Virus record (IMG/VR): IMGVR_UViG_3300049988_000286
Location: 384,001 to 448,000 of that record
Direction: 5' to 3' (one strand)
Source of the DNA: a virus
Lineage: Duplodnaviria; Caudoviricetes
Length of the DNA stretch: 64,000 bases
The notes beneath the pieces are model-generated. The model made no database searches, had not been told where the DNA came from, and saw only the letters and a program-made list of their open reading frames with translations. The translations under genes and the position numbers were made by a program. This document shows, piece after piece, positions 1-64,000 of the stretch (its first letter is position 1; the number at the start of each line of letters is the position of its first letter).

Positions 1-32
1 ACAAGAAACCGCTTGCCCTGTCGGGCATGGGT

Positions 33-218
33 TTATTCGTCGGAATCTTCACTGCTCGCTCCGAGAAGAAGCGCGATGAGGAGGATGCCGCCAACGAGCG
101 TCATGTACGATCCTCCCTCGCGCAAACCGAAATCTTGCAGGAAGCCACCACCGATCAGCAGCGCGGCTCCCGCGACAAAGATTTTCCCCATGGCGCGGTG
201 ACGGGCCGAATCAGGCAT
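33..218 (-). CDS. small membrane protein
   Basis: Two hydrophobic stretches; overlaps the stop of the upstream gene in the same operon. Confidence 0.5.
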   Translation of the reverse strand: MPDSARHRAMGKIFVAGAALLIGGGFLQDFGLREGGSYMTLVGGILLIALLLGASSEDSDE

Positions 219-444
219 CGGGCGTGACCTTGACGCTGCTCGCGGGCACCCAACGACCGTTGACCTGTAGCTGGCACGAGTAAGTCACCCATGTATCGGT
301 TCCATTGGCGACTACCCGCCACTGAAAGCCGCTCTCGCCCCAATCAGTCCGACAGGCGGCAGCCGCCCGCTTCCTTGAGTATTCGATCTCCTCCTTTGTC
401 AGAGAACACCCCGAGAGGAGGAGGAGCGTGAGGAGATACCTCAC
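211..444 (-). CDS. putative lipoprotein
   Basis: Signal peptide with lipobox LLLLSGC; GTGA overlap with upstream gene. Confidence 0.65.
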   Translation of the reverse strand: MRYLLTLLLLSGCSLTKEEIEYSRKRAAAACRTDWGESGFQWRVVANGTDTWVTYSCQLQVNGRWVPASSVKVTPDA

Positions 445-2582
445 GCCACCCCTTCCTCGATCAGGACTGCGGCATCGGCGAGATCGAATACACGATCCGC
501 CTCTTCCCGCGTCCCCACCACCTCACCGCGCGCCCGCGCATGGAGCATCGCGACATCATAGGCGGTGGGCTTTCGCTCATTGAGCGTCATCACCGCCTCC
601 GTGATGGCTTTCTGCTTCTCGTTCTGACCCACCACCGCACCGTAGCGCGAGGTGCCGCCCGAGATGTCGGCGAAGATCACCTTTCGCTCCACGAGGTCGA
701 AGAACAGCGGCATGTGAGCCGTCACCGGGGCGTTGACCTCAAACTTGAGAGCAACGCTCTCCGGCTCATAGGTCTTGCCCGACGCCACCGCGTCACGCTC
801 CATGAATCCTGCGTGGCAGGGGAAAGTGCTGAACTTCTGTCCCGTGAAGGAATTGATGTTCATCGCCACATAGCGGGCCGTCGATTTCAGCTTGCCGAGA
901 TCGATATCGATGAACTCCGACGCCCCGTTGGGGGCATCCTGAATATCACCCGAGTGGACAACGGCACGATCACCCGAATACAGGTTAGTGTAGGCGACAT
1001 GGCCGCGCGGCGCGAACTCCTCATCCAAGTACACAGCCGAGAGATCGACATCGACGCGACCCGCCCCGCCATTCTCCCAGTAGATGAACAGGCGCACGAC
1101 ATCACCCGAGAAGGCGAAACGCGATCCCTTGTTGACCATCACGGATGCCGAAGAGTCGCCGCGACGGTTGAAGGGCAGGATGATGTCCTTGAGCGCGGGA
1201 TCGACGAATACGCGACCCAATGCCTCGCGATCACGGACACGGGACTGCAACTCCTCGTCGATGGTGACGAGAAGACGAACCTTCGCATCGGTGGGCAGCG
1301 GCGGACGCGTCTCCGCAACGATCTGCGCTTTGTTGACCTGACCCTTGGGGAAGAACACGCGCTGCTTGAGGGCGTCGCGCGATTCGAGATACTTGCGAAG
1401 CTCGAACAACATCTTCTCGGTAAGGCGCGGGGCCACCTGCTTGAACCCCGTGGTGACGATGCGGGAATCGTCCGCGCTGCGGAGCATGAAGTCCAGCTTG
1501 CGCGCAAATTCACCGGGGCGCTCCGCCATCAGGCGAACGAAATCGAAATCGATCGCGCGGGCACGAATCCCCTCCTCCATCTGACGCGTGAACGTCACGA
1601 TGTTCTTGGGATCGTTGCGCAGACGATCGAAGGCACGCGCCACATTGGGGAACGCCTTGCGGTTCTTCGCCGTGCCGGGATTGAGACGCTCACCAAGGCG
1701 CAGCCAGCGCTCGCGGCTGCGCATCATGTCTTCGGCGAGATTGGCGAGCGGCTCCAAGAGCGTGAGCATTCCACGACGCTGCGAGGTCGAAAGCTTGAAC
1801 TTGACGTTCGCCTTCAACGACAGATCGGCCTTGTCATCGCTCAAGAAGGTAGCGATGCGCATGACATCGGTGGCTCCGGAGAGACCATCCCGCACCGCGT
1901 CTGCGCCGAACAACTGGTAGGCGAACGGCAGCGTCTCCTTGAAAAGCGGACCCTCGAAGCGCAGCGCGACCTTGCGCGATACAAGATCACGCAGAACTGC
2001 CTTCTCGTCCTCGGACAACGATGACTGGCGTGCCAGCATCGCGTTGCCCTCCGTAGCGAAACCATCGCGCGACAGGCCAAGCGGCTTGAGCGGCGTCACC
2101 GCCGAGAAAGCCACACGCTCGGTCTCCGGCGAACCCAGTTCGGGCACCGCGCGCTGACAGATCGGGCACGCACCGAAATCCGACACATCGAAGAGCGCGG
2201 AGTCGATCACGTGGCCGCACGACAATGCCGTGAGTGTGTTGCCGCCAAGACGGATGTCGAGCGCCGATGCCATCCAGCCGATCACGCGCTTCTCCATGTA
2301 GTCGCGCTGATCCGGGGTATCGTAGGGGAAGCCGTTGAACAGCTTGGTGCGCTTCTTATCCGCGCCAGAGATGACCGAGAGATCGGAGACGATCTGGTCG
2401 CGCAGCGCGCGAAAACCGTTATTCCCCAGTCCACGCATGGCGTCGAGTAGCGGCGCGTCGGGGGCATAGCCCAACATGGCGACTTCGAGTGTGAAAGCGC
2501 TAACCAGACGCTCATCGGTCTTGGCTTCGATCGCGGGCTGCGTGACTGCAACCTTACCGTAAAGCTTGAGCGTCTCGATCAT
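441..2582 (-). CDS. RING-like Zn-finger / TerD-domain protein (MXAN_6230/SCO0854-like)
   Basis: N-terminal CGH...CPIC; C-terminal TerD-like RVDVDLSAV...VHSGDIQDAPNGASEFIDIDL; probable start ATG 2582 (MIETLK) after GGGGA. Confidence 0.75.
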   Translation of the reverse strand: MIETLKLYGKVAVTQPAIEAKTDERLVSAFTLEVAMLGYAPDAPLLDAMRGLGNNGFRALRDQIVSDLSVISGADKKRTKLFNGFPYDTPDQRDYMEKRVIGWMASALDIRLGGNTLTALSCGHVIDSALFDVSDFGACPICQRAVPELGSPETERVAFSAVTPLKPLGLSRDGFATEGNAMLARQSSLSEDEKAVLRDLVSRKVALRFEGPLFKETLPFAYQLFGADAVRDGLSGATDVMRIATFLSDDKADLSLKANVKFKLSTSQRRGMLTLLEPLANLAEDMMRSRERWLRLGERLNPGTAKNRKAFPNVARAFDRLRNDPKNIVTFTRQMEEGIRARAIDFDFVRLMAERPGEFARKLDFMLRSADDSRIVTTGFKQVAPRLTEKMLFELRKYLESRDALKQRVFFPKGQVNKAQIVAETRPPLPTDAKVRLLVTIDEELQSRVRDREALGRVFVDPALKDIILPFNRRGDSSASVMVNKGSRFAFSGDVVRLFIYWENGGAGRVDVDLSAVYLDEEFAPRGHVAYTNLYSGDRAVVHSGDIQDAPNGASEFIDIDLGKLKSTARYVAMNINSFTGQKFSTFPCHAGFMERDAVASGKTYEPESVALKFEVNAPVTAHMPLFFDLVERKVIFADISGGTSRYGAVVGQNEKQKAITEAVMTLNERKPTAYDVAMLHARARGEVVGTREEADRVFDLADAAVLIEEGVA

Positions 2583-2603
2583 TGCTGTTCCCCAAATAAA
2601 GGC

Positions 2604-2666
2604 GTCGGGCAAATCCGGCAGCTATTCAGTGCAGAGAAGAGAAGGAAGCGCACCGATGCGCCCGAC
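2604..2666 (-). promoter_or_regulatory. structured 5' leader hairpin of the TerD/RING gene
   Basis: GTCGGGC(2604-2610)/GCCCGAC(2660-2666) closing stem with further inner pairing and a pyrimidine-rich loop; starts at the predicted transcription start. Confidence 0.55.
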
Positions 2667-2673
2667 AGTTGTG

Positions 2674-2702
2674 TCTCTAGCCCGAGTTCGCTCTGGCGTC
2701 AA
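2674..2702 (-). promoter_or_regulatory. sigma70-type promoter with CGAACT box
   Basis: TTGACG-17-TAGAGA on minus strand with CGAACT in the spacer. Confidence 0.6.
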
Positions 2703-2953
2703 TTGAATTCCGCAAGTCGCTCGCGCAGGAATGCCACGGATTCCCGCGTAGGCACGGTGGCTCGAATCACACCGGGGTGGTGGATGGCGAAATGCACCAC
2801 ATCACCGAAGATGCGGATGATACCATGGCCGGGAAATCTCCCCCGCCCTGCGATCCTGTTATTCCAACGGTTTCGCCGCCCCCATGGGAAGGGCTGTCCC
2901 TCATGCTGGGTGCCCAGCAACGCGGCAAATTCCGCGTAAAGATCATTTTCCAT
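2699..2953 (-). CDS. hypothetical protein
   Basis: 84 aa ORF behind a TGGACA-18-TACAAT promoter. Confidence 0.6.
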   Translation of the reverse strand: MENDLYAEFAALLGTQHEGQPFPWGRRNRWNNRIAGRGRFPGHGIIRIFGDVVHFAIHHPGVIRATVPTRESVAFLRERLAEFN

Positions 2954-3042
2954 ATCGGGAGATTGTAGCGTAGTTCACTTTCACTTGTCCACCCCTGTGA
3001 GGATTATTGTCCCGAGCAGTTAGTTGCAAGTATTCTTGAGTA

Positions 3043-3777
3043 ATGTTCAACCAATCCATTCAAGAATTCGTCGAAGCAGTCAGTCCCCAGATGAATATCT
3101 GGCACAACACTACACGGAAGGGTGATACCGGCGCGGGACATACCTGTGAGACAATTATCTTCGGGAAGGAAGAAGACAACAAATCTCTCGCGGACTTCAT
3201 GGGTTTCGAGTGCAAGTCGGTCCTCGCCACATCGAAGAACGCGCGAGTCCGATTGCTCAATTTCGCAGGAGGGGCGGAGGCAGAATTGTGTAAGCGTTTT
3301 GGGAAGGTGAGCCCCACGCGAGGTTACAATTCCTTTACCCGCCAACTACGATGCAACAAGCCGATCCGGGCGAACGGCTCCTCGATTGCCCTCGTCATCG
3401 AAGATAATGAACTCTCCCTACTCGTCGATGGACAAGAGCGCGTCGGAGAATGGCTTGTTGATGCGCCGGGGCGCAGTATTGCAACCAAGGTCGCTGACAA
3501 GATCGCCGATATGGCGCTGATCCGCTACGAGAAGCGCATCCAAGATGGTTTGCAGCAATATCGCTATACGGGGGTGGACTTCCACACCGGTTTGTCTCTT
3601 CCGCGCCTCATCACCGCTTTCGGCGCACAACACATTGCGGTAGAATTCCGCTACACGGACAAGAAGGACTATGGCACGAGTTTCAACATGTCCATGCGCC
3701 ACATGGAGGGATACTGGCCCCATCATACGACGGTAACGTGGGGCGATGGTCCGCCGAGACTCACTGCTAGGCGATAA
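3043..3777 (+). CDS. MvaI/BcnI-family PD-(D/E)xK endonuclease
   Basis: RKGDTGAGHTCE...EDNKSLADFMGFECKS resembles the MvaI/BcnI catalytic region. Confidence 0.7.
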   Translation: MFNQSIQEFVEAVSPQMNIWHNTTRKGDTGAGHTCETIIFGKEEDNKSLADFMGFECKSVLATSKNARVRLLNFAGGAEAELCKRFGKVSPTRGYNSFTRQLRCNKPIRANGSSIALVIEDNELSLLVDGQERVGEWLVDAPGRSIATKVADKIADMALIRYEKRIQDGLQQYRYTGVDFHTGLSLPRLITAFGAQHIAVEFRYTDKKDYGTSFNMSMRHMEGYWPHHTTVTWGDGPPRLTARR

Positions 3778-3785
3778 ATAGCAGT

Positions 3786-4421
3786 ATGAGCACCGTCGAG
3801 TTTCGCAAGATCATCTTTCGCCAAGGGCCTACCCTCGACCTTCCCGGCGAGCCGTTGCGCCTCCTCCCGGCGATCTACCATTCACCGCTCGACATCGCCG
3901 AGATCGCTTTTGGAAATGATCAGGGCCGCATCTTTATCGGCCCTGATCTCTCCGCCAAGTTACCGCAAAGCGTTCGTGTTGCCTTTCCCTACCAGAACAT
4001 CGAGATCGTGGGTGAAAACAGCCGCGACGCCTTCGCCAACATGCACGGCGATCGTTTGCGCGAGGACGATGCGCGCGACCATTACGCCGCCGTCCTCGAT
4101 CCGAGCGCCAGCCTTGCGCCGGTGCTGGTCAACATGAACCCGTACGTGATCCCGGTTGCTCACACATGGAGTCAAATCGATTATCTGATCACTGATGAGA
4201 AACGCGTTGCACTTCGACAAGGACGTCTCACCGTGGTGCGAACCCCTGTCGCCACCACTGTCACGGACAATGCCCGGTTACCACGCGGAGCCGGAACGCT
4301 ACCCACGACGGCGTTCGCCGAGTATCGACTGACCGTCAACAACTCCGGCATGTTGGTCTATCGGAGCCTTGGCCTCAAGCCCGTCCTGCTGTGGTTCCGG
4401 CGATCGTCAGGCAAGCGCTAG
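3786..4421 (+). CDS. late virion protein with Mtd-N-like head motif
   Basis: TAAATA 5 nt before ATG; RQG..LDLP...EIAF..DQGRIFIG pattern of jumbo-phage tail/baseplate proteins. Confidence 0.5.
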   Translation: MSTVEFRKIIFRQGPTLDLPGEPLRLLPAIYHSPLDIAEIAFGNDQGRIFIGPDLSAKLPQSVRVAFPYQNIEIVGENSRDAFANMHGDRLREDDARDHYAAVLDPSASLAPVLVNMNPYVIPVAHTWSQIDYLITDEKRVALRQGRLTVVRTPVATTVTDNARLPRGAGTLPTTAFAEYRLTVNNSGMLVYRSLGLKPVLLWFRRSSGKR

Positions 4422-5071
4422 ATCGCGTAGTAGCGGATACGGTCGCTGTCATGGGCGAGGCGAATCATCATGGCCTCAACCTCATCCTCGAAGAACGTCC
4501 AGCCCGGCGCGCCCATAACGGACATAATAGGCTCCTCGTTGTGGAAGCCAAGTTTTAGCGGATAGAAAGAGCCGCGCTGGAGCTTCGGTAACCCGCACAT
4601 CACCGCCCGGTATTTGTCATCGAAGAACTCGCGCGAATAATAGGCGAGACGCTCCTCGATCGGTGCGACGCAGAGCGCGGGTAAACCGGCACGCTTGAGC
4701 GCCTCTCCGGTAAGATGCATGGCACCACCGGGTTCAGGACGCAGCATCGTGGTCTGGAAACCATGGATATCGTGAAGACCGAGATGGATGCGGATGGTGT
4801 TAAAATCGGCTTCCCCGATCTCCCTCGATCCTGCCTTCTTCAACATCCCTGCTACCTGACTACGGGGCGGCAGCGGACGATGAATGATTTCGCCCCCATA
4901 GTTGAGCGCGATCTCGATGTTCAATGACCTCGGGAGAGGTGTAGCTTCGCTCAAGAAACACGCCGCTCCGCGACGATAGGTTGAGAGCAGTGGGGAGCGG
5001 CGAGGATCACTCCGTCGCTGTGCCATCTGTCCAGAGACAAACACAGACATGATCTTCTCGGCTTTTTCCAT
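4418..5071 (-). CDS. hypothetical protein with family-A-like C-terminus
   Basis: Ends WTFFEDEVEAMMIRLAH; TTGACT promoter and GGAGGG SD upstream. Confidence 0.6.
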   Translation of the reverse strand: MEKAEKIMSVFVSGQMAQRRSDPRRSPLLSTYRRGAACFLSEATPLPRSLNIEIALNYGGEIIHRPLPPRSQVAGMLKKAGSREIGEADFNTIRIHLGLHDIHGFQTTMLRPEPGGAMHLTGEALKRAGLPALCVAPIEERLAYYSREFFDDKYRAVMCGLPKLQRGSFYPLKLGFHNEEPIMSVMGAPGWTFFEDEVEAMMIRLAHDSDRIRYYAI

Positions 5072-5160
5072 TCCCTCCCCCTATTCGATTAAGCCACAGG
5101 AGTCAATCAAAACCCCAGAGTGACTAAATAGCAGGTAATCTTTTATCGAGGTCGTTCAAC

Positions 5161-5538
5161 ATGCATCCCATTAACAAGAAGAATTTCGGCGCTGGCAAGA
5201 TCAAGGTCTGGTTCCACAACGGTACCGCTCTGGTCACGGGCTACATCGTGAAGCAGCTTGGCGTGTCGAAGTATGTTGTCACGGATGGCGCTGTCACCAA
5301 GACGCTCACCCTCGCTCCGACTGCGGCGCTGGCCGACATCCTCACCGGTGTTCAGGCGATCGACGCCACCCACACTGTTGCGATGATCGCCGATTATTGC
5401 ACCACCACCGTTACGGTTGGTGCGACCGCCCACTACGCGAAGCGCATCTTGAGCAAGACCGTGATCACCGTTGGTGGCACCACCTTCTCTTGGACGCTCG
5501 GTACGCCCGCTGGTACCGTGTACGCCATCGCGAAGTAA
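5161..5538 (+). CDS. late structural protein
   Basis: TAAATA at 5125-5130, GAGG SD, biased codons, T/V/G-rich; HPINKKNFG..IKVWFHNGT..GYIVKQ pattern; followed by terminator. Confidence 0.6.
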   Translation: MHPINKKNFGAGKIKVWFHNGTALVTGYIVKQLGVSKYVVTDGAVTKTLTLAPTAALADILTGVQAIDATHTVAMIADYCTTTVTVGATAHYAKRILSKTVITVGGTTFSWTLGTPAGTVYAIAK

Positions 5539-5561
5539 GACGACCCGAACGACTTATTGGA

Positions 5562-5591
5562 GGGGTCTGGCCGCAGGGTCAGGCCCCTTTT
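5562..5591 (+). terminator. intrinsic terminator
   Basis: GGGGTCTGGCC-GCAG-GGTCAGGCCCC followed by TTTT. Confidence 0.8.
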
Positions 5592-6089
5592 CTACATGGC
5601 GAGCGTGAAGAGCGTCCGGTCATGTTCGGTCTCGAACATGAGATCGATATCATCTTCTACCATCCAAGATTTATCAGTGGGCCGTTGGTTGATACCCAGT
5701 ATGTCCTCGACACCGGCGGCTTCCATAATATCGATGGTGACCAGAGATGGTACGATCGGGGTGAACGTCGCATCAAACTGGAACGGCGCAGAGTGGAAGT
5801 TGCCGTAACCCAAGGCACGATCCACCTTGAGGGCGTATCCCCGCGTGATCGGGAAGTGCACTGAACCTGTCGCGCAGAACAGCACACGCTCGCAGCTACG
5901 TGTCCCGGTCGTTCGAGCGATCATCAATGCCTCCCAGCAGCGCTCCATTTCTCGCAGCACGTTAGTGGTCACCCAAGGATCAACCTCGACATAGTAGAAG
6001 CGGTTCTCCGCTTTGACGCGCTTGAGCGGCAGCCCCTTCATCGGACCGTCGTGGTGAAGACGCCGCAAGTCATTGATGGAAAACTTCAT
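5592..6089 (-). CDS. paralogue family A protein
   Basis: C-terminal LMFETEHDRTLFTLAM. Confidence 0.6.
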   Translation of the reverse strand: MKFSINDLRRLHHDGPMKGLPLKRVKAENRFYYVEVDPWVTTNVLREMERCWEALMIARTTGTRSCERVLFCATGSVHFPITRGYALKVDRALGYGNFHSAPFQFDATFTPIVPSLVTIDIMEAAGVEDILGINQRPTDKSWMVEDDIDLMFETEHDRTLFTLAM

Positions 6090-6352
6090 GCGTGAGCCAG
6101 TAGGAACATGGTGAGATCATGTCGAGTAAGGAAATAGACCTCGAATCCGTAGGCCCCCAAGGGATTGCAGAAGTAATTTCTCGTGCAGTTGGTTGCCAAC
6201 CATTCTTCGACGCGAGCGGGATCGGGTCGCACCGAGTCCGACAGGTACGGTAGTTCGGCTACGTTGAGCAACATCGTGGCAAAAATGTTAGTACCACGAA
6301 TCGATTGCCAATCATCATTGGAGAGGCCGAGCCGATGAACGAACCCACTCAT
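6086..6352 (-). CDS. paralogue family A protein
   Basis: EEWLATNC...VYFLTRHDLTMFLLAHA. Confidence 0.65.
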   Translation of the reverse strand: MSGFVHRLGLSNDDWQSIRGTNIFATMLLNVAELPYLSDSVRPDPARVEEWLATNCTRNYFCNPLGAYGFEVYFLTRHDLTMFLLAHA

Positions 6353-6693
6353 AGCCGCAGGAACTTGATATCACGGGGATGGATGGCGCGAATCGCCGAC
6401 ATCTCTTGGTTGAAGTCCTTCACTGACGTGAACGCTCCATTATCGAGGCTGGGATCGGCCTCGAAGATGATGTACCGAAGAACACCTTGCTGGTCGCAGT
6501 GCTCGAAATACACGCTACCCGTCTTGGCATCGATCACGACGGGGCTGTAGACTTCGTTGTCGATGTCGAAAAGGAGGTAACCCTCCTGCTGCATGGCGAT
6601 CATCCGATGCGCGACGCGGTGTGCGTTGCGGAGCCGCGCCTGATAGAGGCGCTCGCCTACATGGGGCATTTTCTCACCTTTGGGCATTATCAT
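6349..6693 (-). CDS. hypothetical protein
   Basis: ATGA-coupled to both neighbours. Confidence 0.6.
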   Translation of the reverse strand: MIMPKGEKMPHVGERLYQARLRNAHRVAHRMIAMQQEGYLLFDIDNEVYSPVVIDAKTGSVYFEHCDQQGVLRYIIFEADPSLDNGAFTSVKDFNQEMSAIRAIHPRDIKFLRL

Positions 6694-6899
6694 CGTCCCG
6701 CAAAAATAAGGAAGAATTCGAGCGAGGATTGCTCATCCGGAAAGCCGTAGCGCCCGCCTTTGAACGCACAATTCAGCATGGTGGGATCACCGAAATACAG
6801 CCCAAGTTCAGCGACGTTGCGCGCCATCTCCGAGAAGGAGAGGCAGACGATCCACTCGCCGGGTGGATCATCCACCTCACCACCGGGGCGGCGTGTCAC
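6690..6899 (-). CDS. small protein, family-A-like C-terminus
   Basis: YGFPDEQSSLEFFLIF; GTGA coupling. Confidence 0.55.
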   Translation of the reverse strand: MTRRPGGEVDDPPGEWIVCLSFSEMARNVAELGLYFGDPTMLNCAFKGGRYGFPDEQSSLEFFLIFAGR

Positions 6900-7384
6900 G
6901 CGTAATAGCGCCGCGTCTCGAAACCTTCGGCTTCCATCATCCAGTGCCGCGCGGCGGTATCGAGCAACTGATGTGCGCGTTTGCCACCCTCGATATCGCC
7001 CTTGAGGAAGAGAACGGCGATCTTATGATGATCCACCGCATCCTCCTTATAGGTTCGGCTCAACTCCCCCTCCCCCTCATCGGCGCATTGGCTGCTCTCT
7101 TCGAGGAGGGTGTCGCGCGCCTTCTCGGCAAATCGCGCAAGTTCTTCGGCCGTATAGGGGATGGGCGGCGCACGCTGCACGTCGAACGCCCACGTGAAGA
7201 AGCGCTCGAACTTGTCGAGATCGGTGCCGCCGGTGGAGACGGTCCTGTCCTCGTTGATCTTGCGCGCCAGTACCGTCGTGAACACCGACATGAAGGCGGC
7301 GGGATGCGGGGCGTTGTCGCCTTGGAGCACCGCGAGCATTTCGAGCGCATTGTCACGCTCCAAGATTTCCTTCTCGTCTCGCAT
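6896..7384 (-). CDS. hypothetical protein
   Basis: GGAGG SD; TTGATC-16-TATTGA promoter with CGAACT box. Confidence 0.65.
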   Translation of the reverse strand: MRDEKEILERDNALEMLAVLQGDNAPHPAAFMSVFTTVLARKINEDRTVSTGGTDLDKFERFFTWAFDVQRAPPIPYTAEELARFAEKARDTLLEESSQCADEGEGELSRTYKEDAVDHHKIAVLFLKGDIEGGKRAHQLLDTAARHWMMEAEGFETRRYYA

Positions 7385-7442
7385 CGCTAATCTCCTCCGC
7401 GCCTCAATAGCACAGTTCGATCACCGATCAAGTAAATATCGA

Positions 7443-7691
7443 ATGCGAGACTTCATCGACATCATCGAGAACATGGCGCAGAGCGAGCGTGGTCCCTACT
7501 TCGACCGCGTATGGTCCGCGTATGAGAAAGTGCGCGACCGCTCGCAACCTGATGCGGTGGCGCTCCTAGACCCCAAGACGATCGAGCACGTTCGCCGTCG
7601 CCATCACATCAGCTCGAACCAGCGTCAGCGCGCCCGTTTGAAGACCGATACCGATACGGATAATTCGGTCTTCGATGGCGGACAGGATTAG
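7443..7691 (+). CDS. late protein with putative capsid-targeting N-terminus
   Basis: TAAATA(7433-7438)+4 nt+ATG; starts MRDFIDIIE. Confidence 0.6.
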   Translation: MRDFIDIIENMAQSERGPYFDRVWSAYEKVRDRSQPDAVALLDPKTIEHVRRRHHISSNQRQRARLKTDTDTDNSVFDGGQD

Positions 7692-7957
7692 AGCCAGACC
7701 TTCCGCCCCCGGCAATCCGCGCTATGCTCCACCGCTGCGATCTTGAACAAGGCGGCGTTGCCGTCGTCGCGGAAGTATAACAAGGCGGCGTTATTACGAT
7801 CAACGACGTGCCTCATATACTGGTCTTCGGGCACGTTCTCTTCACACCATGCCAATACAGCCTCGATCTTCTCCGCGATATTGTCTGGATAGCGGAGCCG
7901 GTGGAAGACGAATTTGGTCCACTCCTCGCCGGTGAGGAGTTCCCGTCGATACCTCAC
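7688..7957 (-). CDS. paralogue family A protein
   Basis: LAWCEENV...LYFRDDGNAALFKI. Confidence 0.65.
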   Translation of the reverse strand: MRYRRELLTGEEWTKFVFHRLRYPDNIAEKIEAVLAWCEENVPEDQYMRHVVDRNNAALLYFRDDGNAALFKIAAVEHSADCRGRKVWL

Positions 7958-8532
7958 GTCAGGGTCCGCAAACCCGTGACATCCTCGTCGAGATCGATCT
8001 CGTGAACGGGACCAAGACCAAGACAGGTGATCGTCGGCTTCGGGCTGCCGTCATCGTTCTTGAAGACCGTCAGACCCGCGTCCTTGACCAACGAGACGCC
8101 GCAACGCTCGCGATACTTGGCTTCCAAGGCGATCAACTCCGCCTCCGTGGGGACCACCAGCGTGATCTTGAAGGCGCGCTGACTACCCCGATACGAGGCT
8201 GCCACGAGGGGGAAACGCAGAAGGCTGTCCCAATACGCATGGACGTACCCGTGCCCCCCTTGCGTGATCATCTTGCCCCGCACCCCCTTCATCTGGTCCA
8301 AGGCTTCTTTGGAAAAGATGCAATATTGCTTCAGTTTGACGCCCCGATAGCGAGCCATCCACGCCCGTTGCAGCCGCCAGCGATCCATTCCATAGTAGAG
8401 GACGCCCCCTACGGCGAGCAGAATACCACCGAGATGGGAGAAATTGTCCCCGACGAGCGCGCCGGTGATGACGAGGCCAAGTAGCCACACCTGACCGCGC
8501 TTGCGCTGTTCCTGAAATTCACCTGCCATCAT
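7954..8532 (-). CDS. pth2: peptidyl-tRNA hydrolase type 2 with N-terminal membrane segments
   Basis: GKMITQGGHG, KITLVV...EAELIAL, VKDAGLTVF, TITCLGLGP match Pth2 motifs. Confidence 0.75.
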   Translation of the reverse strand: MMAGEFQEQRKRGQVWLLGLVITGALVGDNFSHLGGILLAVGGVLYYGMDRWRLQRAWMARYRGVKLKQYCIFSKEALDQMKGVRGKMITQGGHGYVHAYWDSLLRFPLVAASYRGSQRAFKITLVVPTEAELIALEAKYRERCGVSLVKDAGLTVFKNDDGSPKPTITCLGLGPVHEIDLDEDVTGLRTLT

Positions 8533-8536
8533 CGCC

Positions 8537-9019
8537 CTACCTTGTGAAATTTAGATCAAAGAGCACCCGGTCGCCATCATCGGCGAAGGAGAACATCTCC
8601 GCGACGATCCACCTACCCGATATCTGCTCGCAGCACCACCAATAAGCGTCGATGCAACGCTGATCGAAATAGTGGATAAAGTCGCTCGTGAACCAAGTGC
8701 CGGTCTTGAGATGCGAGTCGAAGTGCTCGGGATCGTAGAGGCCCATGCGGTCCAGCAGTGCACGGCTTGAACGATCTTGCTGCGCCTCGCTGAACCCGCG
8801 CCGCCATTCTTCATTATTGAGTCGCGTCGCCGCGCAGTAGCGGACCCAATCAGGGTCGGTGATACGTCCCGGCTGTTGCACATAGGGTCCGCCGGGATTG
8901 TAGTCCTTGGTCCATTTCTCGCCAGTCTTGTAGCCCTGCTCCCAGCTTTGCCGAGCCGTCACCTTGTAGCGACGGAACGGCGCATCCCGCGAGATCATGT
9001 TGGGCGACTTCAATGGCAT
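8537..9019 (-). CDS. two-domain protein with family A C-terminal domain
   Basis: YWWCCEQISGRW...FSFADDGDRVLFDLNF; promoter TTGACT-17-TACCTC with CGAACT. Confidence 0.6.
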   Translation of the reverse strand: MPLKSPNMISRDAPFRRYKVTARQSWEQGYKTGEKWTKDYNPGGPYVQQPGRITDPDWVRYCAATRLNNEEWRRGFSEAQQDRSSRALLDRMGLYDPEHFDSHLKTGTWFTSDFIHYFDQRCIDAYWWCCEQISGRWIVAEMFSFADDGDRVLFDLNFTR

Positions 9020-9054
9020 TCGGGGGAGGTATCATCGATAGTTCGATGAGTCAA

Positions 9055-9149
9055 TGGTACGCCCGGAGGGATTCGAACCCCCAACCGTTCCGCGATCTGC
9101 GGATCATGAGGTATAAGCTCACCGCTCTAACCAATTGAGCTACGGGCGC
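9055..9149 (-). tRNA. tRNA-Ile(UAU) with long variable arm
   Basis: Cloverleaf GCGCCCG/CGGGCGT, anticodon loop CT-TAT-AC, variable arm CCGC-AGATC-GCGG, encoded CCA. Confidence 0.85.
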
Positions 9150-9183
9150 ACGAGAGCCTTGTGGCTCGATCGTCGTCGTAGCT

Positions 9184-9201
9184 TCATATCAACTGGTGCA
9201 T
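9184..9201 (-). CDS. leader minigene MHQLI (sensor codon ATA)
   Basis: TAAATA(9207-9212)+5 nt+ATG CAC CAG TTG ATA TGA, 34 nt upstream of tRNA-Ile(UAU). Confidence 0.55.
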   Translation of the reverse strand: MHQLI

Positions 9202-9209
9202 GTCTCTAT

Positions 9210-9572
9210 TTAGCGCAACGCCGCGTGGCGCGCAATAAGGATCGAGGGTAACCCCCGGCCGCGCTGCTGGCATGACCAATCCCCATACCCATCATAAGTG
9301 AGCGCGGGTTCGAGAAGTTGCAGCAAGGGTACATCGCTCTCGTCAGCGACGAACGCGAGGAAATGATTGTGCTCGACGCCGTAGCGGAACATCGCCTCTT
9401 CGCTATTCAGCCGAAGCCAAGTATCTACCTTCTCGGCCATCAGGTAGAAGGGCGGCATATCGGCGACGCTCACCGTCTTCTTTTCGTTCCAGCCCCGAAT
9501 GTAGTAGGACAAACGATGCCAACTCCGGTTGATCAACCGAGTATAGGAAAAGCGTGTCGTATCTCGGTTCAT
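9210..9572 (-). CDS. hypothetical protein (family-A-like)
   Basis: DTWLRLN...FVADESDVPLL; ATGA coupling to upstream gene. Confidence 0.55.
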   Translation of the reverse strand: MNRDTTRFSYTRLINRSWHRLSYYIRGWNEKKTVSVADMPPFYLMAEKVDTWLRLNSEEAMFRYGVEHNHFLAFVADESDVPLLQLLEPALTYDGYGDWSCQQRGRGLPSILIARHAALR

Positions 9573-9781
9573 GCAAAACGCATGTAGCACAGACGAGCGT
9601 CATCTTCACGCAGGAATTTGGCATCATGAGCACCGACCATGAAGTCCGTGCCATAACTCCCCTCTACGTTGTCGCGCATCCAATATTCGATCGTGCGAGC
9701 AAATGCTGGATCATCGATTAACATCTCGGTGAAGATCACTCGCCATTCAGTCCAAAACTGCCCGACAGCGATTGCCCTCAT
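9569..9781 (-). CDS. paralogue family A protein
   Basis: EYWMRDNVEGSY...KFLREDDARLCYMRFA. Confidence 0.7.
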   Translation of the reverse strand: MRAIAVGQFWTEWRVIFTEMLIDDPAFARTIEYWMRDNVEGSYGTDFMVGAHDAKFLREDDARLCYMRFA

Positions 9782-9963
9782 GAAGCCAAGATGCACAGTT
9801 GAGCATCCCCCTCCTGTGAGAAGTGAACAAACCTCGCACCGTTGGATGTTGACCGCAAGTCGATATCGGCACCGTTAGCCTCTGACCAACAACGCACCCA
9901 ATCCTCCTCATACCCTGATCGTAATCGCAGATAAGTGCGGCCTTTTCTCTTCTCTATCTTCAT
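9778..9963 (-). CDS. paralogue family A protein
   Basis: Start MKIEKR (ATGA overlap); RCWSEANG...HFSQEGDAQLCILAS. Confidence 0.7.
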   Translation of the reverse strand: MKIEKRKGRTYLRLRSGYEEDWVRCWSEANGADIDLRSTSNGARFVHFSQEGDAQLCILAS

Positions 9964-10166
9964 CTGTGAGCCATATAGCAGAGGTCGGCGTCGATACGGT
10001 CTTGAAAGACGATCATATCCTGTGTGCGGATGATCCGCCAGCCTGATTGACAATTTTCCGCCAGCCACTGGGTAAGGACGCGACGATCTCGCGAATAGAG
10101 GATGAAGGAAGCATCGAAAGTCAATTGCCATCCATCCACCCCCGCTTCCATTGCGGAGACCTTCAT
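9960..10166 (-). CDS. paralogue family A protein
   Basis: TQWLAENCQSGW...VFQDRIDADLCYMAHR. Confidence 0.7.
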   Translation of the reverse strand: MKVSAMEAGVDGWQLTFDASFILYSRDRRVLTQWLAENCQSGWRIIRTQDMIVFQDRIDADLCYMAHR

Positions 10167-10393
10167 CGATGCGCCATGTAGGCGAGCAGCGCATCGCCTT
10201 CTTGCTCGAACATCACAACAGTGAAACGGAGCAATCGCTCTTCCACGAACCCTCCTGCCATGTTGGCGTGCAGCCACTCCGAGAATGCTCGACTAGCCCT
10301 CGTGGGCCATCCACCTTCTATCGGTGTCACGAAGCTGACACGCCAGCGGTATCGATCGAGGAATTGACCTTCGTCAATCCGCCGTGCCTTCAA
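10163..10393 (-). CDS. paralogue family A protein
   Basis: SEWLHANMAGGF...MFEQEGDALLAYMAHR. Confidence 0.7.
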   Translation of the reverse strand: MKARRIDEGQFLDRYRWRVSFVTPIEGGWPTRASRAFSEWLHANMAGGFVEERLLRFTVVMFEQEGDALLAYMAHR

Positions 10394-10485
10394 CCGCGAT
10401 CGGTATCAAGTCCGCCTCCGAGCGCGAGCACGAACAGGGCGGGGACGATGAGCGCCATCGAGAGCGCCAATTTAATTCTCTCCAT
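10390..10485 (-). CDS. 31-aa membrane peptide
   Basis: GGAGG SD, one hydrophobic helix. Confidence 0.5.
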   Translation of the reverse strand: MERIKLALSMALIVPALFVLALGGGLDTDRG

Positions 10486-10541
10486 ACGATCCTCCACGAA
10501 TATGAGGTATCGTAGCCGTGCCGATCGTCTTTGTGCAATAT

Positions 10542-10829
10542 CTATGAGAAGGCTAGATAGCAGAGTTCCGCATCGACGGGATCGGCGAAGCAAAGTAGAT
10601 TATGCGATCTGCCGTGTTGCCGCCAAAGCCCCGAATTGCTCGCACACCACTCGTGCACGCGCGTCGGCATACCGTCAAAGAGCACCTGTGTCCAAACCGT
10701 ATGCCCGGCGTGGACGCGTTGCGGTATGACTGCCAAGGCCTTGTATGTTCTTGGCTGGAGGAGGTCGATAGGACGCCACCCCCTCATTGCCGCTTTCGAT
10801 AGCCACGGCAACGGCATCAACTTCGTCAC
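10542..10829 (-). CDS. paralogue family A protein
   Basis: HEWCASNSGLW...CFADPVDAELCYLAFS. Confidence 0.7.
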   Translation of the reverse strand: MTKLMPLPWLSKAAMRGWRPIDLLQPRTYKALAVIPQRVHAGHTVWTQVLFDGMPTRVHEWCASNSGLWRQHGRSHNLLCFADPVDAELCYLAFS

Positions 10830-11041
10830 GAAACCGAAACCGTCTCCATGAAGACACGGAGCGCCGCATCGTAACTGTCCGCGTCCATCACGGCGAGACG
10901 CATCTCGGTGATGTCCTGCTGGCTCACCCCACCGCGCCTCATCGCTTCCGCGACCCTCCCCATCAGCGCGCCGGTGTTGCCGCTCGTGCCGGAGAGTTGC
11001 ACCTCAATGTCAGGGAAGCGGGGTTCCTTCATAGTCTCCAC
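10826..11041 (-). CDS. conserved small phage protein
   Basis: PRFPDIEVQLSG..GN..ALMGRV..AMRRGG pattern typical of a small phage protein family. Confidence 0.65.
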   Translation of the reverse strand: METMKEPRFPDIEVQLSGTSGNTGALMGRVAEAMRRGGVSQQDITEMRLAVMDADSYDAALRVFMETVSVS

Positions 11042-11385
11042 TCTCGCTCAAAAGCCTTGTTCTTGATCTGGTTGCGCCGATTCCCGGATCGCGTCAATGC
11101 TATTCCAAGCAACCCGGCGAGCAATCCCACAACGCCGATAATGTAGATGCGATCATGATGCACCCCGTAGCGATAGGCCGCGTATGCCATCATCGCGGCT
11201 GCCCCGAAGCCATAGAGCATCAGGACAAAGCCTAGCATCGTCAGGGGATGAGCGCCCGTGTTGCGCCGACGAGCAACATCATAGACGCTCTTCGCCTCCC
11301 AACCGCGCTGGAAGCTCTGCTGATCAACGGTAGCGTCGTTGAGACGCTCGTAGGCGCGCTGCAAGGCTTGCTGTTCGATGCTCAT
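11029..11385 (-). CDS. membrane protein (2 TM)
   Basis: Two hydrophobic helices. Confidence 0.6.
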   Translation of the reverse strand: MSIEQQALQRAYERLNDATVDQQSFQRGWEAKSVYDVARRRNTGAHPLTMLGFVLMLYGFGAAAMMAYAAYRYGVHHDRIYIIGVVGLLAGLLGIALTRSGNRRNQIKNKAFEREWRL

Positions 11386-11389
11386 GTGA

Positions 11390-11917
11390 TCACCCCACCG
11401 CGAATTGAAGTTCATCGTGAAGGCCGTCCTGTAGCTGCCGTGTCGATATCGTTCCTTCAGCCCACGGCTGAATCGATCCCGTCCATAGCGGCTGTTGCTG
11501 TACGTAGACACGATGATCGTACGTCAATTGTGTGAGCAATATTTTAAGCGTATCCCGATTTGTAATGCTGACAAACTCAACACGGTTCGACTCACCGTTA
11601 GAGACTAGGGACCATATCGAAAATGCTTTGATTGCGTCCTTGTGCCAGAATGGGAACCGCAGGGTCGCTACCAGCTTGAACGGTGGCTTCTTTGGTTTCT
11701 CTGGCTTCCGCCGCGATTGCGCGTCTCGTTGCAGCCGATCGTTCTTCAACTTATAGCGGCGCGCGATCTGGAGCAGCACCTCGCGCTCGTACTTTACCGT
11801 GGGATCAGGGAAGAGACGGTTGAGCACCCAGTCTGCGATACGGTCCCAGCGCGTCAACTGCACTGCGATCTCCTCGCCCGCCTCTGGTGCTGAACCGAAT
11901 TTTCCAAACGACATCAT
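11390..11917 (-). CDS. hypothetical protein
   Basis: AGGAG SD before MMSFGK; CGAACT-box promoter upstream. Confidence 0.6.
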   Translation of the reverse strand: MMSFGKFGSAPEAGEEIAVQLTRWDRIADWVLNRLFPDPTVKYEREVLLQIARRYKLKNDRLQRDAQSRRKPEKPKKPPFKLVATLRFPFWHKDAIKAFSIWSLVSNGESNRVEFVSITNRDTLKILLTQLTYDHRVYVQQQPLWTGSIQPWAEGTISTRQLQDGLHDELQFAVG

Positions 11918-11966
11918 GCCTGATCTCCTATCACGCCAGTGCCATAGTTCGCTATAAGCTGCAAGG

Positions 11967-12293
11967 CTATAACCAACCCACGCTCTGTTTCCAGAAGTAC
12001 CCCCACCCCTTCGTGAGACCGCCATGCTGGATGGCTGCGAGAACGAAGTCGCTTTCGCGCATCAACAACGCGTGCCTGATCTCGCGACCACGTAGTTGCG
12101 ATGCTGCCAAGGATTCGCAGATCGCGAGCATCGATCTGGAACCTCGACGCTCCACCACGGCGAGTTCACACGAGGCTGTCATATCGAGTTCACAACGCAC
12201 GACAGGTATGCGTTGATCTCTAGTCCAAAGGAGGAATTCACGACAATGGCGAAAATCGCGATGCAGGGCAGTGACCCCAATGGAGCCCCTCAT
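11967..12293 (-). CDS. paralogue family B protein
   Basis: LLWTRDQRIPV...LLMRESDFVL resembles family B (EWCR..VP...IVRDRDFDLL). Confidence 0.55.
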   Translation of the reverse strand: MRGSIGVTALHRDFRHCREFLLWTRDQRIPVVRCELDMTASCELAVVERRGSRSMLAICESLAASQLRGREIRHALLMRESDFVLAAIQHGGLTKGWGYFWKQSVGWL

Positions 12294-12463
12294 CGATCCG
12301 CTGTTGCTGATAGCTCAATTTGGCGGCGACCTTCCTTAATCTCCCGCGCCACCATTTCGGCGAATAGTTGTTTCAGGTGAATGCCACGGAAACGGGCGAT
12401 CTCCCGCAAGGCACGATTGTCGTCGCCGGAGACATAGAACTGCTTGGAGACGATCTCGCTCAT
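12290..12463 (-). CDS. ribbon-helix-helix DNA-binding protein (57 aa, below ORF-track cutoff)
   Basis: MSEIVSKQFYVSGDDNRALREIARFRGIHLKQLFAEMVAREIKEG; ATGA overlaps at both ends. Confidence 0.6.
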   Translation of the reverse strand: MSEIVSKQFYVSGDDNRALREIARFRGIHLKQLFAEMVAREIKEGRRQIELSATADR

Positions 12464-13233
12464 CGGGGCATCTCCGCAAATACCCGGTCACATGCCCGCA
12501 ACAGCGCGTTGACGCGGCGGAACGGCACATCGGGGTTGATGATGTCGGCACAGGGACTTGGACGATACGCCGCCATCGAGGCGCGGCTGATCTCCTCGTT
12601 ACAGAGGCGTCGAAGACCATCAACGGCGTCGCGCAGCCCGGTTTGCTCCGACCGGTTGATCTCCTCGATCTTCTTCGCAATTCCCCGCATGAGGATCATG
12701 CAATCCATTGCGGGATCAAGGGCTCCGATCTCTACGTTGTGCTCACCCTCTTTGGTGATGCTCGTCATCACTCGCGCGAGGATCGCTGTGACCTCATGCG
12801 CGGGCGTCCCCACTGGTGTTATGCAGAGCGATCGGTCTTCGCTGCTCCGCGTCAGCGCCTCTGCGCTTTCGGCCTCTACCTCCTGATCGGCGATAACGCC
12901 ATAGTGGTTCGCAGTGATGTGCCGCAGCCGCATGATCTTCTCCTCGCGCCCGTCCATGAAGGCAAAGCGGATTTTGGTCAACCCGCGCTTGACTCCATAG
13001 TCAATCGGCGGTAGCTCTACTGTATTCCGCCACCGAGCCGTTCCCGCGATGGGGAGTCTCCGGCAACGAAGCGGATACAAGATAGATGAGACAGGGGGAG
13101 AGACACCCTGACGCCAAGAAGACTTGGAGTGTTTCATCAGGGCTTTGCGGGGTATGCAGAACCCCGGCGGCATTCTAAAGCCGTGCGCAAGCCATTGGGG
13201 TTGGATTCCCCGGCCTGTGTTCTTGGGTACCAC
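12460..13233 (-). CDS. hypothetical protein (true start probably near 12960-13020)
   Basis: C-terminal part looks coding and helical; N-terminal extension doubtful. Confidence 0.5.
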   Translation of the reverse strand: MVPKNTGRGIQPQWLAHGFRMPPGFCIPRKALMKHSKSSWRQGVSPPVSSILYPLRCRRLPIAGTARWRNTVELPPIDYGVKRGLTKIRFAFMDGREEKIMRLRHITANHYGVIADQEVEAESAEALTRSSEDRSLCITPVGTPAHEVTAILARVMTSITKEGEHNVEIGALDPAMDCMILMRGIAKKIEEINRSEQTGLRDAVDGLRRLCNEEISRASMAAYRPSPCADIINPDVPFRRVNALLRACDRVFAEMPR

Positions 13234-13282
13234 AGTGGGGTGGCGAATAGAGGCATGACCTCAACCTCGCCGCCCCACAGTA

Positions 13283-13495
13283 TTAACCCGCGTGAGCAAG
13301 ATAGCAGAGTTGCGCATCCTCGACGCTGGTAAAATAGATATAGCGGGTGAAGCTATAAATCGGCGCGAGCGAGTGATCGTGCGCCCACGCGAGCACTGCC
13401 TCGAAGTTATCCGCAACCGTTACATGAGCTTTGACGGCTACCCGGCCATGACCGATCGTGTTTAACTCACGTTCTTCGATGTAGAGGCGTGTCAT
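13283..13495 (-). CDS. paralogue family A protein
   Basis: LAWAHDH...IYFTSVEDAQLCYLAHAG. Confidence 0.7.
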   Translation of the reverse strand: MTRLYIEERELNTIGHGRVAVKAHVTVADNFEAVLAWAHDHSLAPIYSFTRYIYFTSVEDAQLCYLAHAG

Positions 13496-13515
13496 AGAAT
13501 AAGGACGAGGCCTAT

Positions 13516-13544
13516 AAAAGAGGCCCGGAATTGCTTCCGGGCCT
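13516..13544 (-). terminator. intrinsic terminator
   Basis: AGGCCCGG-8nt-CCGGGCCT then CTTTT on minus strand. Confidence 0.7.
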
Positions 13545-13550
13545 AGCTGG

Positions 13551-13670
13551 TTATTCGGCGGGCCGGGGCTGCGGGGCGATCCTCGACGCCTCGGTGACGG
13601 GCAGACCCGCCTCCGTGGGGACGTAGATCAGCGTCGCCTTGCTGTTCTCGATCGCCTGAATCTCGCTCCA
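13551..13670 (-). pseudogene. C-terminal remnant of an SPFH/band-7-like phage membrane protein
   Basis: WSEIQAIENSKATLIYVPTEAGLPVTEASR; no start codon, in-frame TAG directly upstream. Confidence 0.5.
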
Positions 13671-13741
13671 CTAGCCCTCGTCTCTTTGGATATCGACCAT
13701 GAACCAGTTGATCTCCAAACAATCACCGCACAGACGATCGC

Positions 13742-14107
13742 TTAATCGTCCATCAGCGACATGCCAAGTCCGAGTAGCCCCACCGTCGTCGCGGTCCCGA
13801 GGACCGTTCCCGCCGCACCGGCGAAGAGATCATCGGTGGTGCCCCGTGATGGCTGCTGCATGATCTGGATGGCAGCCAACACCGCGTAGGGATTGTGGGG
13901 CGCGGGTTCACCACGCTGGGCTCGCTTCTCCTCCTCGATGAGCCGCCGCCCCCATGCGATGAGCTTCTCGTTCTGGATGCGGCGTTCCTCGTCGGTCATC
14001 GGCACCGGTTCGGGTCGGGGTTCGACTTTCGGCGAACGCAGACCGAAGTAGAGCATGACGCCAACGCAACCGAGAAACGCGAGTGTGAACCAGTGTAGAA
14101 GGGACAT
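13742..14107 (-). CDS. membrane-anchored hypothetical protein
   Basis: N-terminal TM, AGGAG SD, TTGACC promoter with CGAACT. Confidence 0.6.
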   Translation of the reverse strand: MSLLHWFTLAFLGCVGVMLYFGLRSPKVEPRPEPVPMTDEERRIQNEKLIAWGRRLIEEEKRAQRGEPAPHNPYAVLAAIQIMQQPSRGTTDDLFAGAAGTVLGTATTVGLLGLGMSLMDD

Positions 14108-14150
14108 AATCTTCTCCTTTACGTCCCTTTACACCATCGTTATAGTTCGG

Positions 14151-14408
14151 TCAACGCCAATCGCCCATGTCGAACACGCGACCGAGATAGATACGGACAA
14201 TCTCGTAATCACGCTCACGGATGATCACGCAATAAAGACCGGGCGCGTTTCCGAGATCATCATCCCGAAGCTTTCCTAGAATCGCACGACTGCCCTTGAG
14301 CCAAGATGGTAGACCGCCTTTCCACAACATCCCAACATCGTTGGCGCGGCACCATCGGGCGAACGGGACGATCCCCGCCTTGATCATGATTCTTCGGTTC
14401 ACACGCAC
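14151..14408 (-). CDS. paralogue family B protein
   Basis: ARWCRAN...GSR...VIIRERDYEIVRIYLG. Confidence 0.65.
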   Translation of the reverse strand: MRVNRRIMIKAGIVPFARWCRANDVGMLWKGGLPSWLKGSRAILGKLRDDDLGNAPGLYCVIIRERDYEIVRIYLGRVFDMGDWR

Positions 14409-14638
14409 ACCAGATTGCCACCAAGGTATTCCCGCACGGCTTTGAGGTCACGATCCCGGATGATATAAGCACGGATGAGCAACACGTGACCCGCAAATTC
14501 GTAACCGTGCCAGCGACGCGATCCTACGCGGGTCACCACGAACGGATCAAGGGTTTTATATTCCCAGAGGATTGGTATGCGCATCGCCCGGCACCAAACC
14601 ATCAAGGACGGTGGCCGCGCTTGCGTGATGACCCTCAT
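14399..14638 (-). CDS. paralogue family B protein
   Basis: MVWCRAMRIP...GSR...IIRDRDLKAVREYLG. Confidence 0.65.
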   Translation of the reverse strand: MRVITQARPPSLMVWCRAMRIPILWEYKTLDPFVVTRVGSRRWHGYEFAGHVLLIRAYIIRDRDLKAVREYLGGNLVCV

Positions 14639-15182
14639 CGAAGCACCCTCAAATTACACAGATAGAGGGTAAGGAGGTCGATCCGTGATTGCCTTGAATT
14701 ATATTGCACCGAAGAGGAGGATGCGGCACTGATCAAGCTGGCTTTCGAGGGTATGTAATGTTCTGGGTTCTTTGCGAGAACGACGACGATCAGGACGACC
14801 CGAACGTCGTGTTCGACACAGATGGCAGTTTGGCTGTCTTTACAGATGCGGAGGCCTGATGAAGCTATGTTGGATGGGGATTCATCGCTACATGACATGG
14901 TGGCCCCCATATCTAGATCATAAGGTTGTTCAGCAGCCACAATGGACTTCATGTCGTTATTGCGGCAAATGGAAAAGACGCTACACGGTAAAGTGAACGG
15001 CATGGCGTCAAAGCCGTCCCCACCACCGCCCTCCTTTGTCATGCGATTGTTCTGTGAATACGCGAAAAATCTCCATTGATGTGCTGTCCCGCTCGCACAA
15101 TCATGCAGATGGGAACTGCATTACGCCGCCCCCATTCGAGCACATCTATGAGCGAACAATCGACTTCGATGATCCGGTTCAT
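14635..15182 (-). pseudogene. split family B paralogue (5' half 15039-15182, 3' half about 14635-14700)
   Basis: MNRIIEVD..LEWGRRNAVP stops at 15039; ...RIDLLTLYLCN appears about 340 nt further on. Confidence 0.5.
14859..14996 (+). CDS. 45-aa Zn-binding peptide (DUF1660-like)
   Basis: GGAGG SD; MKLCWMGIHRY...CRYCGKWK. Confidence 0.55.
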   Translation: MKLCWMGIHRYMTWWPPYLDHKVVQQPQWTSCRYCGKWKRRYTVK

Positions 15183-15430
15183 CGCACCACCTCCACTGAT
15201 CCCACATACAGGGTAAGTAGGTCGAAGTCACGATCGCGGACGATGATCCGGTAGGAACGTGATATCCGCGAGAACTTACTATAGCGAGCGAGGATGCGCC
15301 GCGACCCAATCGTCTTCAATTCCGGATTATAATTTAGACGCGGCACATAGAGCAATGCCGGAACGCCAGCGCTGCGGCACCATTCCATCAGGGTGACGAG
15401 GGGAGCGTGGACCTTGATGAGACGGTTCAT
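15179..15430 (-). CDS. paralogue family B protein
   Basis: MNRLIKV..MEWCRSAGVP...GSR...IIVRDRDFDLLTLYVG. Confidence 0.65.
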   Translation of the reverse strand: MNRLIKVHAPLVTLMEWCRSAGVPALLYVPRLNYNPELKTIGSRRILARYSKFSRISRSYRIIVRDRDFDLLTLYVGSVEVVR

Positions 15431-15759
15431 CCATCCATCCCGTTCAACCGTAGAGCGACCTCCTCCGGGGTTCCCAACACGTTGTAGTCCTCCCCCACCT
15501 CCATGACGATCTGGGTAACGCCCGCATCGTATTCCAAGATGGATACGACATGCCGGGGATTGACCCAAACGTTGCCCACGCCCTGCCACGCACCCCACTG
15601 CGCACCGGCCTGCGGCAGTGTAGTGGGGAGACGCTGACGAGCGGCTCGTATGAACGGTATGAACATCCCCCGTGTATGCGCGCGCGGAGACGGGGGTGCA
15701 ATAAAGGCTTCCGGGGATCGATAGTTTGGGGAGGGTGGTGCCCACTGACCGACTTGCAC
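15427..15759 (-). CDS. hypothetical protein with FlbD-like C-terminus
   Basis: WVNPRHVVSILE...TQIVM...VLGTPEEV. Confidence 0.5.
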   Translation of the reverse strand: MQVGQWAPPSPNYRSPEAFIAPPSPRAHTRGMFIPFIRAARQRLPTTLPQAGAQWGAWQGVGNVWVNPRHVVSILEYDAGVTQIVMEVGEDYNVLGTPEEVALRLNGMDG

Positions 15760-15819
15760 GGTCCATCTCCGGGTTACAAATCCGGCACAGCGCTATCTCT
15801 GTTTAGCGGGCAGAAGCAA

Positions 15820-15907
15820 TGGCGGGCGAGGTGGGATTCGAACCCACGGAACCTTGCGGTTCGTCACGTTAGCAGTGTGGTGGTTTCGGCCTCTCACCCA
15901 CTCGCCC
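15820..15907 (-). tRNA. tRNA-Ser(GCU)
   Basis: Class II cloverleaf, loop CT-GCT-AA, G73, CCA; anticodon stem has 27:43 and 31:39 mismatches. Confidence 0.85.
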
Positions 15908-15922
15908 GTATTCTATAGCTGA

Positions 15923-16010
15923 TGGTGGAATCGGTGGGATTCGAACCCACGGAACCTTGCGGTTCACTCGCTTTCCAAGCGAGCCCGATCGGCCACTCTG
16001 GCACGATTCC
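15923..16010 (-). tRNA. tRNA-Ser(GGA)
   Basis: Class II cloverleaf, loop TT-GGA-AA, CCA. Confidence 0.9.
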
Positions 16011-16023
16011 ATATCAGAAACTC

Positions 16024-16113
16024 TGGAGGAGCCGACCCGATTCGAACGGGTGAGACCTTGCGGTCTGCTCGTTTTCAAGACGAGTGCGTTAAACCGGGCT
16101 CCGCCACGGCTCC
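16024..16113 (-). tRNA. tRNA-Ser(UGA)
   Basis: Class II cloverleaf, loop CT-TGA-AA, CCA. Confidence 0.9.
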
Positions 16114-16114
16114 T

Positions 16115-16483
16115 TTATGTCAGACCAAGTTCCTGCATGTCAACCGAAGGAACGGTCCAATTCTTTATCCTTTTACCCCAGATGGCCTTCATCCTCGGTA
16201 AAGTGAGGGGCTCGATCCGAAGAGCGCCGCAATCAGCACCCAAGTAGTCCGCAAGAAACTCATCTCGCGACTGGCGTAATCCTCGTGCATCACCGAAAAC
16301 ATCCTCGCCGAACATGACACCAACATGTCGCGGAACAGTGTCCCAAACATCGTCGAAGATTCCTACTAGGGTTCCGCCATGAAGATCGTGCAGCGTCGCC
16401 GCCATCACCATGCATTCACCGCGTTGATAACGCTCTAGCGCCGACCTGTCATCATCGAAAGCGTCGATCTCAAAAATTCGCAT
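16115..16483 (-). CDS. late protein with putative papain-like Cys-His-Asp triad
   Basis: TAAATA+4 nt+ATG (MRIFEID); GECMVMA...PRHVGV...FGDARG. Confidence 0.55.
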   Translation of the reverse strand: MRIFEIDAFDDDRSALERYQRGECMVMAATLHDLHGGTLVGIFDDVWDTVPRHVGVMFGEDVFGDARGLRQSRDEFLADYLGADCGALRIEPLTLPRMKAIWGKRIKNWTVPSVDMQELGLT

Positions 16484-16494
16484 CTGGTATTTAG

Positions 16495-16569
16495 TGGTGC
16501 CCTCGGAAGGAATCAAACCTTACGTTTCCGACGTACCAAGTCGGCGTTCTATCATTGAACTACGAGGGC
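16495..16569 (-). tRNA. tRNA-Thr(GGU)
   Basis: GCCCTCG/CGAGGGC, stem CCGAC/GTCGG, loop TT-GGT-AC, CCA. Confidence 0.85.
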
Positions 16570-16582
16570 GTAGTTGTTAAAC

Positions 16583-16741
16583 CTATAAATCGATTGAAGG
16601 GTCGATCGTCCCCGCACGGGCGAGCAGATCATCTACCCACCGTCGCTCCTCAATCTCACGCTTGATCTCTTCGATCGCTACGCGTGCGGTCTCGGCATCC
16701 ATGTCGCCGACATCGATGTAATGGATTGTGCGCTCGGTCAC
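16583..16741 (-). CDS. 52-aa hypothetical protein
   Basis: GTG start coupled to upstream stop; MTERTIHYIDVGDMDAE. Confidence 0.45.
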   Translation of the reverse strand: MTERTIHYIDVGDMDAETARVAIEEIKREIEERRWVDDLLARAGTIDPSIDL

Positions 16742-16941
16742 GGGTTCTTCTTCAACTGGCGCTGCAACTGTTCGCCGATGCCGCGAATGGTATCCGCGCC
16801 GGAATAGAGGATCGTCGTCTGCTCACCATTGCTGTGCAGCCAAGTCACCAGTGTAGAGTCCTCGGTGACGAAGTTGGCGTTCTCGATGTAGGCGTCTTCC
16901 AGCGCCTCGAAGACGGTCTTGGTAGGGGCGATATTTGTCAT
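16738..16941 (-). CDS. hypothetical protein
   Basis: GGGGG SD, TTGCCG-18-TATAAG promoter. Confidence 0.55.
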   Translation of the reverse strand: MTNIAPTKTVFEALEDAYIENANFVTEDSTLVTWLHSNGEQTTILYSGADTIRGIGEQLQRQLKKNP

Positions 16942-16978
16942 CCCCCCTTATACCTCGACGGGTCGCCGCGCGGCAATA

Positions 16979-17281
16979 TTAAGCCGTGGTGCGACCAGCG
17001 AACATCGTTGAGCAGAGGACGAAACCGGTCTCGTCATCCAGCATAACGGCGATGCGATCATGCTCAACCACAACGACCGAGTGGAAGATCGCATTCTCGT
17101 GGCACCACCGCTCCATCTCTACGGAGAGGGGCGTGGCACCATCGCCAGTAAGGCCGATCATCAGGCGCTCCGCGTTGAACGTGATCTCGACCGACAGAGG
17201 AGTGTAGAAAGCCCTTGCCGACAACATCTTGTTGATCACCGCATCGACGCTTTGATTCCAGAGATGCGCTTTCGATTTCAT
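16979..17281 (-). CDS. family-A-like protein
   Basis: ERWCHEN...VMLDDETGFVL; TTGACA-17-TACCAA promoter with AGTTCG. Confidence 0.55.
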   Translation of the reverse strand: MKSKAHLWNQSVDAVINKMLSARAFYTPLSVEITFNAERLMIGLTGDGATPLSVEMERWCHENAIFHSVVVVEHDRIAVMLDDETGFVLCSTMFAGRTTA

Positions 17282-17305
17282 CCCCGGTTGGTAATCATGC
17301 GCGAA

Positions 17306-17812
17306 CTATTTGTCAAGGTTTTTCCGGCGGTGCCAATGCTCCTCCATGTGGCAAGTTGGACAAAGGAATTCGAGGTTTGCCATTTCATCAGAACCACCCT
17401 TCGATCGCTCTACAATGTGGTGAACCTGAACAATCTCCGGAATCTTCTCATAGGAACAACGTTCGCATCGTTCCGCACCTTTGAACTCAATCAGCCTAGA
17501 CCTTATTGAGGCGTGTTTTACAACGGCGCTCTTCAGGGGTTTACCTGTCTGTTTATAGTTTATACCGGCACGATGTTTGTTTGAACAGCGTTTGGAGCAG
17601 GTGACACGACTAGCCGCCCCCATGAAGGTCTCTTGGCACACAGGGCAGAGTTTTGGCTTTGAACAGTGTTGTCCAAAGCACGCTCGACTACAGAATACAC
17701 CCACTTTGTCGGTGCCCATACGAGATGGTCGGCGATAAATCGCTTTGCTGCAAACAGAACATTCCGTGTTTGGTGGCGATATGTAACCGGGCTTACTAGG
17801 CATACTCTGCAA
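17306..17812 (-). CDS. HNH endonuclease with N-terminal Zn-ribbon repeats
   Basis: CERC...VHHIVERSKGGSDEMANLEFLCPTCH; several CxxC/CS..C repeats; sits among tRNA genes. Confidence 0.85.
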   Translation of the reverse strand: MQSMPSKPGYISPPNTECSVCSKAIYRRPSRMGTDKVGVFCSRACFGQHCSKPKLCPVCQETFMGAASRVTCSKRCSNKHRAGINYKQTGKPLKSAVVKHASIRSRLIEFKGAERCERCSYEKIPEIVQVHHIVERSKGGSDEMANLEFLCPTCHMEEHWHRRKNLDK

Positions 17813-17851
17813 GGTATGCTAATTTCGCCCGGCAGAGCGATATTAAAATGA

Positions 17852-17941
17852 TGGCGGAGGGCCGAGGACATGCTCCCCACACGATTGCCCGTGCGTTCGG
17901 TTTTCGAGGCCGACCCAGCGCGCTTGTCTGGTTGACCCTCC
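17852..17941 (-). tRNA. tRNA-Ser(CGA) with 8/4 acceptor/T-stem fold
   Basis: 8-bp acceptor GGAGGGTC/GGCCCTCC, 4-bp D stem CCAG/CTGG, loop CT-CGA-AA, V arm, 4-bp T stem GGGG/CCTC, G73, CCA. Confidence 0.8.
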
Positions 17942-17954
17942 GTAACTGTAATCT

Positions 17955-18305
17955 CTATGCCATATTCGGCAAGTTAGGCGCAATCGGGCACCGCGATATC
18001 CTTACCAGAAAGTATCGCGCAGCCACCAAAGCTTTGAGCCGAACCTTGATCGGGACATCCGTCTTCTTGGCGACGCGGAGGCATCGAGCCACGAAATGAA
18101 TATCGGCGATATGTTGGCGACGACGCTTGTCCGCTGCATCGCCGCGATAACTCTTGTCATACTCGCAGTCATGCTTGAAGCACGCTTTGTCGAGTTCATC
18201 GATGGGAGCGCCGCCGCAATTACCCGGCCCGCAATAGTTGCCATGGAAGCGGATGAAGCGCTTCGTTGGTGCTAATGGGGCTTCGAACAGATGGCGGCTG
18301 CGCAT
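17955..18305 (-). CDS. secretory/parvoviral-type phospholipase A2
   Basis: Ca-loop HGNYCGPG and catalytic DKACFKHDCEY; TAAATA+4 nt+ATG. Confidence 0.8.
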   Translation of the reverse strand: MRSRHLFEAPLAPTKRFIRFHGNYCGPGNCGGAPIDELDKACFKHDCEYDKSYRGDAADKRRRQHIADIHFVARCLRVAKKTDVPIKVRLKALVAARYFLVRISRCPIAPNLPNMA

Positions 18306-18413
18306 CTGTTATTTACACTGGCTTGACGGAGTTTGCACCGCAAGGTGTTGGCGTACCGTGGCACCCAGATCGTCGTGAAGAGACCTCCTCTTACCGGAGC
18401 CGACGATCAACCA

Positions 18414-18590
18414 TTACATTTCGTATAGGACTACCGTCCAATCTCGATCATCGAAGTGGTAGCGGCGGTAGTGGACTTGTCCGAAGAGTCCATCGATCCC
18501 GTCGATGTAATCACCGCTATTGGGAACGGTGGGCATGTCGCGCTCACCAAGTATGCGATTGTCGGCATCGCGGAAGATGACGCGGTTCAA
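18414..18590 (-). CDS. 58-aa hypothetical protein
   Basis: TTG start overlapping the bS21 stop; MNRVIFRDADNRILGERDMPTVP. Confidence 0.5.
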   Translation of the reverse strand: MNRVIFRDADNRILGERDMPTVPNSGDYIDGIDGLFGQVHYRRYHFDDRDWTVVLYEM

Positions 18591-18787
18591 CGATCGCGTT
18601 CCGCTCGCTGACGATCGGCTTTCCTCGATCGCTTGACCGCAGCGGCGCGAGCCTTGGCCTTAACTTCGCTGGGCTTCATGTAGTGGGCGCGCTGTTTCAT
18701 TTCACGCAGGATGCCCTCGCGCTGCATCTTGCGCTTCAAGACCTTCAAGGCCTTGTCCATATTCCCGTCCTGAACCGCTACCCGCAT
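18587..18787 (-). CDS. rpsU: ribosomal protein bS21
   Basis: VQDGNMDKALKVLKRKMQREGILREMKQRAHYMKPSE, alphaproteobacterial-type. Confidence 0.92.
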   Translation of the reverse strand: MRVAVQDGNMDKALKVLKRKMQREGILREMKQRAHYMKPSEVKAKARAAAVKRSRKADRQRAERDR

Positions 18788-18807
18788 TGTGTGATCCTTT
18801 CGGAGAC

Positions 18808-18836
18808 GGGCTAGCTGGGAGTTCGGACGAGGGCAA
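18808..18836 (-). promoter_or_regulatory. rpsU promoter with CGAACT box
   Basis: TTGCCC-17-TAGCCC with CGAACT in the spacer. Confidence 0.5.
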
Positions 18837-18844
18837 GAGGGAAG

Positions 18845-18920
18845 TGGAGCCCGAGGTCGGGATTGAACCGACGACCTGTCCCTTACGAGGGGACTGCAAC
18901 TACCACTGTGCTACTCGGGC
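18845..18920 (-). tRNA. tRNA-Thr(CGU)
   Basis: GCCCGAG/CTCGGGC, loop CT-CGT-AA, CCA. Confidence 0.9.
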
Positions 18921-18969
18921 GTGTGAAGGGTTGACAGGGGCTATGCCCCTAGAAGAAAAAATCGGTGAC

Positions 18970-19045
18970 TGGCAGGAGCGCCGAGACTCGAACTCGGAAC
19001 CTACGGGATTGGAAGCCGGTGCTCTACCAATTGAGCTACACTCCT
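18970..19045 (-). tRNA. tRNA-Trp(CCA)
   Basis: AGGAGTG/CGCTCCT, G73, loop TT-CCA-AT; only 3 paired positions in the anticodon stem. Confidence 0.8.
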
Positions 19046-19052
19046 ACAGTCA

Positions 19053-19126
19053 TGGTTGGCACGGGTGGTAATGCTCCACCGTCTCGGCTTTATCAGAACC
19101 TTGCTCTACTTTTGAGCTACGCGCCA
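19053..19126 (-). tRNA. tRNA-Ile(GAU), atypical T-loop AGCATTA
   Basis: TGGCGCG/CGTGCCA, loop CT-GAT-AA, T stem GGTGG/CCACC, CCA. Confidence 0.8.
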
Positions 19127-19156
19127 TCAGTGACAGACAACCGGTCTGTCAGCGGG

Positions 19157-19232
19157 TGGTGGTGACGGCTGGGCTCGAACCAGCGACATACGCGTCATCA
19201 ACACGTCGTTCTTCCAACTGAACTACGCCACC
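19157..19232 (-). tRNA. tRNA-Ile(GAU) with G37
   Basis: GGTGGCG/CGTCACC, stem ACGTG/CGCGT, loop TT-GAT-GA, CCA. Confidence 0.85.
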
Positions 19233-19240
19233 ACATTGAG

Positions 19241-19481
19241 CGTCGCCCGAGACTCATCGACGATGTGCGCACCGCTCCCGTGGGATGTGCGATCTCGTCG
19301 GGTCGTACGTCGGGCGACGACTCCAAACTATCAATCCGGGGAAGCTGCTTCCAAGCGCGTGCTTCATGTCAAAGAGCCCCTGTGGAGGGCGCTTCGGCAG
19401 ATGTTGCTTGGAGAAGGGGACTTCAGGTGTCCCGAACCTCAACCAATACCCGCCTAGAACGGGTATGGCAAACCACCCCGC
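19241..19481 (-). ncRNA. structured RNA between leader peptide and tRNA array (attenuator platform or ncRNA)
   Basis: Hairpins at 19446-19466, 19417-19433, 19349-19414 and a 10-bp stem 19241-19250/19310-19319. Confidence 0.5.
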
Positions 19482-19535
19482 TCACCCGAAGGTGATCGAC
19501 CAACTAATCGTGGTTGAGGAGGTTGTCGTGTTCAT
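19482..19535 (-). CDS. leader peptide MNTTTSSTTISWSITFG
   Basis: 13 consecutive Thr/Ser/Ile/Trp codons matching the downstream tRNA set; ATG 5 nt after TATAAATA. Confidence 0.8.
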   Translation of the reverse strand: MNTTTSSTTISWSITFG

Positions 19536-19540
19536 GCTTT

Positions 19541-19572
19541 TATTTATACCGAAGGGGTCGCCGGGCTGTCAA
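19541..19572 (-). promoter_or_regulatory. hybrid promoter of tRNA operon (TTGACA-18-TATAAA overlapping TATAAATA)
   Basis: Read directly on minus strand; predicted +1 at or next to the leader ATG. Confidence 0.7.
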
Positions 19573-19586
19573 CACCTAAATACAGC

Positions 19587-20909
19587 ATGGCTAGAAAAAT
19601 CACCGACCTTCCGCAGTCTACCCTTTCGGCGACCGATCTCGGTGCTGCCTCCATCCCCGTTTCCAATGTGGGCAGCAACGCCTCGGTGCTGGAACGCGTG
19701 TTGGCGCGCGACTTCATGTCGTTGCTCGGTGGGAGCTATCGCGGCACGTGGAGCGCGTCGCCTTCGCGGCCGTATAACTTCGGCGACATCGTGACTGTCC
19801 TCTCAATCATCACTCCAATCTACTATGTCTGCCTTATCGCGGGCACTACCTCCAATCCCTCTGCGAACACGGGCTGGCAACTGATCAATTCCGTGGTGCG
19901 TGGTACCGATGCTGGACCACCTACAGTCGGGGTAGATGGCCAATTGATCATTCAGGATGGCTTGCTGTATTTCAATAGCAACGGCGCGCGTATTCCGCTG
20001 CTTCGTGGCGACGCCCCGCTATTGTCGAACCAGATCGCGCGTGAGCCGGGGACGATCAACATTCTGGATGATCCAACCTTCGCCAGTGGAAGCACATGGA
20101 CGGTGGTGGGTTTCAATCGGGTGGCGTCAACTAATGACTTCGGTAACGGTTTTGCCTATCAGACTAGCGGCACGGGCAGTTTCAGCCTCAAGTCGAAAAT
20201 GACCATCCCTTACACAAGCGGAGAGCAACAGTACGTACGTTATTTTATAACGAAGACCGCTGATTTCGCGGGTACGATCTCGCTCACGTACATAAAGGCT
20301 AATAAAGACGGCAGCAATGCATCAGCGCAGACGGCTGCCACGATCAACCCGACAACGCTTAATACTTTTAGCTTCGGGCTAGATACTAACTTTTCCAACT
20401 TTGGAAGTGGTAACATTACTGCTTTCGGTGTAGAGGCGACGGTTACGGCAGGATCGATCACCGTATTGAGGCTAGAATATTACAAACCTCTAAATCTCCG
20501 GTATCTACCTACGACGACATCCACGTCGGTGTTCTACTACGGTAACAGCACTTTGCTTACGCCACCGGACACGCTGATCAACGCCAGTAAACCCACTGAT
20601 ATGGGTAGTCTTTCTGGCAACATCACGCTCAACTTCTATGCCTATCGAAGTGCAAATTTCACGCTCACTGGCAACAGCACATTGGTCAATCCATCTGGCG
20701 TCGCGTTCTCCGGTTTCGGTGGACGCATCCGCATTACTCAAGACCCTGCTAACTCTGGCGCGCCTTACACTCTAGCCTATGGGTCGGCGTGGAAGTTTCC
20801 CGGCGGCGCGCCGACGCTCTCTACGACACCGGGGGCGGTTGATCTCTTGGTCTATTTCGTCAACACCGACCTGACCTTTGAGTGCACGCTCGTCAAGGAT
20901 GTGAAGTAA
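19587..20909 (+). CDS. tail fibre / receptor-binding protein
   Basis: TAAATA+4 nt+ATG; MARKITDLP start, CBM5/12-like GTWS..YNFGDIV..YVC..P..WQ, C-terminal TQD..G..TLAY..AWKFPGG.PTLST..GAVDLL. Confidence 0.7.
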   Translation: MARKITDLPQSTLSATDLGAASIPVSNVGSNASVLERVLARDFMSLLGGSYRGTWSASPSRPYNFGDIVTVLSIITPIYYVCLIAGTTSNPSANTGWQLINSVVRGTDAGPPTVGVDGQLIIQDGLLYFNSNGARIPLLRGDAPLLSNQIAREPGTINILDDPTFASGSTWTVVGFNRVASTNDFGNGFAYQTSGTGSFSLKSKMTIPYTSGEQQYVRYFITKTADFAGTISLTYIKANKDGSNASAQTAATINPTTLNTFSFGLDTNFSNFGSGNITAFGVEATVTAGSITVLRLEYYKPLNLRYLPTTTSTSVFYYGNSTLLTPPDTLINASKPTDMGSLSGNITLNFYAYRSANFTLTGNSTLVNPSGVAFSGFGGRIRITQDPANSGAPYTLAYGSAWKFPGGAPTLSTTPGAVDLLVYFVNTDLTFECTLVKDVK

Positions 20910-21427
20910 TGTTCTTCGTCCATCCTTTGTTTGGGAAAGGCGGGGTGTCGCTCAATCCAATTGTGAGCCCCACCGTTGTCGAATCCTCCAATAGTTGGAT
21001 AAACCCCGGCAACGGTCTTTCGCCCAACGGAACCTACACCACCTATAATAGCAATGGCGGGACTACCAATTATTCGGCGGGTAGCTTCCCTGCGACGATT
21101 GTTCCCACTGGAAGTGCCATTAAGGGTATTGAGTTGTACGTTACTGGATACTCAAGCACAGCGAATGTCTGGACGACCGGTCAAATCTATCTTGGTAAAA
21201 CACCGGGAACACGCACAGGGAACAACAAGGGTGATAATGGTTCGGGAGGCAACTTCTGGTCCACGACACCCGAGACGAAAATATTCGGTGGCCCGACCGA
21301 TCTTTGGGGAGAGACGTGGACCGTGGCGGAAGTTCGGGCGCTTTCCATATTTACCGCACCCTCGAACTACCCGTTCGTCAGCGCAACTTTCTACCTCGAT
21401 GGTTACGCGGTTCGCGTTTATACATGA
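20909..21427 (+). CDS. tail-associated beta-rich protein
   Basis: TAATG coupling; S/T/G/N-rich. Confidence 0.6.
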   Translation: MFFVHPLFGKGGVSLNPIVSPTVVESSNSWINPGNGLSPNGTYTTYNSNGGTTNYSAGSFPATIVPTGSAIKGIELYVTGYSSTANVWTTGQIYLGKTPGTRTGNNKGDNGSGGNFWSTTPETKIFGGPTDLWGETWTVAEVRALSIFTAPSNYPFVSATFYLDGYAVRVYT

Positions 21428-21467
21428 TTGTGCTCGATTGCTGTCGATCAACTAATCTAAATACCGT

Positions 21468-22163
21468 ATGATCTACGCGCGCAAAATTGACGACCAATGG
21501 GTCGAACTCTACGGTGGCTTCGAAGCTGATCGCGACTACGAGGTTGAGGTCGAGTACGAGAACGAAGACGGTCGTCCAATGACGCGCACGGAGACGCGCC
21601 GCGACACCTTCCAATATCCCGCCAACTGGTGCGAGGCTGCGACAGAGGAAGAGCGTACCGCACTCGGCATCTTCCCCGTCGTGGACGCCCCCTATCCCAC
21701 GGGGCGCTACGCCTCGATCGTGCCCGCACTCGACGATACGGCCGATCGTCCCCTCCGCATCTACACGACGATGCCCTATAGCGCAGAAGAAGCAGCGGAG
21801 ATGGTGTGGCGCGAGATCAAGCAGCATCGCCTCGTAGTTCTTGCGATCGGTGCCCCTACCCCGAGCGGGCTCGCGGATTGCGACGATGCTGCGCGTATCA
21901 ACGTCGCGGGTGGTGTCCAGATGGCCACGATTGCCAAGATGAACCAGCAACCCTTCGAAGTGCCGTGGACGATGCGCGACAATTCAGTAGTGATGCTGAC
22001 CGCCGACGCCATGATCGCCATGGGGTTGGCGGTAGGGCAGCACACCTCACGGGTGTTCGGCTATTCGCAGTATCTCCGCAACGCCGTGGCCGATCTGGTA
22101 GCAGATGGTGCGAGCAGCGAAGCCATCTTCGCTCTCGACATCAAGCAGGGCTGGCCCTCATAA
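21468..22163 (+). CDS. tail fibre assembly protein (DUF4376-like C-terminus)
   Basis: TAAATA+4 nt+ATG; D.AARINVAG...WTMRDNSVVMLTADAMIAM. Confidence 0.65.
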   Translation: MIYARKIDDQWVELYGGFEADRDYEVEVEYENEDGRPMTRTETRRDTFQYPANWCEAATEEERTALGIFPVVDAPYPTGRYASIVPALDDTADRPLRIYTTMPYSAEEAAEMVWREIKQHRLVVLAIGAPTPSGLADCDDAARINVAGGVQMATIAKMNQQPFEVPWTMRDNSVVMLTADAMIAMGLAVGQHTSRVFGYSQYLRNAVADLVADGASSEAIFALDIKQGWPS

Positions 22164-22898
22164 CAGATAGGGGATGCGCTGCTTGAAGCCGTTAACCCTC
22201 CGGGTATCGGCGATGTAATCGTACAGGGTGTCGAGCAGCACCGGATCATGGGCGCTTGGCCGGATTGTCGAGCGGAGGATTTGGTCGATGACCTCGATGT
22301 TCGCGGACGCGATCTCGTCCCGGCCGCAGAGACAGTCGGGGAGACGCGCGTTCTCGACCGCGATTTCCGGGACACCCAGATGCTCGCATAGCGCGATGAT
22401 CTCTGATTTCCAGAAGGTCTGGACGAGTTGAACGCTCACCGCATTGGCGAGCATCGAGTAGGTGCCGAGTGCCTTCTCGGTCGCATTGACGGTGCCACAC
22501 AGCCAGTAGTTCTCACCCTCTGCGTAGAGGGGGCCGGGCTTGCCATCGATGATCGGGTGCAGGGCTCGCGTATGGAGATCGCCCCAGCGCTGCTGATCGT
22601 TGTTGCCACCAAGGGCAGACTCGACAAGGATCGTCGCGGAGGGGGCGGCAGCGCGCAGCCACGGGATCATATGCTCTTCGAACCAACCTTTGCGGCGGCG
22701 CTCTGGATGGACATAGTGAATGCCCAGCAGACGATCGGCCATGCCCATCTTGGCCAACGCCGCCTTGGTGAGCAAGAAGGCCACGGTGGAATCGGTGCCG
22801 CTCAACCCCATGATGAAGCCCGGCACCCTCGCCTGTGACAATCCCATCTTGGCGACGAGGCGGTCCACGGTCGAATTGAATTTGCTCTCGATAGCCAC
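22158..22898 (-). CDS. nadE: NAD+ synthetase-like PP-loop ATPase
   Basis: GLSGTDST PP-loop; GTVNATEKALGTYS; WKSEIIALCEHLGVP. Confidence 0.7.
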   Translation of the reverse strand: MAIESKFNSTVDRLVAKMGLSQARVPGFIMGLSGTDSTVAFLLTKAALAKMGMADRLLGIHYVHPERRRKGWFEEHMIPWLRAAAPSATILVESALGGNNDQQRWGDLHTRALHPIIDGKPGPLYAEGENYWLCGTVNATEKALGTYSMLANAVSVQLVQTFWKSEIIALCEHLGVPEIAVENARLPDCLCGRDEIASANIEVIDQILRSTIRPSAHDPVLLDTLYDYIADTRRVNGFKQRIPYLL

Positions 22899-22986
22899 AC
22901 TGCTTTCCCTTCACCCATCCCTCTAGCGACATCGGGATAGAAAGACAACGATTGACTTGCCGAACTACTCTCCATATAGGCCGGGC

Positions 22987-23412
22987 ATGAAAGACACCCT
23001 CGTAGATTATGTCCGTGATGCCATCGCTGACGGCAAGCTGGATTCCTCGATCGATTTTTTGATCAGCGAGCGCGACAGTATGCGCGACATCGAGCCCCGC
23101 TATGGCGAGGAAGCCGATCAATCGCGAGAGTTGATCCGCGTCTGGCGAGAAGAACGTGCGCGTCGCGTGGCGGAAGGACCGTCCTTTGAGGTGGGCCAGC
23201 GCGTTAAGGTGATCGAGGTGGTGCCGATGGGCTACCGGGGTATCGCCGAACCTGAACTCGGGACCACCGGCGTCGTAGTCGGTGACGGACACGAGGACGG
23301 CCTTCTCATGGTGCAAATCCACATGCATGATCTGGGCTACGATGCCGATCCCGCTGATGAGGATGATGTTCGTGCCCTACCGCTGTTCAACTACGCCTTG
23401 GAAGCCTTGTGA
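22987..23412 (+). CDS. hypothetical protein with SH3/KOW-like domain
   Basis: FEVGQRVKV...GTTGVVV; TTGACT-17-TATAGG promoter with CGAACT. Confidence 0.6.
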   Translation: MKDTLVDYVRDAIADGKLDSSIDFLISERDSMRDIEPRYGEEADQSRELIRVWREERARRVAEGPSFEVGQRVKVIEVVPMGYRGIAEPELGTTGVVVGDGHEDGLLMVQIHMHDLGYDADPADEDDVRALPLFNYALEAL

Positions 23413-23672
23413 TCTTCTACACCATCATCGTAGCCCTGATCATCGATGCGGCCCTCCTGCTTGGTGATCGATCCGTGCTCCTCACCATCATGGGTGTGGT
23501 CGCCGGATCGGCAGTCGTCGTAGGAACCATCGTCGCGATGTGGTTGTCGCGCGCTCTCGGGGGCAAGTTGCAGTGGACGGAATGGTTTACCGTCACGGTC
23601 CTATCCCTCCTCGGAGGCTCTACCATCTATCTGGCGCTTACCCACTCGCCGGTGGAACTAATTATCAGATAA
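23409..23672 (+). CDS. membrane protein (3 TM)
   Basis: Hydrophobic throughout; GTGA coupling. Confidence 0.6.
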   Translation: MIFYTIIVALIIDAALLLGDRSVLLTIMGVVAGSAVVVGTIVAMWLSRALGGKLQWTEWFTVTVLSLLGGSTIYLALTHSPVELIIR

Positions 23673-23740
23673 CGCCGTCGAATTAAGATTGACACGTCTG
23701 ACCGAACTCGCTCTACAGAGTTCGATTGAAGGAAGAGCTT

Positions 23741-23920
23741 ATGACGACTTGGCTTTGCATCATCTTTACGCTCATGGTGGGCGATGGCGGCTATGCGTTG
23801 GATGGGGTATCTTCGTCCACCGTCGTCACCGTGAAGACCCGCGCGGATTGCATCCGTGTCATGCGTCAGGTGACGGCTGTCAAGTATGTGAAGGCCCGTT
23901 GCGTCGAGGTTAGCCGGTGA
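23741..23920 (+). CDS. small secreted protein
   Basis: Hydrophobic N-terminus, two Cys; promoter flanked by inverted CGAACT/AGTTCG. Confidence 0.55.
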   Translation: MTTWLCIIFTLMVGDGGYALDGVSSSTVVTVKTRADCIRVMRQVTAVKYVKARCVEVSR

Positions 23921-24417
23921 GCGTTTACGAACGGACGCGCTCGGAAGACGGGCGGCTGTTCGCGACGCTCTGCTACATGTTCGCTCCGCAGATATTCGCA
24001 GAGTGGGAGAGCAATGGCGAGTACGTCTATGACGCTTCATTCCAGCATGATGATGCCCCGCACGTCACTGCGGTGTTGCAAGTCGAAGGAGCGAGAGCGC
24101 AAATCGCTTTCGAGATCAACCACCCCGATGGTAAATGGGAGTTGGGCGGTCGTGTCCTGATGAATAAGGATCGCGATGCAGACGAGGGTATTCGCTTCCT
24201 CATTCGCGAGCAGGGGTTCGGCCTCCTCGCCGAATACTGCACCTACATGGAGGAGCAGGACTTCGATCGTTACGGCGAGGCCGCTCTTGAGGACGATGCC
24301 GCGTTCGATCGCGCCTATGATGAATGGGAACGCGACGATGCAGCTAGGCAGGTTCGCCTTGCTGCATGGATGAAACAAATCGACGAGGCGGGTGTCCTTG
24401 CTCGCCTCGCCATATAG
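23917..24417 (+). CDS. hypothetical acidic protein
   Basis: GTGA coupling, coding-like composition. Confidence 0.6.
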   Translation: MSVYERTRSEDGRLFATLCYMFAPQIFAEWESNGEYVYDASFQHDDAPHVTAVLQVEGARAQIAFEINHPDGKWELGGRVLMNKDRDADEGIRFLIREQGFGLLAEYCTYMEEQDFDRYGEAALEDDAAFDRAYDEWERDDAARQVRLAAWMKQIDEAGVLARLAI

Positions 24418-24426
24418 GAGAATAGC

Positions 24427-25098
24427 ATGAAGCACTTTTCGTTCGACTTCTGGAACACGATCGGCAAGCCCAACAAGGATTACGCGCGCGGTCGCGCCGC
24501 TTTGCTTGCCGATGTTTTCGGCACCGATACCGCCACCGCGAAGGCACGCTACACTTCGGTCAAGAACGCGCTCGATCATGCCGCCGAAACGGAGGGTTGC
24601 GACCATGGTCGCGACTACAATCTGGCTCGTCTCTGCGAAGCGTTCGAACGCGAGGACGATCGCGACTTCCGGGATACGCTGGGGCGGCATCTCGACGATC
24701 TGTTCGCCGAGCATCCGCCGATGATCGACCCTGCGCTCCGGGAGCAGCTTCACCGCGCGCATGATCAGGGCATCACGCTCTCGATCGGCTCCAACACCAA
24801 TTTCATCACCGGTCGTGTCATCATGGAGCACGCGATTGGTCGGCTTCCCTTTGCCTTCACGGTGTTCTCTGATGAAGTCGCGTCCTCGAAGCCCAATCCG
24901 GCGTTCTTCGCGATCATCGCGGAGAAGGCACGCGCGGCAAACCCACTCGTCATGGAGAATACCGATATCGTCCATATCGGCGATAGCCGCGCGTGCGACA
25001 TCGCGGGCGGGGCGCGCGCGGGGATGCAGGTCCACTACACCACGAACGCGGACGCTACTGCGGCAGAAGTCGCGGTGTTGCTCGGAGGGCAAGTCTGA
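24427..25098 (+). CDS. HAD-family phosphatase
   Basis: Motif I DFWNT, II GSN, III KP, IV HIGDS..CD; AGGAG SD. Confidence 0.85.
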   Translation: MKHFSFDFWNTIGKPNKDYARGRAALLADVFGTDTATAKARYTSVKNALDHAAETEGCDHGRDYNLARLCEAFEREDDRDFRDTLGRHLDDLFAEHPPMIDPALREQLHRAHDQGITLSIGSNTNFITGRVIMEHAIGRLPFAFTVFSDEVASSKPNPAFFAIIAEKARAANPLVMENTDIVHIGDSRACDIAGGARAGMQVHYTTNADATAAEVAVLLGGQV

Positions 25099-25298
25099 TG
25101 GCTGACGAAACACCCCTCGCCGACTCCCTCGATCTGTTTCTCGGCAAGACGATCAAGAAGATGGACGCTAGTGCGTGCAACAACATCGTCTTCCTGTTCA
25201 CCGATGGCAGCAAGGTGGCACTCCACATCGAGATGGATGCCATCGGGCTGCCGGATGTCCTCGCTTGCACACATTGTGCGGAGATCACCAATGATTGA
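25098..25298 (+). CDS. small hypothetical protein
   Basis: TGATG coupling; MADETPLADSL...CTHC. Confidence 0.55.
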   Translation: MADETPLADSLDLFLGKTIKKMDASACNNIVFLFTDGSKVALHIEMDAIGLPDVLACTHCAEITND

Positions 25299-26127
25299 CC
25301 ACGCCATCATCACCGCCAAGCACTGCTTCACCGCGCAGGACTTCGACGATCGTCGTCTGCCCTTCGAGCCTAACGAATACGCCCGGCTCAAATACGGTGA
25401 CGACAGCATCGCGCGCAAGTTCGGCTTCGAACTCGCGGATCACTTCTTCGCGCAGCACCACGGTGCGCTGCTCGTGGAATCGGTGGTGGTCATTCCCTCG
25501 CCGTACAACTACGTCGAGAACGCCGCGACGATCATGAGCCGTCATTTCGTGCGGCGGCTCAACCATCTGCTCGTCGGCGCATCGGGGCTTCACGTCGATT
25601 TCGCTACCATCCAGCGCAAGGTCAACTACACCGGTGACTTCGGCCTCCTCGACGCAAAGGCGCGTCGCGAGTTGATCGGCGGCGATGTCTTCTACGTCCA
25701 CGAGGGATATTTCGAGGGCAGGACGATGCTGTTCCTCGACGACATTCGCATCACCGGCGCGCACGAGCATCGCCTCATGGGGCTGATGGCGGAGCGGCCC
25801 AAGCTCGCAGGGGCGAACATCCATTTCCTCTACTATGGGCAGCTTTGCGGGGACGAGACGCGAAGCGACGTGGAGGCCTACCTCAACTCGGCAGAGATGA
25901 CGCTCGATCAATATCTCGGCATGTTGCGCGATTCCGATAACCATGTCATTGTCCGCCCGATCAAGTGGCTGATGCGGATGGCTCCGGAGGAGTTCGAACG
26001 CTTCCTCCGGGAAGCGGACTATCGCTCCATCTGGCGTCTCTACGATGGCTGCCTCGGCGAGGGCTATTACAAGGTTCCCGATTATCTCGTGAACTTCCTC
26101 GCCTTGAAGAAGAAAATCGACGGCTGA
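25291..26127 (+). CDS. phosphoribosyltransferase, Ter-associated PRTase_2-like
   Basis: RLKYGD...FG.ELA...PSPYN...LFLDDIRITGAHE. Confidence 0.75.
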   Translation: MIDHAIITAKHCFTAQDFDDRRLPFEPNEYARLKYGDDSIARKFGFELADHFFAQHHGALLVESVVVIPSPYNYVENAATIMSRHFVRRLNHLLVGASGLHVDFATIQRKVNYTGDFGLLDAKARRELIGGDVFYVHEGYFEGRTMLFLDDIRITGAHEHRLMGLMAERPKLAGANIHFLYYGQLCGDETRSDVEAYLNSAEMTLDQYLGMLRDSDNHVIVRPIKWLMRMAPEEFERFLREADYRSIWRLYDGCLGEGYYKVPDYLVNFLALKKKIDG

Positions 26128-26153
26128 ACAGCGGGAGTGCTAGCACAGTGGAT

Positions 26154-26951
26154 ATGAAAGTAGTCTTTGCTAGCGACCTCCACGCTGATTTCAACCAACC
26201 CAAGATTGAGTGGCCCGCCGGTGATGTATGTGTCATCGGCGGCGACACAGGTAATTCCATCGGCACCGAGTTGAAGGTCTTGGGTAAGCTGGCGAAGAAG
26301 TATCGCCACGTCGTCACCACGGATGGCAACCACACCCATTACTCCAATGCGCCACAGAAGCGGACCGTCGAGGAGACGATTCGTCGCATCCGTGCGCAGC
26401 TTCCGGCAAACGTCCATTTCCTCGGTCACGGCAATCCCTCTGTGGAGATCGAGGGTGTGTGGTTCGTCGGTTGCATGGGCTGGTATAGCTTCGATGTTGT
26501 TGGCGATGTGGAGACCAACAAACAGCGCTGGCGGCGCGTCATGAACGATTGTCGCTGGATCGGTTTCGACGAGATCGAGCAGCGCCAGCCGTGGGATCGT
26601 GCCCGTGATGATGCCGATTTGGTGCGTGACACGCTCCGAGACATCAAGGCGAAGGCTGGTGCAACCTTGCCGCCCATCGTCGTTATGACCCACACCGCCC
26701 CGCATCGCGACATGATCACGTGGAAGGACCACGATCCCGAGTGGAACGCCAGCAACCCCTTCTACGTCAACTCCCATATGCAAGCCGTGCTGGAAAGCCC
26801 GGATGCTCAAGGCGTGACGATCTGGGTCAACGGCCACACCCACCACCGGCGCGAGAAGATGATCAATGGCATCTACTGTATCTGCAATCCTCGCGGCTAT
26901 CCGAGCGAGAATCCCGGTTGGGAGCCGGTCGTTCTTCCAGTCATTCTTTGA
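26154..26951 (+). CDS. calcineurin-like metallophosphoesterase
   Basis: SDLH, GGD, GNH, THTAP, GHTH motifs. Confidence 0.88.
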   Translation: MKVVFASDLHADFNQPKIEWPAGDVCVIGGDTGNSIGTELKVLGKLAKKYRHVVTTDGNHTHYSNAPQKRTVEETIRRIRAQLPANVHFLGHGNPSVEIEGVWFVGCMGWYSFDVVGDVETNKQRWRRVMNDCRWIGFDEIEQRQPWDRARDDADLVRDTLRDIKAKAGATLPPIVVMTHTAPHRDMITWKDHDPEWNASNPFYVNSHMQAVLESPDAQGVTIWVNGHTHHRREKMINGIYCICNPRGYPSENPGWEPVVLPVIL

Positions 26952-26961
26952 AGGATCAGAC

Positions 26962-27285
26962 ATGAACCGCATCACCATCAATGGCGTGACAATCGAGGGC
27001 GGACGCGATATCCGCGTCGTTGGACGAAGCGTGCTCATCGACGGGCAGAAAATCGATATCGGCTCGATCGAGGGCTCAACACTCCGCGTCGTCGTAGAGG
27101 GCGATCTCGCCTCACTGACCTGTGATGGATCGGCAGAAGTCACGGGCGGGGTTCAGGGGAGCGTCTCGGCTGGTGGGAGTGTCAAGTGCGGTGACATCAC
27201 GGGCGCGGTTAATGCGGGAGGCTCGGTCAAAGGCGCGGCGATCTCCGGACCCGTTAATGCCGGGGGATCAGTCAAGTTGCGTTGA
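26962..27285 (+). CDS. small beta-helix protein
   Basis: Repeats GSV.(A/C)G..ITGAVNAGGSV. Confidence 0.6.
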   Translation: MNRITINGVTIEGGRDIRVVGRSVLIDGQKIDIGSIEGSTLRVVVEGDLASLTCDGSAEVTGGVQGSVSAGGSVKCGDITGAVNAGGSVKGAAISGPVNAGGSVKLR

Positions 27286-27316
27286 CGCCTTGGTAGAGTT
27301 CGGATAGATGTAGGGG

Positions 27317-27895
27317 ATGATCGATACTTCGTTCTCCACCATAGCCGGGCTGGCGCTTCGCGTCATGGCCGATTACGCGGAGCAACCGGGTATGAGCGGC
27401 GCGACCGGATACACGTTGCACCAAGCGTTATTCAAGGTGTGCGAGACCCGCGAGAGCATCACTTCGGCGAGTGACAACTACCCCTCCTATATCTGGTGGT
27501 ACCTTGGCACCGACGAACACGGTGAGGTCATTCCCATTCTCGATCTTGGCAAGCTGGCGTGCGTGCCCTTGCGCGATCAACCCCGCCGCCATCGCTATGT
27601 ATGGCCGCGTGAGATCAATGATGATGATGGTCCATGGGCGGTTGCTGTTTCAGAACCACCGTGGTCTATCCTCTATCCCAGTGCCACCTATGCGATGATG
27701 ACCATGGGGATCAGCATTGGCACGCGCGTCTGCACGAGGCTTGTAGCGGAGCATTACCGGTGCAGTTACGAGTATGACGACTGGGACACCCGCATCGAGC
27801 ACGAGATAGTCTTCATCGATCGCAGCCCGGTGATCGATGTTCCGCTCACGTTCGAGAACCGAGGTCCAGAATTCCGAGGATTGCGTTTTGAATAA
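27317..27895 (+). CDS. hypothetical protein
   Basis: TTGACG-17-TAGATG promoter with AGTTCG; AGGGG SD. Confidence 0.6.
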   Translation: MIDTSFSTIAGLALRVMADYAEQPGMSGATGYTLHQALFKVCETRESITSASDNYPSYIWWYLGTDEHGEVIPILDLGKLACVPLRDQPRRHRYVWPREINDDDGPWAVAVSEPPWSILYPSATYAMMTMGISIGTRVCTRLVAEHYRCSYEYDDWDTRIEHEIVFIDRSPVIDVPLTFENRGPEFRGLRFE

Positions 27896-28385
27896 GATCG
27901 TGTCGCACCTTGATGGTGATACCTTCCGGATCGAGGTTCCGGAGGATTTCCTCGTGCTCAAAGGCATCGATTGCGAGGTGGGCAAATATACGGGGTCACC
28001 GAGAACAACTACGCCGACTTATCAGTTGTCGGCGTTCATGGAGGACTATCTCCGGACTCTACTCAATCACATACCTCCGATGAGCTTCGACAAGGGTGCG
28101 ATCTCTAGCGACGCCACGACGGTGGAGGCATTGTTGGAGATCATGGGCTACAACCATACGGTGCGAGTCAAGGCGCGCCCGAGCGACGACGATCTCGGGG
28201 AGATCGGTGATGACGTAGAGATGCTCTGGCCGCACATGAACCAATTCGTGCTTAAATGTCGATCAGAGGAGACCGCCATGTTGCTCGCGGTGCGCTTCGA
28301 TATGATTGATGGCGGGGCGGCTCGTCGCAGCGTCAACGATATGATCGAACTCGCCGCAGAGATACACCGGGCACGGAGCCGTTAG
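27888..28385 (+). CDS. hypothetical protein (family-A-like tail)
   Basis: FVLKCRSEETAMLLAVRF. Confidence 0.55.
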   Translation: MNKIVSHLDGDTFRIEVPEDFLVLKGIDCEVGKYTGSPRTTTPTYQLSAFMEDYLRTLLNHIPPMSFDKGAISSDATTVEALLEIMGYNHTVRVKARPSDDDLGEIGDDVEMLWPHMNQFVLKCRSEETAMLLAVRFDMIDGGAARRSVNDMIELAAEIHRARSR

Positions 28386-29143
28386 CCGGAGCGATCGAGA
28401 CTATTGAGGTAATCGCAGTAGAGAGCGTCGAGTGACTTATCGCTGCGAAGATGCTTTGAACCGTTTGCCTTACGATCGATGATCCGAAGGTTCGTCCAAT
28501 GTCCTACAAGGCTGGCTGGAAGAGAGAGACGCCATCCGTCGTAAACACTGAAAATGTGGTCGATCGGTGTTTCAGCAGAACGTGTCTGATTCGGTGCAAA
28601 TATATGGCCGTGCTCGCGATAGTTTCGTAGTGTATATCTCATAACATCGGCTCGATAGCGCCGCATCGCCGACCGATCTCTTCCGTCAACGTTCAGTTTG
28701 GCATCCCAAGTAGCTTTGATCTTGGCGTGCCACTCCAAGCTTCGTTTATAACCTCGTTGTGGCGCGGCATTTCGCTTTTCGGCAATTTGTGCACGAACCT
28801 CTGGGTTGCTTGACCAGTGACCAAGGTGTCCAGTCCTATCCTCGTACGTCTTTTGCATCCTCATTTGTACCTCGGGGCATCGACGCTGCGCAGATAAGGA
28901 CGAGTAAGTAAGGTAACGATTCTCAAACCATCGGACCGGAACATGGTCAACTGGGCATTGAGGAACAGACCACACATCGTTCAAAATATGCCAGCATCGT
29001 TGCTTCGGAACGGCATCGGAGGGGAGAAAAGAAGTAGCCGACACAATGTCAGCCCACAGTGATGGCTCACGGTTACATAGCCACCGGCAGTTGTTCCTTG
29101 GATCGGGATATCGCTGAAGGTATTCTTGAAGGAGAGTTTTCAT
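28382..29143 (-). CDS. putative HNH-like homing endonuclease
   Basis: C-terminal IDHIFSV..G...GHWTNLRII...NGSK; late promoter 4 nt before ATG. Confidence 0.6.
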   Translation of the reverse strand: MKTLLQEYLQRYPDPRNNCRWLCNREPSLWADIVSATSFLPSDAVPKQRCWHILNDVWSVPQCPVDHVPVRWFENRYLTYSSLSAQRRCPEVQMRMQKTYEDRTGHLGHWSSNPEVRAQIAEKRNAAPQRGYKRSLEWHAKIKATWDAKLNVDGRDRSAMRRYRADVMRYTLRNYREHGHIFAPNQTRSAETPIDHIFSVYDGWRLSLPASLVGHWTNLRIIDRKANGSKHLRSDKSLDALYCDYLNSLDRSG

Positions 29144-29175
29144 CTCCTATTTAGCTAGCCAATACTAAAGCCGAA

Positions 29176-29952
29176 TCAACCGATACAGAATCCTAGTCCC
29201 ATCGAGGCTTCAACACCGTCCTTCAATTCCTGCAACAGCTTCTCGATCTCGGTAGCGGCTTCCTGCTTCAACTCTGCGCCGTTAAGGGTGACACCACCCT
29301 GCGGACCAGCCAATGCGGAGAACTTGCCGCGACCCTGACCGAGCATCTGCTTGCACTGCGCGGTGGCCATCTCCTCGATCCACGGGCGAGCGTAGGGATC
29401 GATGCAGAGGCTTTCCTCGGAGCGCGCAACATAGACGTGGAGGCCGATCTCCTCACCGCCTATGAACCGACGATGGAAGGTGATGCGCTTGGTCGCGGGA
29501 TCGAAGGTGAACTGGATATCGCGACCGAACATGCGCCCAGTCAGCTTCTGAAAGCCCATGGCGAGATCGTAGGTGGCAAGGGTGCCCACACCGCTACCAG
29601 AGAGACCGCTACCGCCGGTGTTCTGGAGCATGAAGATGTTGTTGGTGAACGACATCGAGAAGGGGTCGATGCCGCCGCCGCCCAACCCCGTGCTTGACAT
29701 GCTCTGCCGATATACGGCGCGCACTTCCTGAACCTCTTGCGGGAGCGAGTAGGTGGGAACATCGGCCTGAACCTCCAAGAAGGCGAAGCCTTCGAGTTGC
29801 GCGTTGGTGGAACGCTGACGATAGTAGCGCACAGCGATATTGACGGCAGCCGAATAATGCTCGGGATCGAGTTCGACATCGACCATTCCGTAGCCGAGAC
29901 GAAGCTTGATCTCGTCGATCATCTCGGCGCGATGGGTGGTCACGTCGCTCAT
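29176..29952 (-). CDS. neck protein (T4 gp13-like)
   Basis: EIKLRLG..MVDVELDPEHY...AQCKQMLG..RGKF..LAGPQGGVTLNG.EL..EA. Confidence 0.8.
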   Translation of the reverse strand: MSDVTTHRAEMIDEIKLRLGYGMVDVELDPEHYSAAVNIAVRYYRQRSTNAQLEGFAFLEVQADVPTYSLPQEVQEVRAVYRQSMSSTGLGGGGIDPFSMSFTNNIFMLQNTGGSGLSGSGVGTLATYDLAMGFQKLTGRMFGRDIQFTFDPATKRITFHRRFIGGEEIGLHVYVARSEESLCIDPYARPWIEEMATAQCKQMLGQGRGKFSALAGPQGGVTLNGAELKQEAATEIEKLLQELKDGVEASMGLGFCIG

Positions 29953-30302
29953 TTCATGTTCACCGCTTTCTTAGCTTGCGCCGTTGCCTTGTCGCTGATC
30001 TTCTTCTCTTGCTTCTCCTTGGTCTCGGGGTTTGATTTACTCGTCATCGCAGCAGCAACGTTGAGGTAAATCTTGTCCCCCTCGACTTTCTTGATCAGCT
30101 TCATTTTCGTGGGATCGAGGATTTGCATGATGAGTCCACGGTCAACCGACAGGCCGGTGCGATAGCTGCGCACCGCCTGTTCGATATCCTGAATCGGCAC
30201 GGAGTCCTGATCCCGAGAAACCATCGGGGTCAAATAATCCATGATCTGCTGACGCAGATCATCGATCATGTCTCCGGAACCGAACAACTCACACAGCAAC
30301 AT
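29949..30302 (-). CDS. virion-associated protein
   Basis: Within late head/neck cluster; MLLCELF start. Confidence 0.55.
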   Translation of the reverse strand: MLLCELFGSGDMIDDLRQQIMDYLTPMVSRDQDSVPIQDIEQAVRSYRTGLSVDRGLIMQILDPTKMKLIKKVEGDKIYLNVAAAMTSKSNPETKEKQEKKISDKATAQAKKAVNMK

Positions 30303-30306
30303 CGTC

Positions 30307-30984
30307 TTACTTCTTCTGCGAGGTAACGATATCGATGAGGGTGTCGAGCGAGAGGCCGTAGGTCTCCGTCAAGGCCGTGGCGGCAACCAGCGGCAGTGCG
30401 CCTTCGCGGATCATGCGGACATACTCACCAGCGATGATACGGTCAGGATCGAAGCCTTCCAGCATCGGTTTGCGAATCTCGACACTTTCCTTGCGAGCGC
30501 GGCCAGCCGCCTTCGTGTCAGCGTCGCCCATCTGATCGGCATCAAAGCGCGGGGCGGGAGCAGCAGGGGCCTCGGTGGGCTCCTCGTCAGCCGCAGGAGC
30601 ATCAAGGTTGAGGTCGGGCATATTCTCGCCATCGCTGCCCTCACTGGCGTCGAGAGCATCGTCGTCCATGGTAGCGAGATCGTTGGTGGGCGTTCCGTCC
30701 AACTCACCCTGCATACGGGCGATCTCATCGCTGATCGCGTTCTTCGTCGCGCTCAAAGTGGCGGTGAGTTCGCGCAGCTTGCCCGCGACCGCTTCCGCAA
30801 AGGCAGCGGCGGCATCAGGACCGAAGTGCTCACGGATCGGATCGTTGAGCGGCATCACGTCCTCTGCTTCCATCTTAGCGGCAGTCTCTGCCATCTTCTG
30901 AATAGCGTCGGTGATCGACTTGGCGGCAAGAACGACTTCTGCCTTCTCCAACTCACCCTCGATCAAGTATGAAAGACCCTTCAT
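30307..30984 (-). CDS. prohead core/scaffold-like protein
   Basis: LIEGELEKAEVVLAAK..D.IQKMAE; acidic, helical. Confidence 0.55.
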   Translation of the reverse strand: MKGLSYLIEGELEKAEVVLAAKSITDAIQKMAETAAKMEAEDVMPLNDPIREHFGPDAAAAFAEAVAGKLRELTATLSATKNAISDEIARMQGELDGTPTNDLATMDDDALDASEGSDGENMPDLNLDAPAADEEPTEAPAAPAPRFDADQMGDADTKAAGRARKESVEIRKPMLEGFDPDRIIAGEYVRMIREGALPLVAATALTETYGLSLDTLIDIVTSQKK

Positions 30985-31244
30985 TGTACTCCCTTCTTCT
31001 TTTTGGTTCGCTTCGGAGCAATCTCACGAAGGATCATCAACGCAGCTTCTGAAATCAGATAAGCTTTGTTGTATTGCAGAGATGACGACATGACGCTCTC
31101 ACCGAGATGCTGACGCAGGTTCTTCTGCTGCGCGCGATAGTGCTCAACGACGGCGCGCAGATGCTCATGATCCAACGACCCTTCGAGCAAGTCGATGTCG
31201 TAACGATCAATCAGTATCTGGTTCAGTTGTTGGTATGATTTCAT
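30981..31244 (-). CDS. late hypothetical protein
   Basis: TAAATA at 31272-31277 and AAGGA SD. Confidence 0.6.
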   Translation of the reverse strand: MKSYQQLNQILIDRYDIDLLEGSLDHEHLRAVVEHYRAQQKNLRQHLGESVMSSSLQYNKAYLISEAALMILREIAPKRTKKKKGVQ

Positions 31245-31283
31245 GTCTTGCCGTATCCTTACACGCAAGACTATTTAGTCAAC

Positions 31284-31868
31284 CTAGAAGAGATCATTCA
31301 CAGCGTTGAGGGCCTTCTTCGCCTGAATGGCTTTACGCTTGGCTTCGGAGTAGCGCGCCTCGGCGATATCGCGCTGTGCACCCTCCGTCATCTTGACGCG
31401 AGCCGCGAACCCCACCGCGTCGGTGAGCGCACGGGCATAGTCGCCCTCGATGTTGAGGATCGTCTTCACCTTCATCGACGTGATCCCCTGACCTTCGTTC
31501 AAGGCATTGACCAAGGTCAGTGCCGCCTCATAGAGGCGGAGGTCGGAAGCGATCGGTTCGTTGGTCAACGCGTGCACGACATCGTAGAACTTGCCCGCGC
31601 CATCGACATCTCGTAGGTCGATCTTCCACGAACCAACGCGCGTCCCCGTCGAAGTCACCTCGGTGACCAGCGCTTTCTTCAATTCCGGGTAGGCATCTGT
31701 GTGAGAGACCAAATCCTCCGACATCGAGGAGAAGGCCTCCATGATCTTCGACATCGATCCAGTGTCGGCGGTCTTCGGTGCCACGGGCACCGCACCAGCA
31801 ACACCCTCGTTGAACAGCGACATGATGTCGCCCATTGCTTGTCCCTGCTCCGGCGTGATCATGATCAA
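31284..31868 (-). CDS. hypothetical protein of the head cluster
   Basis: ATGA coupling, biased codons. Confidence 0.65.
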   Translation of the reverse strand: MIMITPEQGQAMGDIMSLFNEGVAGAVPVAPKTADTGSMSKIMEAFSSMSEDLVSHTDAYPELKKALVTEVTSTGTRVGSWKIDLRDVDGAGKFYDVVHALTNEPIASDLRLYEAALTLVNALNEGQGITSMKVKTILNIEGDYARALTDAVGFAARVKMTEGAQRDIAEARYSEAKRKAIQAKKALNAVNDLF

Positions 31869-32089
31869 TCTCTCTCAAGTTTCTGTTTGTTAAGCCGGAA
31901 GAAGACCTTCTTCTCGGCATCAGTGCGTCTGACGAGCAAACCTCGCGTTACCATCTGGCGAGCCACTTCCTGATCCCGTTCGTCCAGCGTAGACCGATAC
32001 AGGCGAGCAGTAGTCGCCTTATCGATAATGGTCTGTTCCTCACTCGAAATCGGGAGACGAACACCAGACGTGATTTCAAAATAGCGCAT
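31865..32089 (-). CDS. late small protein
   Basis: TAAATA+4 nt+ATG (MRYFEIT). Confidence 0.65.
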   Translation of the reverse strand: MRYFEITSGVRLPISSEEQTIIDKATTARLYRSTLDERDQEVARQMVTRGLLVRRTDAEKKVFFRLNKQKLERD

Positions 32090-32092
32090 CGA

Positions 32093-32425
32093 TTATTTAG
32101 AGAGTTCGTGGAGTCGAGCGAAGCACTCTGCCAAGCATTCTATATCGTCTTCATCGATAAGACCATATTTCCCGTCCACGGAAATTCCCAACATATTGAG
32201 CGGTCCGTTAGGATTCTTGATCATTCCTTCTTTACCGTTTTTCAGCTTGACGGTATCGCCGATCTGATAGCTCTCATCCATGGCTTCGCCACGATTCTTG
32301 TACTTGCCGTTGCGGCTCCACTGATCGCGCTGATCCTCGCGTTCCTCTGTGGACTTCGCGCGCTTCGGTTTGAACGCCCCGTTGGTGCGAAGCTGATAGG
32401 CGGCTAAATTACGCTTCTTCATCAC
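32093..32425 (-). CDS. hypothetical protein with KOW/SH3-like C-terminus
   Basis: YQIGDTVKLKNGKEGMI. Confidence 0.6.
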   Translation of the reverse strand: MMKKRNLAAYQLRTNGAFKPKRAKSTEEREDQRDQWSRNGKYKNRGEAMDESYQIGDTVKLKNGKEGMIKNPNGPLNMLGISVDGKYGLIDEDDIECLAECFARLHELSK

Positions 32426-32552
32426 TCTTCCTCAAGGTCAAACGATTGTTGAACACCGGTCGAGGTGTCTCGTCCTCGTGGATGCGCTCAACAATGGGGC
32501 CAGAACGACGCCACAGCTTTGTTTTGCTCTTACAGGGGGGCAGCTTACTCAT
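32409..32552 (-). CDS. 47-aa basic late protein (below ORF-track cutoff)
   Basis: TAAATA(32557-32562)+4 nt+ATG; MSKLPPCKSKTKLWRR. Confidence 0.5.
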   Translation of the reverse strand: MSKLPPCKSKTKLWRRSGPIVERIHEDETPRPVFNNRLTLRKSDEEA

Positions 32553-32555
32553 CGT

Positions 32556-33404
32556 CTATTTAGCGCGTTTGCGCACCTTCCCCAGAGGCTTTACCAATGG
32601 GGCAATATCGGCGCTCGTTGTGGCGATCGGAGCAGCGTCACCGCCACCACCATCATCCTCTACAATCTTCTTGCCCGCCCATAGCCCTACCGCACCCCCG
32701 GCGGCAAGCGCGGCCACCTTGGCGAGCGTAGACAAGCCGCGAGGTTGCGACCGCGTGGGTGAACCCGCCATGGAACCACATCCTTCACCAGTCTCGGGAT
32801 CGCACACGTCGGCGAGTTCGAAATGGTGGTGCTTCGCCAGCGCGGATAGCTGACCAAAGACATCGCTCTGCATCGAGCGGGCACGCATCAACTGCAAGAG
32901 CCGCGTTACCGAAAGCTGTTTCTCACGACGCGTCAATTTAGGCCAGTCGAGAACAAGGCGGCGAATCGCTTTCAACGACGTGTCCTTGATCCGAAACTGA
33001 TAGTCGATCATTGTAAAGAGACGACGCGCGGCGCTCTCTTGCGCGCTCGTGCCATGGGCGAGTGCATTCAACCATGAGCGCACCTTAGGCTCATCGAGGT
33101 AGAGGTCGTGAAGATGCTCCGCGCTCGCGTCAGGGAGGCGAAATTCGACGCCATCGGTGAGCAGTGCGTGCATGAGGAGGTAGAGATCGGTCGCGGTGCT
33201 TGACCACTGGTCAAAGTGACCGCCTCGAATTGTCTTGGCGGCATAGTCATGCGCCCACCGGTATGAGGTAGCCTCACCAGCGAGAATGCGAAGTGCAAGA
33301 AGATGCATGTAGGCGAGTTCCGATACCTGCTTCGAGGTGAAGCGACGGTATGCAGTTTTACTCGGCAGCATTTTGCTCTCTGCGAGACTGGTGATCACCT
33401 TCAT
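32556..33404 (-). CDS. probable virion protein
   Basis: MKVITSLAES start; long ORF in late cluster. Confidence 0.65.
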   Translation of the reverse strand: MKVITSLAESKMLPSKTAYRRFTSKQVSELAYMHLLALRILAGEATSYRWAHDYAAKTIRGGHFDQWSSTATDLYLLMHALLTDGVEFRLPDASAEHLHDLYLDEPKVRSWLNALAHGTSAQESAARRLFTMIDYQFRIKDTSLKAIRRLVLDWPKLTRREKQLSVTRLLQLMRARSMQSDVFGQLSALAKHHHFELADVCDPETGEGCGSMAGSPTRSQPRGLSTLAKVAALAAGGAVGLWAGKKIVEDDGGGGDAAPIATTSADIAPLVKPLGKVRKRAK

Positions 33405-34615
33405 GCCGCCTCTCCCTCATCGGCAGCGGGCTGCCCACCAGCAAGTTTCTCCTTGCGCCGGAGGCCTTCGAACCGAAGGAGAACGAGCATGATTAGACCC
33501 GCCTTTTCAGGGTTTTTGAGAAAGCGGTTCAACTCGGGGGCGACTAGATTCGCGTCACCGCCTTTACGAACGAAATCATAGGCGGCGCGGTAGTAACGCT
33601 CCGGCCACCAATTGTTACCGTTCTGAACTTCCATCATCAAGGCGTGGAAGTTTGGATACGGTTGACGCACGGCAAACTGCATCGCGAGGGCAGTGACGGC
33701 ATTCATCGTCTCGACCTTCATTCGCGACTTGATATCATCCGGCTGGATTGTTTCTTTGTCTGCGGCAATATTCTTGAAATACTGATCGAGTTGAGCGGTA
33801 GCGAATAGAGGGGTCACTTGCGCGATCTGGCGCGCTACCACGGCGACATCGGCAATCTGTTTACGCTCGCTGGGCGGCTGAAGCGGTCCGGTGTTGCCCG
33901 GCTCCTTCGCACCACCATCCACCGCCGCGTCGCTCTCCGGTGCAGCACTGGTCTCTTGCCCATCCTGTGCGGCCATCTGCTGCTTGAGGAGGATTTTCGC
34001 GATACCGGTGAAGAGTTGCTGCATCTGCTCCTTCGAGAGCAGTCCGCCATGAGCGTAGTCGTGCAAGGGCTTCATCGACGGACGCTTGAGCGTCTGCGGT
34101 GCCTTCGCGCCAATGAAGTTCATCCACGAGGACACGTAAGCGGCAATGGCCTGATCCTGCTGCGCCTCCTTCGCGATCCCGTTCGCGAGTTCGCTCACCT
34201 TCGCGTCGAGTGTCTTCGGATTGACGAGTTTGCGAAATGCGTTGGCGATCGTCTTCTGCTTGTCATCAGCGGGACGGGGTGGCTTGTTCACCGTCTCGGC
34301 GGCGGTGCCATAGATGGCACGGAAGGCCTGATCCTCGTCCATGGTGATGCCGATCGAGGTGCGGAAGAATTCTACCACCCCGGATACCGTGGGTCGGGCT
34401 TGCTGTTGCGCGGCGAAATACTTCCACTCGTCCATGACCTCTCTCGCCGTTGCGGCAAGGTCATAGCGACCCGCTGCGGAATGGCTCCCGAGGTCGGCGA
34501 GCATGTCGTTGCCGAATTGCTTCAAGGCGTGCTTGGTGCGATCTTTGGCACTGCTGGCTACGCCCTTGAGGAAAGAGGCGATGTCCTCGTTGAGCATTTG
34601 TTCAAAGGTATCCAC
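33401..34615 (-). CDS. probable virion/internal protein
   Basis: GTG start after AGGGGG SD; Ala/Gln-rich helical. Confidence 0.65.
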   Translation of the reverse strand: MDTFEQMLNEDIASFLKGVASSAKDRTKHALKQFGNDMLADLGSHSAAGRYDLAATAREVMDEWKYFAAQQQARPTVSGVVEFFRTSIGITMDEDQAFRAIYGTAAETVNKPPRPADDKQKTIANAFRKLVNPKTLDAKVSELANGIAKEAQQDQAIAAYVSSWMNFIGAKAPQTLKRPSMKPLHDYAHGGLLSKEQMQQLFTGIAKILLKQQMAAQDGQETSAAPESDAAVDGGAKEPGNTGPLQPPSERKQIADVAVVARQIAQVTPLFATAQLDQYFKNIAADKETIQPDDIKSRMKVETMNAVTALAMQFAVRQPYPNFHALMMEVQNGNNWWPERYYRAAYDFVRKGGDANLVAPELNRFLKNPEKAGLIMLVLLRFEGLRRKEKLAGGQPAADEGEAA

Positions 34616-34616
34616 C

Positions 34617-34865
34617 TTAATCCCCCTTCTTCTTCGTGGCCTTGACGCCGCGCTTAAATTTTTCAGCATCACCGGTACGAATACCATTGATCAGACGCTT
34701 GCATAGATCGGTAGCCACCTCTTCGGGGTAACTCTCACGAAGCAGCTTCATGAGATTTACCACCGAGGCGATACATTGCTCCCCGCGATGCTCAATGAAC
34801 GCGCTCTTGTCCCGGATCGGTGAATGTGAAAGTTCGTCTAAAAGACTGGTGAATTTACGATCCAT
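34617..34865 (-). CDS. conserved jumbo-phage small protein
   Basis: SLLDELS...IE.RG...IAS.VNL...L.KRLIN.IRTGD..KF.RG. Confidence 0.65.
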   Translation of the reverse strand: MDRKFTSLLDELSHSPIRDKSAFIEHRGEQCIASVVNLMKLLRESYPEEVATDLCKRLINGIRTGDAEKFKRGVKATKKKGD

Positions 34866-35124
34866 GGTTCTCGCTCATTTGACGCTTGATGTTCTCCAGC
34901 ATGGTAGCTGCCATTTCTAGACCTTGTTCGAACCCCAAGGAGTAATCACCCCCGGTGGGATCAAGATGGGATCGTAGCTTGAAAATGGCGTTGGTGAGCG
35001 CGGCCCCGACATCAAAGTCCTCTACCACCTCTTCGATAATGACAGGGGCGGGCTCCGCCTCTGCATCCTCCATGAGGTCGAGATAATGTCTGATAATCGA
35101 GTTGTAATCCACGCACACCACCAT
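34855..35124 (-). CDS. late hypothetical protein
   Basis: TAAATA at 35135-35140. Confidence 0.55.
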   Translation of the reverse strand: MVVCVDYNSIIRHYLDLMEDAEAEPAPVIIEEVVEDFDVGAALTNAIFKLRSHLDPTGGDYSLGFEQGLEMAATMLENIKRQMSENHGS

Positions 35125-35150
35125 GAAATTCTTCTATTTAGTCGTTTTGA

Positions 35151-36557
35151 TTAGGTGGGCTTCTTGAACTTGGCCAGCATGTCGTTGATGTCATTGCGAT
35201 GGTTGGCACCAGCCGTGGGCGGGGGAGCCGCCGTCTGCGCAGCGGAGTGTCCCGCCGCCGCTGATGCGCTATTATCAACGGGATCGCTGCTATCGTATTC
35301 CTCTTCTACGATGTCGGACAATCGCATACAGTTGAAGTCGTAGCCGAGATCAAGTTTCTGCCCCACGGCGGCAGCCGATCGGGTCTTCAAGAACTGGATT
35401 TGATAGCGCCCCTTTTCCCGCATCGTCAGCGAAGTAAAGATACCGAAGACGTTATCCGCCGTGTTGATCTTGGAAATACCACCCGCGATATGGCTGTGAT
35501 CAAACTCGGTTGCCTCTACTGACTGGCGATTAAGCTGCGACGCGGAGACCACCGGGATATCCCACTCACCCCCGATCGCGCGCATCTCTTCCGAGACATA
35601 CTTGTCCTTAGTGAACAAATTGGAGACATCGATCTTGGCATTGTTGGGGAACATCAGGTCGAGGTAGTCAATCACCACCGCGTCGGGGCGACGGCCCGTC
35701 TTGATCTGATACTCTTTTAGGTAAGCCTTGATCGCGTTCGCGTTCGTCCCTGCCTCCGGCATCTTCTTGACCATCAGGTCACCGGCTCGCTGGCCATTGA
35801 CGCCGCGCTGAACCTTCGCAACCTTGAGACAAACATCGCTCGCGTTGCGGAGCAACTCGCTCGTCTTGAACTGTGTCACCATCGCGTCAAGGCGATTATT
35901 TACCAAGTCTTCGGAAAGTTCGAGCGAGATATAGACGACGTTCATGCCCATCAGTGCCCAGTTGAGCGCGATGTTCTGCAAGAAGATCGACTTACCCGAG
36001 CCCGAGCCGCCCGCGAAAACATTAAGGGAGCCGCGTGTGAAACCACCACCAAGTCGGCGATCCATCGTGGTCCAGCCGGTCGAGACATAGTTGGAGCGAT
36101 CCTTCATCCGCTCCAATCGACCCTTCACATCATCGAAGTAGTTGGAGCCCAGATCGCTGATCAGGGAGATGGTCATCGCTTCCTTGATCATCCGCTCAAG
36201 GTCGCCGCCCTGTCCCTTCGCGAGGATATCAGGACCGGATAGAACGACGTTCTCGATTGCGCGGTGGCGACAGAAACCCTCCGTGGAATGGAGGAACCAG
36301 TCCACATGCTCGGCAGAGATGTCGGGGATCACCGCAACCTCAAAGCCGGTCATCGCCTTCACCTGCTGGGGCGAGGGGATGGCCTTGAACTGGTCGGTAT
36401 GTTCCTTGATCATTCGCACGACGGGGCGGAGATTGTCTGCGAAGTAGGCATCATCAATGATGTTCTGAACGCGGGTATAACTGGTCTGATCGCTCACCAT
36501 GAAGTTGATCAGCGTCGATTGAAAGTCACTTGTATTATATAGAGTAGTATCTTGCAA
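35151..36557 (-). CDS. replicative DnaB-like helicase (T4 gp41-like)
   Basis: Walker A GGSGSGKS, VIDYLDLM, SASQLNR, KTR. Confidence 0.92.
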   Translation of the reverse strand: MQDTTLYNTSDFQSTLINFMVSDQTSYTRVQNIIDDAYFADNLRPVVRMIKEHTDQFKAIPSPQQVKAMTGFEVAVIPDISAEHVDWFLHSTEGFCRHRAIENVVLSGPDILAKGQGGDLERMIKEAMTISLISDLGSNYFDDVKGRLERMKDRSNYVSTGWTTMDRRLGGGFTRGSLNVFAGGSGSGKSIFLQNIALNWALMGMNVVYISLELSEDLVNNRLDAMVTQFKTSELLRNASDVCLKVAKVQRGVNGQRAGDLMVKKMPEAGTNANAIKAYLKEYQIKTGRRPDAVVIDYLDLMFPNNAKIDVSNLFTKDKYVSEEMRAIGGEWDIPVVSASQLNRQSVEATEFDHSHIAGGISKINTADNVFGIFTSLTMREKGRYQIQFLKTRSAAAVGQKLDLGYDFNCMRLSDIVEEEYDSSDPVDNSASAAAGHSAAQTAAPPPTAGANHRNDINDMLAKFKKPT

Positions 36558-36569
36558 AATAATAACCTC

Positions 36570-37637
36570 TCATATTAGCCATTTACGACGAACCTCGATC
36601 TCCAATCTACTCGCCGACGCAGTTTCGATAATAGAGCGCAGCGTATATAGACGCCCATATCTCTTTACCGCTTCCGCGCAGTCCTTGCAGTCTTCCTCCC
36701 ACCAGTTGTTCCCACCTCGCGACAAGCGCGGGAAGGCGACGTGCCATCCATGCTCAAGAGCAGAATCAATCAGGCGTTGGCCAGATTTATCCCGGTCGGG
36801 GATGACGATTACCGTCTTTCCCGAATCCTTGATCCATCTCGCCTGACGGGGAGATAGTTTAGCACCGAGAGGTGAAATACCATCGACCGCATCAGCGTCG
36901 AGGACACCTTCTGGCATGAGGAGGAAGCGACGATCACGGAGGTCCATTACTCGGTTGTTGTACAGGAAGTCGGTCGGAACCTGCGACATGTACTTGGGTT
37001 CAGCCTCGGTTGCTTCGTGGATGAAGCGCCCAGTCCACCCCACGACACTATCGCGGAAGTGGAACGGGATGATCATTCGCTGACGCCATTCCGGTTCGGG
37101 GGTCCACATCGCCTTGTCAGCGATGCCTTGACCACGATCGAGCGCGTATCCCACCACAGCGATGAAGTCGGGATCGTCACACCCGGCGTCCGCCCAATCC
37201 ATCAGGGGAAGGGTATCCGGCGGGAGCGACACCGGCGGGAAAGCCGGGGCAAAGGCGGCTTCCCCGCGATACTGGGGCTCCGTATTGCTGTCCTCGACTA
37301 CTCGCGACAACATGAAGGCTTTGTGATTTAGCCGACTGACCTCAAGGTCAGGCATACCCAATGCTCGCATGAAGTTCTTGAAGTTGTTCGAGAGAAGCTG
37401 GCCGGGCACATAGCGGCTCGCGAAGCCGCAGTTGAAGCATGAGATGCCCAACCCTTCGCTCGACCGCTTCGCGCCGCCACGATTCTTTTTGTCCATTGTC
37501 TCGCCACGAGTGACGCACATCGGACAGTTGAACTTGAGAAAGTCGGTGTTGGAGCGACGAGAACCCGTAGGCAGATAGGAGACAACTGCGTCCCAGACGA
37601 AATCGTCGTTGAGTAGTTTTGAGACGAAGGGGTTCAT
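36570..37637 (-). CDS. DNA primase (T4 gp61-like)
   Basis: Zn finger CPMC...CFNC; TOPRIM EGVLDA and PDRD. Confidence 0.9.
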   Translation of the reverse strand: MNPFVSKLLNDDFVWDAVVSYLPTGSRRSNTDFLKFNCPMCVTRGETMDKKNRGGAKRSSEGLGISCFNCGFASRYVPGQLLSNNFKNFMRALGMPDLEVSRLNHKAFMLSRVVEDSNTEPQYRGEAAFAPAFPPVSLPPDTLPLMDWADAGCDDPDFIAVVGYALDRGQGIADKAMWTPEPEWRQRMIIPFHFRDSVVGWTGRFIHEATEAEPKYMSQVPTDFLYNNRVMDLRDRRFLLMPEGVLDADAVDGISPLGAKLSPRQARWIKDSGKTVIVIPDRDKSGQRLIDSALEHGWHVAFPRLSRGGNNWWEEDCKDCAEAVKRYGRLYTLRSIIETASASRLEIEVRRKWLI

Positions 37638-37669
37638 CTCATGACTATAGCGAGTCTAGTCGATTCGCT

Positions 37670-38434
37670 TCAATTTCTATAAACGAGTTTTTCCACCCCA
37701 TCGACATCAGTGAAGCGAAAGCGCACGTAGGTGTAATTACCATCAAAGTTCAACACGACGGGTCCGGTGCGCGTAGAGAGAGTTTCGCGCGCGACCTCGG
37801 CCCAATCCTGCGAGGTGGGCGTTGAGAGATCAAGGCTGGCCTCGACGATGATATCGCCGGTGTAGGCGAGCAGATGTGCCACCAATGTGTGATTACCAGA
37901 GGGATTGTCGGCACGTGCCGCGCCCGCGAGCGCACCGGTTTGTAGCTGCCCCGCCAAGGGGGTGAGGTCGTCCGCCATGATGATGATAGGCTCATCAGCG
38001 GGAGTGATGATCCCTTCCGAGACCTCGGCGATCCCCTTGGTCTCATAGTCGGTGTTGGTGTAAAGGAGGGCGGGCGTGTCGTTGGTGCTTGAGGAAACCG
38101 ACCACACGTAAATACCTAGTGTCAGTCCGATGGTGGAGGCGGCTGATAGGGTAAGGCGATAATGGCCGCGTGCGGCGTTGACGACAGCGAGGGGCTGCTC
38201 CACCAACGAATTACCCTTGCTGTCCCACAGGTGGAAGGTCAACACGCCATCGAGAACGACTGGCTGGCGGTCAATATCACGAAGGAGGAAGTCCAGATTA
38301 TTGGCAGCGCGACGGAAGATTTTGAAAGTCGAGCGATTGTAGGCAGAATGCGTGATCATCTTGGCTCCCGAATGCACGCCAGCGACGGTCAATTGTGCGA
38401 CTTGAGGGACCGAGTAGATACTAATGGCTGACAT
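37670..38434 (-). CDS. late structural protein (BppU-like Ig domain possible)
   Basis: TAAATA+5 nt+ATG; beta-rich. Confidence 0.55.
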   Translation of the reverse strand: MSAISIYSVPQVAQLTVAGVHSGAKMITHSAYNRSTFKIFRRAANNLDFLLRDIDRQPVVLDGVLTFHLWDSKGNSLVEQPLAVVNAARGHYRLTLSAASTIGLTLGIYVWSVSSSTNDTPALLYTNTDYETKGIAEVSEGIITPADEPIIIMADDLTPLAGQLQTGALAGAARADNPSGNHTLVAHLLAYTGDIIVEASLDLSTPTSQDWAEVARETLSTRTGPVVLNFDGNYTYVRFRFTDVDGVEKLVYRN

Positions 38435-38471
38435 ACGACTATTTAGCCGAAATCACCTTACTAAATAGCCT

Positions 38472-38867
38472 GTGACCACTTCACCACATCTTGACGCTCG
38501 TATGCTCGCCGTCCTTGAGAAATTCCCTTTCTTGAGCCTCGGCGTCATGCAGGACACCCCCTATCTGGGCATTGTGCAGAATTGCGACAACCAGTTCACG
38601 TCCATCTACATCCTCGATCTCATCCCGGATGAGAATGCGCGCCGCGTCTTCCTCGAACTCGGTGATCGTTGGTGGTGGGAGTCGAACCGCAAAATTCCGA
38701 TCAACGTCTTCATCAAGGATCAGCGCTTCAAGCAATTCCGCTCGGCACTGCGCATGTTCTCGACCAAGGATTGTGAGATCGTCGCTGGTCCGCGTGTTTC
38801 ACTCGCGGAGACGATGAACCGTCGTATCCGCAAGCGTCAGGTCACGCTTGTTCGCAAGATGGACTGA
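38472..38867 (+). CDS. conserved jumbo-phage protein
   Basis: TAAATA+4 nt+GTG; KFPFLS...GIVQN...WWWESNRKIPINVF. Confidence 0.7.
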   Translation: MTTSPHLDARMLAVLEKFPFLSLGVMQDTPYLGIVQNCDNQFTSIYILDLIPDENARRVFLELGDRWWWESNRKIPINVFIKDQRFKQFRSALRMFSTKDCEIVAGPRVSLAETMNRRIRKRQVTLVRKMD

Positions 38868-39216
38868 CTATTAGAGCGCTGGCTGGGAACATGAGCGCAA
38901 CGAGGGTGAAGTCTTCTTTACTGACATGGAAGGCGACACTCCGCACTTTGTGCTCCCTTCGGAAGGTGCAATAGAACCCGAAGATACCGCGTAGATCGGC
39001 GCGCTCCCATCCCGAAGAGACTTCTATCTCATTCTCGATCATCCACTTGAGAACATCGAGGAACTCCCCAACTTCGCAATCGAAGGAGAACTCAACCCTC
39101 GATGGTAAAAGCGTCATGTCCGGTCCAGCGCAGTCGGAAAAGTGTAGCATCACCGGGTTCCTTGAAGAAGTATTCGATTCTGACGCCACCCTGTGCGGTG
39201 TAGTCATAGAGGTCAT
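38842..39216 (-). CDS. family-A-like protein (start probably near 39117-39150)
   Basis: KWMIENE...FHVSKEDFTLVALMF. Confidence 0.5.
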   Translation of the reverse strand: MTSMTTPHRVASESNTSSRNPVMLHFSDCAGPDMTLLPSRVEFSFDCEVGEFLDVLKWMIENEIEVSSGWERADLRGIFGFYCTFRREHKVRSVAFHVSKEDFTLVALMFPASALIVSPSCEQA

Positions 39217-39655
39217 GCTGTCCCTCGATATTATCCCTCACCCACTCCTTCAACGTGGAACTAATAAGCGCATCCCCGCTGCCCCGAATAAGAGTTTCTT
39301 TGACCGCCGTGAACGCTTGCCCAAACCGCATACAGTCGTCTGGGTTAAAGCTAGCGTAGTGTAGCGAACCACTGTCGTAGCTAGCAAAGATATCGTCTTG
39401 ACACATAGCCTCTACCCATGCCTCTAACCCCCTCCGGGACCAGAACGCTCTTTGGACCTGACTTTTCACTACCGACGATCGGGTCAAACTTTCTCCCCAC
39501 GGTGTTCCCGCTGCTGCGATGTGGGCAAAGCAATCGATGAATTGCACACTGTGATAGGGCATCCGGTGATCGATCATGCCGTGTATGCGCGTATCTTGCT
39601 CATGCTGGTGGTGCGTGGTTGAACGCGACTCTGGTAGGTAGATGATCTTGGCCAT
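39092..39655 (-). CDS. two-domain protein with family A C-terminus
   Basis: KEWVRDNIEGQH...YFFKEPGDATLFRLRW. Confidence 0.65.
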   Translation of the reverse strand: MAKIIYLPESRSTTHHQHEQDTRIHGMIDHRMPYHSVQFIDCFAHIAAAGTPWGESLTRSSVVKSQVQRAFWSRRGLEAWVEAMCQDDIFASYDSGSLHYASFNPDDCMRFGQAFTAVKETLIRGSGDALISSTLKEWVRDNIEGQHDLYDYTAQGGVRIEYFFKEPGDATLFRLRWTGHDAFTIEG

Positions 39656-39656
39656 A

Positions 39657-40055
39657 TCAGGTCCGCGTAATGCTCATCAGAAAAAGAGCCGCATCAGTCG
39701 CATCCTCGAACGAGAAACGCAAGTGAAACCGGCTACCAGCGATGGTGGAGATCGACGTGAAGAAGATCGACCAACGCTGCACCGTATGCTCGGCGATCCA
39801 CGCCAGACATGCCGCCATAGTGCTCCTTATGTCACGCGGGAGCACAGAACCGATATCAGCGGTGTTGGGCCAGTCCGCCTTGGTGAACCGTTCGAACCTG
39901 CCTCCGGAGAGCGTTTGTTCGCCTATCCACAACGGGATCACCAGCGTGGCGACCTCTCGTAACGATTCCCGGATCGTCACCATGACATTGGTCGCAGACG
40001 GCTGATGCCACTCGTTAGATTGAGATGCCATCATCGTCCGCGAGGAGTGCCTCAA
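39657..40055 (-). CDS. paralogue family A protein
   Basis: LAWIAEHTVQRW...FSFEDATDAALFLMS. Confidence 0.6.
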   Translation of the reverse strand: MRHSSRTMMASQSNEWHQPSATNVMVTIRESLREVATLVIPLWIGEQTLSGGRFERFTKADWPNTADIGSVLPRDIRSTMAACLAWIAEHTVQRWSIFFTSISTIAGSRFHLRFSFEDATDAALFLMSITRT

Positions 40056-40611
40056 CGATCAGGTTCATCTGCACGACGATCAGGGCCGCGTAGGAAAGAG
40101 CGTGCGCCTTCTTGAACTGATAGCCCTCTTCGATACCCGACGTGTTCCAGATCAATCGGTCGATCTCTGCGCGAGGACGGCCAAGAAGCTGTCGCTTTCC
40201 CGGTCGAATCAACGCCAGCACAACGGCGAGATCGATGATTGATTTTGGCCGGATAGCTTGAACGACATCGAAGTGCTTGTGGATGTGCGGAAGTTGTTCA
40301 ACCATCCCCGCCTCATCGAGCAATTCCCAAGGAGGCGTTCGTGCCAAAAGTTCATCGAGGTGCTCTTCATCCCTCACCGCCTGATAGACAGACTGATTGA
40401 GAAAATCTACCTTGAAGTAACCCCTATCCTCGGCTTCCTCATAATCGAACGCGCACAACTGATTGAGGGGATTGACCGGCACATCTTGGAAGTAGACGCC
40501 ACTTGGATGGCGCGAGGTTGCCCCGTGTTTGTTCGTCAAGGCTGCCGCGACGCAGTGTAGGTTCTGCAACGCAGCATCGCGGTTCGCGAAATCGATATCA
40601 ACGTCAAACAT
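40015..40611 (-). CDS. minimal DNA polymerase III alpha (DnaE)-like protein
   Basis: DVDID, HPSGV, GYFKVDFL, ALIRPG, FKKAHALSYA. Confidence 0.8.
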   Translation of the reverse strand: MFDVDIDFANRDAALQNLHCVAAALTNKHGATSRHPSGVYFQDVPVNPLNQLCAFDYEEAEDRGYFKVDFLNQSVYQAVRDEEHLDELLARTPPWELLDEAGMVEQLPHIHKHFDVVQAIRPKSIIDLAVVLALIRPGKRQLLGRPRAEIDRLIWNTSGIEEGYQFKKAHALSYAALIVVQMNLIVEALLADDDGISI

Positions 40612-41081
40612 CAGACGATCTTGAACGATGGTGTAGCAACGGGCTCAACTACCGCTGGTAGCGGTCGATCATATTCGACATCATAGCTGCCCGAATAATC
40701 GAATGTCACATTGTTGTCATCGAAGCGGTTGATGCGAAAATGCTCAATCTCGGATTGTGTCCGCTGTTCGAGCACCAGCATAAAAGTCAGGAGGATGAAA
40801 TTCGTAGCCGAGACTTCTGCCTCGTCGGGGTTAACTCGATCCTCTACCGATAGGCGCGACAAGGCATTGAGGCCACGCGTGATCAGCACCCGGTAATGGT
40901 TGGGCGACAGTTCCGACCAGCGCGTGTAGCCGCGAAACTCGGCCAAGGTCTGGAGATTATCCAGCCGGGGATCGGGCTTGTCCCAGATGGCCATTACCTT
41001 GGCGATGTCGGAACGATCATAGGAGATCGTTGACTTCACGTTAGCGGCATAATCGTTTAGGATGACGGTGATCTTATTCAT
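40611..41081 (-). CDS. hypothetical protein
   Basis: TGATG coupling in replication operon. Confidence 0.65.
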   Translation of the reverse strand: MNKITVILNDYAANVKSTISYDRSDIAKVMAIWDKPDPRLDNLQTLAEFRGYTRWSELSPNHYRVLITRGLNALSRLSVEDRVNPDEAEVSATNFILLTFMLVLEQRTQSEIEHFRINRFDDNNVTFDYSGSYDVEYDRPLPAVVEPVATPSFKIV

Positions 41082-41341
41082 CGTAGTCGCGCCTCAATCT
41101 TCTTGAGCGCGGCGGCGGTCCGCCGGGACTGTGCCTCCATGCGCTCGATCATGGCATCCCTTGTAGTCGCTTCTGCACGCAAGGCCAATATTTCTCGTTC
41201 AAGTTTAGCCACGTAGGACATCAGTGGTAAGTCCTGAACCACTCCAGTCGAATCTGTGATCTTCACATATCGACGATCTATCGAGACTGTCTTGGTGGTA
41301 TTTGCGCCGCGATACATACCACGACCGACTACATCATTCAT
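41078..41341 (-). CDS. coiled-coil protein
   Basis: Heptad-rich C-terminus. Confidence 0.6.
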   Translation of the reverse strand: MNDVVGRGMYRGANTTKTVSIDRRYVKITDSTGVVQDLPLMSYVAKLEREILALRAEATTRDAMIERMEAQSRRTAAALKKIEARLR

Positions 41342-42045
41342 AATCCTTCACTTTCCAATGTTGATTGTATATCAGCGACCGCCTCCGTGTGACGAGAGAA
41401 CTTACCGTTCCAGAACCGCACGTTGATCGCTGGTTTGATCAAGGTCATCTGCTCATCCGTCAAGCGACCCAAGAGGGCTTGTCCGGTTGAGCAGTTAAGC
41501 ATCACCCACGGTGAGATACGACCAGAAATCAGCCACCTGACTGCCAAGCCCGGAGAAACCTCTCGGAAGAAGTCCTGCCACCGTGCCTTCTGACTAACCG
41601 CCCATTCTTCCATGAGGATGATCGAGCGTTCGAAAGCGCGGTCTGGGCTTTCCTTGGCGGTCAGGTTGGCGACGTATTTCTCATACTCGGCATCGCGGCA
41701 CCACCGGTCGATTGGAATGCCACTTCGCACCATATAATCGATATAGGATCGAGGATCGATCGCATCGATGTCGAGGATATACTTACCGAAGTCGAGGAAG
41801 GCATCGTAGAGCGTGCTTTGCATGAACTTGTCATGGGTTGGCGGGATACGGCCCCGATAGTGCACCTCGTGGAAGTGGACAAAGGCATGAAGGGCTAGAC
41901 GCGCCGCCTTGGTATCTTTTTCGAAGAAACGACGCTTCTGCCGACAGACATGCGCGGCGAAGGCTTTCTCACGCTTGAAGACCTTTGCACAGAATGTGCA
42001 AGTGAATTCAGTCGGCGAAGAGTTTGGTGACACGTTTGACTTCAT
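41338..42045 (-). CDS. C2H2 Zn-finger replication-associated protein
   Basis: CTFCAKVFKREKAFAAHVC; ...GRISPWV. Confidence 0.65.
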   Translation of the reverse strand: MKSNVSPNSSPTEFTCTFCAKVFKREKAFAAHVCRQKRRFFEKDTKAARLALHAFVHFHEVHYRGRIPPTHDKFMQSTLYDAFLDFGKYILDIDAIDPRSYIDYMVRSGIPIDRWCRDAEYEKYVANLTAKESPDRAFERSIILMEEWAVSQKARWQDFFREVSPGLAVRWLISGRISPWVMLNCSTGQALLGRLTDEQMTLIKPAINVRFWNGKFSRHTEAVADIQSTLESEGL

Positions 42046-42484
42046 CTGCTCCTAGGCCCGTCCCTGCGAGGAATTCTTTCAGATTAGAGCCATGGCGGAG
42101 GCGCTGCAATATTGTCGCCATACCAAGCTCGTCAGCATCGGGCCAGTATTGCTCAAGGAACTCCGTAAGGGCACGGCTGCTCTTTGATTTTGTGCCCGCG
42201 ATCCAGTCATGGCGGGTTCGCATCCCTAGCCCCACACTGGCGAGAAGTCGATATTGGAGGTCGGTGTAATCATAGAGGTCGTAGAGGTGGCGGTTTGCCC
42301 GCTCGTTCGTGGCGATCAGGTTCCAATCATCGAGGTCACCGCTCGCGCTACTGACGAACCTGACGACCACGGTGGGGTGGAAACCCTTCTGTTCCTCTGG
42401 CGTCAACCCGTCGTAATAGTTGAGATCGTGCTGATCGATCGCTGAAAGGGTTCTACCAATATCGAGTGCGTGTCTTTTAGCCAC
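42008..42484 (-). CDS. clamp-loader small subunit (T4 gp62-like)
   Basis: YYDGLT.EEQKGF.PTVVVRFVSS...N.R.N pattern; position in replication cluster. Confidence 0.55.
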   Translation of the reverse strand: MAKRHALDIGRTLSAIDQHDLNYYDGLTPEEQKGFHPTVVVRFVSSASGDLDDWNLIATNERANRHLYDLYDYTDLQYRLLASVGLGMRTRHDWIAGTKSKSSRALTEFLEQYWPDADELGMATILQRLRHGSNLKEFLAGTGLGADEVKRVTKLFAD

Positions 42485-42589
42485 TATTCCGCCATATCGT
42501 ATCGGCACCACTAAATATTGGTGCAGTTTCTGTGGTCTGTTCGACCTGCTCAAGGCGAGGCTACCCCGAGGGGTAGCCTCGTTTTAAGC

Positions 42590-42934
42590 TTAGAGCGTGA
42601 TATTGCCCGGCGCAGCAGCGATGTCACCGGACTTGGTGCCCGCCGCGCGCTTCTTCTTGGGCTTTGGTGCCTCCTCGGTCAACATCTGCTTGCCGGTCGC
42701 AACCGGGGCCTCTTCGGTGACGGTCGCGTCGGCCTCCGGAGTGTCCGCCACGGGATCACCGGTCTCCATCAGGATTTGACGCTGACCCGGCTCGGGCACG
42801 GCAACAGCGGTGTCTAGGCGCTCGGTGATCTGCTCCAACAGGGTGAGGACACCCGACAGAGCGTGGTTGAGACGACCGCGCGTAAGATCAGAGCGGACGG
42901 TTTCCAAAAGGGTCTTCGTGGTTGTGTCAGTCAT
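42590..42934 (-). CDS. hypothetical protein
   Basis: AAGGA SD; low-complexity tail. Confidence 0.55.
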   Translation of the reverse strand: MTDTTTKTLLETVRSDLTRGRLNHALSGVLTLLEQITERLDTAVAVPEPGQRQILMETGDPVADTPEADATVTEEAPVATGKQMLTEEAPKPKKKRAAGTKSGDIAAAPGNITL

Positions 42935-42943
42935 GGTGTTCCT

Positions 42944-43450
42944 TTAATGAATGATCTTGGTGATGTCTAAACAATCAGGCAGCTTGTTTGTATCCTTGAC
43001 AAACAACGCGCACAATGGCTCCCGCCCCATTGTAATCGGGACCGCCAAGATATGCCCGTTATCAAGCTTCGGTACCGACCATGACACATCCGGGAAGATG
43101 TTTTCAATTTCAATGTCGGGGAAACTTGGCATGTATCCCGAGATCGGATTGAAGCAAAATACCTGAAAGTCGCGGTCGTTGATGTGCTTGATGTCGATCA
43201 GTTCCATGCTGCCCATATTCTTGTCAGCAATGACCACCGACCAATCCAGCGGGACTTGGACATGGTAATTACCAATGCGCAAGTCCGCAGCGGGCCGAGT
43301 AAATTGATCAATGAAAACAACGGGAGGAAAGACAAAATCAACATCTTGCTGGTTGCTATAATCGAGGACGCAGTAGCGGAGGTCGTTCTCGATCAATTCT
43401 GGGAGGATGGCCAAATCCATCGTCTGGTTTTCGGTAGTGAGGATTCTCAT
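42944..43450 (-). CDS. conserved protein downstream of UvsW
   Basis: MRILTTEN..LRYCVLD..DF.F.P.VF; beta-rich. Confidence 0.65.
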   Translation of the reverse strand: MRILTTENQTMDLAILPELIENDLRYCVLDYSNQQDVDFVFPPVVFIDQFTRPAADLRIGNYHVQVPLDWSVVIADKNMGSMELIDIKHINDRDFQVFCFNPISGYMPSFPDIEIENIFPDVSWSVPKLDNGHILAVPITMGREPLCALFVKDTNKLPDCLDITKIIH

Positions 43451-43477
43451 GCTCTACTTATCTTCAATCTCTATGTT

Positions 43478-44914
43478 TTATCGGTACTTTAATTTCTCTA
43501 CCTTAAACTGATAGTTGGCATCTTTGTAATATTCTTTTCGCTTCGTGAGATGACGCTTCGAGAACTTCGCCGTGGAGCAGATGTCATAGATATCGACGAA
43601 ATCCTTGTCCTTTGCTGTGCGGAGACCACGCCCGATCGACTGGATGACGCGAACGAACGACTTCCCCGGTTCAATCAGGATGAGGTTGAAGATGCGCGGG
43701 ATGTTAATACCCGTTGACGCAACACCGAAGGTGGCGACGAGCAACTGATTATCGGTATAGTTGATACCCGCGTATTCGGTAGCGCGCTTACTGGTTTTTA
43801 CCCCACCGTAGATGAACGGCACACCAAGTATTTCCTCGATCGCTTTGCCCAATTCAATACTGTTGACGAGCACCAGTGTGTTGCCCGTCTCGGCGATCTT
43901 GCGGCAATGCTCTGCGATCCATGCGACACGTTTACGGTCGGTGGCGAGATATTGCTTCTCGGCATCGTAGGTCGCGTAATCGACTTCATCGACGGTCTGC
44001 TGGATGTGGATATGACAGTTGGATAGGATACCCTTCTCCTGCAACTCGTCGGCGCGGATTTCACCTACCTTGGGACCAATCGAGCACAAGAGCGACAGGA
44101 ATTCGAAGTCATCCTTCGGGATCGTACCAGTCAATCCCCAGCGCAACGGGATGTGTGCCATCGGGCCGGTGAGCATTTCCTTCAACTCCGCGCCTTTGAT
44201 CGAATGAGCTTCATCGACCATCACGCACACACAACCATCGAGGATGCGAGCCAGCATTTCGGGATTGTTCTTCTTCAATGCAGAAAGGCTCTGCCATGTC
44301 GCGATCGTGTGTTTATGATCGGGTTCCTTGAAGTCACCGAAGTAGCGTCCGGTATCTAGGCCGATATTGATGTAATCCTTGCACGTCTGTAGCACGAGGT
44401 CTTTACCGGGAACGATCACTAGCGATCGTCCATAAGGTTCTATGGCTTTGGACAGACACCCGGTGATGATGGTCTTACCCGCCGATGTAGAGATGCTCTG
44501 CAACGACTGCGGGTTTTCAAGATAGCGGTTGATCGCTTCCACCTGATGCTCGCGCAACATGATGGGCTCGCCCTCCATCGGGTGACCTTCCGGCCACCGG
44601 GTAGCGGCGAGAAAGTCGAGCGTCATCTCCGGGAAGGTGAAGTTGAACTCTGGGCGACGATCGTCGATGTCGATGTCGTAACCCGCCTCCTCCACGATCG
44701 GGAAGATACGATCGAGGACGTTGAAGTATGACTGTCCCCCCACGGTCGCGAAGGCCACCTTGCCATCCCAGCGTCCCAATTTGAACTGCGGGGTGTGACG
44801 AGCGGTAGGAATGAGGAACTTCAGCTTCTCGACTATTTTCCGACGCGTCAGCGCGTCGAGACCGTCCCACTTAATATTAACCTGATCTAGTATGATGAGT
44901 TTGCAAGTTTCCAT
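43478..44914 (-). CDS. uvsW: UvsW-like SF2 helicase
   Basis: LREHQ, TSAGKT, VDEAH, GLTGT, QSIGRGLR. Confidence 0.9.
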   Translation of the reverse strand: METCKLIILDQVNIKWDGLDALTRRKIVEKLKFLIPTARHTPQFKLGRWDGKVAFATVGGQSYFNVLDRIFPIVEEAGYDIDIDDRRPEFNFTFPEMTLDFLAATRWPEGHPMEGEPIMLREHQVEAINRYLENPQSLQSISTSAGKTIITGCLSKAIEPYGRSLVIVPGKDLVLQTCKDYINIGLDTGRYFGDFKEPDHKHTIATWQSLSALKKNNPEMLARILDGCVCVMVDEAHSIKGAELKEMLTGPMAHIPLRWGLTGTIPKDDFEFLSLLCSIGPKVGEIRADELQEKGILSNCHIHIQQTVDEVDYATYDAEKQYLATDRKRVAWIAEHCRKIAETGNTLVLVNSIELGKAIEEILGVPFIYGGVKTSKRATEYAGINYTDNQLLVATFGVASTGINIPRIFNLILIEPGKSFVRVIQSIGRGLRTAKDKDFVDIYDICSTAKFSKRHLTKRKEYYKDANYQFKVEKLKYR

Positions 44915-44950
44915 CCAAGGATCATAAATGATCCCGAGCCAGTTTGGCTA

Positions 44951-45628
44951 TTATGTATTATCGTTCAACAGTCGATCACGCAAAGACAATTGTGCGGCAC
45001 CTACCCTCATCAATCCAGCGAAGGTTCCCATCAGGGCAAAGCGCGCGAGACTATCTCGTTTGAGGTTGCGATCGGTCCGCATCGCTTTTACAACAGCGGG
45101 GAAGAGGATTGACGCCGCATGGTGGGGAGCCGATGTGCTCGCCATACCGGAAAGCCGAAAGGTGTATTGCCGCGACGAAGATGTGTAGATGATCATCCGG
45201 GGAAAGACGCGCCCCAGCCACTCGTAGCCGAGATCATCCGCCGTGATCTCCACAACAGCGACATGATCGCGCATTTCGAGCGCCTCTTTGGGCGAGAACT
45301 CCGACAGGCGGCGGGTGACGCTACTGTCGCCTCCGAGAAGCGGACAACCACCGTGAAGATCGAGGATTGGCGTATCGGGGAGAACATCCCTTACTGCTCG
45401 CGCCACAAGGTCGATTGCGTCGTCATGAGGGATCACGCAGCGGAAATCATGATCGAGGATGAACTGCCGCAACGATAGGGTATCGGCATCACCGCCTTGG
45501 AGACGATCACGAGCAGCGATCTCCTCGATGGGGGCTCGATCCACCTCGCACGACGTGGCGGGGAGGGCGGCTAGAAGTTTGCGCGCCCCGGATGGTGTTA
45601 GGGCGGGGAGGTAGAAGTCACGGTTCAC
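44951..45628 (-). CDS. hypothetical protein
   Basis: GTGA coupling. Confidence 0.6.
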   Translation of the reverse strand: MNRDFYLPALTPSGARKLLAALPATSCEVDRAPIEEIAARDRLQGGDADTLSLRQFILDHDFRCVIPHDDAIDLVARAVRDVLPDTPILDLHGGCPLLGGDSSVTRRLSEFSPKEALEMRDHVAVVEITADDLGYEWLGRVFPRMIIYTSSSRQYTFRLSGMASTSAPHHAASILFPAVVKAMRTDRNLKRDSLARFALMGTFAGLMRVGAAQLSLRDRLLNDNT

Positions 45629-46281
45629 AGTCTCTCGGCTCCCATGATTTGTTGCAGGAAAGCCGCCAAGGTTTCGCTGTCCCGGATGTTCCCAACCAGC
45701 GCCCCCTCATGCATGACCATCTCGCTCACCGCCTTGCGCGAATCCAAGCACAACGCCAAAAAGCGCTCTAGATCATCATCGATCTCGAAGCCGAAGCGAC
45801 CAAGAAAGTCGATCAGGGGATCAAGGGTCAACTCCGTCACCGCCATGACGCAGACTTCGCCCCGGCGTTGTTGCCGAAGGGACGGGATGTAGAGGGTCAT
45901 GTCAGCGCTGGGAGAGTAAGATAGTGCCACAATATTGTCACCGAGGTAGCGTGCCTCGCTTCTCTTCTCTGTCCTGACTACCGGCTGGTTCTTCCACAAG
46001 CCTTGATCAATGGTGGCGCGAAAGGTCGTTAGATCGTAGGAGGGGCAAAGGATGTTTTGCCTTTGTGCGTTGGCGAGTTCGCGGTATTGGTTCAGCACCG
46101 TCTTGGCTTTGTAGCATTGCCGCGTCGTCAAGGGCTGATCGCGCGCTATCCGGAGATGGATGCTTTGAAAGAAATCACGCTCCTGTGCCGGTAGGTTGCG
46201 GAAACCTGACCGTGCCATGTCGTTGATAAGATCGTCGATGAACATTCCCGCACCATGCACGGGCGAGCAACCTCCTCGCAT
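45625..46281 (-). CDS. hypothetical protein
   Basis: GAGGAGG SD; divergent promoter region. Confidence 0.6.
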   Translation of the reverse strand: MRGGCSPVHGAGMFIDDLINDMARSGFRNLPAQERDFFQSIHLRIARDQPLTTRQCYKAKTVLNQYRELANAQRQNILCPSYDLTTFRATIDQGLWKNQPVVRTEKRSEARYLGDNIVALSYSPSADMTLYIPSLRQQRRGEVCVMAVTELTLDPLIDFLGRFGFEIDDDLERFLALCLDSRKAVSEMVMHEGALVGNIRDSETLAAFLQQIMGAERL

Positions 46282-46336
46282 TATTTGATTTGACTCTTCG
46301 CCATAGTTCGATATAGCGACGGGGAGGAGCTAGACC

Positions 46337-46732
46337 ATGATCATGACCGACATCGAGTTTCAGGTAAATCGTCAGGCGATGGACAAAGCCGCGCGTGGCA
46401 TTTTGATGTCGAGCGATGCGCTCGATCTCCTCCAGCGGATCACCGATGCCGATCTCGCAACGGTGTTGCAGAACATTTCCGGCTACGCGACGTCGATCAA
46501 GGTCACGGAACTGGAATTTGTTTTCGCCACCGACCCCCGCCGACCGGGCACGGACAGCTTCTCGCTGCTAGGCGTCTTCTGCAATCCCGCCGCTGGCACC
46601 CGCTACGTGTCGTGGGAACGACAGCAGAGCCCCGACGTGCGGTTCCGCATCCTCCGGGTGTCGGGAAACCGTTTCGCGTCCTATACCGCCTACGAGAGCG
46701 TCAACGAGGCTAAGGCGGAGTCGGTCGATTGA
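46337..46732 (+). CDS. hypothetical protein
   Basis: TTGACT-16-TATAGC promoter with AGTTCG; GGAGGAG SD. Confidence 0.65.
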   Translation: MIMTDIEFQVNRQAMDKAARGILMSSDALDLLQRITDADLATVLQNISGYATSIKVTELEFVFATDPRRPGTDSFSLLGVFCNPAAGTRYVSWERQQSPDVRFRILRVSGNRFASYTAYESVNEAKAESVD

Positions 46733-47109
46733 GCGCGAGCGCGCGGGCGGATCGCGGGCGTCTTTGTTGGCTGTGTGGGAAGCCCGGAGGCACTGGGTTT
46801 CCTGCGAGTGTCCTATCATCGTTGGGCACAGGCGCTAGCGATCGTTCCTCACGACACGCACACGGTCCATGCGTCAGCAAGGCACAGCAACGCGCTGCCA
46901 TCGGCTCACCTCCCTCCCCGGCGATCGTGAAGGAGCCCTTTTGGAAAGAATCCCGTGAGGATTTGGCCCGCGAGATCGCCACAGACTGGGCCGAGCGTGA
47001 CAACGAGGCGGACAGCCACTGTGGTCCACGCGGGACTGAAACGGCGGATGACCACATGGAAGCTGCGCTCGCGTTCGTCGATCGCATCCGTGCACGAGGT
47101 GACTTCTGA
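46729..47109 (+). CDS. hypothetical protein
   Basis: Coupled to both neighbours; CWLC. Confidence 0.5.
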   Translation: MSASARADRGRLCWLCGKPGGTGFPASVLSSLGTGASDRSSRHAHGPCVSKAQQRAAIGSPPSPAIVKEPFWKESREDLAREIATDWAERDNEADSHCGPRGTETADDHMEAALAFVDRIRARGDF

Positions 47110-47339
47110 TGCTCAAGCCTAATCTTGCCGATCCCACGCCGGAGGATGTGCGTCAGTTCGTCGTCGCTGTCACGGGCCTCGCGCTCGAAGATTGGCGCGC
47201 GGGCTCGAAGCAATACGGTCGAACCGGCAAAGAGATCGTCCGCATGTGTGCGCGTGAATGGCGCATTCTTCATGTCAAGATGGCGAGTGAAATCTACAAC
47301 AAGACCATCTGGACGATGGAATCGGCAGGGAAGTATTAA
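47109..47339 (+). CDS. hypothetical protein
   Basis: GAGG SD, TGATG coupling. Confidence 0.6.
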   Translation: MLKPNLADPTPEDVRQFVVAVTGLALEDWRAGSKQYGRTGKEIVRMCAREWRILHVKMASEIYNKTIWTMESAGKY

Positions 47340-47341
47340 TC

Positions 47342-48073
47342 ATGGACCCCATCTACATCCCAGCCTTTGTCGATCGCGACATCGCCGATCAGGAGTTCAC
47401 GCGGCTGTGGGACACGCTCGATTGGGAGCGTCGCCCGGATGCACCGCGTCGCGAATACTGGCAGAACAACTACGGCGTCCCGTACACCTACGGTCGCGGC
47501 GCTGGTCTGCGCACCTACGAGGCGCGTCCGTGGGACGGCATGGTCGAGGCGTGGATGCAGCGCCTCAATACCGAGCATGGCTTCGCGCTCGACTGCTGCT
47601 TCATCAACGGTTACGAGACCAAGCGCGACTCGCTCGGCTGGCACGCTGATGACAGCCCGGAGATGCGTGTCGATCAGCCCGTTATCTCCTTGTCGCTGGG
47701 TGGCGAGCGCGACATCGAGGTCAGGGAGAATGCGACGGGCGAGACGCAGCGATTTCGGCTCGGTCACGGCAGCGTGTTCATCATGCCGCCGGGATTTCAG
47801 CAAACGCATCAGCACCGCATTCCCAAGGCGGGATACGATGTTCCGCCGCGCATCTCCCTTACCTACCGCGCGCTCGATCTCGCGGTCATCGCTCCCGCGC
47901 GTCTGGCGCTGTTGGGCTGGGACGTGAGCCCGGCCGTTCTCTATGACGAAGAGGGCGTCGAGGGTTGGCGTTGGGAGCGCGACGGTCGCGAGATCACCGA
48001 GATCGGGTCGCATGACGAGCCGCTGGTCGTCCCGGATGAACTCATGGAATTGTTGGAGAAATCGAATGGGTAA
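47342..48073 (+). CDS. alkB: AlkB-family 2OG-Fe(II) dioxygenase with C-terminal extension
   Basis: GWHADD (HxD), HQHRIP, RISLTYR. Confidence 0.85.
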   Translation: MDPIYIPAFVDRDIADQEFTRLWDTLDWERRPDAPRREYWQNNYGVPYTYGRGAGLRTYEARPWDGMVEAWMQRLNTEHGFALDCCFINGYETKRDSLGWHADDSPEMRVDQPVISLSLGGERDIEVRENATGETQRFRLGHGSVFIMPPGFQQTHQHRIPKAGYDVPPRISLTYRALDLAVIAPARLALLGWDVSPAVLYDEEGVEGWRWERDGREITEIGSHDEPLVVPDELMELLEKSNG

Positions 48074-48461
48074 GACGATTTGGATCGACCGTGTGGCGCT
48101 CCCATCGAAGATGGGCTTCGGATTGGTATCTCGCCGCGACGACATCAAATACGACTACAGCGTCCATGCCGTCGAGGATGGTGAGGAGATCGGCGATGAT
48201 AACGTCGTTCAGACCTTCCCCGAGCAGTTGAGCGGCGGCTACGGCTACCACAGCGCGGAGGAGTTGGCGAAGCGCCTGTCCAAGCTCTGGGAAGCGCCGG
48301 TCAAGATGGCGTGGCTGGAAGGTCGCATCTGGTACCGGGTGTCCATGTTCATTCCGGTAGTGGCAGCATCGCGCGAGGAGGCGCAGGATATGGTCTATGA
48401 GGCCATGCGGACCAATGTCCTTTGCGAGCGGTCGCGCTTCCACACCGAGGAGGGGCGCTAA
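48066..48461 (+). CDS. hypothetical protein
   Basis: Start MGKTIW after GGAG; coupled. Confidence 0.55.
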   Translation: MGKTIWIDRVALPSKMGFGLVSRRDDIKYDYSVHAVEDGEEIGDDNVVQTFPEQLSGGYGYHSAEELAKRLSKLWEAPVKMAWLEGRIWYRVSMFIPVVAASREEAQDMVYEAMRTNVLCERSRFHTEEGR

Positions 48462-48625
48462 TGTTCGGCGTCATCCTCCGCACCGCAGCGGTCTTCGTTG
48501 TCGTCGCCACGCTGACGCTCCTCGCCGCCGCCGTGTTCCAGTTCGGCAACTTCGACATCATGGCTTGGGAGGCCAAGGATCGGCAAGTGCTGTTGGTCTT
48601 CCCCTTGATGGCGACGGTGCTATGA
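48461..48625 (+). CDS. small membrane protein
   Basis: Two hydrophobic helices; GAGGAGG SD. Confidence 0.55.
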   Translation: MFGVILRTAAVFVVVATLTLLAAAVFQFGNFDIMAWEAKDRQVLLVFPLMATVL

Positions 48626-48807
48626 CCGTCATGGTCATTCGCACGCTCGACGTTGATCGAGTGCGAGCGTTCCTTGAAGGCATGGGACTTGCCTTCGTGG
48701 AGGAGAAGCACGGTAGCGGGCCTGTCCACCATGCATGTCAGGTCGGCGACACTGTTCTGGAAATCTACCCCACGAAGAAGAACGAGAGCGTTCGTTTCAT
48801 CGAATAG
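48622..48807 (+). CDS. VOC/glyoxalase-like half domain
   Basis: IRTLDVDRVRAFLEGMG..F..EKHG.GP.H....G..VLEIYP. Confidence 0.65.
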   Translation: MTVMVIRTLDVDRVRAFLEGMGLAFVEEKHGSGPVHHACQVGDTVLEIYPTKKNESVRFIE

Positions 48808-48841
48808 TGCAGCGGGTGTGAGGGGTAAGGTATCATCCCTC

Positions 48842-49372
48842 ATGCTTGTCGTAAATCTATTTGGCCCGCCATCGTCGGGCAAAACTACCGTGCAGTGTGA
48901 TGTCTTCCGCCGTTTGAAACAGGCGGGTGTGAATTGCGAAATGCTTCCAGAGGTGGCAAAGAAACTGACGTGGGAGCGTCGTTGGCCAACCCTGCGATGC
49001 CAGCCCTACATTTTCGGCAAGACGCTGCACGATATGCAGACGCTGCGTGAACAAGTAGATGTCTTGGTGCTCGACTCACCCTTGATGCTCTGCGCCGTCT
49101 ATAATTCGCTGCTCGAAGAGCCAGCGGGCCACTTTACCCCGATGGTTGCTGACGCTCACGCGCGCTTCACCAACGTCAACTACATGCTGCGACGGACCTT
49201 TGATTACGCCTCGGAGGGGCGGCGGCAGAACGAGGAGGAAGCAGAAAGGGTCGCACGGACGATCCGCACGACCCTTGATGAAACGGGTATCCGCTACCTC
49301 GATCTCGACAGCGACGATGAGACCGGCTGGGTGATCGCCGATCTGGTGTTGTCGCGCCTCAAGGTCGGTTGA
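48842..49372 (+). CDS. NadR/Ttd14-type AAA nucleotide kinase
   Basis: NLFGPPSSGKTT, EVAK, LDSPLML, GRRQNEEEA. Confidence 0.75.
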   Translation: MLVVNLFGPPSSGKTTVQCDVFRRLKQAGVNCEMLPEVAKKLTWERRWPTLRCQPYIFGKTLHDMQTLREQVDVLVLDSPLMLCAVYNSLLEEPAGHFTPMVADAHARFTNVNYMLRRTFDYASEGRRQNEEEAERVARTIRTTLDETGIRYLDLDSDDETGWVIADLVLSRLKVG

Positions 49373-49499
49373 GGAACGCCGACACCACGATTGCCACGAT
49401 GGCGGGGATGATGACGCTCCCCACCAGCCACTCGACGAAGGGCGTGTCGCTCAAGGCGAACAACAGACCCAACACCGCCACGACTCCGAGCAGCTTCAC
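49359..49499 (-). CDS. 46-aa membrane peptide
   Basis: GTG start coupled to upstream stop; two hydrophobic helices. Confidence 0.45.
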   Translation of the reverse strand: MKLLGVVAVLGLLFALSDTPFVEWLVGSVIIPAIVAIVVSAFLNRP

Positions 49500-49888
49500 G
49501 TATCCGACTTCCACGGCGACTCGGCGGCGAGCGTGCGAAGATGCTGGGCCACGCCCTTGTCACCGTCGCCGAAGCGATCGAACCAGTCTGCAAGAGCGGC
49601 GATGTCAACGTATCCCGTGCGACCGTAGGCGGGCTCGTCATCGAAGCCGATCAGCGAGAGTTGACCTTCCTGATCACGGGCGATGATCGAAACATCCCCT
49701 GCTTCCGCGTCGTGTCGCCACCAGAGAATTTGGAGACCGTCGAGGGGATTGCCGCCCCTCGTATATTCCTCGTGAAAGGCGGTCATCGCGGTGACGATTG
49801 AGGGCGTGATCGGCACAGTGGCCCCGACCAGAGCCAGCAGTGCTGGATGGTCGGGACGAACCACCTGTGCGTCCATGCGGCTCCTCAC
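49496..49888 (-). CDS. hypothetical protein
   Basis: Coupled to upstream gene. Confidence 0.55.
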   Translation of the reverse strand: MRSRMDAQVVRPDHPALLALVGATVPITPSIVTAMTAFHEEYTRGGNPLDGLQILWWRHDAEAGDVSIIARDQEGQLSLIGFDDEPAYGRTGYVDIAALADWFDRFGDGDKGVAQHLRTLAAESPWKSDT

Positions 49889-50448
49889 GCCGCCTCGGCG
49901 GCGCGCCGCTCCGCGAGTTCCTCGGCCTCCTCGCGGCGCTTCTTGGCGACATCGAGGTAGTAGTTGTTGATCATGTCGTCGAGGACCGCCTTCTCCTCCT
50001 TCTTGAGGCGCGGACGGCGCAGCTTGCCGTCACGGACGATCTTCTCATCGGTGACATCGCCGAATTCGAGGGTGAAGAGGACGCGCTCGTCGTCGGTCAT
50101 CTTCTCCAGCAGGATGTAATCGACGAAGACGCCGTTGGCCGTGGTGTACTTGCGCACCTCGTAACGCGCGCCGTGATTGCGACCGCCCTTCGAGCAGATA
50201 TAACGCTCGCGCAGCCACTCCAGCACGCGGTCGATCGGCACCGCGCCGTCCTTCATGTAGAGCTTGATGGGATAGATGTACTTGTGGGGCTCGTCACGGA
50301 GGACGCGGCCGAAGTCCATGAGGACGGTATTGCCCTTGGGGCGGAGCGCGCGCAGCGCCGATTCGGTCGCATCGCGGCGGCGCTTGGCGACGGTACCAAG
50401 CGCGGGCTTGGGCTTGCGGGTGCGGGTCTGGGGGGCTGCGGTGGCCAT
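49885..50448 (-). CDS. basic hypothetical protein
   Basis: Strongly biased codons; GAGGA SD; TTGACT-17-TAGTTG promoter. Confidence 0.7.
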   Translation of the reverse strand: MATAAPQTRTRKPKPALGTVAKRRRDATESALRALRPKGNTVLMDFGRVLRDEPHKYIYPIKLYMKDGAVPIDRVLEWLRERYICSKGGRNHGARYEVRKYTTANGVFVDYILLEKMTDDERVLFTLEFGDVTDEKIVRDGKLRRPRLKKEEKAVLDDMINNYYLDVAKKRREEAEELAERRAAEAA

Positions 50449-50529
50449 CTGCGTGTTCCTCGTTGCACGGCAACAGCGCCGTTAAACGATCAACTAGCCG
50501 GGGAACTGCGCGGAGTCAAGCTTATTCGT

Positions 50530-50973
50530 TTAATCGAGCCGGTGCATGTTGATTGAGCATTCCTGCAAGATCACCGCCGCTTCGGCGAGGCTCTCCGCCC
50601 ACCGCTGGTTGAAATCCTCGTGGTAGAGCCACCAGACATCCGTGATGCCGCTACTCGCAATAGCGAGGGCACATGCCGAACAGGGATGGCGCGTCACGAA
50701 GAGATGGTACCCCTCGGTGGTATCGTCGCGATTGAAGGCAAGACAATTCATCTCCGCGTGCACGGTGCGCTTCAGCTTTTCAGCGCGGTTCGCGGGATCG
50801 TTGAGGAACACGGGATTGTCCGCCATGCGGCGAGGGAATCCGTTGAACCCCAGCGACGCTACCGTCTTGTCGGGACGGACGAGCACCGCCCCGACTTTGC
50901 TCGACGGGTCTTTGGACTTCCCCGCAGCGGCTTGTGCGATGTTGAGGAAGGTGCGCTGCCAATCAGGCGACAT
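50530..50973 (-). CDS. dCMP deaminase
   Basis: KSKDPSSKVGAV, GFNGFP, HAEMN, PCSAC. Confidence 0.9.
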   Translation of the reverse strand: MSPDWQRTFLNIAQAAAGKSKDPSSKVGAVLVRPDKTVASLGFNGFPRRMADNPVFLNDPANRAEKLKRTVHAEMNCLAFNRDDTTEGYHLFVTRHPCSACALAIASSGITDVWWLYHEDFNQRWAESLAEAAVILQECSINMHRLD

Positions 50974-51093
50974 CCTCCAACTCCTGTTCGACCATTTGCT
51001 CGATGGCTTCCTGTTCGAGCCAAGATTGGATCATGAACCGTGTCTCTGGACAAGCCAAGGTCATGACTACTAGGTTGAAGAAACTGTCAATCA

Positions 51094-51570
51094 TCAGAAT
51101 GTTGCATCCTCTAGGCCCACGGCCTTCAATTTCGTAACGTTGCTCAACTGAAAGTGCATGACTTCCAGCCCCTTCGAGATACCGAGAAACTCGTTCCGGA
51201 CGCTCGCGACACGGTTACGGATGGAGCGAATAGCTTGAACTTCATCACTGACATCGGCGTAGTTCTTCGCCTGTGTATCCGAGAGCGCACGCTGATAGTG
51301 TTCTAGATACCAGATCACCTTCTGGCCTTTCACCCGGTTCTCGTAATTGGTCACATGTTCGAGCATGATCTCCAAATCGGTCATGCGTGAATAGTTCTCG
51401 GCGGTGATACCGGGCATCATCATGGCCACCTTGGTGATCAAGCCATCCGGGGGTGATAGAAAGGCCTTCGCATCTGGAACCATCGCCTCATAGTAGAGGC
51501 AAGCGTGCACCACGATGTCGAGTTGTTTCAGATCATCCGTCTCATCGAATACGCGGCGATACCAAAGCAT
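51094..51570 (-). CDS. uvsY: recombination mediator UvsY-like
   Basis: YLEHY.RALSD..AK.Y....D...N.FLGI.KGLE...FQL; next to uvsX. Confidence 0.75.
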   Translation of the reverse strand: MLWYRRVFDETDDLKQLDIVVHACLYYEAMVPDAKAFLSPPDGLITKVAMMMPGITAENYSRMTDLEIMLEHVTNYENRVKGQKVIWYLEHYQRALSDTQAKNYADVSDEVQAIRSIRNRVASVRNEFLGISKGLEVMHFQLSNVTKLKAVGLEDATF

Positions 51571-51813
51571 TTAGCGCTCGATCTCTTCTATCTCGTCGAT
51601 CTCTTCCTCTTCATCCTGCTCGGCTGAAACTTCGGCAAGCGCGCGGTCGAGATGAACGTCCTCACCCTCGGCGTCGTGGAGGAGATGGATGTCGTTGCCC
51701 TGTTCGAGCAAAACGCGGATCATCTGCGCGGCGGCATCCTGCCTGTCACCCATCGGGATGAACTCGTAAACTGCCTCCCAGAGGAGGTATAGGAATCGTG
51801 CTTCGTCGTTCAT
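51571..51813 (-). CDS. acidic small protein
   Basis: LW..VYEFIP..DR.DAA; lies between uvsX and uvsY. Confidence 0.6.
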   Translation of the reverse strand: MNDEARFLYLLWEAVYEFIPMGDRQDAAAQMIRVLLEQGNDIHLLHDAEGEDVHLDRALAEVSAEQDEEEEIDEIEEIER

Positions 51814-51869
51814 GATTGTTTTTCCAAGTTTGCTAATCAGATATACAGAGGTGCCGAGCACGCTCTCAA

Positions 51870-51897
51870 TAAAAAACGGGGAGGTCTTGCCTCCCCG
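51870..51897 (-). terminator. intrinsic terminator after uvsX
   Basis: CGGGGAGG-loop-CCTCCCCG with U-tract on minus strand. Confidence 0.75.
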
Positions 51898-51903
51898 CCC
51901 CTT

Positions 51904-53019
51904 TTATTCCTCGTCCGAGATTGCGACGGCGACGGTATCGTCGTCGGGCTCATCACCCTCGCCACTGACGACAGCGGCAATCTCCGCGTTTTCCCAGTGA
52001 TGCCAATCCTCAATGATCTGATCGAGGATGCCCTTCGGGCGGAAATCCTTGCGCCATTCCTTGATGATCTCGCCCGTCTCTGGCGAGGTATAGGTCCAAC
52101 GCTGGCCATCCTTCTGGATCACGCCCTTTGCTACGAACAGATCGAACAGGCCCGAATAGGGGTTCATACCTTCCTGATAAGGGATGTCGATCTTGATCTT
52201 CTCGAAGGGTTTCGCGTAACGAGACTTGCGCACCACCGCAGTTGAGCGGATACCACGCACAACGCCGCCGACGAGCTTCTTGCCCTCGTCATCCTCTTTG
52301 AGGAGATATTTGTTCATCTGGACGATGACCGACGAAGCGAATTCGAGCATCTTGCCGCCGGGAATCTTATCCGGCTGATACTGATCCTGCGAGTCCATCA
52401 CGTGGTTGGTCGCGAGAAGTCCGATCGGCTCGCTGGCGATCTTGGCCATGGTGACGCGCAACATCGCGGTCATCTGCTTGGCCTTGATACCCATGTCGCC
52501 CTTCTGATCACCCTCCTCATACTGACGAATCTGGTTCGGCGTGATCAACATGCCGAGCGAATCGATGATGATCAGGATACGGGGACGATCCGCATAAGGC
52601 TTGCTTGAATGCTCCGCCTTGTAGGCATCGATGATCGTCGAAATGCCTTGCGACACATCGTCGATCGTAGCGCCGCTTACCTTCTCCATGAAGGAAACAT
52701 CGACACCGAGCGAGGTCATCCAGCTTTCATCGAGAGCGTTCTCGGTGTCGAAGACGAACGGGAACACATTCTGTGCCTGACAGCTTTTGACGATGTTCGC
52801 GGATGTGATGTACGACTTACCCGAGCCGGAGTCACCGGCGAACATAGTGAACTTCCCTTCAAGCGGCACACCACCTTTGAAGTCGCCACAGATCAGGTAG
52901 TTCAGTGCATAGCAGCCCGTGCTCAACCAAGTCGTAGGATCATTGAAGCCGGTAGACAGACCGGGGATCGACTTAGCGACGGACTTACGAAATTTTGATA
53001 GATCGATTGGTGTCTTCAT
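51904..53019 (-). CDS. uvsX: RecA-like recombinase UvsX
   Basis: FAGDSGSGKS, DTENAL, IDSLGML, GG..LEFASS. Confidence 0.92.
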   Translation of the reverse strand: MKTPIDLSKFRKSVAKSIPGLSTGFNDPTTWLSTGCYALNYLICGDFKGGVPLEGKFTMFAGDSGSGKSYITSANIVKSCQAQNVFPFVFDTENALDESWMTSLGVDVSFMEKVSGATIDDVSQGISTIIDAYKAEHSSKPYADRPRILIIIDSLGMLITPNQIRQYEEGDQKGDMGIKAKQMTAMLRVTMAKIASEPIGLLATNHVMDSQDQYQPDKIPGGKMLEFASSVIVQMNKYLLKEDDEGKKLVGGVVRGIRSTAVVRKSRYAKPFEKIKIDIPYQEGMNPYSGLFDLFVAKGVIQKDGQRWTYTSPETGEIIKEWRKDFRPKGILDQIIEDWHHWENAEIAAVVSGEGDEPDDDTVAVAISDEE

Positions 53020-53040
53020 TACTCCACCTAGTTTAGAGAC

Positions 53041-53070
53041 AAAAACGGAGAGGAGGGTTAGTCCTCTCCG
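53041..53070 (-). terminator. intrinsic terminator after ssb
   Basis: CGGAGAGG...CCTCTCCG with U-tract on minus strand. Confidence 0.7.
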
Positions 53071-53095
53071 CCAAGTTTAGGAGTTATCCGTCAGA

Positions 53096-54076
53096 TTACT
53101 CGGTCGGAGCGCGGCTGGTGCCGAGGCGGAGACGGTCGAGGACCGCCTTTGCGCCTTCCTTGCCGCCCGTGCCCGTGGTCAGCGCTGCCGCCGTGGCGAC
53201 CTGTGCCGTCGAGGCAGCCGCACTCGGGGCACCACCACCCGTGGCCGGAGCCTTCGTAGCGCCATTGCTGTCGCTGCGAGCGCCGTAGGGGCGGAAATAC
53301 TGGCCATACGACTCCATGTCGTAGGGGAGGCCGTCCATCGAATCCTTGAGCATCGACTTCAGAGCCTCGATCGCGTCAGCCGAAGGGACTGCACCGAGCG
53401 CGTCCTTGAGGTTGAAGAGACCGTGGGTGTCGATCGCCGAACGCTCTACCTCGTTGAGCGAGCGCGAGTTCATCGAGAACTTCGAAGACGAGTAGTTGGC
53501 CCACTCACCCTTCTGGGTCTTCTTGATGGTGAAATCGCGACCACCGTCATAGTCGGTCGGCATGTCGGCGAGATCGGGATCGAGCAGCGCCTCATACACG
53601 ATGTCGTAGATCGACTTGTTGATGACGAAGCGGCGGATCGGGTTCTCGGGGGCGTTCTCCTCCTGAAGGGGAGAGTTGGTCACGAGACCCTGAAAGATGA
53701 ACGAACGCTTCTTGTAATAGACGCGCGCCAAGTCCTTGGTCTCTTCCTTGTCCCACAGGTGCTTGGTAGCAGCGACGATCGGGCACTTCATGCCGAACAT
53801 GTCGATGCAGGGAACCGTAACGGTCACGTCCTTGTCGGTGGGGAAATCACCCCCGACGACACCCGAGAACGGAAGCTTGATGACTTCACGCTTGACCCAG
53901 AAATAGTCGTTGGTGGTATCGGCATCCGGGAGGAACCGGATCGTGGCGCTCTGGTTGGTGGGAATGTCCCAGAAGGGGTAGCTGGCGTTATCGCCGCCGG
54001 TGCCCTTGGAACGGGTCTGCTGGTCGCCCTTCGAGGCGGTTTCGCGCAGCTTTGCGCGCAGTGCTTCCATGCTCAT
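53096..54076 (-). CDS. single-stranded DNA-binding protein (T4 gp32-like)
   Basis: TIRFLPDAD, VPCIDMFG..CPI, YYKKRSFIFQG, PTDY..GRDF.IKKTQKG.WANY. Confidence 0.88.
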   Translation of the reverse strand: MSMEALRAKLRETASKGDQQTRSKGTGGDNASYPFWDIPTNQSATIRFLPDADTTNDYFWVKREVIKLPFSGVVGGDFPTDKDVTVTVPCIDMFGMKCPIVAATKHLWDKEETKDLARVYYKKRSFIFQGLVTNSPLQEENAPENPIRRFVINKSIYDIVYEALLDPDLADMPTDYDGGRDFTIKKTQKGEWANYSSSKFSMNSRSLNEVERSAIDTHGLFNLKDALGAVPSADAIEALKSMLKDSMDGLPYDMESYGQYFRPYGARSDSNGATKAPATGGGAPSAAASTAQVATAAALTTGTGGKEGAKAVLDRLRLGTSRAPTE

Positions 54077-54237
54077 TCTATACTTGCCTTTTATATGCCT
54101 TTGGCTGGTGCCACAGGTCTTTGCCTTGATTTTGTTACTATGCCATGCGGGGTGGAGAAGGTTCAATTTCTTTTCCCAGCATTCTATTTATCTTCGCGAA
54201 CTTGATCCAAGGGGACTTTTATTCAAAACGCGCAAAT

Positions 54238-54274
54238 AAAAAGGGGCGGTAACCCAATAAGGATTACCACCCCG
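54238..54274 (-). terminator. intrinsic terminator
   Basis: GGGGTGGTAA...TTACCGCCCC followed by U-tract on minus strand. Confidence 0.7.
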
Positions 54275-54297
54275 AAGGTCGGTCTGCGATATTTACT

Positions 54298-55689
54298 TTA
54301 GCGCATTGGACGCTGGTTTGTCTGACGGCTGCTGTGCGCGAGGCCTACGATGCGATCAACATCGGCTTCCGAGGTGTCACTGACTACCTCGTGGGCGAAA
54401 TCGTCCTCGGGATCGCTCGGGAGGAGCACGTCCTCGGTGGTGAGATCGTCTTCTGCCTCGATGATCGGCTCCTCTGTGGGAACCATGTCGTCAAGCGGCT
54501 CATCGGTCATCTCGTCGCTCTCCGGCACCTCGACGTTCCAGCCCGCATCGGTCATGGTCACGATCACGTCGCTGATTACCTCATCGGCGATCGTCGATGC
54601 ATCTTTCTCGTTCGGGTATTCGGTTCCGTCGAGAGCATCCTCGATCTCCTGACGGAGGTAGGAGACCAGTGATCCGCGCAGGGTCTCGAAGTCGAGCACG
54701 CGATCTTCGTCGGCCAGCGTGTCGTCGTTGTAGTTGAAGTCATCACCGGAATCGGTCAGGAACGCGTCTGCGGAGAAATTGTCACGCACCGTTGAGAGAG
54801 CGATGTCGGTCGCCTGATCGAAGTCTCCGGTGTGCTCGTAGCCGGGCTGATGCTGACGGCGCAGGAGGCGCTCGACACGCTCGTCCTCGAAGATCGCAAC
54901 ACTGGACAGGCTGTCGAACCAGCGCCCAAATCCACGCATGGATTCCGTCATGATCACGCCGCCCTCGTTGTAGGTTTCCCAGATGTCCTTGGGCGCGACC
55001 GTTTCCTCAACCGCAACGGCATCAGCCTTATATGCGAGTTCAACAGCGCGCTTGGCGACGTTCTTGAGCAGCTTGCTCTCCGAACCATGCGAGAGCGCAT
55101 CGGCGACGCGCGACAGCATGTTGGACATACCATCGGCGCGGACCTTGCTCACAAGGGCCATCAAACGACGCATCATCTCATCCGGGATACGCTCGTTCTC
55201 GACGGGAGGGGAAACGAGGTGAAGGTACTGCCCGTTCTTGAACGCTTCCCAGTCAGCGGCTTCAACGCTGCATCCCAGCGCAGGAAGCTCGATCATCGGG
55301 ATTTCCTTCTTCTCATTCAGTGTCGTCATCGTCTCATCTCCTGTGTGGTTCTCTTCGATCGCGTTGGGGGCCAAGTCCTTCGGTTTCAGCACGCGATCCT
55401 GCTGACGAACATTGAAGCGGACATTGAATTTGCTCACGGTGACACGCATGGTTGCGATCAATCCCGTGATGGTGCGAGCGCTCGTTCCCTTCGAAAGGAA
55501 CATCATCACCTTGCTGTTCTCGCCATCTTCATGGATCGACACCGTGATGTTGTTGGGCTGTGCGAAGAAACGTCGGGCTTCAGTAGGCTCATAGACCTGA
55601 TTACCGTCGAAGTCGAAGATGTCTACGGTGTAGTCATAGCTACGCAGAATCTTGAACACCTCGGTAGCAAGGATTGCGGGATTGAACAT
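54298..55689 (-). CDS. large acidic late/virion protein
   Basis: TAAATA at 55717-55722; VFKILRSY...FD.DGN....P.EARRFF. Confidence 0.7.
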   Translation of the reverse strand: MFNPAILATEVFKILRSYDYTVDIFDFDGNQVYEPTEARRFFAQPNNITVSIHEDGENSKVMMFLSKGTSARTITGLIATMRVTVSKFNVRFNVRQQDRVLKPKDLAPNAIEENHTGDETMTTLNEKKEIPMIELPALGCSVEAADWEAFKNGQYLHLVSPPVENERIPDEMMRRLMALVSKVRADGMSNMLSRVADALSHGSESKLLKNVAKRAVELAYKADAVAVEETVAPKDIWETYNEGGVIMTESMRGFGRWFDSLSSVAIFEDERVERLLRRQHQPGYEHTGDFDQATDIALSTVRDNFSADAFLTDSGDDFNYNDDTLADEDRVLDFETLRGSLVSYLRQEIEDALDGTEYPNEKDASTIADEVISDVIVTMTDAGWNVEVPESDEMTDEPLDDMVPTEEPIIEAEDDLTTEDVLLPSDPEDDFAHEVVSDTSEADVDRIVGLAHSSRQTNQRPMR

Positions 55690-56522
55690 CAATGAGCCTC
55701 TTGTGATTTATCGGTGTATTTAGCCATTTCCGTCCAGAACAAATCGAACAGTTGCTTCAAGCGTGAAATTGCTCGGCGGCGATTACGCTCGTTCAGTTTG
55801 GACCAATGCTGCTTCACGACGGCATGATCACTCCATTGCGCGACATGCTTTGCCATATAGTCTCGGAAGTCGCGGGGCAGATCATCGAAAAACTCGATTG
55901 CGGCAGAGTCGCGCTTCAACCAGCGAAGACGATCAAGCAGTGGCTCGGCAAGATTGTGGAAGAAAGCGTTCGTCTCCAAGGCGTCATTATGGTACAGGGT
56001 CGCTTGTGCATCGCGGTGGAGGCGCAACTCGGCGTCATCCATCTTCGATGTGTCGGTCTTCTTCATGGCGACAATTGCCCGATTGGCGATCCCGGCTTTG
56101 TCCTTAAAGCGAGTGTAGTCGAGGATGTGTTGAAGTTCATGACGAAGTGTGGTGCGGACGTTGGTCGAGGTCACAGAGAAGGACAATGACTGGAGAGTTG
56201 AGCAATCCGCCTGAACAGTCACGACGTAGCGCGCCCTGCCGATTGGCGTTTGCAGCACGGCGGCGGTTCCACTGACATCAGGGTACTGGCTATCGATGAA
56301 GATGAGAAGGAAACTCTTGAGTATTGCAGGGACATCAAGAGCCTCACTCGCAATGCAATAATGGTCATTGCCATTGTACTCTGCGGTGGCGAGATGCTTG
56401 AGCGAACCGCCCGACTTTGACAATTTGAACAAGTAACTGGACAAAGCTTGGATGAACTCATTAGCGAGATCGCTTCGGCGAAGATCACTCGCGGCGTCTT
56501 CGTAGAGGTTGGTGAGGCGCAT
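55689..56522 (-). CDS. HExxH zincin-motif protein, putative capsid-targeted
   Basis: RHELQHILDY and downstream ETNAFF; start MRLTNLYE after CTAAAATA+4 nt. Confidence 0.6.
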   Translation of the reverse strand: MRLTNLYEDAASDLRRSDLANEFIQALSSYLFKLSKSGGSLKHLATAEYNGNDHYCIASEALDVPAILKSFLLIFIDSQYPDVSGTAAVLQTPIGRARYVVTVQADCSTLQSLSFSVTSTNVRTTLRHELQHILDYTRFKDKAGIANRAIVAMKKTDTSKMDDAELRLHRDAQATLYHNDALETNAFFHNLAEPLLDRLRWLKRDSAAIEFFDDLPRDFRDYMAKHVAQWSDHAVVKQHWSKLNERNRRRAISRLKQLFDLFWTEMAKYTDKSQEAH

Positions 56523-56575
56523 CCAATATTTAGGGTAAATACCCGGCATTGATCCGCGTCAGTAAAGGATTGTAT

Positions 56576-57115
56576 ATGAACGACTTTTCATCAATCCCTA
56601 CGCTTTCCGAGGTGCGTCTCCTCCCCGATACCCATGCCATGCTCGCCGAACGACAGCCGGTCTTCGATTTCACCCAAGACGGCAAAGATGCAGCAAAGCT
56701 GGCCGATCTTCTCACCGCCGCAATGCTGCGCTTCGGCGGAATCGGTCTTGCCGCCAACCAGATCGGTATTCCCACTCGCGCGTTCGCGATGATGATGCAC
56801 GATCGCCCGGTTGTCCTGTTCAACCCTGTTTTGCTTGAACTCGACGCAGAGACGGTATCGTTAGAGGAGGGCTGCTTGACCTTCCCTGATCTCTTCCTCA
56901 ACATCGCGCGGCCACGGGGTTGTCGCGTCATCTACCACGATCCCACTGGTCAACGCACCAACGATGTCCTTGACGGCTGGGATGCACGCGTCGCCATGCA
57001 TGAGATCGATCATCTTGATGGCGTGGTATTTACGAGCAAGGCCTCCCGCCTTCATCTCCAGATGCAACGAGAGCGTCTTCGCAAGGCGAAGAAGAAGGCT
57101 GCGCGTCGCAAATGA
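56576..57115 (+). CDS. def: peptide deformylase
   Basis: GIGLAANQIG, EGCLT, HEIDHLDG. Confidence 0.93.
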   Translation: MNDFSSIPTLSEVRLLPDTHAMLAERQPVFDFTQDGKDAAKLADLLTAAMLRFGGIGLAANQIGIPTRAFAMMMHDRPVVLFNPVLLELDAETVSLEEGCLTFPDLFLNIARPRGCRVIYHDPTGQRTNDVLDGWDARVAMHEIDHLDGVVFTSKASRLHLQMQRERLRKAKKKAARRK

Positions 57116-57151
57116 ATTGACACGGTGAGTTCGCTCCAGTAGTGGATTGCG

Positions 57152-57352
57152 ATGGATGCAAGTGAACTCAACGATCGCATGGTCGAGATCGTCTCGGGGG
57201 AATTTTCGGGCTTCGTCGGCTTGGCCGAGGATCGCAACGAGCATGGCTGGATCGGCGTCGTGCTCGATGCCGTTGATCCCGAGGACGATCGCGTCGTATA
57301 TCCGGTCCTGCCGGAGGACGTGATCATCCGGCCTGACTTGGAAGGAAACTGA
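57152..57352 (+). CDS. small SH3-like protein
   Basis: TTGACA-17-TAGTGG promoter with AGTTCG; VEIVSGEFSGFVG. Confidence 0.55.
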   Translation: MDASELNDRMVEIVSGEFSGFVGLAEDRNEHGWIGVVLDAVDPEDDRVVYPVLPEDVIIRPDLEGN

Positions 57353-57740
57353 AATGCCTTGGCCTTTGGTGCAGAGCGGTCCGAACAAGAACCAGCCTCG
57401 TTCGCGCAACGCAAAGACCGGTCGCATCCGGAAAAAGCACGTTTTCACAGCCCCGTCGCCGCCGCCGAGCGATCCCAAATCGTCCTGATTTTACGCTTGC
57501 CTCGCGGGATCGGGCGCGGCAATTAGGCCGCGTTATCAACGAATCAGGATCGAGCATGGCACAGCGTGACGGGTGGTATTGGGTTCGTCTCAAGCCGCGT
57601 GAGTGGACGGTGGCGCGTTTCAGCAATGGCCTTTGGAACCACGGCAATAGATCGATTACCGCTTCGACGATCATCGATCTTGGACCCTATTATATGCCTT
57701 TAGCGGCCTGACCCACGGGAGGGCGGGCGCTAAATACAGG

Positions 57741-58277
57741 ATGCGCCTTGCCCTCCTCGCCATTCTGCTACTCACGGGTTGCACCACCACTAGGGTGACT
57801 CTTCCCCAGCGTAGTGCCACCGAACAACTCCTCATCAGCGAAGCCGCCGAAGCTGCTGCTGTCGCGATCCACCTCAATCTCGGCTCTCGCAAAGCTTTCC
57901 TCGATACCACCAACTTCGAGGGGGTGGATGCCCGCTACGCCATGTCGGCGATCCGGGAATCCCTGCTACGGCAGGGTAATGCGATCGTTGACAACCGTGA
58001 CCTCGCCGATACCATCATTGAGGTGAGGGCAGGAGCGCTATCGATAGACAGTGCCACAAAGGTGCTCGGTATTCCGAGCGTCGATGTCCCTCGCTTCTTT
58101 ATCCCCGGCCTCAACATCGTTTCGCGCACCCGCAACACCGGCGTGGCCCGCTTCTCACTCTTTGCCTACGATCGCGCTACCGGGAAACTGGTAGCCTTGG
58201 TGGCACCGGTGACCGGTTACAGCCGCCGTGACACCAAATCGTTTGGGAGCGTCATCGCGTGGAGCGCGCAGCGGTGA
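57741..58277 (+). CDS. late lipoprotein (DUF6655-like)
   Basis: Lipobox LTGC; RSATEQLLISEA; TAAATA+4 nt+ATG. Confidence 0.7.
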   Translation: MRLALLAILLLTGCTTTRVTLPQRSATEQLLISEAAEAAAVAIHLNLGSRKAFLDTTNFEGVDARYAMSAIRESLLRQGNAIVDNRDLADTIIEVRAGALSIDSATKVLGIPSVDVPRFFIPGLNIVSRTRNTGVARFSLFAYDRATGKLVALVAPVTGYSRRDTKSFGSVIAWSAQR

Positions 58278-59095
58278 TGCGTGACCTCATCAATCTGATC
58301 GAGGGGGCGGGCGTCACCTACCGGGTTTCACAAGGACCAGACACCTACCGCTTCATTTACGATAATCATCCCAGCGTCTTCCATGACAAGAGGATCAAGT
58401 ACTTTGATCCCAAGGAGAGCGTGAGGGAGATTCACGTGATCGCAGAAATGGGTGATCTCGTAATCGGCATGGCGGGAATGCAAGTCAATCCGCATGATAC
58501 GGAGCAACTCTGGATTAAGTTCATTTCGGTCGATCCCGCCTATCAAGGGCGCGGCATCGGCAAGACTCTCCTGCGCCACATCTACCTCTATGCTGATGAG
58601 CATGGCTTCAAGATGGCACCGGGGAGTTTCTCACCGGAGGGAGAGCGTTTACGCCATCTTCATGATGAATGGGATAAGGAATTCCCACGCGTCGCCTATG
58701 ACCGTGACAAGAACGGTAACTACATGAACTCCAAGGGTCAGATCGTCCGCATGAACGAGGGTCATTCGTGGAGCCAGTGGGTGCGGCCCGGCGACGAGAT
58801 GGTCACCATCGATGTCGAGAAGGTCAGGGCATCATGGGCGCTCGACCGAGACTTCTATTTCGATGATGGTGACCACCCCAACGCGATCCGGGGACGGGTG
58901 TCTCGTTTCAACCAATGGCTGGAGCGCGGCGAAGCAATCGGCTTGCCTGAACTGTGCCTCAATCCATCCGGGGAGATTACCTTCATCAACGGTCGCCATC
59001 GGTTCGTGGCGCTGATGCAACGCGGCGTCGAGAGTCTCCCCGTCGCGGTTCCGGTAGATCAGGCTGACGAGTTTCGTCTGCGGTTCGGAAAATAG
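58277..59095 (+). CDS. GNAT acetyltransferase fused to ParB/Srx-like domain
   Basis: ISVDPAYQGRGIGKTLL (motif A); FINGRHRF; MRDLINLIE start. Confidence 0.75.
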   Translation: MRDLINLIEGAGVTYRVSQGPDTYRFIYDNHPSVFHDKRIKYFDPKESVREIHVIAEMGDLVIGMAGMQVNPHDTEQLWIKFISVDPAYQGRGIGKTLLRHIYLYADEHGFKMAPGSFSPEGERLRHLHDEWDKEFPRVAYDRDKNGNYMNSKGQIVRMNEGHSWSQWVRPGDEMVTIDVEKVRASWALDRDFYFDDGDHPNAIRGRVSRFNQWLERGEAIGLPELCLNPSGEITFINGRHRFVALMQRGVESLPVAVPVDQADEFRLRFGK

Positions 59096-59098
59096 TTG

Positions 59099-59129
59099 TT
59101 GACACCCAAAAGCTCGTGTGAGATAAATA
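59099..59129 (+). promoter_or_regulatory. hybrid promoter of Tyr/His tRNA operon
   Basis: TTGACA(59099-59104) and GATAAATA(59122-59129). Confidence 0.65.
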
Positions 59130-59134
59130 CTCCT

Positions 59135-59179
59135 ATGAACACGCAGAGCCATCACACCTATTATCATTACCACGCGTAA
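59135..59179 (+). CDS. leader peptide MNTQSHHTYYHYHA
   Basis: 7 of 8 consecutive codons His/Tyr; upstream of Tyr and His tRNAs; ATG 5 nt after TAAATA. Confidence 0.8.
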   Translation: MNTQSHHTYYHYHA

Positions 59180-59241
59180 GCGGGGTCGTGGTAACGCGTC
59201 CTCGTTTCGGGGACGATGAAGGTGTGAAAGAGCCAGCGTGG
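59167..59241 (+). promoter_or_regulatory. attenuator-like alternative RNA structures
   Basis: TTACCACG(59167-74)/CGTGGTAA(59187-94); CGTCCTC/GGGGACG(59197-59215); competing CCACGC/GCGTGG(59236-41). Confidence 0.6.
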
Positions 59242-59300
59242 CACTCTCCCCATAGTTGAACCCGCGAAGACGCAGATGATTTGCGTATCATGTTGCTAGT

Positions 59301-59384
59301 GGGTCGGCTGGACACGAGTGAGTCCACCTGACTGTAAATCAGACGCTTTGGCTGTGAGGGTGCAAATTCCTTCCCGGCCCACCA
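59301..59384 (+). tRNA. tRNA-Tyr(GUA), atypical D/T loops
   Basis: GGGTCGG/CCGGCCC, A73, loop CT-GTA-AA, V arm, CCA. Confidence 0.8.
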
Positions 59385-59409
59385 AGCAACCAAAGAACAG
59401 TGATCAGGT

Positions 59410-59483
59410 GCGGCCGAGGCTGACTTGGATGAGGCGCGCGGTTGTGATCCGCGAGATAGTGAGTTCGAACCTCACCGGTCGCC
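59410..59483 (+). tRNA. tRNA-His(GUG), no encoded G-1 or CCA
   Basis: GCGGCCG/CGGTCGC, stem CGCGG/CCGCG, loop TT-GTG-AT, canonical T arm, C73. Confidence 0.75.
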
Positions 59484-59502
59484 CCTGAACACTGTTCACC
59501 TT

Positions 59503-59596
59503 GGGAGGTGCCCCCGCTCGCCGGTTGTAACCCGGTGGTCTCTAATAAGGGTGGGAAGCATTGAGGCGATGGGTGCAATTCCTACACCTCCCACCA
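59503..59596 (+). ncRNA. D-armless tRNA-like RNA with GUA anticodon
   Basis: 8-bp acceptor GGGAGGTG/CACCTCCC, A-CCA end, anticodon arm GCCGG-TTGTAAC-CCGGT, 4-bp T stem; no D arm, 33-nt extra region. Confidence 0.65.
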
Positions 59597-59599
59597 CGT

Positions 59600-59674
59600 G
59601 GCGTTGGTAGCTCAATGGTAGAGCGCTCGATTGTGGATCGAGATACGCGGGTTCGATCCCCGTCCTTCGCCCCA
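59600..59674 (+). tRNA. tRNA-His(GUG) with G-1:C73
   Basis: G-1, GCGTTGG/CCTTCGC, loop TT-GTG-GA, CCA. Confidence 0.9.
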
Positions 59675-59702
59675 GACCTTCTAACAAGTCCCTAAATATG
59701 TC

Positions 59703-60080
59703 ATGCGCAACTTCATCGATATCGTCAACGAAACTGTTATGTCGGATTCCGACACCTACTATTATGTTGTTGGGAAGGTGCGCGACCTCTATACGATGAG
59801 GGCAACAATCGACGGCTATTGCGAAGATGGCGTGATCTACCTCGATCTTATTTCGGTAGACGATGCCGGTAACGGTGTCGGCACAGAGATGATGAAGGAA
59901 ATATGCTTCAACGCGGATGATCACCACATCGCCATAGAGCTTGAAGCGGGATCACACGGTCGAGGCAATATCAGTCAGAGAAAGCTGGAAGATTGGTATG
60001 GCCGGTTTGGTTTCAAGAAAACTGGCGCGGTCTCAAGCGAAGACCATCCCTATATGCGCAGAGAACCCTCTGCTACTTAA
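59703..60080 (+). CDS. GNAT-family acetyltransferase, late, putative capsid-targeted
   Basis: ISVDDAGNGVGTEMM, LEDWYGRFGFK; TAAATA+4 nt+ATG; MRNFIDIVNE. Confidence 0.75.
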   Translation: MRNFIDIVNETVMSDSDTYYYVVGKVRDLYTMRATIDGYCEDGVIYLDLISVDDAGNGVGTEMMKEICFNADDHHIAIELEAGSHGRGNISQRKLEDWYGRFGFKKTGAVSSEDHPYMRREPSAT

Positions 60081-60168
60081 ACATTACAACAACACAACAA
60101 GTTGTTGTTTTACATTCATGCAACTCTGATCTCTCCTGATAGTTATTACATCACATTAGGAGATAGTT

Positions 60169-60516
60169 ATGAAACGACTTGCACTTACCTTGGCCGCATT
60201 GGCTACCCTCGCCCCCGTCACTGCATCCGCGCAGCGCTACGACAATCGCTACGAGTTTCGCGGCTACGATCGCGGCGGCAATCCCGTCTACAGCTACCAC
60301 GATCGGCGATACAATCGGGACTGGCGAAATGATCGTCGTGACTACCGTAGAGATCGCCAGTGCCGTGACGGCACTACCGGAACGGTGATCGGCGCTATCG
60401 CGGGTGGACTATTGGGCAGAACCGTTGACACCCGTGGTGACCGAACGCTCGGTACGGTCGTCGGAGCCGGAGGTGGAGCCTTGGCGGGGCGGGCGCTGGA
60501 TCGTAATTGCCGATGA
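60169..60516 (+). CDS. glycine-zipper 2TM secreted protein
   Basis: Signal peptide; GTVIGAIAGGLLG...GTVVGAGGGALAG. Confidence 0.8.
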   Translation: MKRLALTLAALATLAPVTASAQRYDNRYEFRGYDRGGNPVYSYHDRRYNRDWRNDRRDYRRDRQCRDGTTGTVIGAIAGGLLGRTVDTRGDRTLGTVVGAGGGALAGRALDRNCR

Positions 60517-60614
60517 AGGATGGCGAATGCTCGCTGCGGATTAAGTAGATCGCCTCATCGGTTGAATTATATCCATGCCGAGGGGCGATCGTCATGCGTG
60601 AGATCGCGGATCGG

Positions 60615-60797
60615 TCAAAGCGGCTCGATGTCGAGGGCGAGATCGGCACAACTGGAATGGGTCAAGATCGCGACCGAAGTTGACCGCTCGTTGATTACTG
60701 CTTGCCCCTCTCCATGCTGCACAGGCTTTGCGCAGAAGGGGCAAACAGTGGCTGCGAGTGTCACCTCTTTGACTCGGTGGACGGTGAAGATGTTCAA
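60615..60797 (-). CDS. small Zn-ribbon protein
   Basis: TTG start coupled to upstream stop; CPFC...HSSC. Confidence 0.4.
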   Translation of the reverse strand: MNIFTVHRVKEVTLAATVCPFCAKPVQHGEGQAVINERSTSVAILTHSSCADLALDIEPL

Positions 60798-61066
60798 TGC
60801 GCGTCTCCCCAAGACGATCCAAATTCGCCGCAGTTGCGGTTGATTGAATCCATTACGCCATCTACCTCTGTCATGAAGTGTTCTTGATCGGTCTGGTCGA
60901 GACCACGATACATCCTTACATTTGCTGCAATAATAGCGCGACAGTTTTTCGGAAGACCGCTGCTGCCATAAATTGGTTTGCTGTTGTCCAGCAGTTCGGC
61001 GTCCGCTGAAACACATCCCGTCACGAGCAACACACCCATCAGCACACCCATCAGCATCTTCTTCAA
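60794..61066 (-). CDS. putative lipoprotein
   Basis: Lipobox VTGC; GGAG SD; TTGACA promoter with AGTTCG. Confidence 0.65.
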   Translation of the reverse strand: MKKMLMGVLMGVLLVTGCVSADAELLDNSKPIYGSSGLPKNCRAIIAANVRMYRGLDQTDQEHFMTEVDGVMDSINRNCGEFGSSWGDAH

Positions 61067-61165
61067 GTCGGCATCTCCCTACGCGTTCTATCAACGAACT
61101 ATCACACAGGTACGACTCCTTGTCAAAGCGCCTTCGTGCTGGCACCACCGCGTGAGGAGACGCCG

Positions 61166-61423
61166 ATGACCCGATATCAATTTGAATGCTCGATGCCCGA
61201 GTTGGCCGATGGTCGCGAGATCGACATCGAGGACGGCGGTCAGGCCGTGATCTTCCATCCCACGCCGGAATTCGAACAGGGCGGTGACGGCTTTTTCCAC
61301 GTCCGGCTACAGAGTTGGGAAGACGGAGCCGCGAAACGCGAGGAATCGTTTGCAAAGGCGCACTCCTTGATGCGCGAGTTTTCGGGTCGTCGTCTCCGGG
61401 TCACTGTTGAAACCATTGACTGA
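61166..61423 (+). CDS. hypothetical protein
   Basis: GAGGAG SD. Confidence 0.6.
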   Translation: MTRYQFECSMPELADGREIDIEDGGQAVIFHPTPEFEQGGDGFFHVRLQSWEDGAAKREESFAKAHSLMREFSGRRLRVTVETID

Positions 61424-61509
61424 TCATCATAAGAAAGAGGCTCGCTTCAACCTCGTCATCATGGTAGCGAGCTTGATCTTCTCTGCACTGGCGCTTGGAA
61501 TGTGGTTCT

Positions 61510-61794
61510 ATGATTGATGGCATCGTTATCGCCGACCGAGTTCTAGCCGGGTCGGTGAAGGTCTGGCTCGACGAGGAATGCCAGCGCTGCTACGAACACG
61601 TAGATTGCGATTACGATGATCTCGACAGGCTCATCTTGCGGCTCACCGATCAGCGGCTGGGTCACAATGTAGCGGTCGATGTCCTTGATCTCGATAACGA
61701 CGATCGAGGCGTTTACGGCATCGTTTTGATCGAGGCCGCGCCGATAATCATGAATGAAGTGCTGGGGAAGCTGAATGCAAACAATGAAGGTTGA
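61510..61794 (+). CDS. acidic hypothetical protein
   Basis: Operon context. Confidence 0.55.
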   Translation: MIDGIVIADRVLAGSVKVWLDEECQRCYEHVDCDYDDLDRLILRLTDQRLGHNVAVDVLDLDNDDRGVYGIVLIEAAPIIMNEVLGKLNANNEG

Positions 61795-62029
61795 GCGCCT
61801 CGGCGAGGTGCGAGTCACCGCGCGGAGAGGCGATGGAAGTGAGTTCAGCTTCATGACCGCGACGCCTGATCGCTACATGGCTCCGGAACCGTTTAATCGT
61901 CGAGCGTGGCTACTGGAGCGTGAACAGCGCTACCTTCGCCTCCTAGACAACGATCTTACGAACGGCGCTCGGGCGCGTCTGGTCGAGGCTCTCGAATGGA
62001 TCAGGAGTGAACTTGCTTCGCGCCATTGA
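61775..62029 (+). CDS. hypothetical protein
   Basis: Overlap-coupled. Confidence 0.5.
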   Translation: MQTMKVERLGEVRVTARRGDGSEFSFMTATPDRYMAPEPFNRRAWLLEREQRYLRLLDNDLTNGARARLVEALEWIRSELASRH

Positions 62030-62510
62030 GGCTATCCGGCTGGTGGGTTTCCGGCTCGGATTGTGGCGTGGTTTTCACGGACCCACGCTGCCGTGGAACC
62101 TACAAGAGCGCGTCTCTACCCTCTTCATCATCTGGCGCGATAGTCGGTTTGAGCGTCCCGTGCCCGCCGCTCGCGCCTTCTTCCTCCGCCATGGGATCGA
62201 GGTTCGTTTCAGTCATAAAGCGAAGGCGCGCCTTGCTCGCAAGCGCGATGTCACGGCCTACCAAGCCTTCGTCGATGCTGCCAAGAAAACCTTCCAGATC
62301 GACGATCATCTCCTCCCGATCTTCATCGATTGGTGCCGTGAGAATGAGTGTGAGATAGCTGTCCAGACGCCGGACCAGTATCACCCCCAGCATCGACCGT
62401 GGTCCAAAGTCACAGCGCTGGGTCAGGATAGTTTCACCCTGATCATGCTCGGTTGTGACATCTCGCCTAACCGATACACGGATGAAGCAACAATAAGGCG
62501 CGTCCACTAA
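62007..62510 (+). CDS. hypothetical protein
   Basis: AGGAG SD; IDWCREN motif. Confidence 0.55.
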   Translation: MNLLRAIEAIRLVGFRLGLWRGFHGPTLPWNLQERVSTLFIIWRDSRFERPVPAARAFFLRHGIEVRFSHKAKARLARKRDVTAYQAFVDAAKKTFQIDDHLLPIFIDWCRENECEIAVQTPDQYHPQHRPWSKVTALGQDSFTLIMLGCDISPNRYTDEATIRRVH

Positions 62511-62552
62511 ACCCGTGATAGGGTCATGTCTCCTCACTACTAGGAGATTATT

Positions 62553-62882
62553 ATGTCAATCGATCAAGATACACGCTTTTTCGCCGGAGCATCTTCACGC
62601 AGCTTTAGCGACGCTTCTGGTCCGAAGGCAAGCCGTGAGGACACCCCCGGCTTCGTCAACGCCTCGGATCACCAGTTCACCGACATTTCATCGGAGGCCG
62701 AACGTGTCTACAATTTCGGGCAGAAGGGTTTCGTCCGCATCAATCGTCCGCTGCAACTCGCGGTGAGCGACTCGGGTGGCCACCGTATTTTCTCCGCCGA
62801 TGGCCGCTCCCACTACATTCCCGCTGGCTGGATCGAGATCACATGGACGACGCGACCGGGTTCTCCGCACTTCGTTAAGTGA
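62553..62882 (+). CDS. conserved phage protein
   Basis: F.N.S...F.DISSE..R.Y.F...I..P..L.VS.SGGHR...G.SHYIP.GW pattern. Confidence 0.7.
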   Translation: MSIDQDTRFFAGASSRSFSDASGPKASREDTPGFVNASDHQFTDISSEAERVYNFGQKGFVRINRPLQLAVSDSGGHRIFSADGRSHYIPAGWIEITWTTRPGSPHFVK

Positions 62883-62940
62883 CGGGGTATTGACGGGGTG
62901 GTGGTGCGCGCCTATCTCGCCGCCTCCACCCTTTAAGGAG

Positions 62941-63342
62941 ATGGCTGCTATGCATCCTGTCGATGCCACAAGTCCGAAATGGCGGATCGCCAACAATTCG
63001 ATCCGCATCCTGTACACGCACCCAACGACCCATTGGTCCTTGGCCTCCATGACCTACGACGACATCCCGGATCGTATCGGGATACGTTGGAACGGCGATG
63101 TTACCGATCGTGGCGATCTCGGTTACCCGAGCGCTCGCGGCAATGGTGCGTGGTTCATCCTTCCCGATCCCCTTGACGGTCTCGTCCGCGCCATGATCCC
63201 GATCTGGAACGGCAACCATGGTGGGGTCGACGTTGCCCCACCCGCGTCGGCATTCGAGAAGATCATGGAAGGGATGCAGGACGCCATCGCACACGCGGGT
63301 GGTGATCACACCCGAGGCCGCATCGCCAATCAGAGCGCGTAA
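62941..63342 (+). CDS. hypothetical protein
   Basis: TTGACG-17-TATCTC promoter, AAGGAG SD; IGIRWNG...GYP..RGNGAWFILP. Confidence 0.65.
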   Translation: MAAMHPVDATSPKWRIANNSIRILYTHPTTHWSLASMTYDDIPDRIGIRWNGDVTDRGDLGYPSARGNGAWFILPDPLDGLVRAMIPIWNGNHGGVDVAPPASAFEKIMEGMQDAIAHAGGDHTRGRIANQSA

Positions 63343-64000
63343 ATCGAACCCTTCGCCGTGTTGATCAGCGTGGCGAAGATTTCGTTCAACTCCTGTTCGA
63401 ATTCTTCCACAATGCGGTGCTCGTCGATGTGGTTCAGTCGAACCGCTCCGCGAAGCATGTATTGAGCGAAGCATTCCGGCAGGAGTTCGAATTGCGAGTT
63501 GAGCGTGCCGTCTCGGCAAGACTTGGACGTGCCGATCATACACGCCAGCGATTTTGGATTCTCATCCCAGAACACACCACCGAGACGTGATAGCGTGCGC
63601 GCTAGAGCCGCGCTCGCTTCCCCGGACAACCTGTATGCCCCACTCGACACCGCGTTGTGGAACGGTCCTGAACGGCCATTCTGGAAGGCGTGATACATGC
63701 GGTGGGCGATGATCCAACCCGTGAGTGGTTTGCGGGCGCTGCCTTCGTTCTGGGTGAAGATCACGCCGATGTTTTGGGGCTTCGGCTCGATCATTCCTTC
63801 AAGGAACGACAGAGAGGCGAGGACACCCTGCCGACCGTCATAGTCGCCCCCAATCGCGATCGAGAGCGCCGACGTGGGATCGATCTTGAGATCGACGAGG
63901 TAGAGGTTGACATCGCAGACGCTGGACTGCCATAGCCGATGAATCTTCTCCAAGGCTTTTTTGTTCTGCACCAAGCGAACATCATCGGGACGAAACGACG
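63330..64000 (-). CDS. 5'-truncated protein with HRxxH zincin-like motif
   Basis: Frame open to the window edge; LTGWIIAHRMYHAF ... ELLPECFAQY. Confidence 0.6.
   Translation of the reverse strand, partial: SFRPDDVRLVQNKKALEKIHRLWQSSVCDVNLYLVDLKIDPTSALSIAIGGDYDGRQGVLASLSFLEGMIEPKPQNIGVIFTQNEGSARKPLTGWIIAHRMYHAFQNGRSGPFHNAVSSGAYRLSGEASAALARTLSRLGGVFWDENPKSLACMIGTSKSCRDGTLNSQFELLPECFAQYMLRGAVRLNHIDEHRIVEEFEQELNEIFATLINTAKGSIYAL

Follow-up and report, generated by a model that had tools for sequence, protein, structure and literature searches.

The DNA analyzed here, a stretch of 64,000 nucleotides that we call the window, is part of a single phage contig of 499,572 bp whose record is rated a complete virus by CheckV. 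The phage genome has a GC content of 57% and carries 41 tRNA genes together with a gene for tmRNA. One of these tRNA genes, with the anticodon UAU, begins 34 nt beyond the stop codon of a leaderless open reading frame (ORF) of only five codons. The last sense codon of this mini-gene is ATA, which is the codon cognate to the UAU anticodon. The features of the locus are collected in Table 1. A preliminary description of this DNA had located the mini-gene, its promoter box, a hairpin, a second short ORF, the tRNA, and a gene for peptidyl-tRNA hydrolase (PTH2), and all of these were recovered at the same coordinates from the sequence and with ARAGORN, Rfam, and Pfam.

Table 1. Features at and around the tRNA(UAU) gene, in window coordinates.
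Feature	Position	Strand	Basis or remark
TTGCGC, weak -35-like hexamer	9230..9235	(-)	Read from sequence; 17 nt 5′ of TAAATA
TAAATA late-promoter box, C at -1	9207..9212	(-)	Upstream ORF ends at the TAA of the box
GAGAC spacer, 5 nt, between TAAATA and ATG		(-)	Read from sequence
Leaderless mini-gene ATG CAC CAG TTG ATA TGA, MHQLI and stop	9184..9201	(-)	Translation
ATA codon, proposed sensing codon, cognate to the UAU anticodon	9187..9189	(-)	Codon 5
Leader nt 3-13 (GCACCAGUUGA), predicted pairing with the tRNA D arm (tRNA nt 12-26)	9189..9199	(-)	Minimum-energy folds; specificity weak
Leader nt 20-25 (GCUACG), predicted pairing with tRNA nt 6-11 (CGUAGC)	9177..9182	(-)	Folds
ORF2, MKLRRRSSHKALVRP and stop, three CGA codons	9140..9187	(-)	ATGA overlap with the mini-gene stop
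Leader hairpin GAGCC-ACAA-GGCTC, without U tract	9154..9167	(-)	Not a terminator; followed by UCGU, then the tRNA
tRNA, 95 nt, anticodon UAU (9115-9113)	9055..9149	(-)	ARAGORN; Rfam RF00005, 60.5 bits
Variable-arm hairpin UCCGC-AGAUC-GCGGA, GAU in loop	9089..9103	(-)	
160-aa ORF between tRNA and PTH2	8537..9019	(-)	ORF call
Peptidyl-tRNA hydrolase PTH2	7954..8532	(-)	PF01981, E = 1.3e-9, residues 82-189
Upstream ORF, 126 aa (120 aa in protein database)	9210..9590	(-)	Stop within the TAAATA box

The second ORF (ORF2) spans the leader hairpin, enters the tRNA, and ends at a TAG formed by tRNA nt 8-10. Its start codon is no independent evidence, because ATA followed by TGA always makes ATG. On the other side of the tRNA, the product of the 160-aa ORF has no Pfam match, no homologues, and no usable Atlas match or fold lead. 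The PTH2 gene lies about 0.5 kb 3′ of the tRNA on the same strand, and its translation, read by eye, includes an N-terminal hydrophobic stretch. The whole stretch is present in a single sequencing run, a leaf metagenome that may be the sample from which the window itself was assembled. Relatives in sequencing runs X2 and X3 span positions 8971-9417 and 9085-9254, respectively. There was no RNA dataset among the sequencing runs listed as holding the stretch. Searches with two flanking proteins found no close phage relatives in IMG/VR or in a collection of 5.8 billion proteins, and BLAST comparison with named phages found none either.

The promoter of the mini-gene belongs to a class that is common in this phage. 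There are 171 copies of TAAATA in the genome, and an ATG follows after 4 nt in 76 of them and after 5 nt in another 27. These 103 sites compare with approximately 2.6 expected (about 1.3 per spacing) by a hand estimate from base composition. At 91 of the 103 sites the ATG opens an ORF no shorter than 60 codons, and the box is preceded by C at position -1 in 59 of these 91. TAAATA-N4/5-ATG is the standard leaderless late-promoter layout of the phage, and the arrangement C-TAAATA-N5-ATG at the tRNA(UAU) gene fits it. The occurrence of this promoter and its ATG at the locus is far above chance. Because the layout is the standard leaderless one, the transcript should start with AUG and be translated. 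The mini-gene ATG is located at the same distance from its box at which 27 late promoters in all have a start codon, and we confirm the earlier observation that this 5-nt spacing is shared with the leaders at 19546 and 59124.

An ATG is not an obligatory part of such promoters, because it is lacking at the promoter for tmRNA (TTGACA-17-TATAAATA) and at that of the Pro/Leu tRNA cluster (TAAATA-AAAGC-ATC). The proposed upstream element is less convincing than the box. The reported combination TTGCGC-17-TAAATA is present at 9235-9207, but TTGCGC is weak as a -35 hexamer, since it departs from TTGACA at 3 of 6 positions. The other tRNA-leader promoters of the phage carry a perfect TTGACA.

The mini-gene also has counterparts elsewhere in the genome. 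At each of the eight TAAATA promoters that face tRNA genes there is a short ORF with codons that are read by the downstream tRNAs. The seven sibling leaders are given in Table 2, and MHQLI is the eighth and weakest case among these codon-matched leaders.

Table 2. Sibling leaders with codons read by the tRNAs downstream of them.
Leader	Downstream tRNAs	p
MNTNTTFVAGRGVVANRANRG	Met, Gly, Arg, Val, Asn, Ala	4.5e-5
MTNSHALLPFEAQRQQR	Gln	0.013
MSTMTLSTRKRKRL	Lys	0.094
...LPLLPLLPLPLL...	Pro, Leu	0.012
MNTTTSSTTISWSITFG (window 19546)	Ile, Trp, Thr, Ser	1.4e-7
MNTQSHHTYYHYHA (window 59124)	Tyr, His	1.8e-6
MNTTYTLMERERSIG	Glu	0.21

Four of the sibling leaders begin with a conserved ATG AAC ACG (MNT), which is absent from the ORF considered here (it begins MHQ). 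A clear intrinsic terminator is located 3′ of the Pro/Leu leader, and a terminator scan of the interval from the mini-gene to the tRNA found none. The preliminary description had derived the weight of its proposal from two other leaders, but the mechanism of those leaders cannot apply to a tRNA(UAU) leader that lacks a terminator.

Judged by its codons, the mini-gene on its own is weak evidence, with five codons of which one is cognate. ATA is the third-rarest codon of the phage (376 of 121,815 codons in 464 long ORFs, or 3.1 per 1000), and it is found in 200 of the 464 ORFs. The probability of encountering at least one ATA in four codons is 0.012 from phage codon usage and 0.038 from base composition. 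We therefore agree with the caution, voiced when the locus was first described, that a five-codon ORF in isolation says little. Furthermore, ATA is not enriched in late genes driven by TAAATA (2.7 versus 3.1 per 1000), which counts against a simple story of late demand for AUA decoding.

The tRNA gene itself has relatives that offer a wider view. The tRNA(UAU) of the window has A73, an encoded CCA, and a variable region of 23 nt. Its anticodon loop, CUUAUAC at 9117-9111, fits a family of cloverleaf tRNAs with a CUUAUAN loop whose variable region of approximately 19-25 nt forms a hairpin of 4-5 bp with a GAU-containing loop, as it does here. GAU is present in the variable-arm loop of 37 of 42 distinct members, and the listed stems differ in sequence yet stay complementary. 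The two-armed tRNA(UAU) family is widespread in phages and mobile elements, with pattern scans recovering it from viral contigs (49 and 33), metagenome contigs (50), and genome contigs (7). One named isolate, Synechococcus phage DSL-LC02, carries a member that is unannotated. The best match to the tRNA in another named phage, Xanthomonas phage Xoo-sp13, proved to be a tRNA-Arg. Among 401 Sphingomonadales genomes that we scanned, two carry a family tRNA, and the single new locus found there has no in-frame ATA. We found no description of a long-variable-arm tRNA(UAU) in the literature. The tRNA, a putative isoleucine acceptor, has a D arm like that of tRNA-Ile in addition to A73, and the phage encodes an isoleucyl-tRNA synthetase (IleRS; TIGR00392, 624 bits versus a cut-off of 621) a short distance upstream of the window.

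If the ATA codon matters, it might be expected before related tRNA(UAU) genes in other lineages. We examined loci in which the GC content was 50% or more and the 40 nt preceding the tRNA contained no other tRNA, using other tRNAs at the same loci as controls. ATA was present in frame, in a short or terminal ORF no more than 75 nt upstream, at 8 of 11 tRNA(UAU) loci, compared with 19 of 81 other tRNAs (Fisher p = 0.002). The p value ranged from 0.0003 to 0.07 over 16 parameter settings, and the proportion is 7 of 10 if the window's own locus is set aside. A first version of the test had given 8 of 10 versus 19 of 80 (p = 0.0008), and in that version ATA was the most enriched of the 61 sense codons, the next best reaching p = 0.019. 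A count of ATA irrespective of frame in the 50 nt that precede the tRNA (64 observed versus 41 expected) was judged uninformative because intergenic DNA is AT-rich.

The ATA-bearing ORFs that recur in other lineages either span 9-19 codons or form the ends of long genes. Two of them are particularly similar in their organization. Locus L033 has AGGAAGGA, 7 nt, and then ATG AAT ACA TCT CGA ATA TCG AGC TCA GTC CAC leading into the tRNA, and locus L037, where the short ORF is placed between two tRNA genes, has AAGGAG, 7 nt, and then ATG GAT TTT TCA CGA ATA CCT ACA GTC CAA before the tRNA. The two have kept the Shine-Dalgarno sequence, the ATG, 9 nt, and CGA-ATA, while their spacers differ and a 3-nt indel preserves the frame. 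Moreover, the segment after ATA is complementary to tRNA nt 2-13 in L033 (11 pairs with one bulge) and to tRNA nt 2-10 in L037 (9 pairs). The CGA-ATA dicodon is also present in frame at L060 and L120. A lack of ATA conservation before tRNA(UAU) genes, which had been named in advance as an outcome against a sensing role, was therefore not what we observed at the loci where the matter could be judged. However, no such mini-gene is discernible in AT-rich relatives or at tRNA-array loci, which together account for most of the family.

A possible means by which the leader could act on the tRNA is suggested by RNA folding, with the proviso that RNAfold ignores tRNA tertiary structure. The precursor has a predicted minimum-energy fold of -56.9 kcal/mol, compared with -47.9 kcal/mol for a native-like fold that combines the leader hairpin with the cloverleaf. 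In the predicted trap, leader nt 3-13 and 20-25, plus nt 27-28, are paired with tRNA nt 2-26, which comprise the acceptor 5′ strand and the D arm. This trap becomes the minimum-energy fold once 66-72 nt have been transcribed. In the prediction, the acceptor, variable, and T arms re-form and the pairing of nt 20-25 is lost if leader nt 1-25 are blocked, which is as far as a ribosome with AUA in the A site would extend. Blocking only nt 1-18, as for a ribosome at the start codon, does not restore the tRNA, and the pairing of nt 20-25 persists.

The specificity of this predicted pairing is weak. No other of the 41 tRNAs of the genome shows so strong an interaction, and 2.9% of shuffled leaders equal the real one. 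When leader and tRNA were compared by plain duplex energy, the result was not significant, with 31% of shuffles performing as well. In swap controls, four other tRNAs pair with the leader as well as tRNA(UAU) does, and tRNA(UAU) in turn pairs better with three other leaders, so that the cognate combination ranks 5 and 4 of 41 in the cross-pairings. A comparison with own leaders only had given p = 0.002, and this result is tempered by the swap controls. When non-cognate leaders are used for comparison, p is 0.084 for the window and 0.036 when combined over 11 loci. We consider a folding switch to be the best available mechanism, with weak statistical support (p about 0.03-0.1) for what is a predicted structure.

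There are reasons why a phage might restrain a tRNA of this kind. E. coli IleRS charges a UAU tRNA poorly, and on E. coli ribosomes a UAU anticodon that lacks modification decodes both AUA and AUG (PMC3575796). Because AUG can also be read, a limit on the amount of tRNA(UAU) would be useful. No match to TilS was found in the phage, and so the UAU tRNA would be its own means of reading AUA. Some of these traits are known from Mycoplasma mobile, in which tRNA-Ile2(UAU) reads AUA without lysidine or TilS (PMC3575796). The phage resembles this organism in its UAU anticodon and in the missing TilS match. In contrast, the M. mobile IleRS is adapted (Arg865), whereas the phage enzyme keeps Trp at that position, and the phage tRNA has the extra variable-arm hairpin with its GAU loop.

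Given these observations, we propose that the mini-gene is a functional, translated, and self-referential leader that senses AUA decoding on behalf of the tRNA(UAU) gene. We see the arguments for and against this proposal as evenly balanced, and the evidence as suggestive and not as proof. Transcription from the C-TAAATA promoter would begin at or adjacent to the A of the ATG, and ribosomes would load on the 5′ AUG, as on the other leaderless messages of the phage, to reach AUA at codon 5. A shortage of AUA decoders would make the ribosome pause with AUA in its A site and cover leader nt ~1-25, including both segments that, if left exposed, would pair with the D arm and the acceptor 5′ strand of the emerging tRNA. 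With the leader covered, the tRNA could fold and be excised by RNase P. If AUA is instead decoded without delay, the ribosome would terminate at UGA and leave, or restart at the overlapping AUG and proceed into the tRNA. The leader would then trap the 5′ half of the tRNA and less mature tRNA would be made. The net effect would be a negative feedback under which the amount of tRNA(UAU) stays at what the reading of AUA requires.

In its complete form, this proposal amounts to a one-codon test, in which a ribosome pause at AUA licenses the co-transcriptional folding and RNase P processing of tRNA(UAU). A tRNA that may misread AUG would thereby be restricted to the smallest amount that is of use. 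The locus would then be the terminator-free member of a phage-wide scheme for making every set of tRNAs on demand, and the same test would recur with this two-armed tRNA in unrelated GC-rich phages and mobile elements. We hold this fuller version tentatively, and its chances seem to us somewhat short of even. The idea of a single-codon AUA sensor, raised in the preliminary description, retains the support of the eight leaders with cognate codons, the rarity of ATA, and the excess of in-frame ATA before tRNA(UAU) genes. The -35 hexamer, a mechanism in common with the other two leaders, and the connection to drop-off that is discussed below are not supported.

Several known systems share parts of this design. 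The leaders of trpL, hisL, pheL, and pheM (the last before pheST) are likewise short ORFs rich in a regulatory codon that sense the supply of charged tRNA, and the sibling leaders of the phage share this design. The tRNA(UAU) leader differs in that it has no terminator/antiterminator pair, has a single regulatory codon, and precedes a tRNA instead of an enzyme operon. A mutually exclusive antiterminator helix is absent, and the alternative pairing involves the tRNA body. Translation-attenuation leaders of the ermC and cat/cmlA type rely on a drug-induced pause that exposes a ribosome-binding site. As is predicted here, the paused ribosome in those leaders covers one arm of a helix and the downstream RNA refolds with no terminator taking part. 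At the tRNA(UAU) gene, however, it is a hungry AUA codon that would make the ribosome pause, and what would follow is the folding and processing of the tRNA that reads this codon. The locus resembles leader-peptide attenuators in its logic and, by prediction from folding, translation-attenuation leaders in its mechanism.

Other explanations for the arrangement need to be considered. One is that a plain late promoter serves a stand-alone tRNA gene, with an ATG that is merely the customary initiation context of such promoters, and that the five-codon ORF is incidental and its ATA a coincidence. We think this less likely but still plausible. The p value for the ATA alone is only 0.012-0.038, and two other late promoters are followed by incidental ORFs of 6 and 11 codons before ordinary genes. 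The mini-gene has neither the terminator nor the MNT-type start of its siblings, and its pairing with the tRNA is not specific in the swap controls. An incidental ORF nevertheless sits poorly with the finding of cognate codons in the ORFs at 8 of 8 tRNA-facing TAAATA promoters, with the dispensability of ATG at the tmRNA and Pro/Leu-cluster promoters, and with the repeated presence of ATA in frame before the tRNA(UAU) genes of GC-rich lineages that are unrelated to one another (p = 0.002). It is also conceivable, if improbable, that the loading of a ribosome on the 5′ AUG is what matters and that the codon is irrelevant, the ribosome serving to protect the 5′ end of the precursor or to remodel the leader. 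The leaderless layout would suit such a role, as would the change in the predicted fold when the first 25 nt are covered, but the recurrence of the rare ATA specifically, in frame and before tRNA(UAU), would be left unexplained.

Two further possibilities appeal to known phage or bacterial devices. The bar mini-gene of phage lambda, with the sequence AUG-AUA-stop, is also a very short phage ORF in which AUA is the last sense codon, and MHQLI with its ATA-TGA has the composition of the bar type, an ORF of 2-6 codons with a rare codon and then a stop. Bar mini-genes are toxic by-products that were revealed in Pth-defective hosts, and they are not known to lie on tRNA precursors. The present ORF differs from bar in being leaderless, having five codons, and standing just before its cognate tRNA. 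By analogy, drop-off of peptidyl-tRNA(Ile) might tie up the AUA-reading tRNA, with PTH2 recycling it, so that the mini-gene would act as an anti-host weapon or as a drop-off sensor. Mini-genes with rare A-rich codons do sequester tRNA when Pth is limiting (PMC2490762), and a PTH2 gene is close by on the same strand. We still find this very improbable, because the phage's own tRNA(UAU) would be sequestered too, the mini-gene has no Shine-Dalgarno sequence, and the ATA-bearing ORFs of other lineages are considerably longer or are the ends of long genes. What ties PTH2 to the mini-gene is proximity within a neighborhood of translation genes, and the drop-off link advanced in the preliminary description is therefore unsupported. 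Finally, a classical transcription attenuator with a leader peptide, as proposed for the leaders before the Glu and Leu/Pro clusters, would account for the promoter box and spacing being identical to those of the sibling leaders. This is scarcely credible here. The interval from the mini-gene to the tRNA contains no hairpin with a U tract, and its sole hairpin precedes UCGU and then the tRNA. We reject transcription attenuation at this leader because there is no terminator on which it could operate.

Phage tRNA genes are usually seen as constitutive passengers that correct for codon bias or replace tRNAs cut by host defenses, and we found no description in the literature of leader ORFs that control tRNA genes. 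The family examined here additionally presents a second, anticodon-like arm for which we did not find a published description. If the AUA-sensing proposal is correct, the phage would gauge decoding capacity codon by codon and make tRNA on demand. A terminator-free mechanism, in which the ribosome gates the folding of a tRNA precursor, would then be added to the known forms of leader control, and the proposal would explain how a UAU-anticodon tRNA, which is risky through its reading of AUG, is kept under restraint.

The arrangement of an ATA-bearing leader ahead of tRNA(UAU) recurs at two loci recovered by the pattern scans, L033 and L037. Both present, in order, a Shine-Dalgarno sequence, an ATG, 9 nt, CGA-ATA, a segment complementary to the acceptor 5′ strand of the tRNA, and tRNA(UAU) itself, with the leader ORF ending at a TAG within the D arm of the tRNA. 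In L037, a tRNA gene lies on each side of this ORF. The CGA-ATA pair is also recurrent in tRNA(UAU) leaders of other phages. Several sibling leaders in the phage genome interleave cognate codons with Arg codons (QRQQR, RKRKR, ERER, ANRANRG), and these are frequently CGA or CGC. Arg codons placed beside cognate codons may provide a context that enhances pausing.

Short ORFs also follow two late promoters that lead into ordinary genes. These ORFs, of 6 and 11 codons, may be incidental or may be small upstream ORFs, and we use them as the base rate for incidental mini-ORFs. Elsewhere, late promoters stand back-to-back (TATTTA...TAAATA) and drive leaderless genes on both strands. Near the tRNA(UAU) gene, the upstream ORF has a terminator-like hairpin within its 3′ end, and the TAAATA box follows 30 nt further on. 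This hairpin might shield the promoter of the tRNA from transcripts arriving from upstream.

Locations of the features discussed (genome, whole 499,572-bp contig)
Feature	Location	Strand	Remarks
tRNA(UAU), family member	window 9055-9149	-	
Terminator-like hairpin	window 9243-9257	-	CGGGGGTTACCCTCG then ATCCTTATTG
Leader and tRNA(UAU)	L033:11943-12065	-	GC-rich viral contig
Leader and tRNA(UAU)	L037:167-290	-	GC-rich viral contig
Sibling leaders with Arg alternation	genome 68432, 267639, 453685, 25194		
Late promoters with short ORFs	genome 277179, 310160	+	
Divergent late-promoter pairs	genome 43815/43816, 63171/63176, 111095/111100, 422445/422462		and others
tRNA, anticodon CUA	genome 102238-102314	+	amber-suppressor type
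tRNA, anticodon CUA	genome 106351-106425	-	amber-suppressor type
tmRNA	genome 15556-15913		promoter TTGACA-17-TATAAATA
tRNA with four-base anticodon and ARAGORN-missed tRNA-like genes	window 18970-19045	-	
	window 19056-19126	-	
	window 59301-59381	+	
Phage-encoded IleRS	genome 379964-382717 (L134:1372-4125)	+	just before window start

Many tRNAs across the phage genome are over-long for their type, including those for Met (91 nt), Arg(ACG) (91 nt), Asn (87 and 89 nt), Cys (91 nt), Gln (88 nt), and Glu (84 and 85 nt), which suggests that variable-region insertions are a general habit of its tRNAs. Among three sites in the window, ARAGORN assigns one tRNA a four-base anticodon (tcca), and the other two, tRNA-like genes, were found by Rfam and missed by ARAGORN.

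The phage also encodes an IleRS of its own, which scores 624 bits with TIGR00392 (cut-off 621), and no match to TilS was found in its genome. Mycoplasma IleRS is adapted to UAU by an Arg/Lys change; the phage enzyme retains Arg-Cys-Trp where the wobble base is contacted (equivalent to S. aureus R888-C889-W890) and thus lacks that change.

The tRNA(UAU) family, with a variable arm of 19-25 nt, is widespread in phages and mobile elements (loci L001-L133 and L139-L143), and an unannotated member is present in Synechococcus phage DSL-LC02. Among 42 distinct variants, the listed variable-arm stems differ in sequence while complementarity is kept, and 37 retain GAU in the loop, most frequently as CAGAUUA. 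This GAU loop resembles the loop that carries the anticodon in the major tRNA-Ile. The variable arm may offer a second handle for IleRS or for a modification enzyme.

Follow-up and report, generated by a model that had tools for sequence, protein, structure and literature searches.

A short leader ORF matched in codons to the phage Ile/Trp/Thr/Ser tRNA cluster that it precedes, a candidate ribosome-mediated attenuator

Leader-peptide attenuators control several amino-acid operons, with thr (Thr/Ile), ilvGMEDA (Ile/Val/Leu), trpL, hisL, pheL, and leuL as examples. In Firmicutes, T-box riboswitches are leaders that sense tRNA ahead of genes for aminoacyl-tRNA synthetases and amino-acid genes; no ribosome takes part, the tRNA being bound directly by a single specifier codon and the T-box bulge. 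The pheL attenuator has been reviewed (PMC3082878), and in mycobacteria leaderless poly-cysteine short ORFs act as Cys-responsive attenuators, many loci of one design forming a "ribulon" (Canestrari et al., bioRxiv 10.1101/834739). Rho-dependent leader-peptide attenuators include tnaC-tnaA and the mgtA/mgtCBR leaders (PMC3641672). Our literature search found no description of such control for tRNA genes, and the preliminary description of the locus studied here had known of none. The window analyzed is a stretch of 64,000 nucleotides (positions 384,001 to 448,000 of the virus record IMGVR_UViG_3300049988_000286), in which a tRNA cluster is headed by a leader whose closest counterparts among the amino-acid operon attenuators are the multivalent ones, thr and ilvGMEDA. 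The promoter and leader ORF are as follows.

19541..19572, minus strand: promoter, read directly from the sequence; -35 TTGACA at 19572-19567, 18-nt spacer, TATAAATA at 19548-19541
19482..19535, minus strand: leader ORF MNTTTSSTTISWSITFG, 17 codons plus stop; ATG at 19535, TGA at 19484-19482

Direct reading bore out the promoter, the ORF at 19535-19482, and the 5-nt gap (AAAGC) between TATAAATA and the ATG that had first been described. The promoter is near consensus (TTGACA-18-TATAAATA) and joins a sigma-70-type -35 to the TAAATA box characteristic of this phage; the 500 kb genome contains only six strict TTGACA-N15-19-(-10) sites, five of them heading tRNA clusters. Because a Shine-Dalgarno sequence is absent before the ATG, which lies 5 nt after TAAATA, the leader mRNA is probably leaderless. 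Genome-wide, 119 of 171 TAAATA hexamers have a start codon 4-7 nt downstream, and the leader ATG shares its register after TAAATA with about a hundred long ORFs of the phage, which makes it credible as a start codon. Like the mycobacterial poly-cysteine ORFs, the leader appears to be a leaderless short ORF forming the first cistron, with a codon run that would sense decoding speed and one design used at many loci; unlike them, its cargo is RNA, which has no ribosome-binding site.

Translation agreed with the earlier claim that codons 3-15 encode Thr, Ser, Ile, or Trp without exception. The sensor run, codons 4-15, can be decoded by tRNAs encoded downstream except for a single ACA codon, and four types of Ser codon are sampled. 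This is the longest I/T/W/S run (13; runner-up 11) among the genome's 6,402 short ATG ORFs. Given this genome's amino-acid usage, the chance of 13 of 16 residues falling in {I,T,W,S} is P ~1e-7 to 1e-6; the figure of 5e-9 first offered under uniform codon choice was thus too optimistic, although its conclusion that the run is not due to chance holds. The downstream genes are listed below.

18845..19232, minus strand: proximal tRNA block, Ile(GAU) x2, Trp(CCA), Thr(CGU)
19232-19157, minus strand: tRNA-Ile(GAU), ARAGORN default
19126-19053, minus strand: second tRNA-Ile(GAU), Rfam tRNA at 19126-19056 (45.5 bits), anticodon by relaxed ARAGORN
19045-18970, minus strand: tRNA-Trp(CCA), 8-nt anticodon loop by ARAGORN default, 7-nt loop by Infernal
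18920-18845, minus strand: tRNA-Thr(CGU), ARAGORN default
16583..18787, minus strand: protein-coding inserts inside the tRNA region (HNH endonuclease, phospholipase-A2-like ORF, small ORFs)
18305-17955, minus strand: phospholipase-A2-like ORF, Pfam Phospholip_A2_4 3.5e-7
17941-17852, minus strand: weak candidate tRNA-Ser(CGA), relaxed ARAGORN only
17812-17306, minus strand: HNH endonuclease ORF, Pfam HNH 5.6e-12
15820..16569, minus strand: distal tRNA block, Thr(GGU), 122-aa ORF, Ser(UGA), Ser(GGA), Ser(GCU)
16569-16495, minus strand: tRNA-Thr(GGU), ARAGORN default
16493, minus strand: own TAAATA start of the 122-aa ORF between Thr(GGU) and Ser(UGA)
16113-16024, minus strand: tRNA-Ser(UGA), ARAGORN default
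16010-15923, minus strand: tRNA-Ser(GGA), ARAGORN default
15907-15820, minus strand: tRNA-Ser(GCU), ARAGORN default

ARAGORN, Rfam, and Infernal recovered every tRNA of the initial list, Ser(CGA) only as a weak candidate. Infernal aligns the RNA at 19045-18973 with a normal 7-nt loop, anticodon CCA, and a C:C closing mismatch, so that its reading as Trp(CCA) is reasonable. The Ser(CGA) candidate, in the gap between the phospholipase-A2-like and HNH ORFs, has a good acceptor stem and a CCA end; since it falls below the Rfam tRNA model even at E<=10, we retain it as a candidate only. Internal phage TAAATA-ATG gene starts lie on the minus strand at 18315 and 16493, and the distal Ser and Thr(GGU) tRNAs may be transcribed from these independently of the leader. 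No intrinsic terminator was predicted on the minus strand from 19900 to 15500. RNA-library contigs cover 16972-17150 and 17547-17719 only, possibly through DNA carry-over.

Eight tRNA clusters of this genome carry codon-matched leaders. The sister leaders are as follows.

Leader MNTNTTFVAGRGVVANRANRG, heading Met/Gly/Arg/Val/Asn/Ala tRNAs
Leader LPLLPLLPLPLL, heading Pro/Leu tRNAs (codons TTG/CTA/CTG/CTT/CTC and CCA/CCG/CCC)
Leader MNTQSHHTYYHYHA, heading Tyr/His/His tRNAs
Leader QRQQR, heading Gln tRNA
Leader RKRKR, heading Lys tRNA
Leader ERER, heading Glu tRNA
Leader MHQLI (AUA), heading Ile(UAU) tRNA

The actual assignment of the eight leaders to their clusters scores higher than any other of the 40,320 permutations, and the Fisher combined P for the matches in this genome is 7.5e-14. 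A cross-genome pattern scan, in which sensor codons were excluded from the pattern, turned up leaders matched to ITWS, Asp/Glu, Val/Ile, Tyr/Phe/Ser/Gly, Trp/Phe/Tyr, and Lys in phage contigs whose GC content ranges over 30-60%. At the codon level, 20 leader/cluster pairs, among them pairs from metagenomic phages of 30-60% GC and from Caulobacter phage phiCbK, contained 145 codons decodable by downstream anticodons versus 42.8±10.7 expected (0 of 200,000 shuffles); loci outside this genome contributed 96 versus 33.9±10.0 expected (0 of 200,000 shuffles). The co-variation of leader codons with downstream anticodons, proposed at the outset as a check, is therefore found both within this genome and across unrelated phages, and the leader-cluster match is not chance.

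Codon-matched leaders also precede tRNA blocks in phiCbK itself (NC_019405), where leader MSKTYRQFVRQIQVVRNIRAG... heads a Phe/Val/Ile/Ile/Val/Gln/Gln block. The arrangement is alike (promoter, short ORF rich in the block's amino acids, terminator, and tRNA block), and Arg codons are interspersed there as well; phiCbK differs in belonging to another phage family (siphovirus, 66% GC), in lacking the MNT start and the TAAATA box, and in having canonical terminators. These leaders are unpublished as such; neither "leader" nor "attenuat" appears in the phiCbK genome paper (PMC3556154). In Atu_ph07, the closest cultured relative that we examined (TerL 52% identical), the tRNA clusters are mixed and leaders of this kind are absent. 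Among cellular genomes, 0 of 24 pattern matches had a tRNA cluster behind a short ORF; one cellular match, L146, is a 48-codon ORF with a single tRNA-Leu 14 nt downstream.

In the five orthologues of the Ile/Trp/Thr/Ser leader, the order of T, S, I, and W is shuffled and the composition is kept (MNTNTTSITTIWSSTFG in L051, MNTNSSITTTISWSSTIR in L071, MNTISTISTTSWSSTIS in L120, and MNTNAIISIAASWSSTIIG in L079), which favors a codon sensor over a functional peptide. The same observation bears on a highly improbable reading in which no ribosome translates the ORF: conserved ATGAACAC would be only the first stretch transcribed from a common promoter cassette, the region purely structured RNA, and the amino-acid match a coincidence or by-product. 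Such a reading would accommodate the missing ribosome-binding site and the fact that the promoter and codons 1-3 (MNT) are conserved as DNA across cassettes of differing cargo. However, chance is ruled out by permutation, usage-based P, and codon-level shuffles, the match is in every case in frame with the ATG and closed by a stop codon, and the orthologues alter nucleotide order while retaining composition; the ATG register shared with long ORFs and the cellular result of 0 of 24 also speak against it.

Between the leader and the first tRNA, the following RNA elements are predicted.

19469..19499, minus strand: helix 1:2, codons 13-15 (UCGAUCACC) plus UUCG loop, pairing with GGUGA plus GCGGGGUGGUUUG
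19481-19469, minus strand: segment 2 (GCGGGGUGGUUUG), directly behind the leader stop codon
19459..19481, minus strand: helix 2:3, GAGCGGGGUGG pairing with CCAUACCCGUUC
19443..19468, minus strand: helix 3:4, CCAUACCCG pairing with CGGGUAUUGG
19437..19445, minus strand: UGGUUGAGG element, perfect pairing with CCUCAACCA (19519-19511, leader codons 6-9)
19382..19421, minus strand: C-rich, G-poor tract of ~40 nt (C 0.47, G 0.15)
19368..19390, minus strand: hairpin GCCCU-CCACA-GGGGC followed by UCUUUGAC
19241..19319, minus strand: long stem-loop, base CGUCGCCCGA / UCGGGCGACG, adjoining the 5' side of the first tRNA

The minimum-energy fold of the 305-nt leader is more structured than shuffled sequences (z = -4.06) and contains the perfect CCUCAACCA/UGGUUGAGG pairing, one of the leader pairings originally proposed, which are present; in constrained folds, UGGUUGAGG pairs imperfectly with the C-rich tract downstream as an alternative. 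Helix 1:2 (-10.9 kcal/mol) holds the stop codon inside GGUGA and is a candidate pause or "anti-antiterminator" hairpin. An equivalent hairpin, whose 3' strand contains the stop codon, occurs in 5/5 orthologues despite differing sequences (CACC/GGUG, UACC/GGUA, CGUCAACU/AGUUGACG, and CGUCAACC/GGUUGACG). Helix 2:3 (-14.5 kcal/mol; -13.2 to -16.2 in orthologues) forms in constrained folds when a ribosome is held mid-leader, and is a candidate antiterminator that would require a ribosome-free segment 2. Helix 3:4 (-12.9 kcal/mol), kept in orthologues, occupies the position of the terminator of a trp-type attenuator. As in such attenuators, the three helices are mutually exclusive, and they are retained in 5/5 orthologues, where segment 2 likewise comes straight after the stop codon.

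The locus thus shares with amino-acid operon attenuators a 5' short ORF with a sensor codon run, a segment 2 straight after the stop codon, exclusive helices 1:2, 2:3, and 3:4, and a single leader that would sense several amino acids. It departs from them in that its mRNA looks leaderless, its design is a phage cassette reused with codons swapped, and helix 3:4 is followed by UUGAGGUU rather than a U-tract, the missing U-tract terminator having been remarked on from the start. It carries tRNA genes as cargo where the operon attenuators control biosynthetic enzymes, and the sensed molecule would therefore be the product itself. Like T-box riboswitches, it would tie expression to the charging of specific tRNAs through a terminator/antiterminator choice; unlike them, it has an in-frame ORF with 12-13 sensor codons, and Rfam gave no T-box match and no match to leader families in this region.

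Untranslated transcripts are natural Rho targets, and the leader lies at the extreme 5' end. Both facts would suit a selected but non-regulatory "priming" ORF, on which ribosomes loaded at the 5' end would shield the untranslated tRNA transcript from Rho or 5'-end-dependent decay, its codons ensuring efficient translation once phage tRNAs are present. We consider this improbable, as it leaves unexplained why the alternative helices 1:2, 2:3, and 3:4 are conserved, with 1:2 holding the stop codon, why terminators lie between leader and cargo, and why every synonymous codon class of the cargo is sampled, as seen in the four Ser types and in the Pro/Leu leader codons.

In most family members a canonical intrinsic terminator separates the leader from the tRNA; in sister leaders 3:4 is an intrinsic terminator, as in amino-acid operon attenuators. 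In the folding model, the Pro/Leu terminator probability of 0.96 drops to 0.0 when the ribosome occupies codons 28-30, and it reaches 1.0 with the ribosome at the stop codon. The L057, L089, and Glu terminators behave similarly, and these sister terminators are lost only when the ribosome occupies sensor codons; those of L053, L069, and L061 showed no modelled switching. Modelled switching of helix 3:4 is partial at the Ile/Trp/Thr/Ser locus (0.2-0.6 with the ribosome at codons 10-13, 0.9 at the stop codon) and absent in L071; for L051 the probability is 0-0.4 at codons 5-14 and 0.9-1.0 from codon 15.

Candidate outputs at this locus are weak intrinsic termination, Rho, or processing. The C-rich tract is a candidate Rho loading site; a C-rich skew lies at the same place in L071 (C 0.35, G 0.07) and L051 (C 0.28, G 0.10), and the modelled unpaired fraction is 0.2-0.3 with the ribosome on sensor codons and 0.6 with it on the last codons or stop, a modest change in exposure. 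Such an output would resemble tnaC-tnaA and mgtA/mgtCBR, where leader translation governs Rho loading on a downstream C-rich site; here, unlike there, the site is a candidate only and short (~40 nt), and the cargo is tRNA. The hairpin at 19368..19390 is a conserved element and a weak candidate terminator. A hairpin of different sequence with UCUUUGA is found in L051, L071, and L120, whereas the leader region heading the Met/Gly/Arg/Val/Asn/Ala cluster has the GCCCU-CCACA-GGGGC hairpin itself with TCTTTGACAT. This hairpin, the only one at the present locus with a short U-run (UCUUUG), did not switch in the folding model. The long stem-loop, kept in L071 as GGUCGUCGCUCAA / UUGGGCGACGACC with changes on both strands, is possibly a processing or insulating element.

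Its position beside the first tRNA, together with the missing canonical terminator, leaves room for a post-transcriptional output, in which a translated codon-matched sensor would refold the ~250-nt spacer according to ribosome position and so affect, rather than termination, the stability, cleavage, or 5' maturation of pre-tRNAs through the access of RNase E, III, or P. In the Gln and Ile(UAU) leaders, which have no U-tract, just 27-35 nt separate the stop codon from the tRNA, so that a ribosome terminating there would all but overlie the precursor. We nevertheless judge this account unlikely, given the canonical terminators of most family members, the terminators that the phiCbK annotators independently predicted just 5' of three tRNA blocks, and the absence of an identified cleavage signal.

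The account that we favor, with moderate confidence, is that promoter, leader, and hairpins form a ribosome-mediated attenuator with tRNA genes as cargo, an interpretation already put forward in the preliminary description and supported by the co-variation, the exclusive helices in five orthologues, and the sister terminators in the folding model. That the leader is translated, that the ribosome stalls in it, which way the control runs, and how transcription ends are inferred as follows. Transcription would start at or beside the AUG, and a ribosome would translate the 17-codon leader. With fast decoding, the ribosome at the stop codon would cover segment 2, helix 3:4 would form, the 5' part of the leader would re-pair with UGGUUGAGG, and the transcript would be ended or left unmatured ahead of the tRNAs, through a weak intrinsic site or through Rho acting on the exposed C-rich tract. 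When charged Thr, Ser, Ile, or Trp tRNA runs short, slow decoding would stall the ribosome within the leader, segment 2 would pair with segment 3, the C-rich tract would be sequestered, and RNA polymerase would continue into the tRNA genes. The trigger may be host anticodon nucleases or slow decoding of any kind. Points against the attenuator reading are the missing U-tract, the 3:4 switching that is partial here and absent in L071, the hairpin at 19368..19390 and the three sister terminators that do not switch in the model, the short C-rich tract with its modest change in exposure, the internal starts at 18315 and 16493, and the lack of leaders in Atu_ph07; amino-acid starvation, which would also stall the ribosome and in which extra tRNA would be no help, counts against it too.

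The proposed attenuator would place the supply of Thr, Ser, Ile, and Trp tRNAs under negative feedback. Since the same design with matching codons stands before other clusters, in this and in unrelated phages, control by slow reading is probable: the phage probably makes a tRNA set when its codons are read slowly by ribosomes.

Re-reading the sequence from 19572 to 19482 on the minus strand bore out the preliminary description, in which a promoter and a codon-matched leader stand ahead of a tRNA operon. The source is an IMG/VR record of 499,572 bp from a leaf metagenome, whose bases 384001-448000 form the window; coordinates marked "genome" refer to the whole record. The locus begins with the following features.

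19572-19567, minus strand: promoter, TTGACA, then 18 nt, TATAAATA (19548-19541) and AAAGC, read from the sequence
19535-19482, minus strand: leader ORF, ATG AAC ACG ACA ACC TCC TCA ACC ACG ATT AGT TGG TCG ATC ACC TTC GGG TGA
19587, divergent from the leader: start of a 440-aa gene with its own TAAATA box, from the ORF listing

The leader encodes MNTTTSSTTISWSITFG (17 codons), and its codons 3-15 are 13 successive Thr, Ser, Ile or Trp codons, the sort of run that acts as sensor codons in attenuators. These four residues make up 13 of the 16 that follow the start (P of about 1e-7 to 1e-6 under the amino-acid usage of the genome), and the run is the longest of its kind among the 6,402 short ATG ORFs of the genome. 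Furthermore, 11 of the 14 codons beyond the third can be decoded by the leader's own downstream anticodons, compared with a mean of 1.5 for the other clusters. The ATG lies 5 nt past the TAAATA box and the ORF 250 nt ahead of the first tRNA, which places a short ORF between promoter and cargo as in attenuators.

No Shine-Dalgarno sequence was found ahead of the leader ATG. Across the whole genome, a start codon (ATG or GTG) follows 4-7 nt past 119 of the 171 TAAATA hexamers and mostly opens a long ORF, that of the large terminase included; examples in the window lie at 19571-19590 (plus strand), 18315 and 16493 (both minus strand). The phage thus seems, from this spacing, to express many genes as leaderless mRNAs off TAAATA promoters. 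TATAAATA is the T4 late-promoter consensus. The tRNA leaders share exactly this TAAATA-to-ATG register and add a -35 TTGACA, and the register makes translation of the focal leader credible. A large family of paralogous ORFs starting with MRNWINLVE, MRDLINLFE or MRNFIDI also stands right behind TAAATA boxes (examples from the TAAATA scan: genome 32278, 66923 and 104915 on the minus strand, 349157 and 349820 on the plus strand). Another TTGACA lies within UCUUUGACAUG but was not accepted as a promoter, having no -10 box behind it, and a 38-codon ATG frame in the spacer (MKHALGSS...) was rejected as a gene, its protein, compared by eye, not being conserved in L071, an orthologous leader locus.

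The tRNA set of the preliminary description held, one of its genes being a candidate only. Ile(GAU), Thr(CGU), Thr(GGU), Ser(UGA), Ser(GGA) and Ser(GCU) were found concordantly by ARAGORN at default settings and by Rfam on the leader strand, and the remaining genes were as follows.

19126-19056, minus strand: second Ile(GAU) tRNA, found with Rfam, identity from relaxed ARAGORN
19045-18970, minus strand: Trp(CCA) tRNA, with an 8-nt anticodon loop in ARAGORN and a normal loop with a C:C closing mismatch in Infernal
17941-17852, minus strand: candidate Ser(CGA) tRNA, found by relaxed ARAGORN only

We read the RNA at 19045-18970 as Trp because Infernal aligns a normal loop with the anticodon CCA. 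Ser(CGA) is kept as a candidate, as Rfam missed it even at E<=10. The cargo therefore amounts to 8-9 tRNA genes with inserted ORFs, which include those for an HNH endonuclease and a phospholipase-A2-like protein. Attenuators typically govern genes of amino-acid biosynthesis or transport; here it consists of tRNA genes, and therein lies the novelty. Fewer inserts interrupt the stretch with the Ser and Thr genes at the orthologous locus L051, which makes the ORFs inside the focal tRNA region look like later insertions. Two internal TAAATA-ATG starts, at 18315 and 16493 (minus strand), could by their sequence transcribe the distal Ser and Thr(GGU) genes independently of the leader. By eye, L051 also carries a release-factor-like ORF with a GGQ motif between leader and tRNAs (L051:10445-11089, plus strand) and, upstream of it, a fragment similar to the N-terminal portion of that domain.

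The genome holds 41 tRNAs (ARAGORN), clustered largely by amino acid, and its 500 kb contain six strict sigma-70-like promoters, five of which head tRNA clusters with a short ORF directly after each. The sixth, at genome 15527 (plus strand; TTGACA-17-TATAAATA), has no tRNA cluster within the 60 nt shown. Beyond the focal leader, the following leaders were found.

Leaders ahead of other tRNA clusters of this genome
MNTNTTFVAGRGVVANRANRG: ahead of Met, Gly, Gly, Arg, Arg, Val, Asn, Ala, Asn; strict promoter
MSTMTLSTRKRKRL: ahead of three Lys; strict promoter
47-codon leader containing LPLLPLLPLPLL: ahead of three Pro and five Leu; strict promoter
MNTQSHHTYYHYHA, window 59099-59674, plus strand: ahead of Tyr, His, His; strict promoter
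VTNSHALLPFEAQRQQR: ahead of two Gln; variant promoter
MNTTYTLMERERSIG: ahead of two Glu; variant promoter
Minigene MHQLI (AUA), window 9055-9235, minus strand: ahead of Ile(UAU); variant promoter

In the MNTQSHHTYYHYHA cluster, tRNA-Tyr(GUA) comes from relaxed ARAGORN and scores 29 bits in Rfam. The minigene MHQLI ends on the rare codon AUA, 34 nt from a 95-nt tRNA-Ile(UAU). For the Cys cluster of this genome, no convincing leader was found. When eight leaders were set against eight clusters, the true pairing gave 56 matches where the mean was 17, more than any other of the 40,320 permutations, and the Fisher combined P for the leaders of this genome was 7.5e-14. Such replication across clusters is a stronger argument against chance than the composition of the focal leader alone.

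Several other features of these leaders and tRNAs were observed. Arg codons regularly alternate with sensor codons (RKRKR, QRQQR, ERER, DEREED, FWRF and QFVRQIQVVRNIR; genome 267615, 68432 and 453685, the loci L053, L057 and L061 of other phages, and L123:7400-7470 of phage phiCbK), possibly because a positively charged peptide passes more slowly or because GC-rich pairing is required. Two amber-suppressor tRNAs with anticodon CUA (genome 102238-102314, plus strand, and 106351-106425, minus strand; G001 likewise has two) hint that UAG may serve this phage as a sense codon over part of the genome. Some tRNAs other than Ser and Leu (Met, Arg, Cys, Gln and Ile-UAU) are 87-95 nt long (genome 25686-25776, 26983-27073, 52274-52364, 68172-68259 and 393055-393149), which suggests insertions or extra arms.

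Co-variation of leader codons with downstream anticodons had been named beforehand as the test of the proposal. An exact 20-nt promoter/start pattern had no match in IMG/VR and a looser one was needed, TTGAC-N-TAAATA-N5-ATGAACAC, which carries no sensor-codon information. Scanned against IMG/VR and metagenomes, it retrieved phage contigs of 30-60% GC with the same leader-tRNA arrangement, and short ORFs of Caulobacter phage phiCbK (NC_019405) likewise mirror three tRNA blocks, each with an annotated terminator immediately upstream.

Leaders ahead of tRNA clusters in other phages and metagenomic contigs
L051 (41% GC): MNTNTTSITTIWSSTFG, ahead of Ile, Ser(CGA), Trp, Trp, Ile, Ser(UGA) and three Thr
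L071: MNTNSSITTTISWSSTIR, ahead of Ile, Trp
L053, L069, L118: MNTNFTSIRLDEREEDTFQR and two relatives, ahead of Asp, Glu, Glu
L068: MNTVSFIVAPVAIIVAVAAIIAVA, ahead of Val, Ile
L089: MNTNFTSGSSSFKGSSSFFHYYGRKS, ahead of Tyr, Phe, Ser, Gly, Ser
L057: MNTQTALFWRF..., ahead of Trp, Phe, Tyr
L061: MNTKRKFLR..., ahead of Lys
phiCbK: MSKTYRQFVRQIQVVRNIRAG..., ahead of Phe, Val, Ile, Ile, Val, Gln, Gln

From the fourth codon on, decodable codons were counted by simple wobble rules and compared with shuffled leader/cluster pairings. The 20 pairs gave 145 decodable codons against 42.8±10.7 on shuffling, a value reached by 0 of 200,000 shuffles, and the co-variation was thereby upheld; for the 12 pairs outside this genome the count was 96 against 33.9±10.0, again with 0 of 200,000 shuffles reaching it. 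The codon match is real and conserved. At the level of single codons, the focal leader has an AGU codon and its cluster Ser(GCU); the L051 leader has no AGY codon, and no Ser(GCU) was seen on its incomplete contig. ACA occurs twice in L051, which has Thr(UGU), and once in the focal leader, for which no Thr(UGU) was found.

A further pattern, TGGTCNNNCACCTTCGGGTGA, returned L051 and two unrelated matches. The looser promoter/start pattern matched 24 times in 185,579 cellular genomes, matches that we judged to be due to chance; one of them, L146, is a 48-codon ORF followed 14 nt on by a single tRNA-Leu. By terminase, the nearest cultured relatives are Sinorhizobium phage Phosso and Agrobacterium phage Atu_ph07 (about 51-52% identity). 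Screening of the tRNA clusters of Atu_ph07, which are mixed, found no codon-matched short ORFs. TerL relatives in IMG/VR do not exceed 37% identity, and those of the neighbouring 440-aa protein match it in its C-terminal domain only.

Strain variants of the focal leader were found as DNA in public sequencing runs. Variants of 15800-19700 occur in contigs from phyllosphere metagenome X3 and runs X2 and X4, and one variant contig spanning 19300-19555 differs at 19 positions and has 6 indels. There are thus close relatives whose leaders have diverged. The contigs of one RNA library matched only at 16972-17150 and 17547-17719, away from the leader, and could be DNA carry-over.

The 305 nt from the leader start to the first tRNA fold more stably than shuffled sequences (z = -4.06). 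In the five orthologues (focal, L051, L071, L120 and L079) the order of Thr, Ser and Ile residues is shuffled and the composition kept. Because the MAFFT alignment of these loci was out of register in the stop-codon hairpin, helices were compared sequence by sequence. Three mutually exclusive helices of -9 to -17 kcal/mol, built from differing sequences, were predicted in all five.

Helix 1:2 (focal -10.9 kcal/mol): final sense codons with a stretch made up of the stop codon and the bases immediately after it
Helix 2:3 (focal -14.5 kcal/mol): segment 2 with a CCAUACCCG-like segment 3
Helix 3:4 (focal -12.9 kcal/mol): segment 3 with a near-copy of segment 2

As modelled, this is the trp-type layout, with the mutual exclusivity of an attenuator. 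A ribosome at the stop codon would cover segment 2, so that 3:4 could form; one halted over the sensor codons would cover segment 1, so that 2:3 could form. A long stem-loop adjoining the first tRNA is also conserved.

We then modelled the output step by an equilibrium folding scan in which the ribosome footprint was occluded. The Pro/Leu leader of this genome has a terminator of -25.8 kcal/mol with U6, and intrinsic terminators likewise occur in L053, L057, L069, L089 and L118. The Pro/Leu terminator formed with a probability of 0.96 in free RNA; this fell to 0.0 when the A site stood on codons 28-30, within the Leu/Pro run, and was 1.0 for a ribosome at the stop. The L057, L089 and Glu leaders gave similar modelled switching. 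In the folding scan, these four leaders with canonical terminators would thus behave as textbook attenuators. No modelled terminator switching was seen in L053, L069 and L061.

At the focal locus, 3:4 dropped only when the ribosome stood at codons 10-13. The corresponding range in L051 was codons 5-14, and L071 showed almost no drop. The preliminary description had noted the lack of a U-tract terminator and was right: the tail of 3:4 is UUGAGGUU, with no U-tract and thus no intrinsic terminator, and none was predicted on the minus strand from 19900 to 15500. The MNTQSHHTYYHYHA leader resembles the focal one in its GCGGGGU start of segment 2 behind the stop and likewise has no U-tract after 3:4. 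Downstream of the focal 3:4 lie a small hairpin, a C-rich tract, and a hairpin followed by UCUUUGAC. The 40-nt tract has a C fraction of 0.47 and a G fraction of 0.15, a skew conserved in the orthologues, and UGGUUGAGG (19445-19437) has two alternative pairing partners, leader codons 6-9 and this tract. Our crude model left a fraction of 0.2-0.3 of the tract unpaired while the ribosome was on the sensor codons and 0.6 once it had reached the last codons or the stop, a modest effect that would fit a Rho-dependent output, which the preliminary description had suspected. The hairpin with UCUUUGAC, conserved in the orthologues and in another leader of this genome, was considered as a regulated terminator; it showed no switching in the folding scan, and the reading by helices 1:2, 2:3 and 3:4 replaced it. 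Directly after this hairpin stands UCUUUGACAU, which contains TTGACA with no -10 box, in two leader regions here (window 19368-19377, minus strand; genome 25428, plus strand) and in L051 and L071.

We conclude that the focal locus probably works by ribosome-mediated attenuation of a tRNA operon, with translation of the leader predicted. It resembles the multivalent leader-peptide attenuators of the thr and ilv operons, but differs from classical ones in that its cargo is tRNA genes and its 3:4 helix is not an intrinsic terminator. It shares a leaderless start and a codon run with the mycobacterial leaderless poly-Cys sensory ORFs (10.1101/834739), but differs from that Cys "ribulon" type in that tRNAs come next and no ribosome-binding site is involved. 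Rfam (E<=1) detected no T-box or other cis-regulatory family in 14000-21000, and the element is not a T-box. Our full-text searches turned up no description of leader-peptide control of tRNA genes, and the words "leader" and "attenuat" are absent from the phiCbK genome paper (PMC3556154).

More broadly, diverse phages may well carry a modular, exchangeable "tRNA-demand sensor" cassette (promoter, leaderless codon-matched mini-ORF and RNA switch) that gives each tRNA group its own feedback loop. Slow decoding of the matching codons would lead the phage to make replacement tRNAs; it could arise when defence nucleases cleave host tRNAs or when the host pool is degraded. Phage tRNA genes have been discussed as supplements for codon usage and recently as substitutes for nuclease-cut host tRNAs, and control of their expression is hardly addressed in that literature (PMC10264068, PMC11464382); we found no description of such a supply-feedback loop for any tRNA gene. 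Since phiCbK with its Caulobacter host carries the same design, the idea is directly testable. It also accounts for the sorting of this phage's tRNAs by amino acid. If the proposal is true, the cassettes would supply compact natural sensors of the capacity to decode chosen codons, their cargo-specific codon sets would be a readable record of the tRNAs that each monitors, and the ribosome would be the gauge of tRNA supply, with transcription correcting it separately for each isoacceptor group.

Follow-up and report, generated by a model that had tools for sequence, protein, structure and literature searches.

We describe a family of short leader cassettes that stand in front of phage tRNA arrays. 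Two of them lie in the stretch of DNA analysed here (64,000 nucleotides, hereafter the window), and we consider it likely, with a probability of about 0.7, that both are ribosome-mediated, trp-style attenuators that place tRNA arrays under negative feedback by the tRNAs they encode. Each tRNA set would probably be made only while ribosomes read its codons slowly. The direct evidence lies in the sequences, in the match between leader codons and downstream tRNAs, in recurrence of the design in other phages, and in mutually exclusive folds obtained in silico.

The virus record holding the window is 499,572 bp long and was rated complete by CheckV. It carries approximately 45 tRNA genes, clustered by amino acid, together with one tmRNA gene, and its major capsid protein is of the T4 type (Pfam Gp23, E 1e-72). 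Judged by its sequence, the phage is a T4-related giant (~500 kb). It is uncultivated; among sequencing runs, none of RNA was listed as containing this DNA, and the one DNA run containing all of it is a leaf metagenome, from which the DNA may come. A preliminary description of this DNA had reported a cassette shared by two long leaders, and both strings were present as described. The minus-strand copy consists of TATAAATA, 5 nt, ATGAACACG (19527-19535) opening a 17-codon ORF, TGA at 19482, and GCGGGGT; the plus-strand copy consists of GATAAATA, 5 nt, ATGAACACG (59135-59143) opening a 14-codon ORF, TAA at 59179, and GCGGGGT. Restriction of the cassette to these two leaders did not hold, as four further arrays in other parts of the genome (Gly/Val/Arg/Asn/Ala, Gln, Lys and Glu) have the same 5′ half ahead of them. 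The cassette was therefore assigned to six tRNA arrays of the genome. A seventh array (Leu/Pro) has a variant whose ORF is longer, has a Shine-Dalgarno sequence and contains a Leu/Pro run. The first window leader, that of the Ile/Trp/Thr/Ser tRNAs, has the following features.

19567-19572, minus strand: -35 hexamer TTGACA of the promoter, within TGTTGACA, which is common to all six leaders.
19541-19548, minus strand: TATAAATA, an exact match to the T4 late-promoter consensus, doubling as a sigma-70-like -10.
19482-19535, minus strand: leader ORF MNTTTSSTTISWSITFG plus TGA; 17 codons, no Shine-Dalgarno sequence, predicted to be leaderless.
19486-19503, minus strand: best region 1, the ORF segment pairing with the post-stop segment (-17 kcal/mol).
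19473-19483, minus strand: region 2, the 5′ arm of the 2:3 hairpin; it contains GCGGGGT (19475-19481), overlaps the stop codon and extends into GTGGT (19472-19476).
19457-19468, minus strand: region 3, common to the 2:3 (-15.7 kcal/mol) and 3:4 hairpins; CMYAYCCGY is kept in five related leaders.
19446-19454, minus strand: region 4, the 3′ arm of the 3:4 hairpin (19446-19466), followed by the poor U-tract TTGGTTGAGGTT.
19365-19390, minus strand: second conserved hairpin, followed by TCTTTGACATG; the stem sequence varies among phages, with the pairing kept and the tail unchanged.
18845-19232, minus strand: first tRNA block, Ile(GAT), Ile(GAT), Trp(CCA), Thr(CGT).
15820-16569, minus strand: further tRNAs Thr(GGT), Ser(TGA), Ser(GGA) and Ser(GCT), all with codons in the leader.

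The second window leader, that of the Tyr/His array, has these features.

59099-59104, plus strand: -35 hexamer TTGACA of the promoter.
59122-59129, plus strand: GATAAATA, matching 7 of the 8 positions of the T4 late consensus, with ATG 5 nt on.
59135-59179, plus strand: leader ORF MNTQSHHTYYHYHA plus TAA; 14 codons.
59167-59194, plus strand: 1:2 hairpin, in which TTACCACG (59167-59174) pairs with CGTGGTAA (59187-59194); it includes the ACCAC and GTGGT of the preliminary description.
59179-59206, plus strand: 2:3 hairpin (-15.8 kcal/mol), with GCGGGGT (59180-59186) as its 5′ arm.
59197-59215, plus strand: 3:4 hairpin of 8 bp, which excludes 2:3; it has no U-tract and is followed by ATGAAGG.
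59301-59674, plus strand: Tyr/His array with Tyr(GTA) at 59301-59384, His(GTG) at 59410-59485, a Tyr(GTA)-like RNA at ~59502-59596 and His(GTG) at 59601-59674.

The Tyr(GTA)-like RNA (~59502-59596, plus strand) has a good acceptor stem and anticodon arm, an insert of ~30 nt and no clear D arm, and it was missed by both ARAGORN and Rfam. With relaxed thresholds ARAGORN returned mostly false tRNAs and was used solely to assign anticodons at sites found by Infernal.

The leader ORFs, 14-21 codons long, lie on the same strand between promoter and tRNAs and are spelled in the amino acids of their array. In the Ile/Trp/Thr/Ser leader, 12 of the 14 residues after MNT are Thr, Ser, Ile or Trp (binomial P 1.2e-7), and there is a matching codon for each of the 7 distinct downstream anticodons. 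In the Tyr/His leader, His and Tyr make up 7 of the 11 residues after MNT (binomial P 3.5e-7), and both synonymous codons of each amino acid are used. Cognate residues were confined to frame 0. All amino acids of the downstream array were present in its own leader in 18/18 leaders; the match score over these 18 was 0.42, compared with 0.15 for permuted pairings, and none of 100,000 permutations reached the observed value (P<1e-5). Within this genome the true leader-array pairing was the best of all 5,040. Among sensors built on one or two amino acids, the ERER leader precedes Glu tRNAs only, DEREED precedes Asp + Glu, Glu, and KRK, written AAA/AAA, precedes Lys(TTT) only. This agreement, with related leaders differing in step with their arrays, supports the earlier suggestion of a modular element whose sensor block is rewritten for each tRNA set.

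In the sensors for one or two amino acids, cognate codons alternate with Arg codons, which are always CGA or CGC (ERER, RKRKR, QRQQR, DEREED, KRK and FWRF). Such leaders were observed at 68.4 kb, 267.6 kb and 453.7 kb of the genome and at loci L016, L020, L024, L033, L069 and L072. These interleaved codons may serve to raise the G+C of region 1 or to slow down ribosomes. A mini-ORF, MHQLI (window 9184-9201, minus strand), begins 5 nt after TAAATA, ends in an ATA codon and lies 34 nt before tRNA-Ile(TAT), which reads ATA; from its sequence it looks like a minimal version of the leader design. Two other short ORFs behind TAAATA (genome 277190 and 310170) were examined and are not leaders.

The T4 late-promoter consensus TATAAATA occupies positions -13 to -6 (PMC1524935). 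With the consensus at this position and ATG 5 nt downstream of it, the A of ATG falls at +1, implying a leaderless mRNA. The geometry of the window leaders, with 5 nt from motif to ATG, fits this prediction; in this T4-lineage phage the motif is exact in the Ile/Trp/Thr/Ser leader and agrees at 7/8 positions in the Tyr/His leader. TAAATA occurs at 171 sites in the genome. In 102 of them an ATG follows with a spacing of exactly 4 or 5 nt, and in 92 of the 102 it opens an ORF of at least 50 aa. Because 102/171 sites have this spacing, most late genes look leaderless. TAAATA-N5-ATG, offered earlier as a family signature, is thus present in the leaders but is a generic T4-type late-promoter/leaderless module found ahead of ~100 genes.

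The tRNA leaders are set apart by an added -35 element, TTGACA (within TGTTGACA), and by the start ATGAACAC (Met-Asn-Thr). A perfect TTGACA 17-20 nt upstream of TAAATA was found 7 times in the genome, and all 7 instances lie ahead of tRNA arrays or the tmRNA gene; an eighth promoter, with TTGACG, lies ahead of Glu tRNAs. The six leaders could be aligned over an A/T-rich stretch, TGTTGAC, ATAAATA and the start codon. Four of the six open with ATGAACACG, and the other two with ATGTCCACG and GTGACCAAT. The pattern GTTGAC-N19/20-ATAAATA-N5-RTG had 2 matches in the window and none in 100 shuffles. Such a dual-element promoter could serve both the host sigma-70 machinery early and the phage late machinery.

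Several further promoters of these types were observed. The distance from TAAATA to ATG is 5 nt in all tRNA leaders and 4 nt in most protein genes, and a 440-aa gene that diverges from the leader promoter has CTAAATA-N4-ATG at window 19577-19589 (plus strand). The tmRNA gene (genome 15550-15913, outside the window) has the hybrid TTGACA + TATAAATA promoter and no leader ORF, and the Ser tRNA block has its own TTGACA promoter, also without a leader. TTGACA promoters are present at Cys tRNA arrays (genome 52.1 kb; L019 of G001; L023 of G003), and no Cys-coding leader was found ahead of the Cys arrays in the three phages examined.

The cassette was not restricted to this genome. Of the search signature proposed in the preliminary description, the 5′ portion (promoter and start) worked and yielded 14 new leaders, but the stop-GCGGGG portion failed: the full signature including it was found in zero other viral contigs. 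GCGGGGT is not a family constant, being private to the two window leaders, and related leaders read G[AG]CGGG[TA]. The pattern TTGAC-N19-21-TAAATA-N5-ATGAACAC matched 6 viral contigs, three of which had true leaders, and tRNA-guided reading of the matched viral records added a fourth leader. The three leader-bearing viral contigs are fragments of phages of ~400-470 kb, as estimated from CheckV completeness. In metagenomes, the same pattern matched 47 contigs, 11 of them with short leaders of the cassette design. The outside leaders fit their own tRNAs: FWRF occurs with Trp + Phe, a Val/Ile/Ala-rich leader with Val + Ile, and a Ser/Phe/Gly/Tyr-rich leader with Tyr, Phe, Ser and Gly tRNAs. Four relatives of the Ile/Trp/Thr/Ser-type leader were detected among the outside contigs, and G+C content of the leader-bearing contigs ranged from 33 to 60%.

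Other searches delimited the family. In 596 Gb of cellular genomes there were 16 pattern matches, none of which was a short cognate leader before an array. A scan for TAAATA-N5-ATGAACAC without the -35 gave, among the matches listed, almost only chance ORFs and one further leader, L171, before His/Glu/Lys tRNAs. A search for the His-His pattern found no relatives of the Tyr/His type, and a search via TTGGTCG found no Ile/Trp/Thr/Ser-type leaders beyond L014. Searches for close relatives via neighbouring proteins gave partial matches or none, and BLAST against the GenBank phage collection detected similarity only to tRNA-Trp.

Downstream of the ORF, both window leaders can adopt alternative structures. 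When the free leaders were folded, the 1:2 hairpin (ORF with post-stop segment) and the 3:4 hairpin formed in both. When regions 2-4 were folded without the ORF, as if a ribosome covered it, the 2:3 hairpin formed instead (-15.7 kcal/mol for the Ile/Trp/Thr/Ser leader and -15.8 kcal/mol for the Tyr/His leader), with GCGGGGT as its 5′ arm in both leaders. Because 2:3 uses up the 5′ arm of 3:4, the two hairpins are mutually exclusive. In silico, region 2 begins at the stop codon or 1 nt past it in both window leaders, and the logic of a trp attenuator would account for the stop codon abutting GCGGGGT. An identical 7-mer directly after the stop has a chance of ~1e-4 per leader pair by our own estimate from base composition.

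A stall was modelled by moving a 29-nt ribosome footprint codon by codon along the ORF. With the ribosome at sensor codons in mid-ORF the model gave 2:3, and with the ribosome at the last codons or the stop it gave 3:4. For the Tyr/His leader the probability of 3:4 dropped from 0.96 to 0.00; for the Ile/Trp/Thr/Ser leader the drop was from 0.91 to 0.24, and 3:4 remains at many stall positions in equilibrium folds of this leader. With this simple model, stall-dependent loss of the hairpin was found in ~10 of 17 modelled leaders, and five family members showed no switch. Folding z-scores were modest (-1.4 to -2.1). Both helices are kept in all five leaders of the Ile/Trp/Thr/Ser type, in which loop-side parts of the stems differ, e.g., GTGG/CCAT versus TGTG/CGCA. 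Alignment with MAFFT and RNAalifold, limited to five related leaders with helix registers that differ by sub-group, gave 11 pairs, 3 of which had changed on both sides.

The preliminary description had also proposed that, in each leader, an ACCAC in the ORF pairs with a GTGGT just after the stop. Both motifs are present in both leaders, but they are part of the best helix only in the Tyr/His leader, where they lie at the centre of the 8 bp that TTACCACG and CGTGGTAA form as helix 1:2. In the Ile/Trp/Thr/Ser leader (ACCAC at 19510-19514, GTGGT at 19472-19476), ORF segment 19486-19503 pairs with the post-stop segment better (-17 kcal/mol) than ACCAC does. Complements of 5 bp between an ORF of 40 nt and the next 16 nt are common by chance, and in the window leaders only longer duplexes exceeded shuffles (P 0.04 and 0.07). 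Across the six leaders, matched ORF/post-stop duplexes had a mean of -13.8 kcal/mol versus -11.5 kcal/mol for mismatched ones, and 18 of 720 permutations were as good. Shuffle P values for the duplex were ≤0.07 in four of the six leaders (<0.05 in three), and two leaders were no different from shuffles. Support for ORF-to-post-stop pairing is modest but real.

We propose that the elements described above would work together as follows. The hybrid promoter, composed of a sigma-70-type TTGACA and the T4-late-type TATAAATA, would start the RNA at the A of ATGAACACG, yielding a leaderless transcript. A ribosome would then read the 14- or 17-codon ORF, composed mostly of codons of the tRNAs encoded downstream. 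When the cognate charged tRNAs are scarce, it would stall within the ORF, leaving region 2 free to pair with region 3; 3:4 would be blocked and RNA polymerase would continue into the tRNA genes. When decoding is fast, the ribosome would reach the stop and cover region 2, 3:4 would form and output would be cut. Absence of translation would allow both 1:2 and 3:4 to form, and output would be off. Each tRNA block would in this way be under negative feedback from its own products. In this scheme, what we infer is where transcription starts, that the ORF is translated, that ribosomes stall on it and that transcription terminates at 3:4.

The last of these steps could be replaced by another kind of output. 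The sensor ORF would then act as proposed, and the choice of fold would set pausing, Rho access, RNase processing or maturation of the first tRNA, rather than intrinsic termination. We regard this as unlikely but worth keeping in view, most of all for the Tyr/His leader, whose 3:4 hairpin is followed by ATGAAGG and has no U-tract; in the Ile/Trp/Thr/Ser leader the hairpin is followed by TTGGTTGAGGTT, a poor U-tract. Other leaders of the genome likewise have a hairpin without a U-tract, such as that of Gln, where the hairpin ends 5 nt before the tRNA. A strict scan detected no terminator in either window leader, although canonical terminators are in use elsewhere in the genome; a looser scan accepted the hairpin of the Ile/Trp/Thr/Ser leader, with 5 T in 8. 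With this looser scan, which was our own, a hairpin with a T-rich tail was found in 13 of 20 family members, including several textbook terminators. Textbook terminators at the equivalent place in many relatives argue for termination, and no C-rich unstructured stretch suitable for Rho loading was evident by eye. A different output would be in keeping with a second conserved hairpin and TCTTTGACATG further downstream in three arrays, and with the ability of the 5′ end of the Tyr/His leader to pair with the last 12 nt before tRNA-Tyr.

The latter pairing joins 59135-59147 (plus strand) to 59279-59290, the last bases before tRNA-Tyr (4 + 7 bp). As judged from the sequence, full-length transcripts would thereby have the entire leader closed off and their 5′ AUG buried. 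A hairpin with a TCTTTGA(C/A)AT tail was also observed at genome 25427 and 350633 and at L014, L035 and L074. Its place is between the leader and the first of the tRNAs; the Leu/Pro array has it beyond a canonical terminator. Three phages show another hairpin, whose loop is CUGGGA-like, after TCTTTGA(C/A)AT; in the window this second hairpin lies ~60 nt further downstream. The TTGACA inside TCTTTGACATG was considered as a second promoter and rejected, as no -10 was seen by eye at a usable distance.

Attenuation by a translated sensor presupposes that the ORFs are read for their codons. They might have another role, as a functional peptide or decoy substrate, the match to tRNAs being a by-product. 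Conservation of Met-Asn-Thr extends over phages with 33-60% G+C, with variation at the third base of the Thr codon; this is a hint that the peptide or the codon family is under selection. However, the peptides are conserved only in composition, with residue order shuffled among related leaders, and the ORFs are always found between promoter and tRNAs, adjoining the switch, which makes such a role quite improbable. Direct binding of tRNA by the leader RNA in the manner of a T-box, without translation, would follow the same logic, in which tRNA status controls genes of the translation apparatus. This is more improbable still, since an Rfam search found no T-box or other known leader family, even at E up to 1, and since many cognate codons share a single reading frame, between a start codon predicted to fall at +1 and a stop; no specifier loop or T-box motif was apparent. 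Coincidence of an ordinary late promoter with a spurious mini-ORF, which the high frequency of TAAATA-N4/5-ATG in the genome would favor, is very unlikely given the permutation and binomial statistics, and the dedicated -35, recurrence in other phages and absence from cellular genomes also speak against it.

Control of their own tRNA genes by phages is hardly known. Phage tRNAs are usually discussed as supplements to codon usage or as substitutes where host shut-off or defence systems have removed tRNAs, and full-text literature searches turned up no account of tRNA genes, or of phage tRNA arrays, under the control of a leader peptide. With an attenuator that senses its own tRNA output, decoding capacity would come under a direct feedback loop; we found no account of attenuation being used in this way. 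A wider and more tentative idea, to which we give slightly less than even odds, is that giant T4-related phages run a genome-wide, ribosome-read "tRNA-demand regulon", in which a promoter usable early as well as late drives each block and a leaderless sensor ORF lets the charged tRNAs of that block regulate it. If so, the phage could detect which host tRNA families are depleted, for instance by host shut-off or anticodon nucleases, and replace just those. As a modular family, with the same promoter and start and exchangeable sensor blocks, the leaders are easy to search for and predict which tRNAs are treated as one unit. The design also offers a simple basis for synthetic circuits responsive to tRNA supply.

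The tRNAs of this genome have additional unusual features. Many tRNAs of amino-acid families in which the variable arm is normally short measure 84-95 nt, e.g., at window 9055-9149 and at several places elsewhere in the genome: Ile-TAT (95 nt), Met, Arg and Cys (91 nt each), Asn (87-89 nt), Gln (88 nt) and Glu (84-85 nt). They may have long variable arms or inserts. Two tRNAs with CTA anticodons (amber-suppressor type; called Pyl by ARAGORN) were found at genome 102238-102314 (plus strand) and 106351-106425 (minus strand), and a related contig (L018, G001) also has two. Some related leaders end in TAG.

Leaderless sensor ORFs have a cellular precedent in the polycysteine short-ORF attenuators of mycobacteria (Canestrari et al., bioRxiv 10.1101/834739). 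As proposed for the phage, a leaderless 5′ ORF acts as sensor, a stall remodels the downstream RNA, and many loci share one design, the "ribulon" of the authors; the mycobacterial ORFs differ in that they are cellular, sense Cys only, and act at the level of translation, where they unmask a protein gene's ribosome-binding site (bioRxiv 10.1101/834739). The phage leaders have no downstream ribosome-binding site because their products are tRNAs. Their promoters share the motif of T4 late promoters, in a T4-related phage, but a consensus -35 has been added 18-19 nt upstream and an ORF placed at +1. To our knowledge, no leader ORFs precede the tRNA cluster of T4 itself.

T-box riboswitches bind uncharged tRNA directly and need no translation. 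They resemble the proposed phage system in coupling tRNA status to translation-related genes through a choice between terminator and antiterminator, but no T-box was detected in the phage leaders with Rfam. In E. coli, pheST is controlled by attenuation at the pheM leader peptide. There, too, a component of the translation machinery is under leader-peptide attenuation, although it is a tRNA synthetase rather than tRNA genes that is controlled. Together with the mycobacterial ORFs, the closest published systems are the leader-peptide attenuators of enterobacteria, such as trpL, hisL and pheL and the multivalent thr and ilvGMEDA leaders. Common features are a short ORF rich in regulatory codons, a stop codon adjoining region 2, mutually exclusive 1:2, 2:3 and 3:4 hairpins, and several amino acids per leader. 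The phage elements differ in their viral origin, predicted leaderless start and hybrid early/late promoter, and in that the 3:4 hairpins of the window have no proper U-tract. Furthermore, the phage leaders would regulate tRNAs instead of biosynthetic enzymes, so that the molecule sensed would be the product itself.
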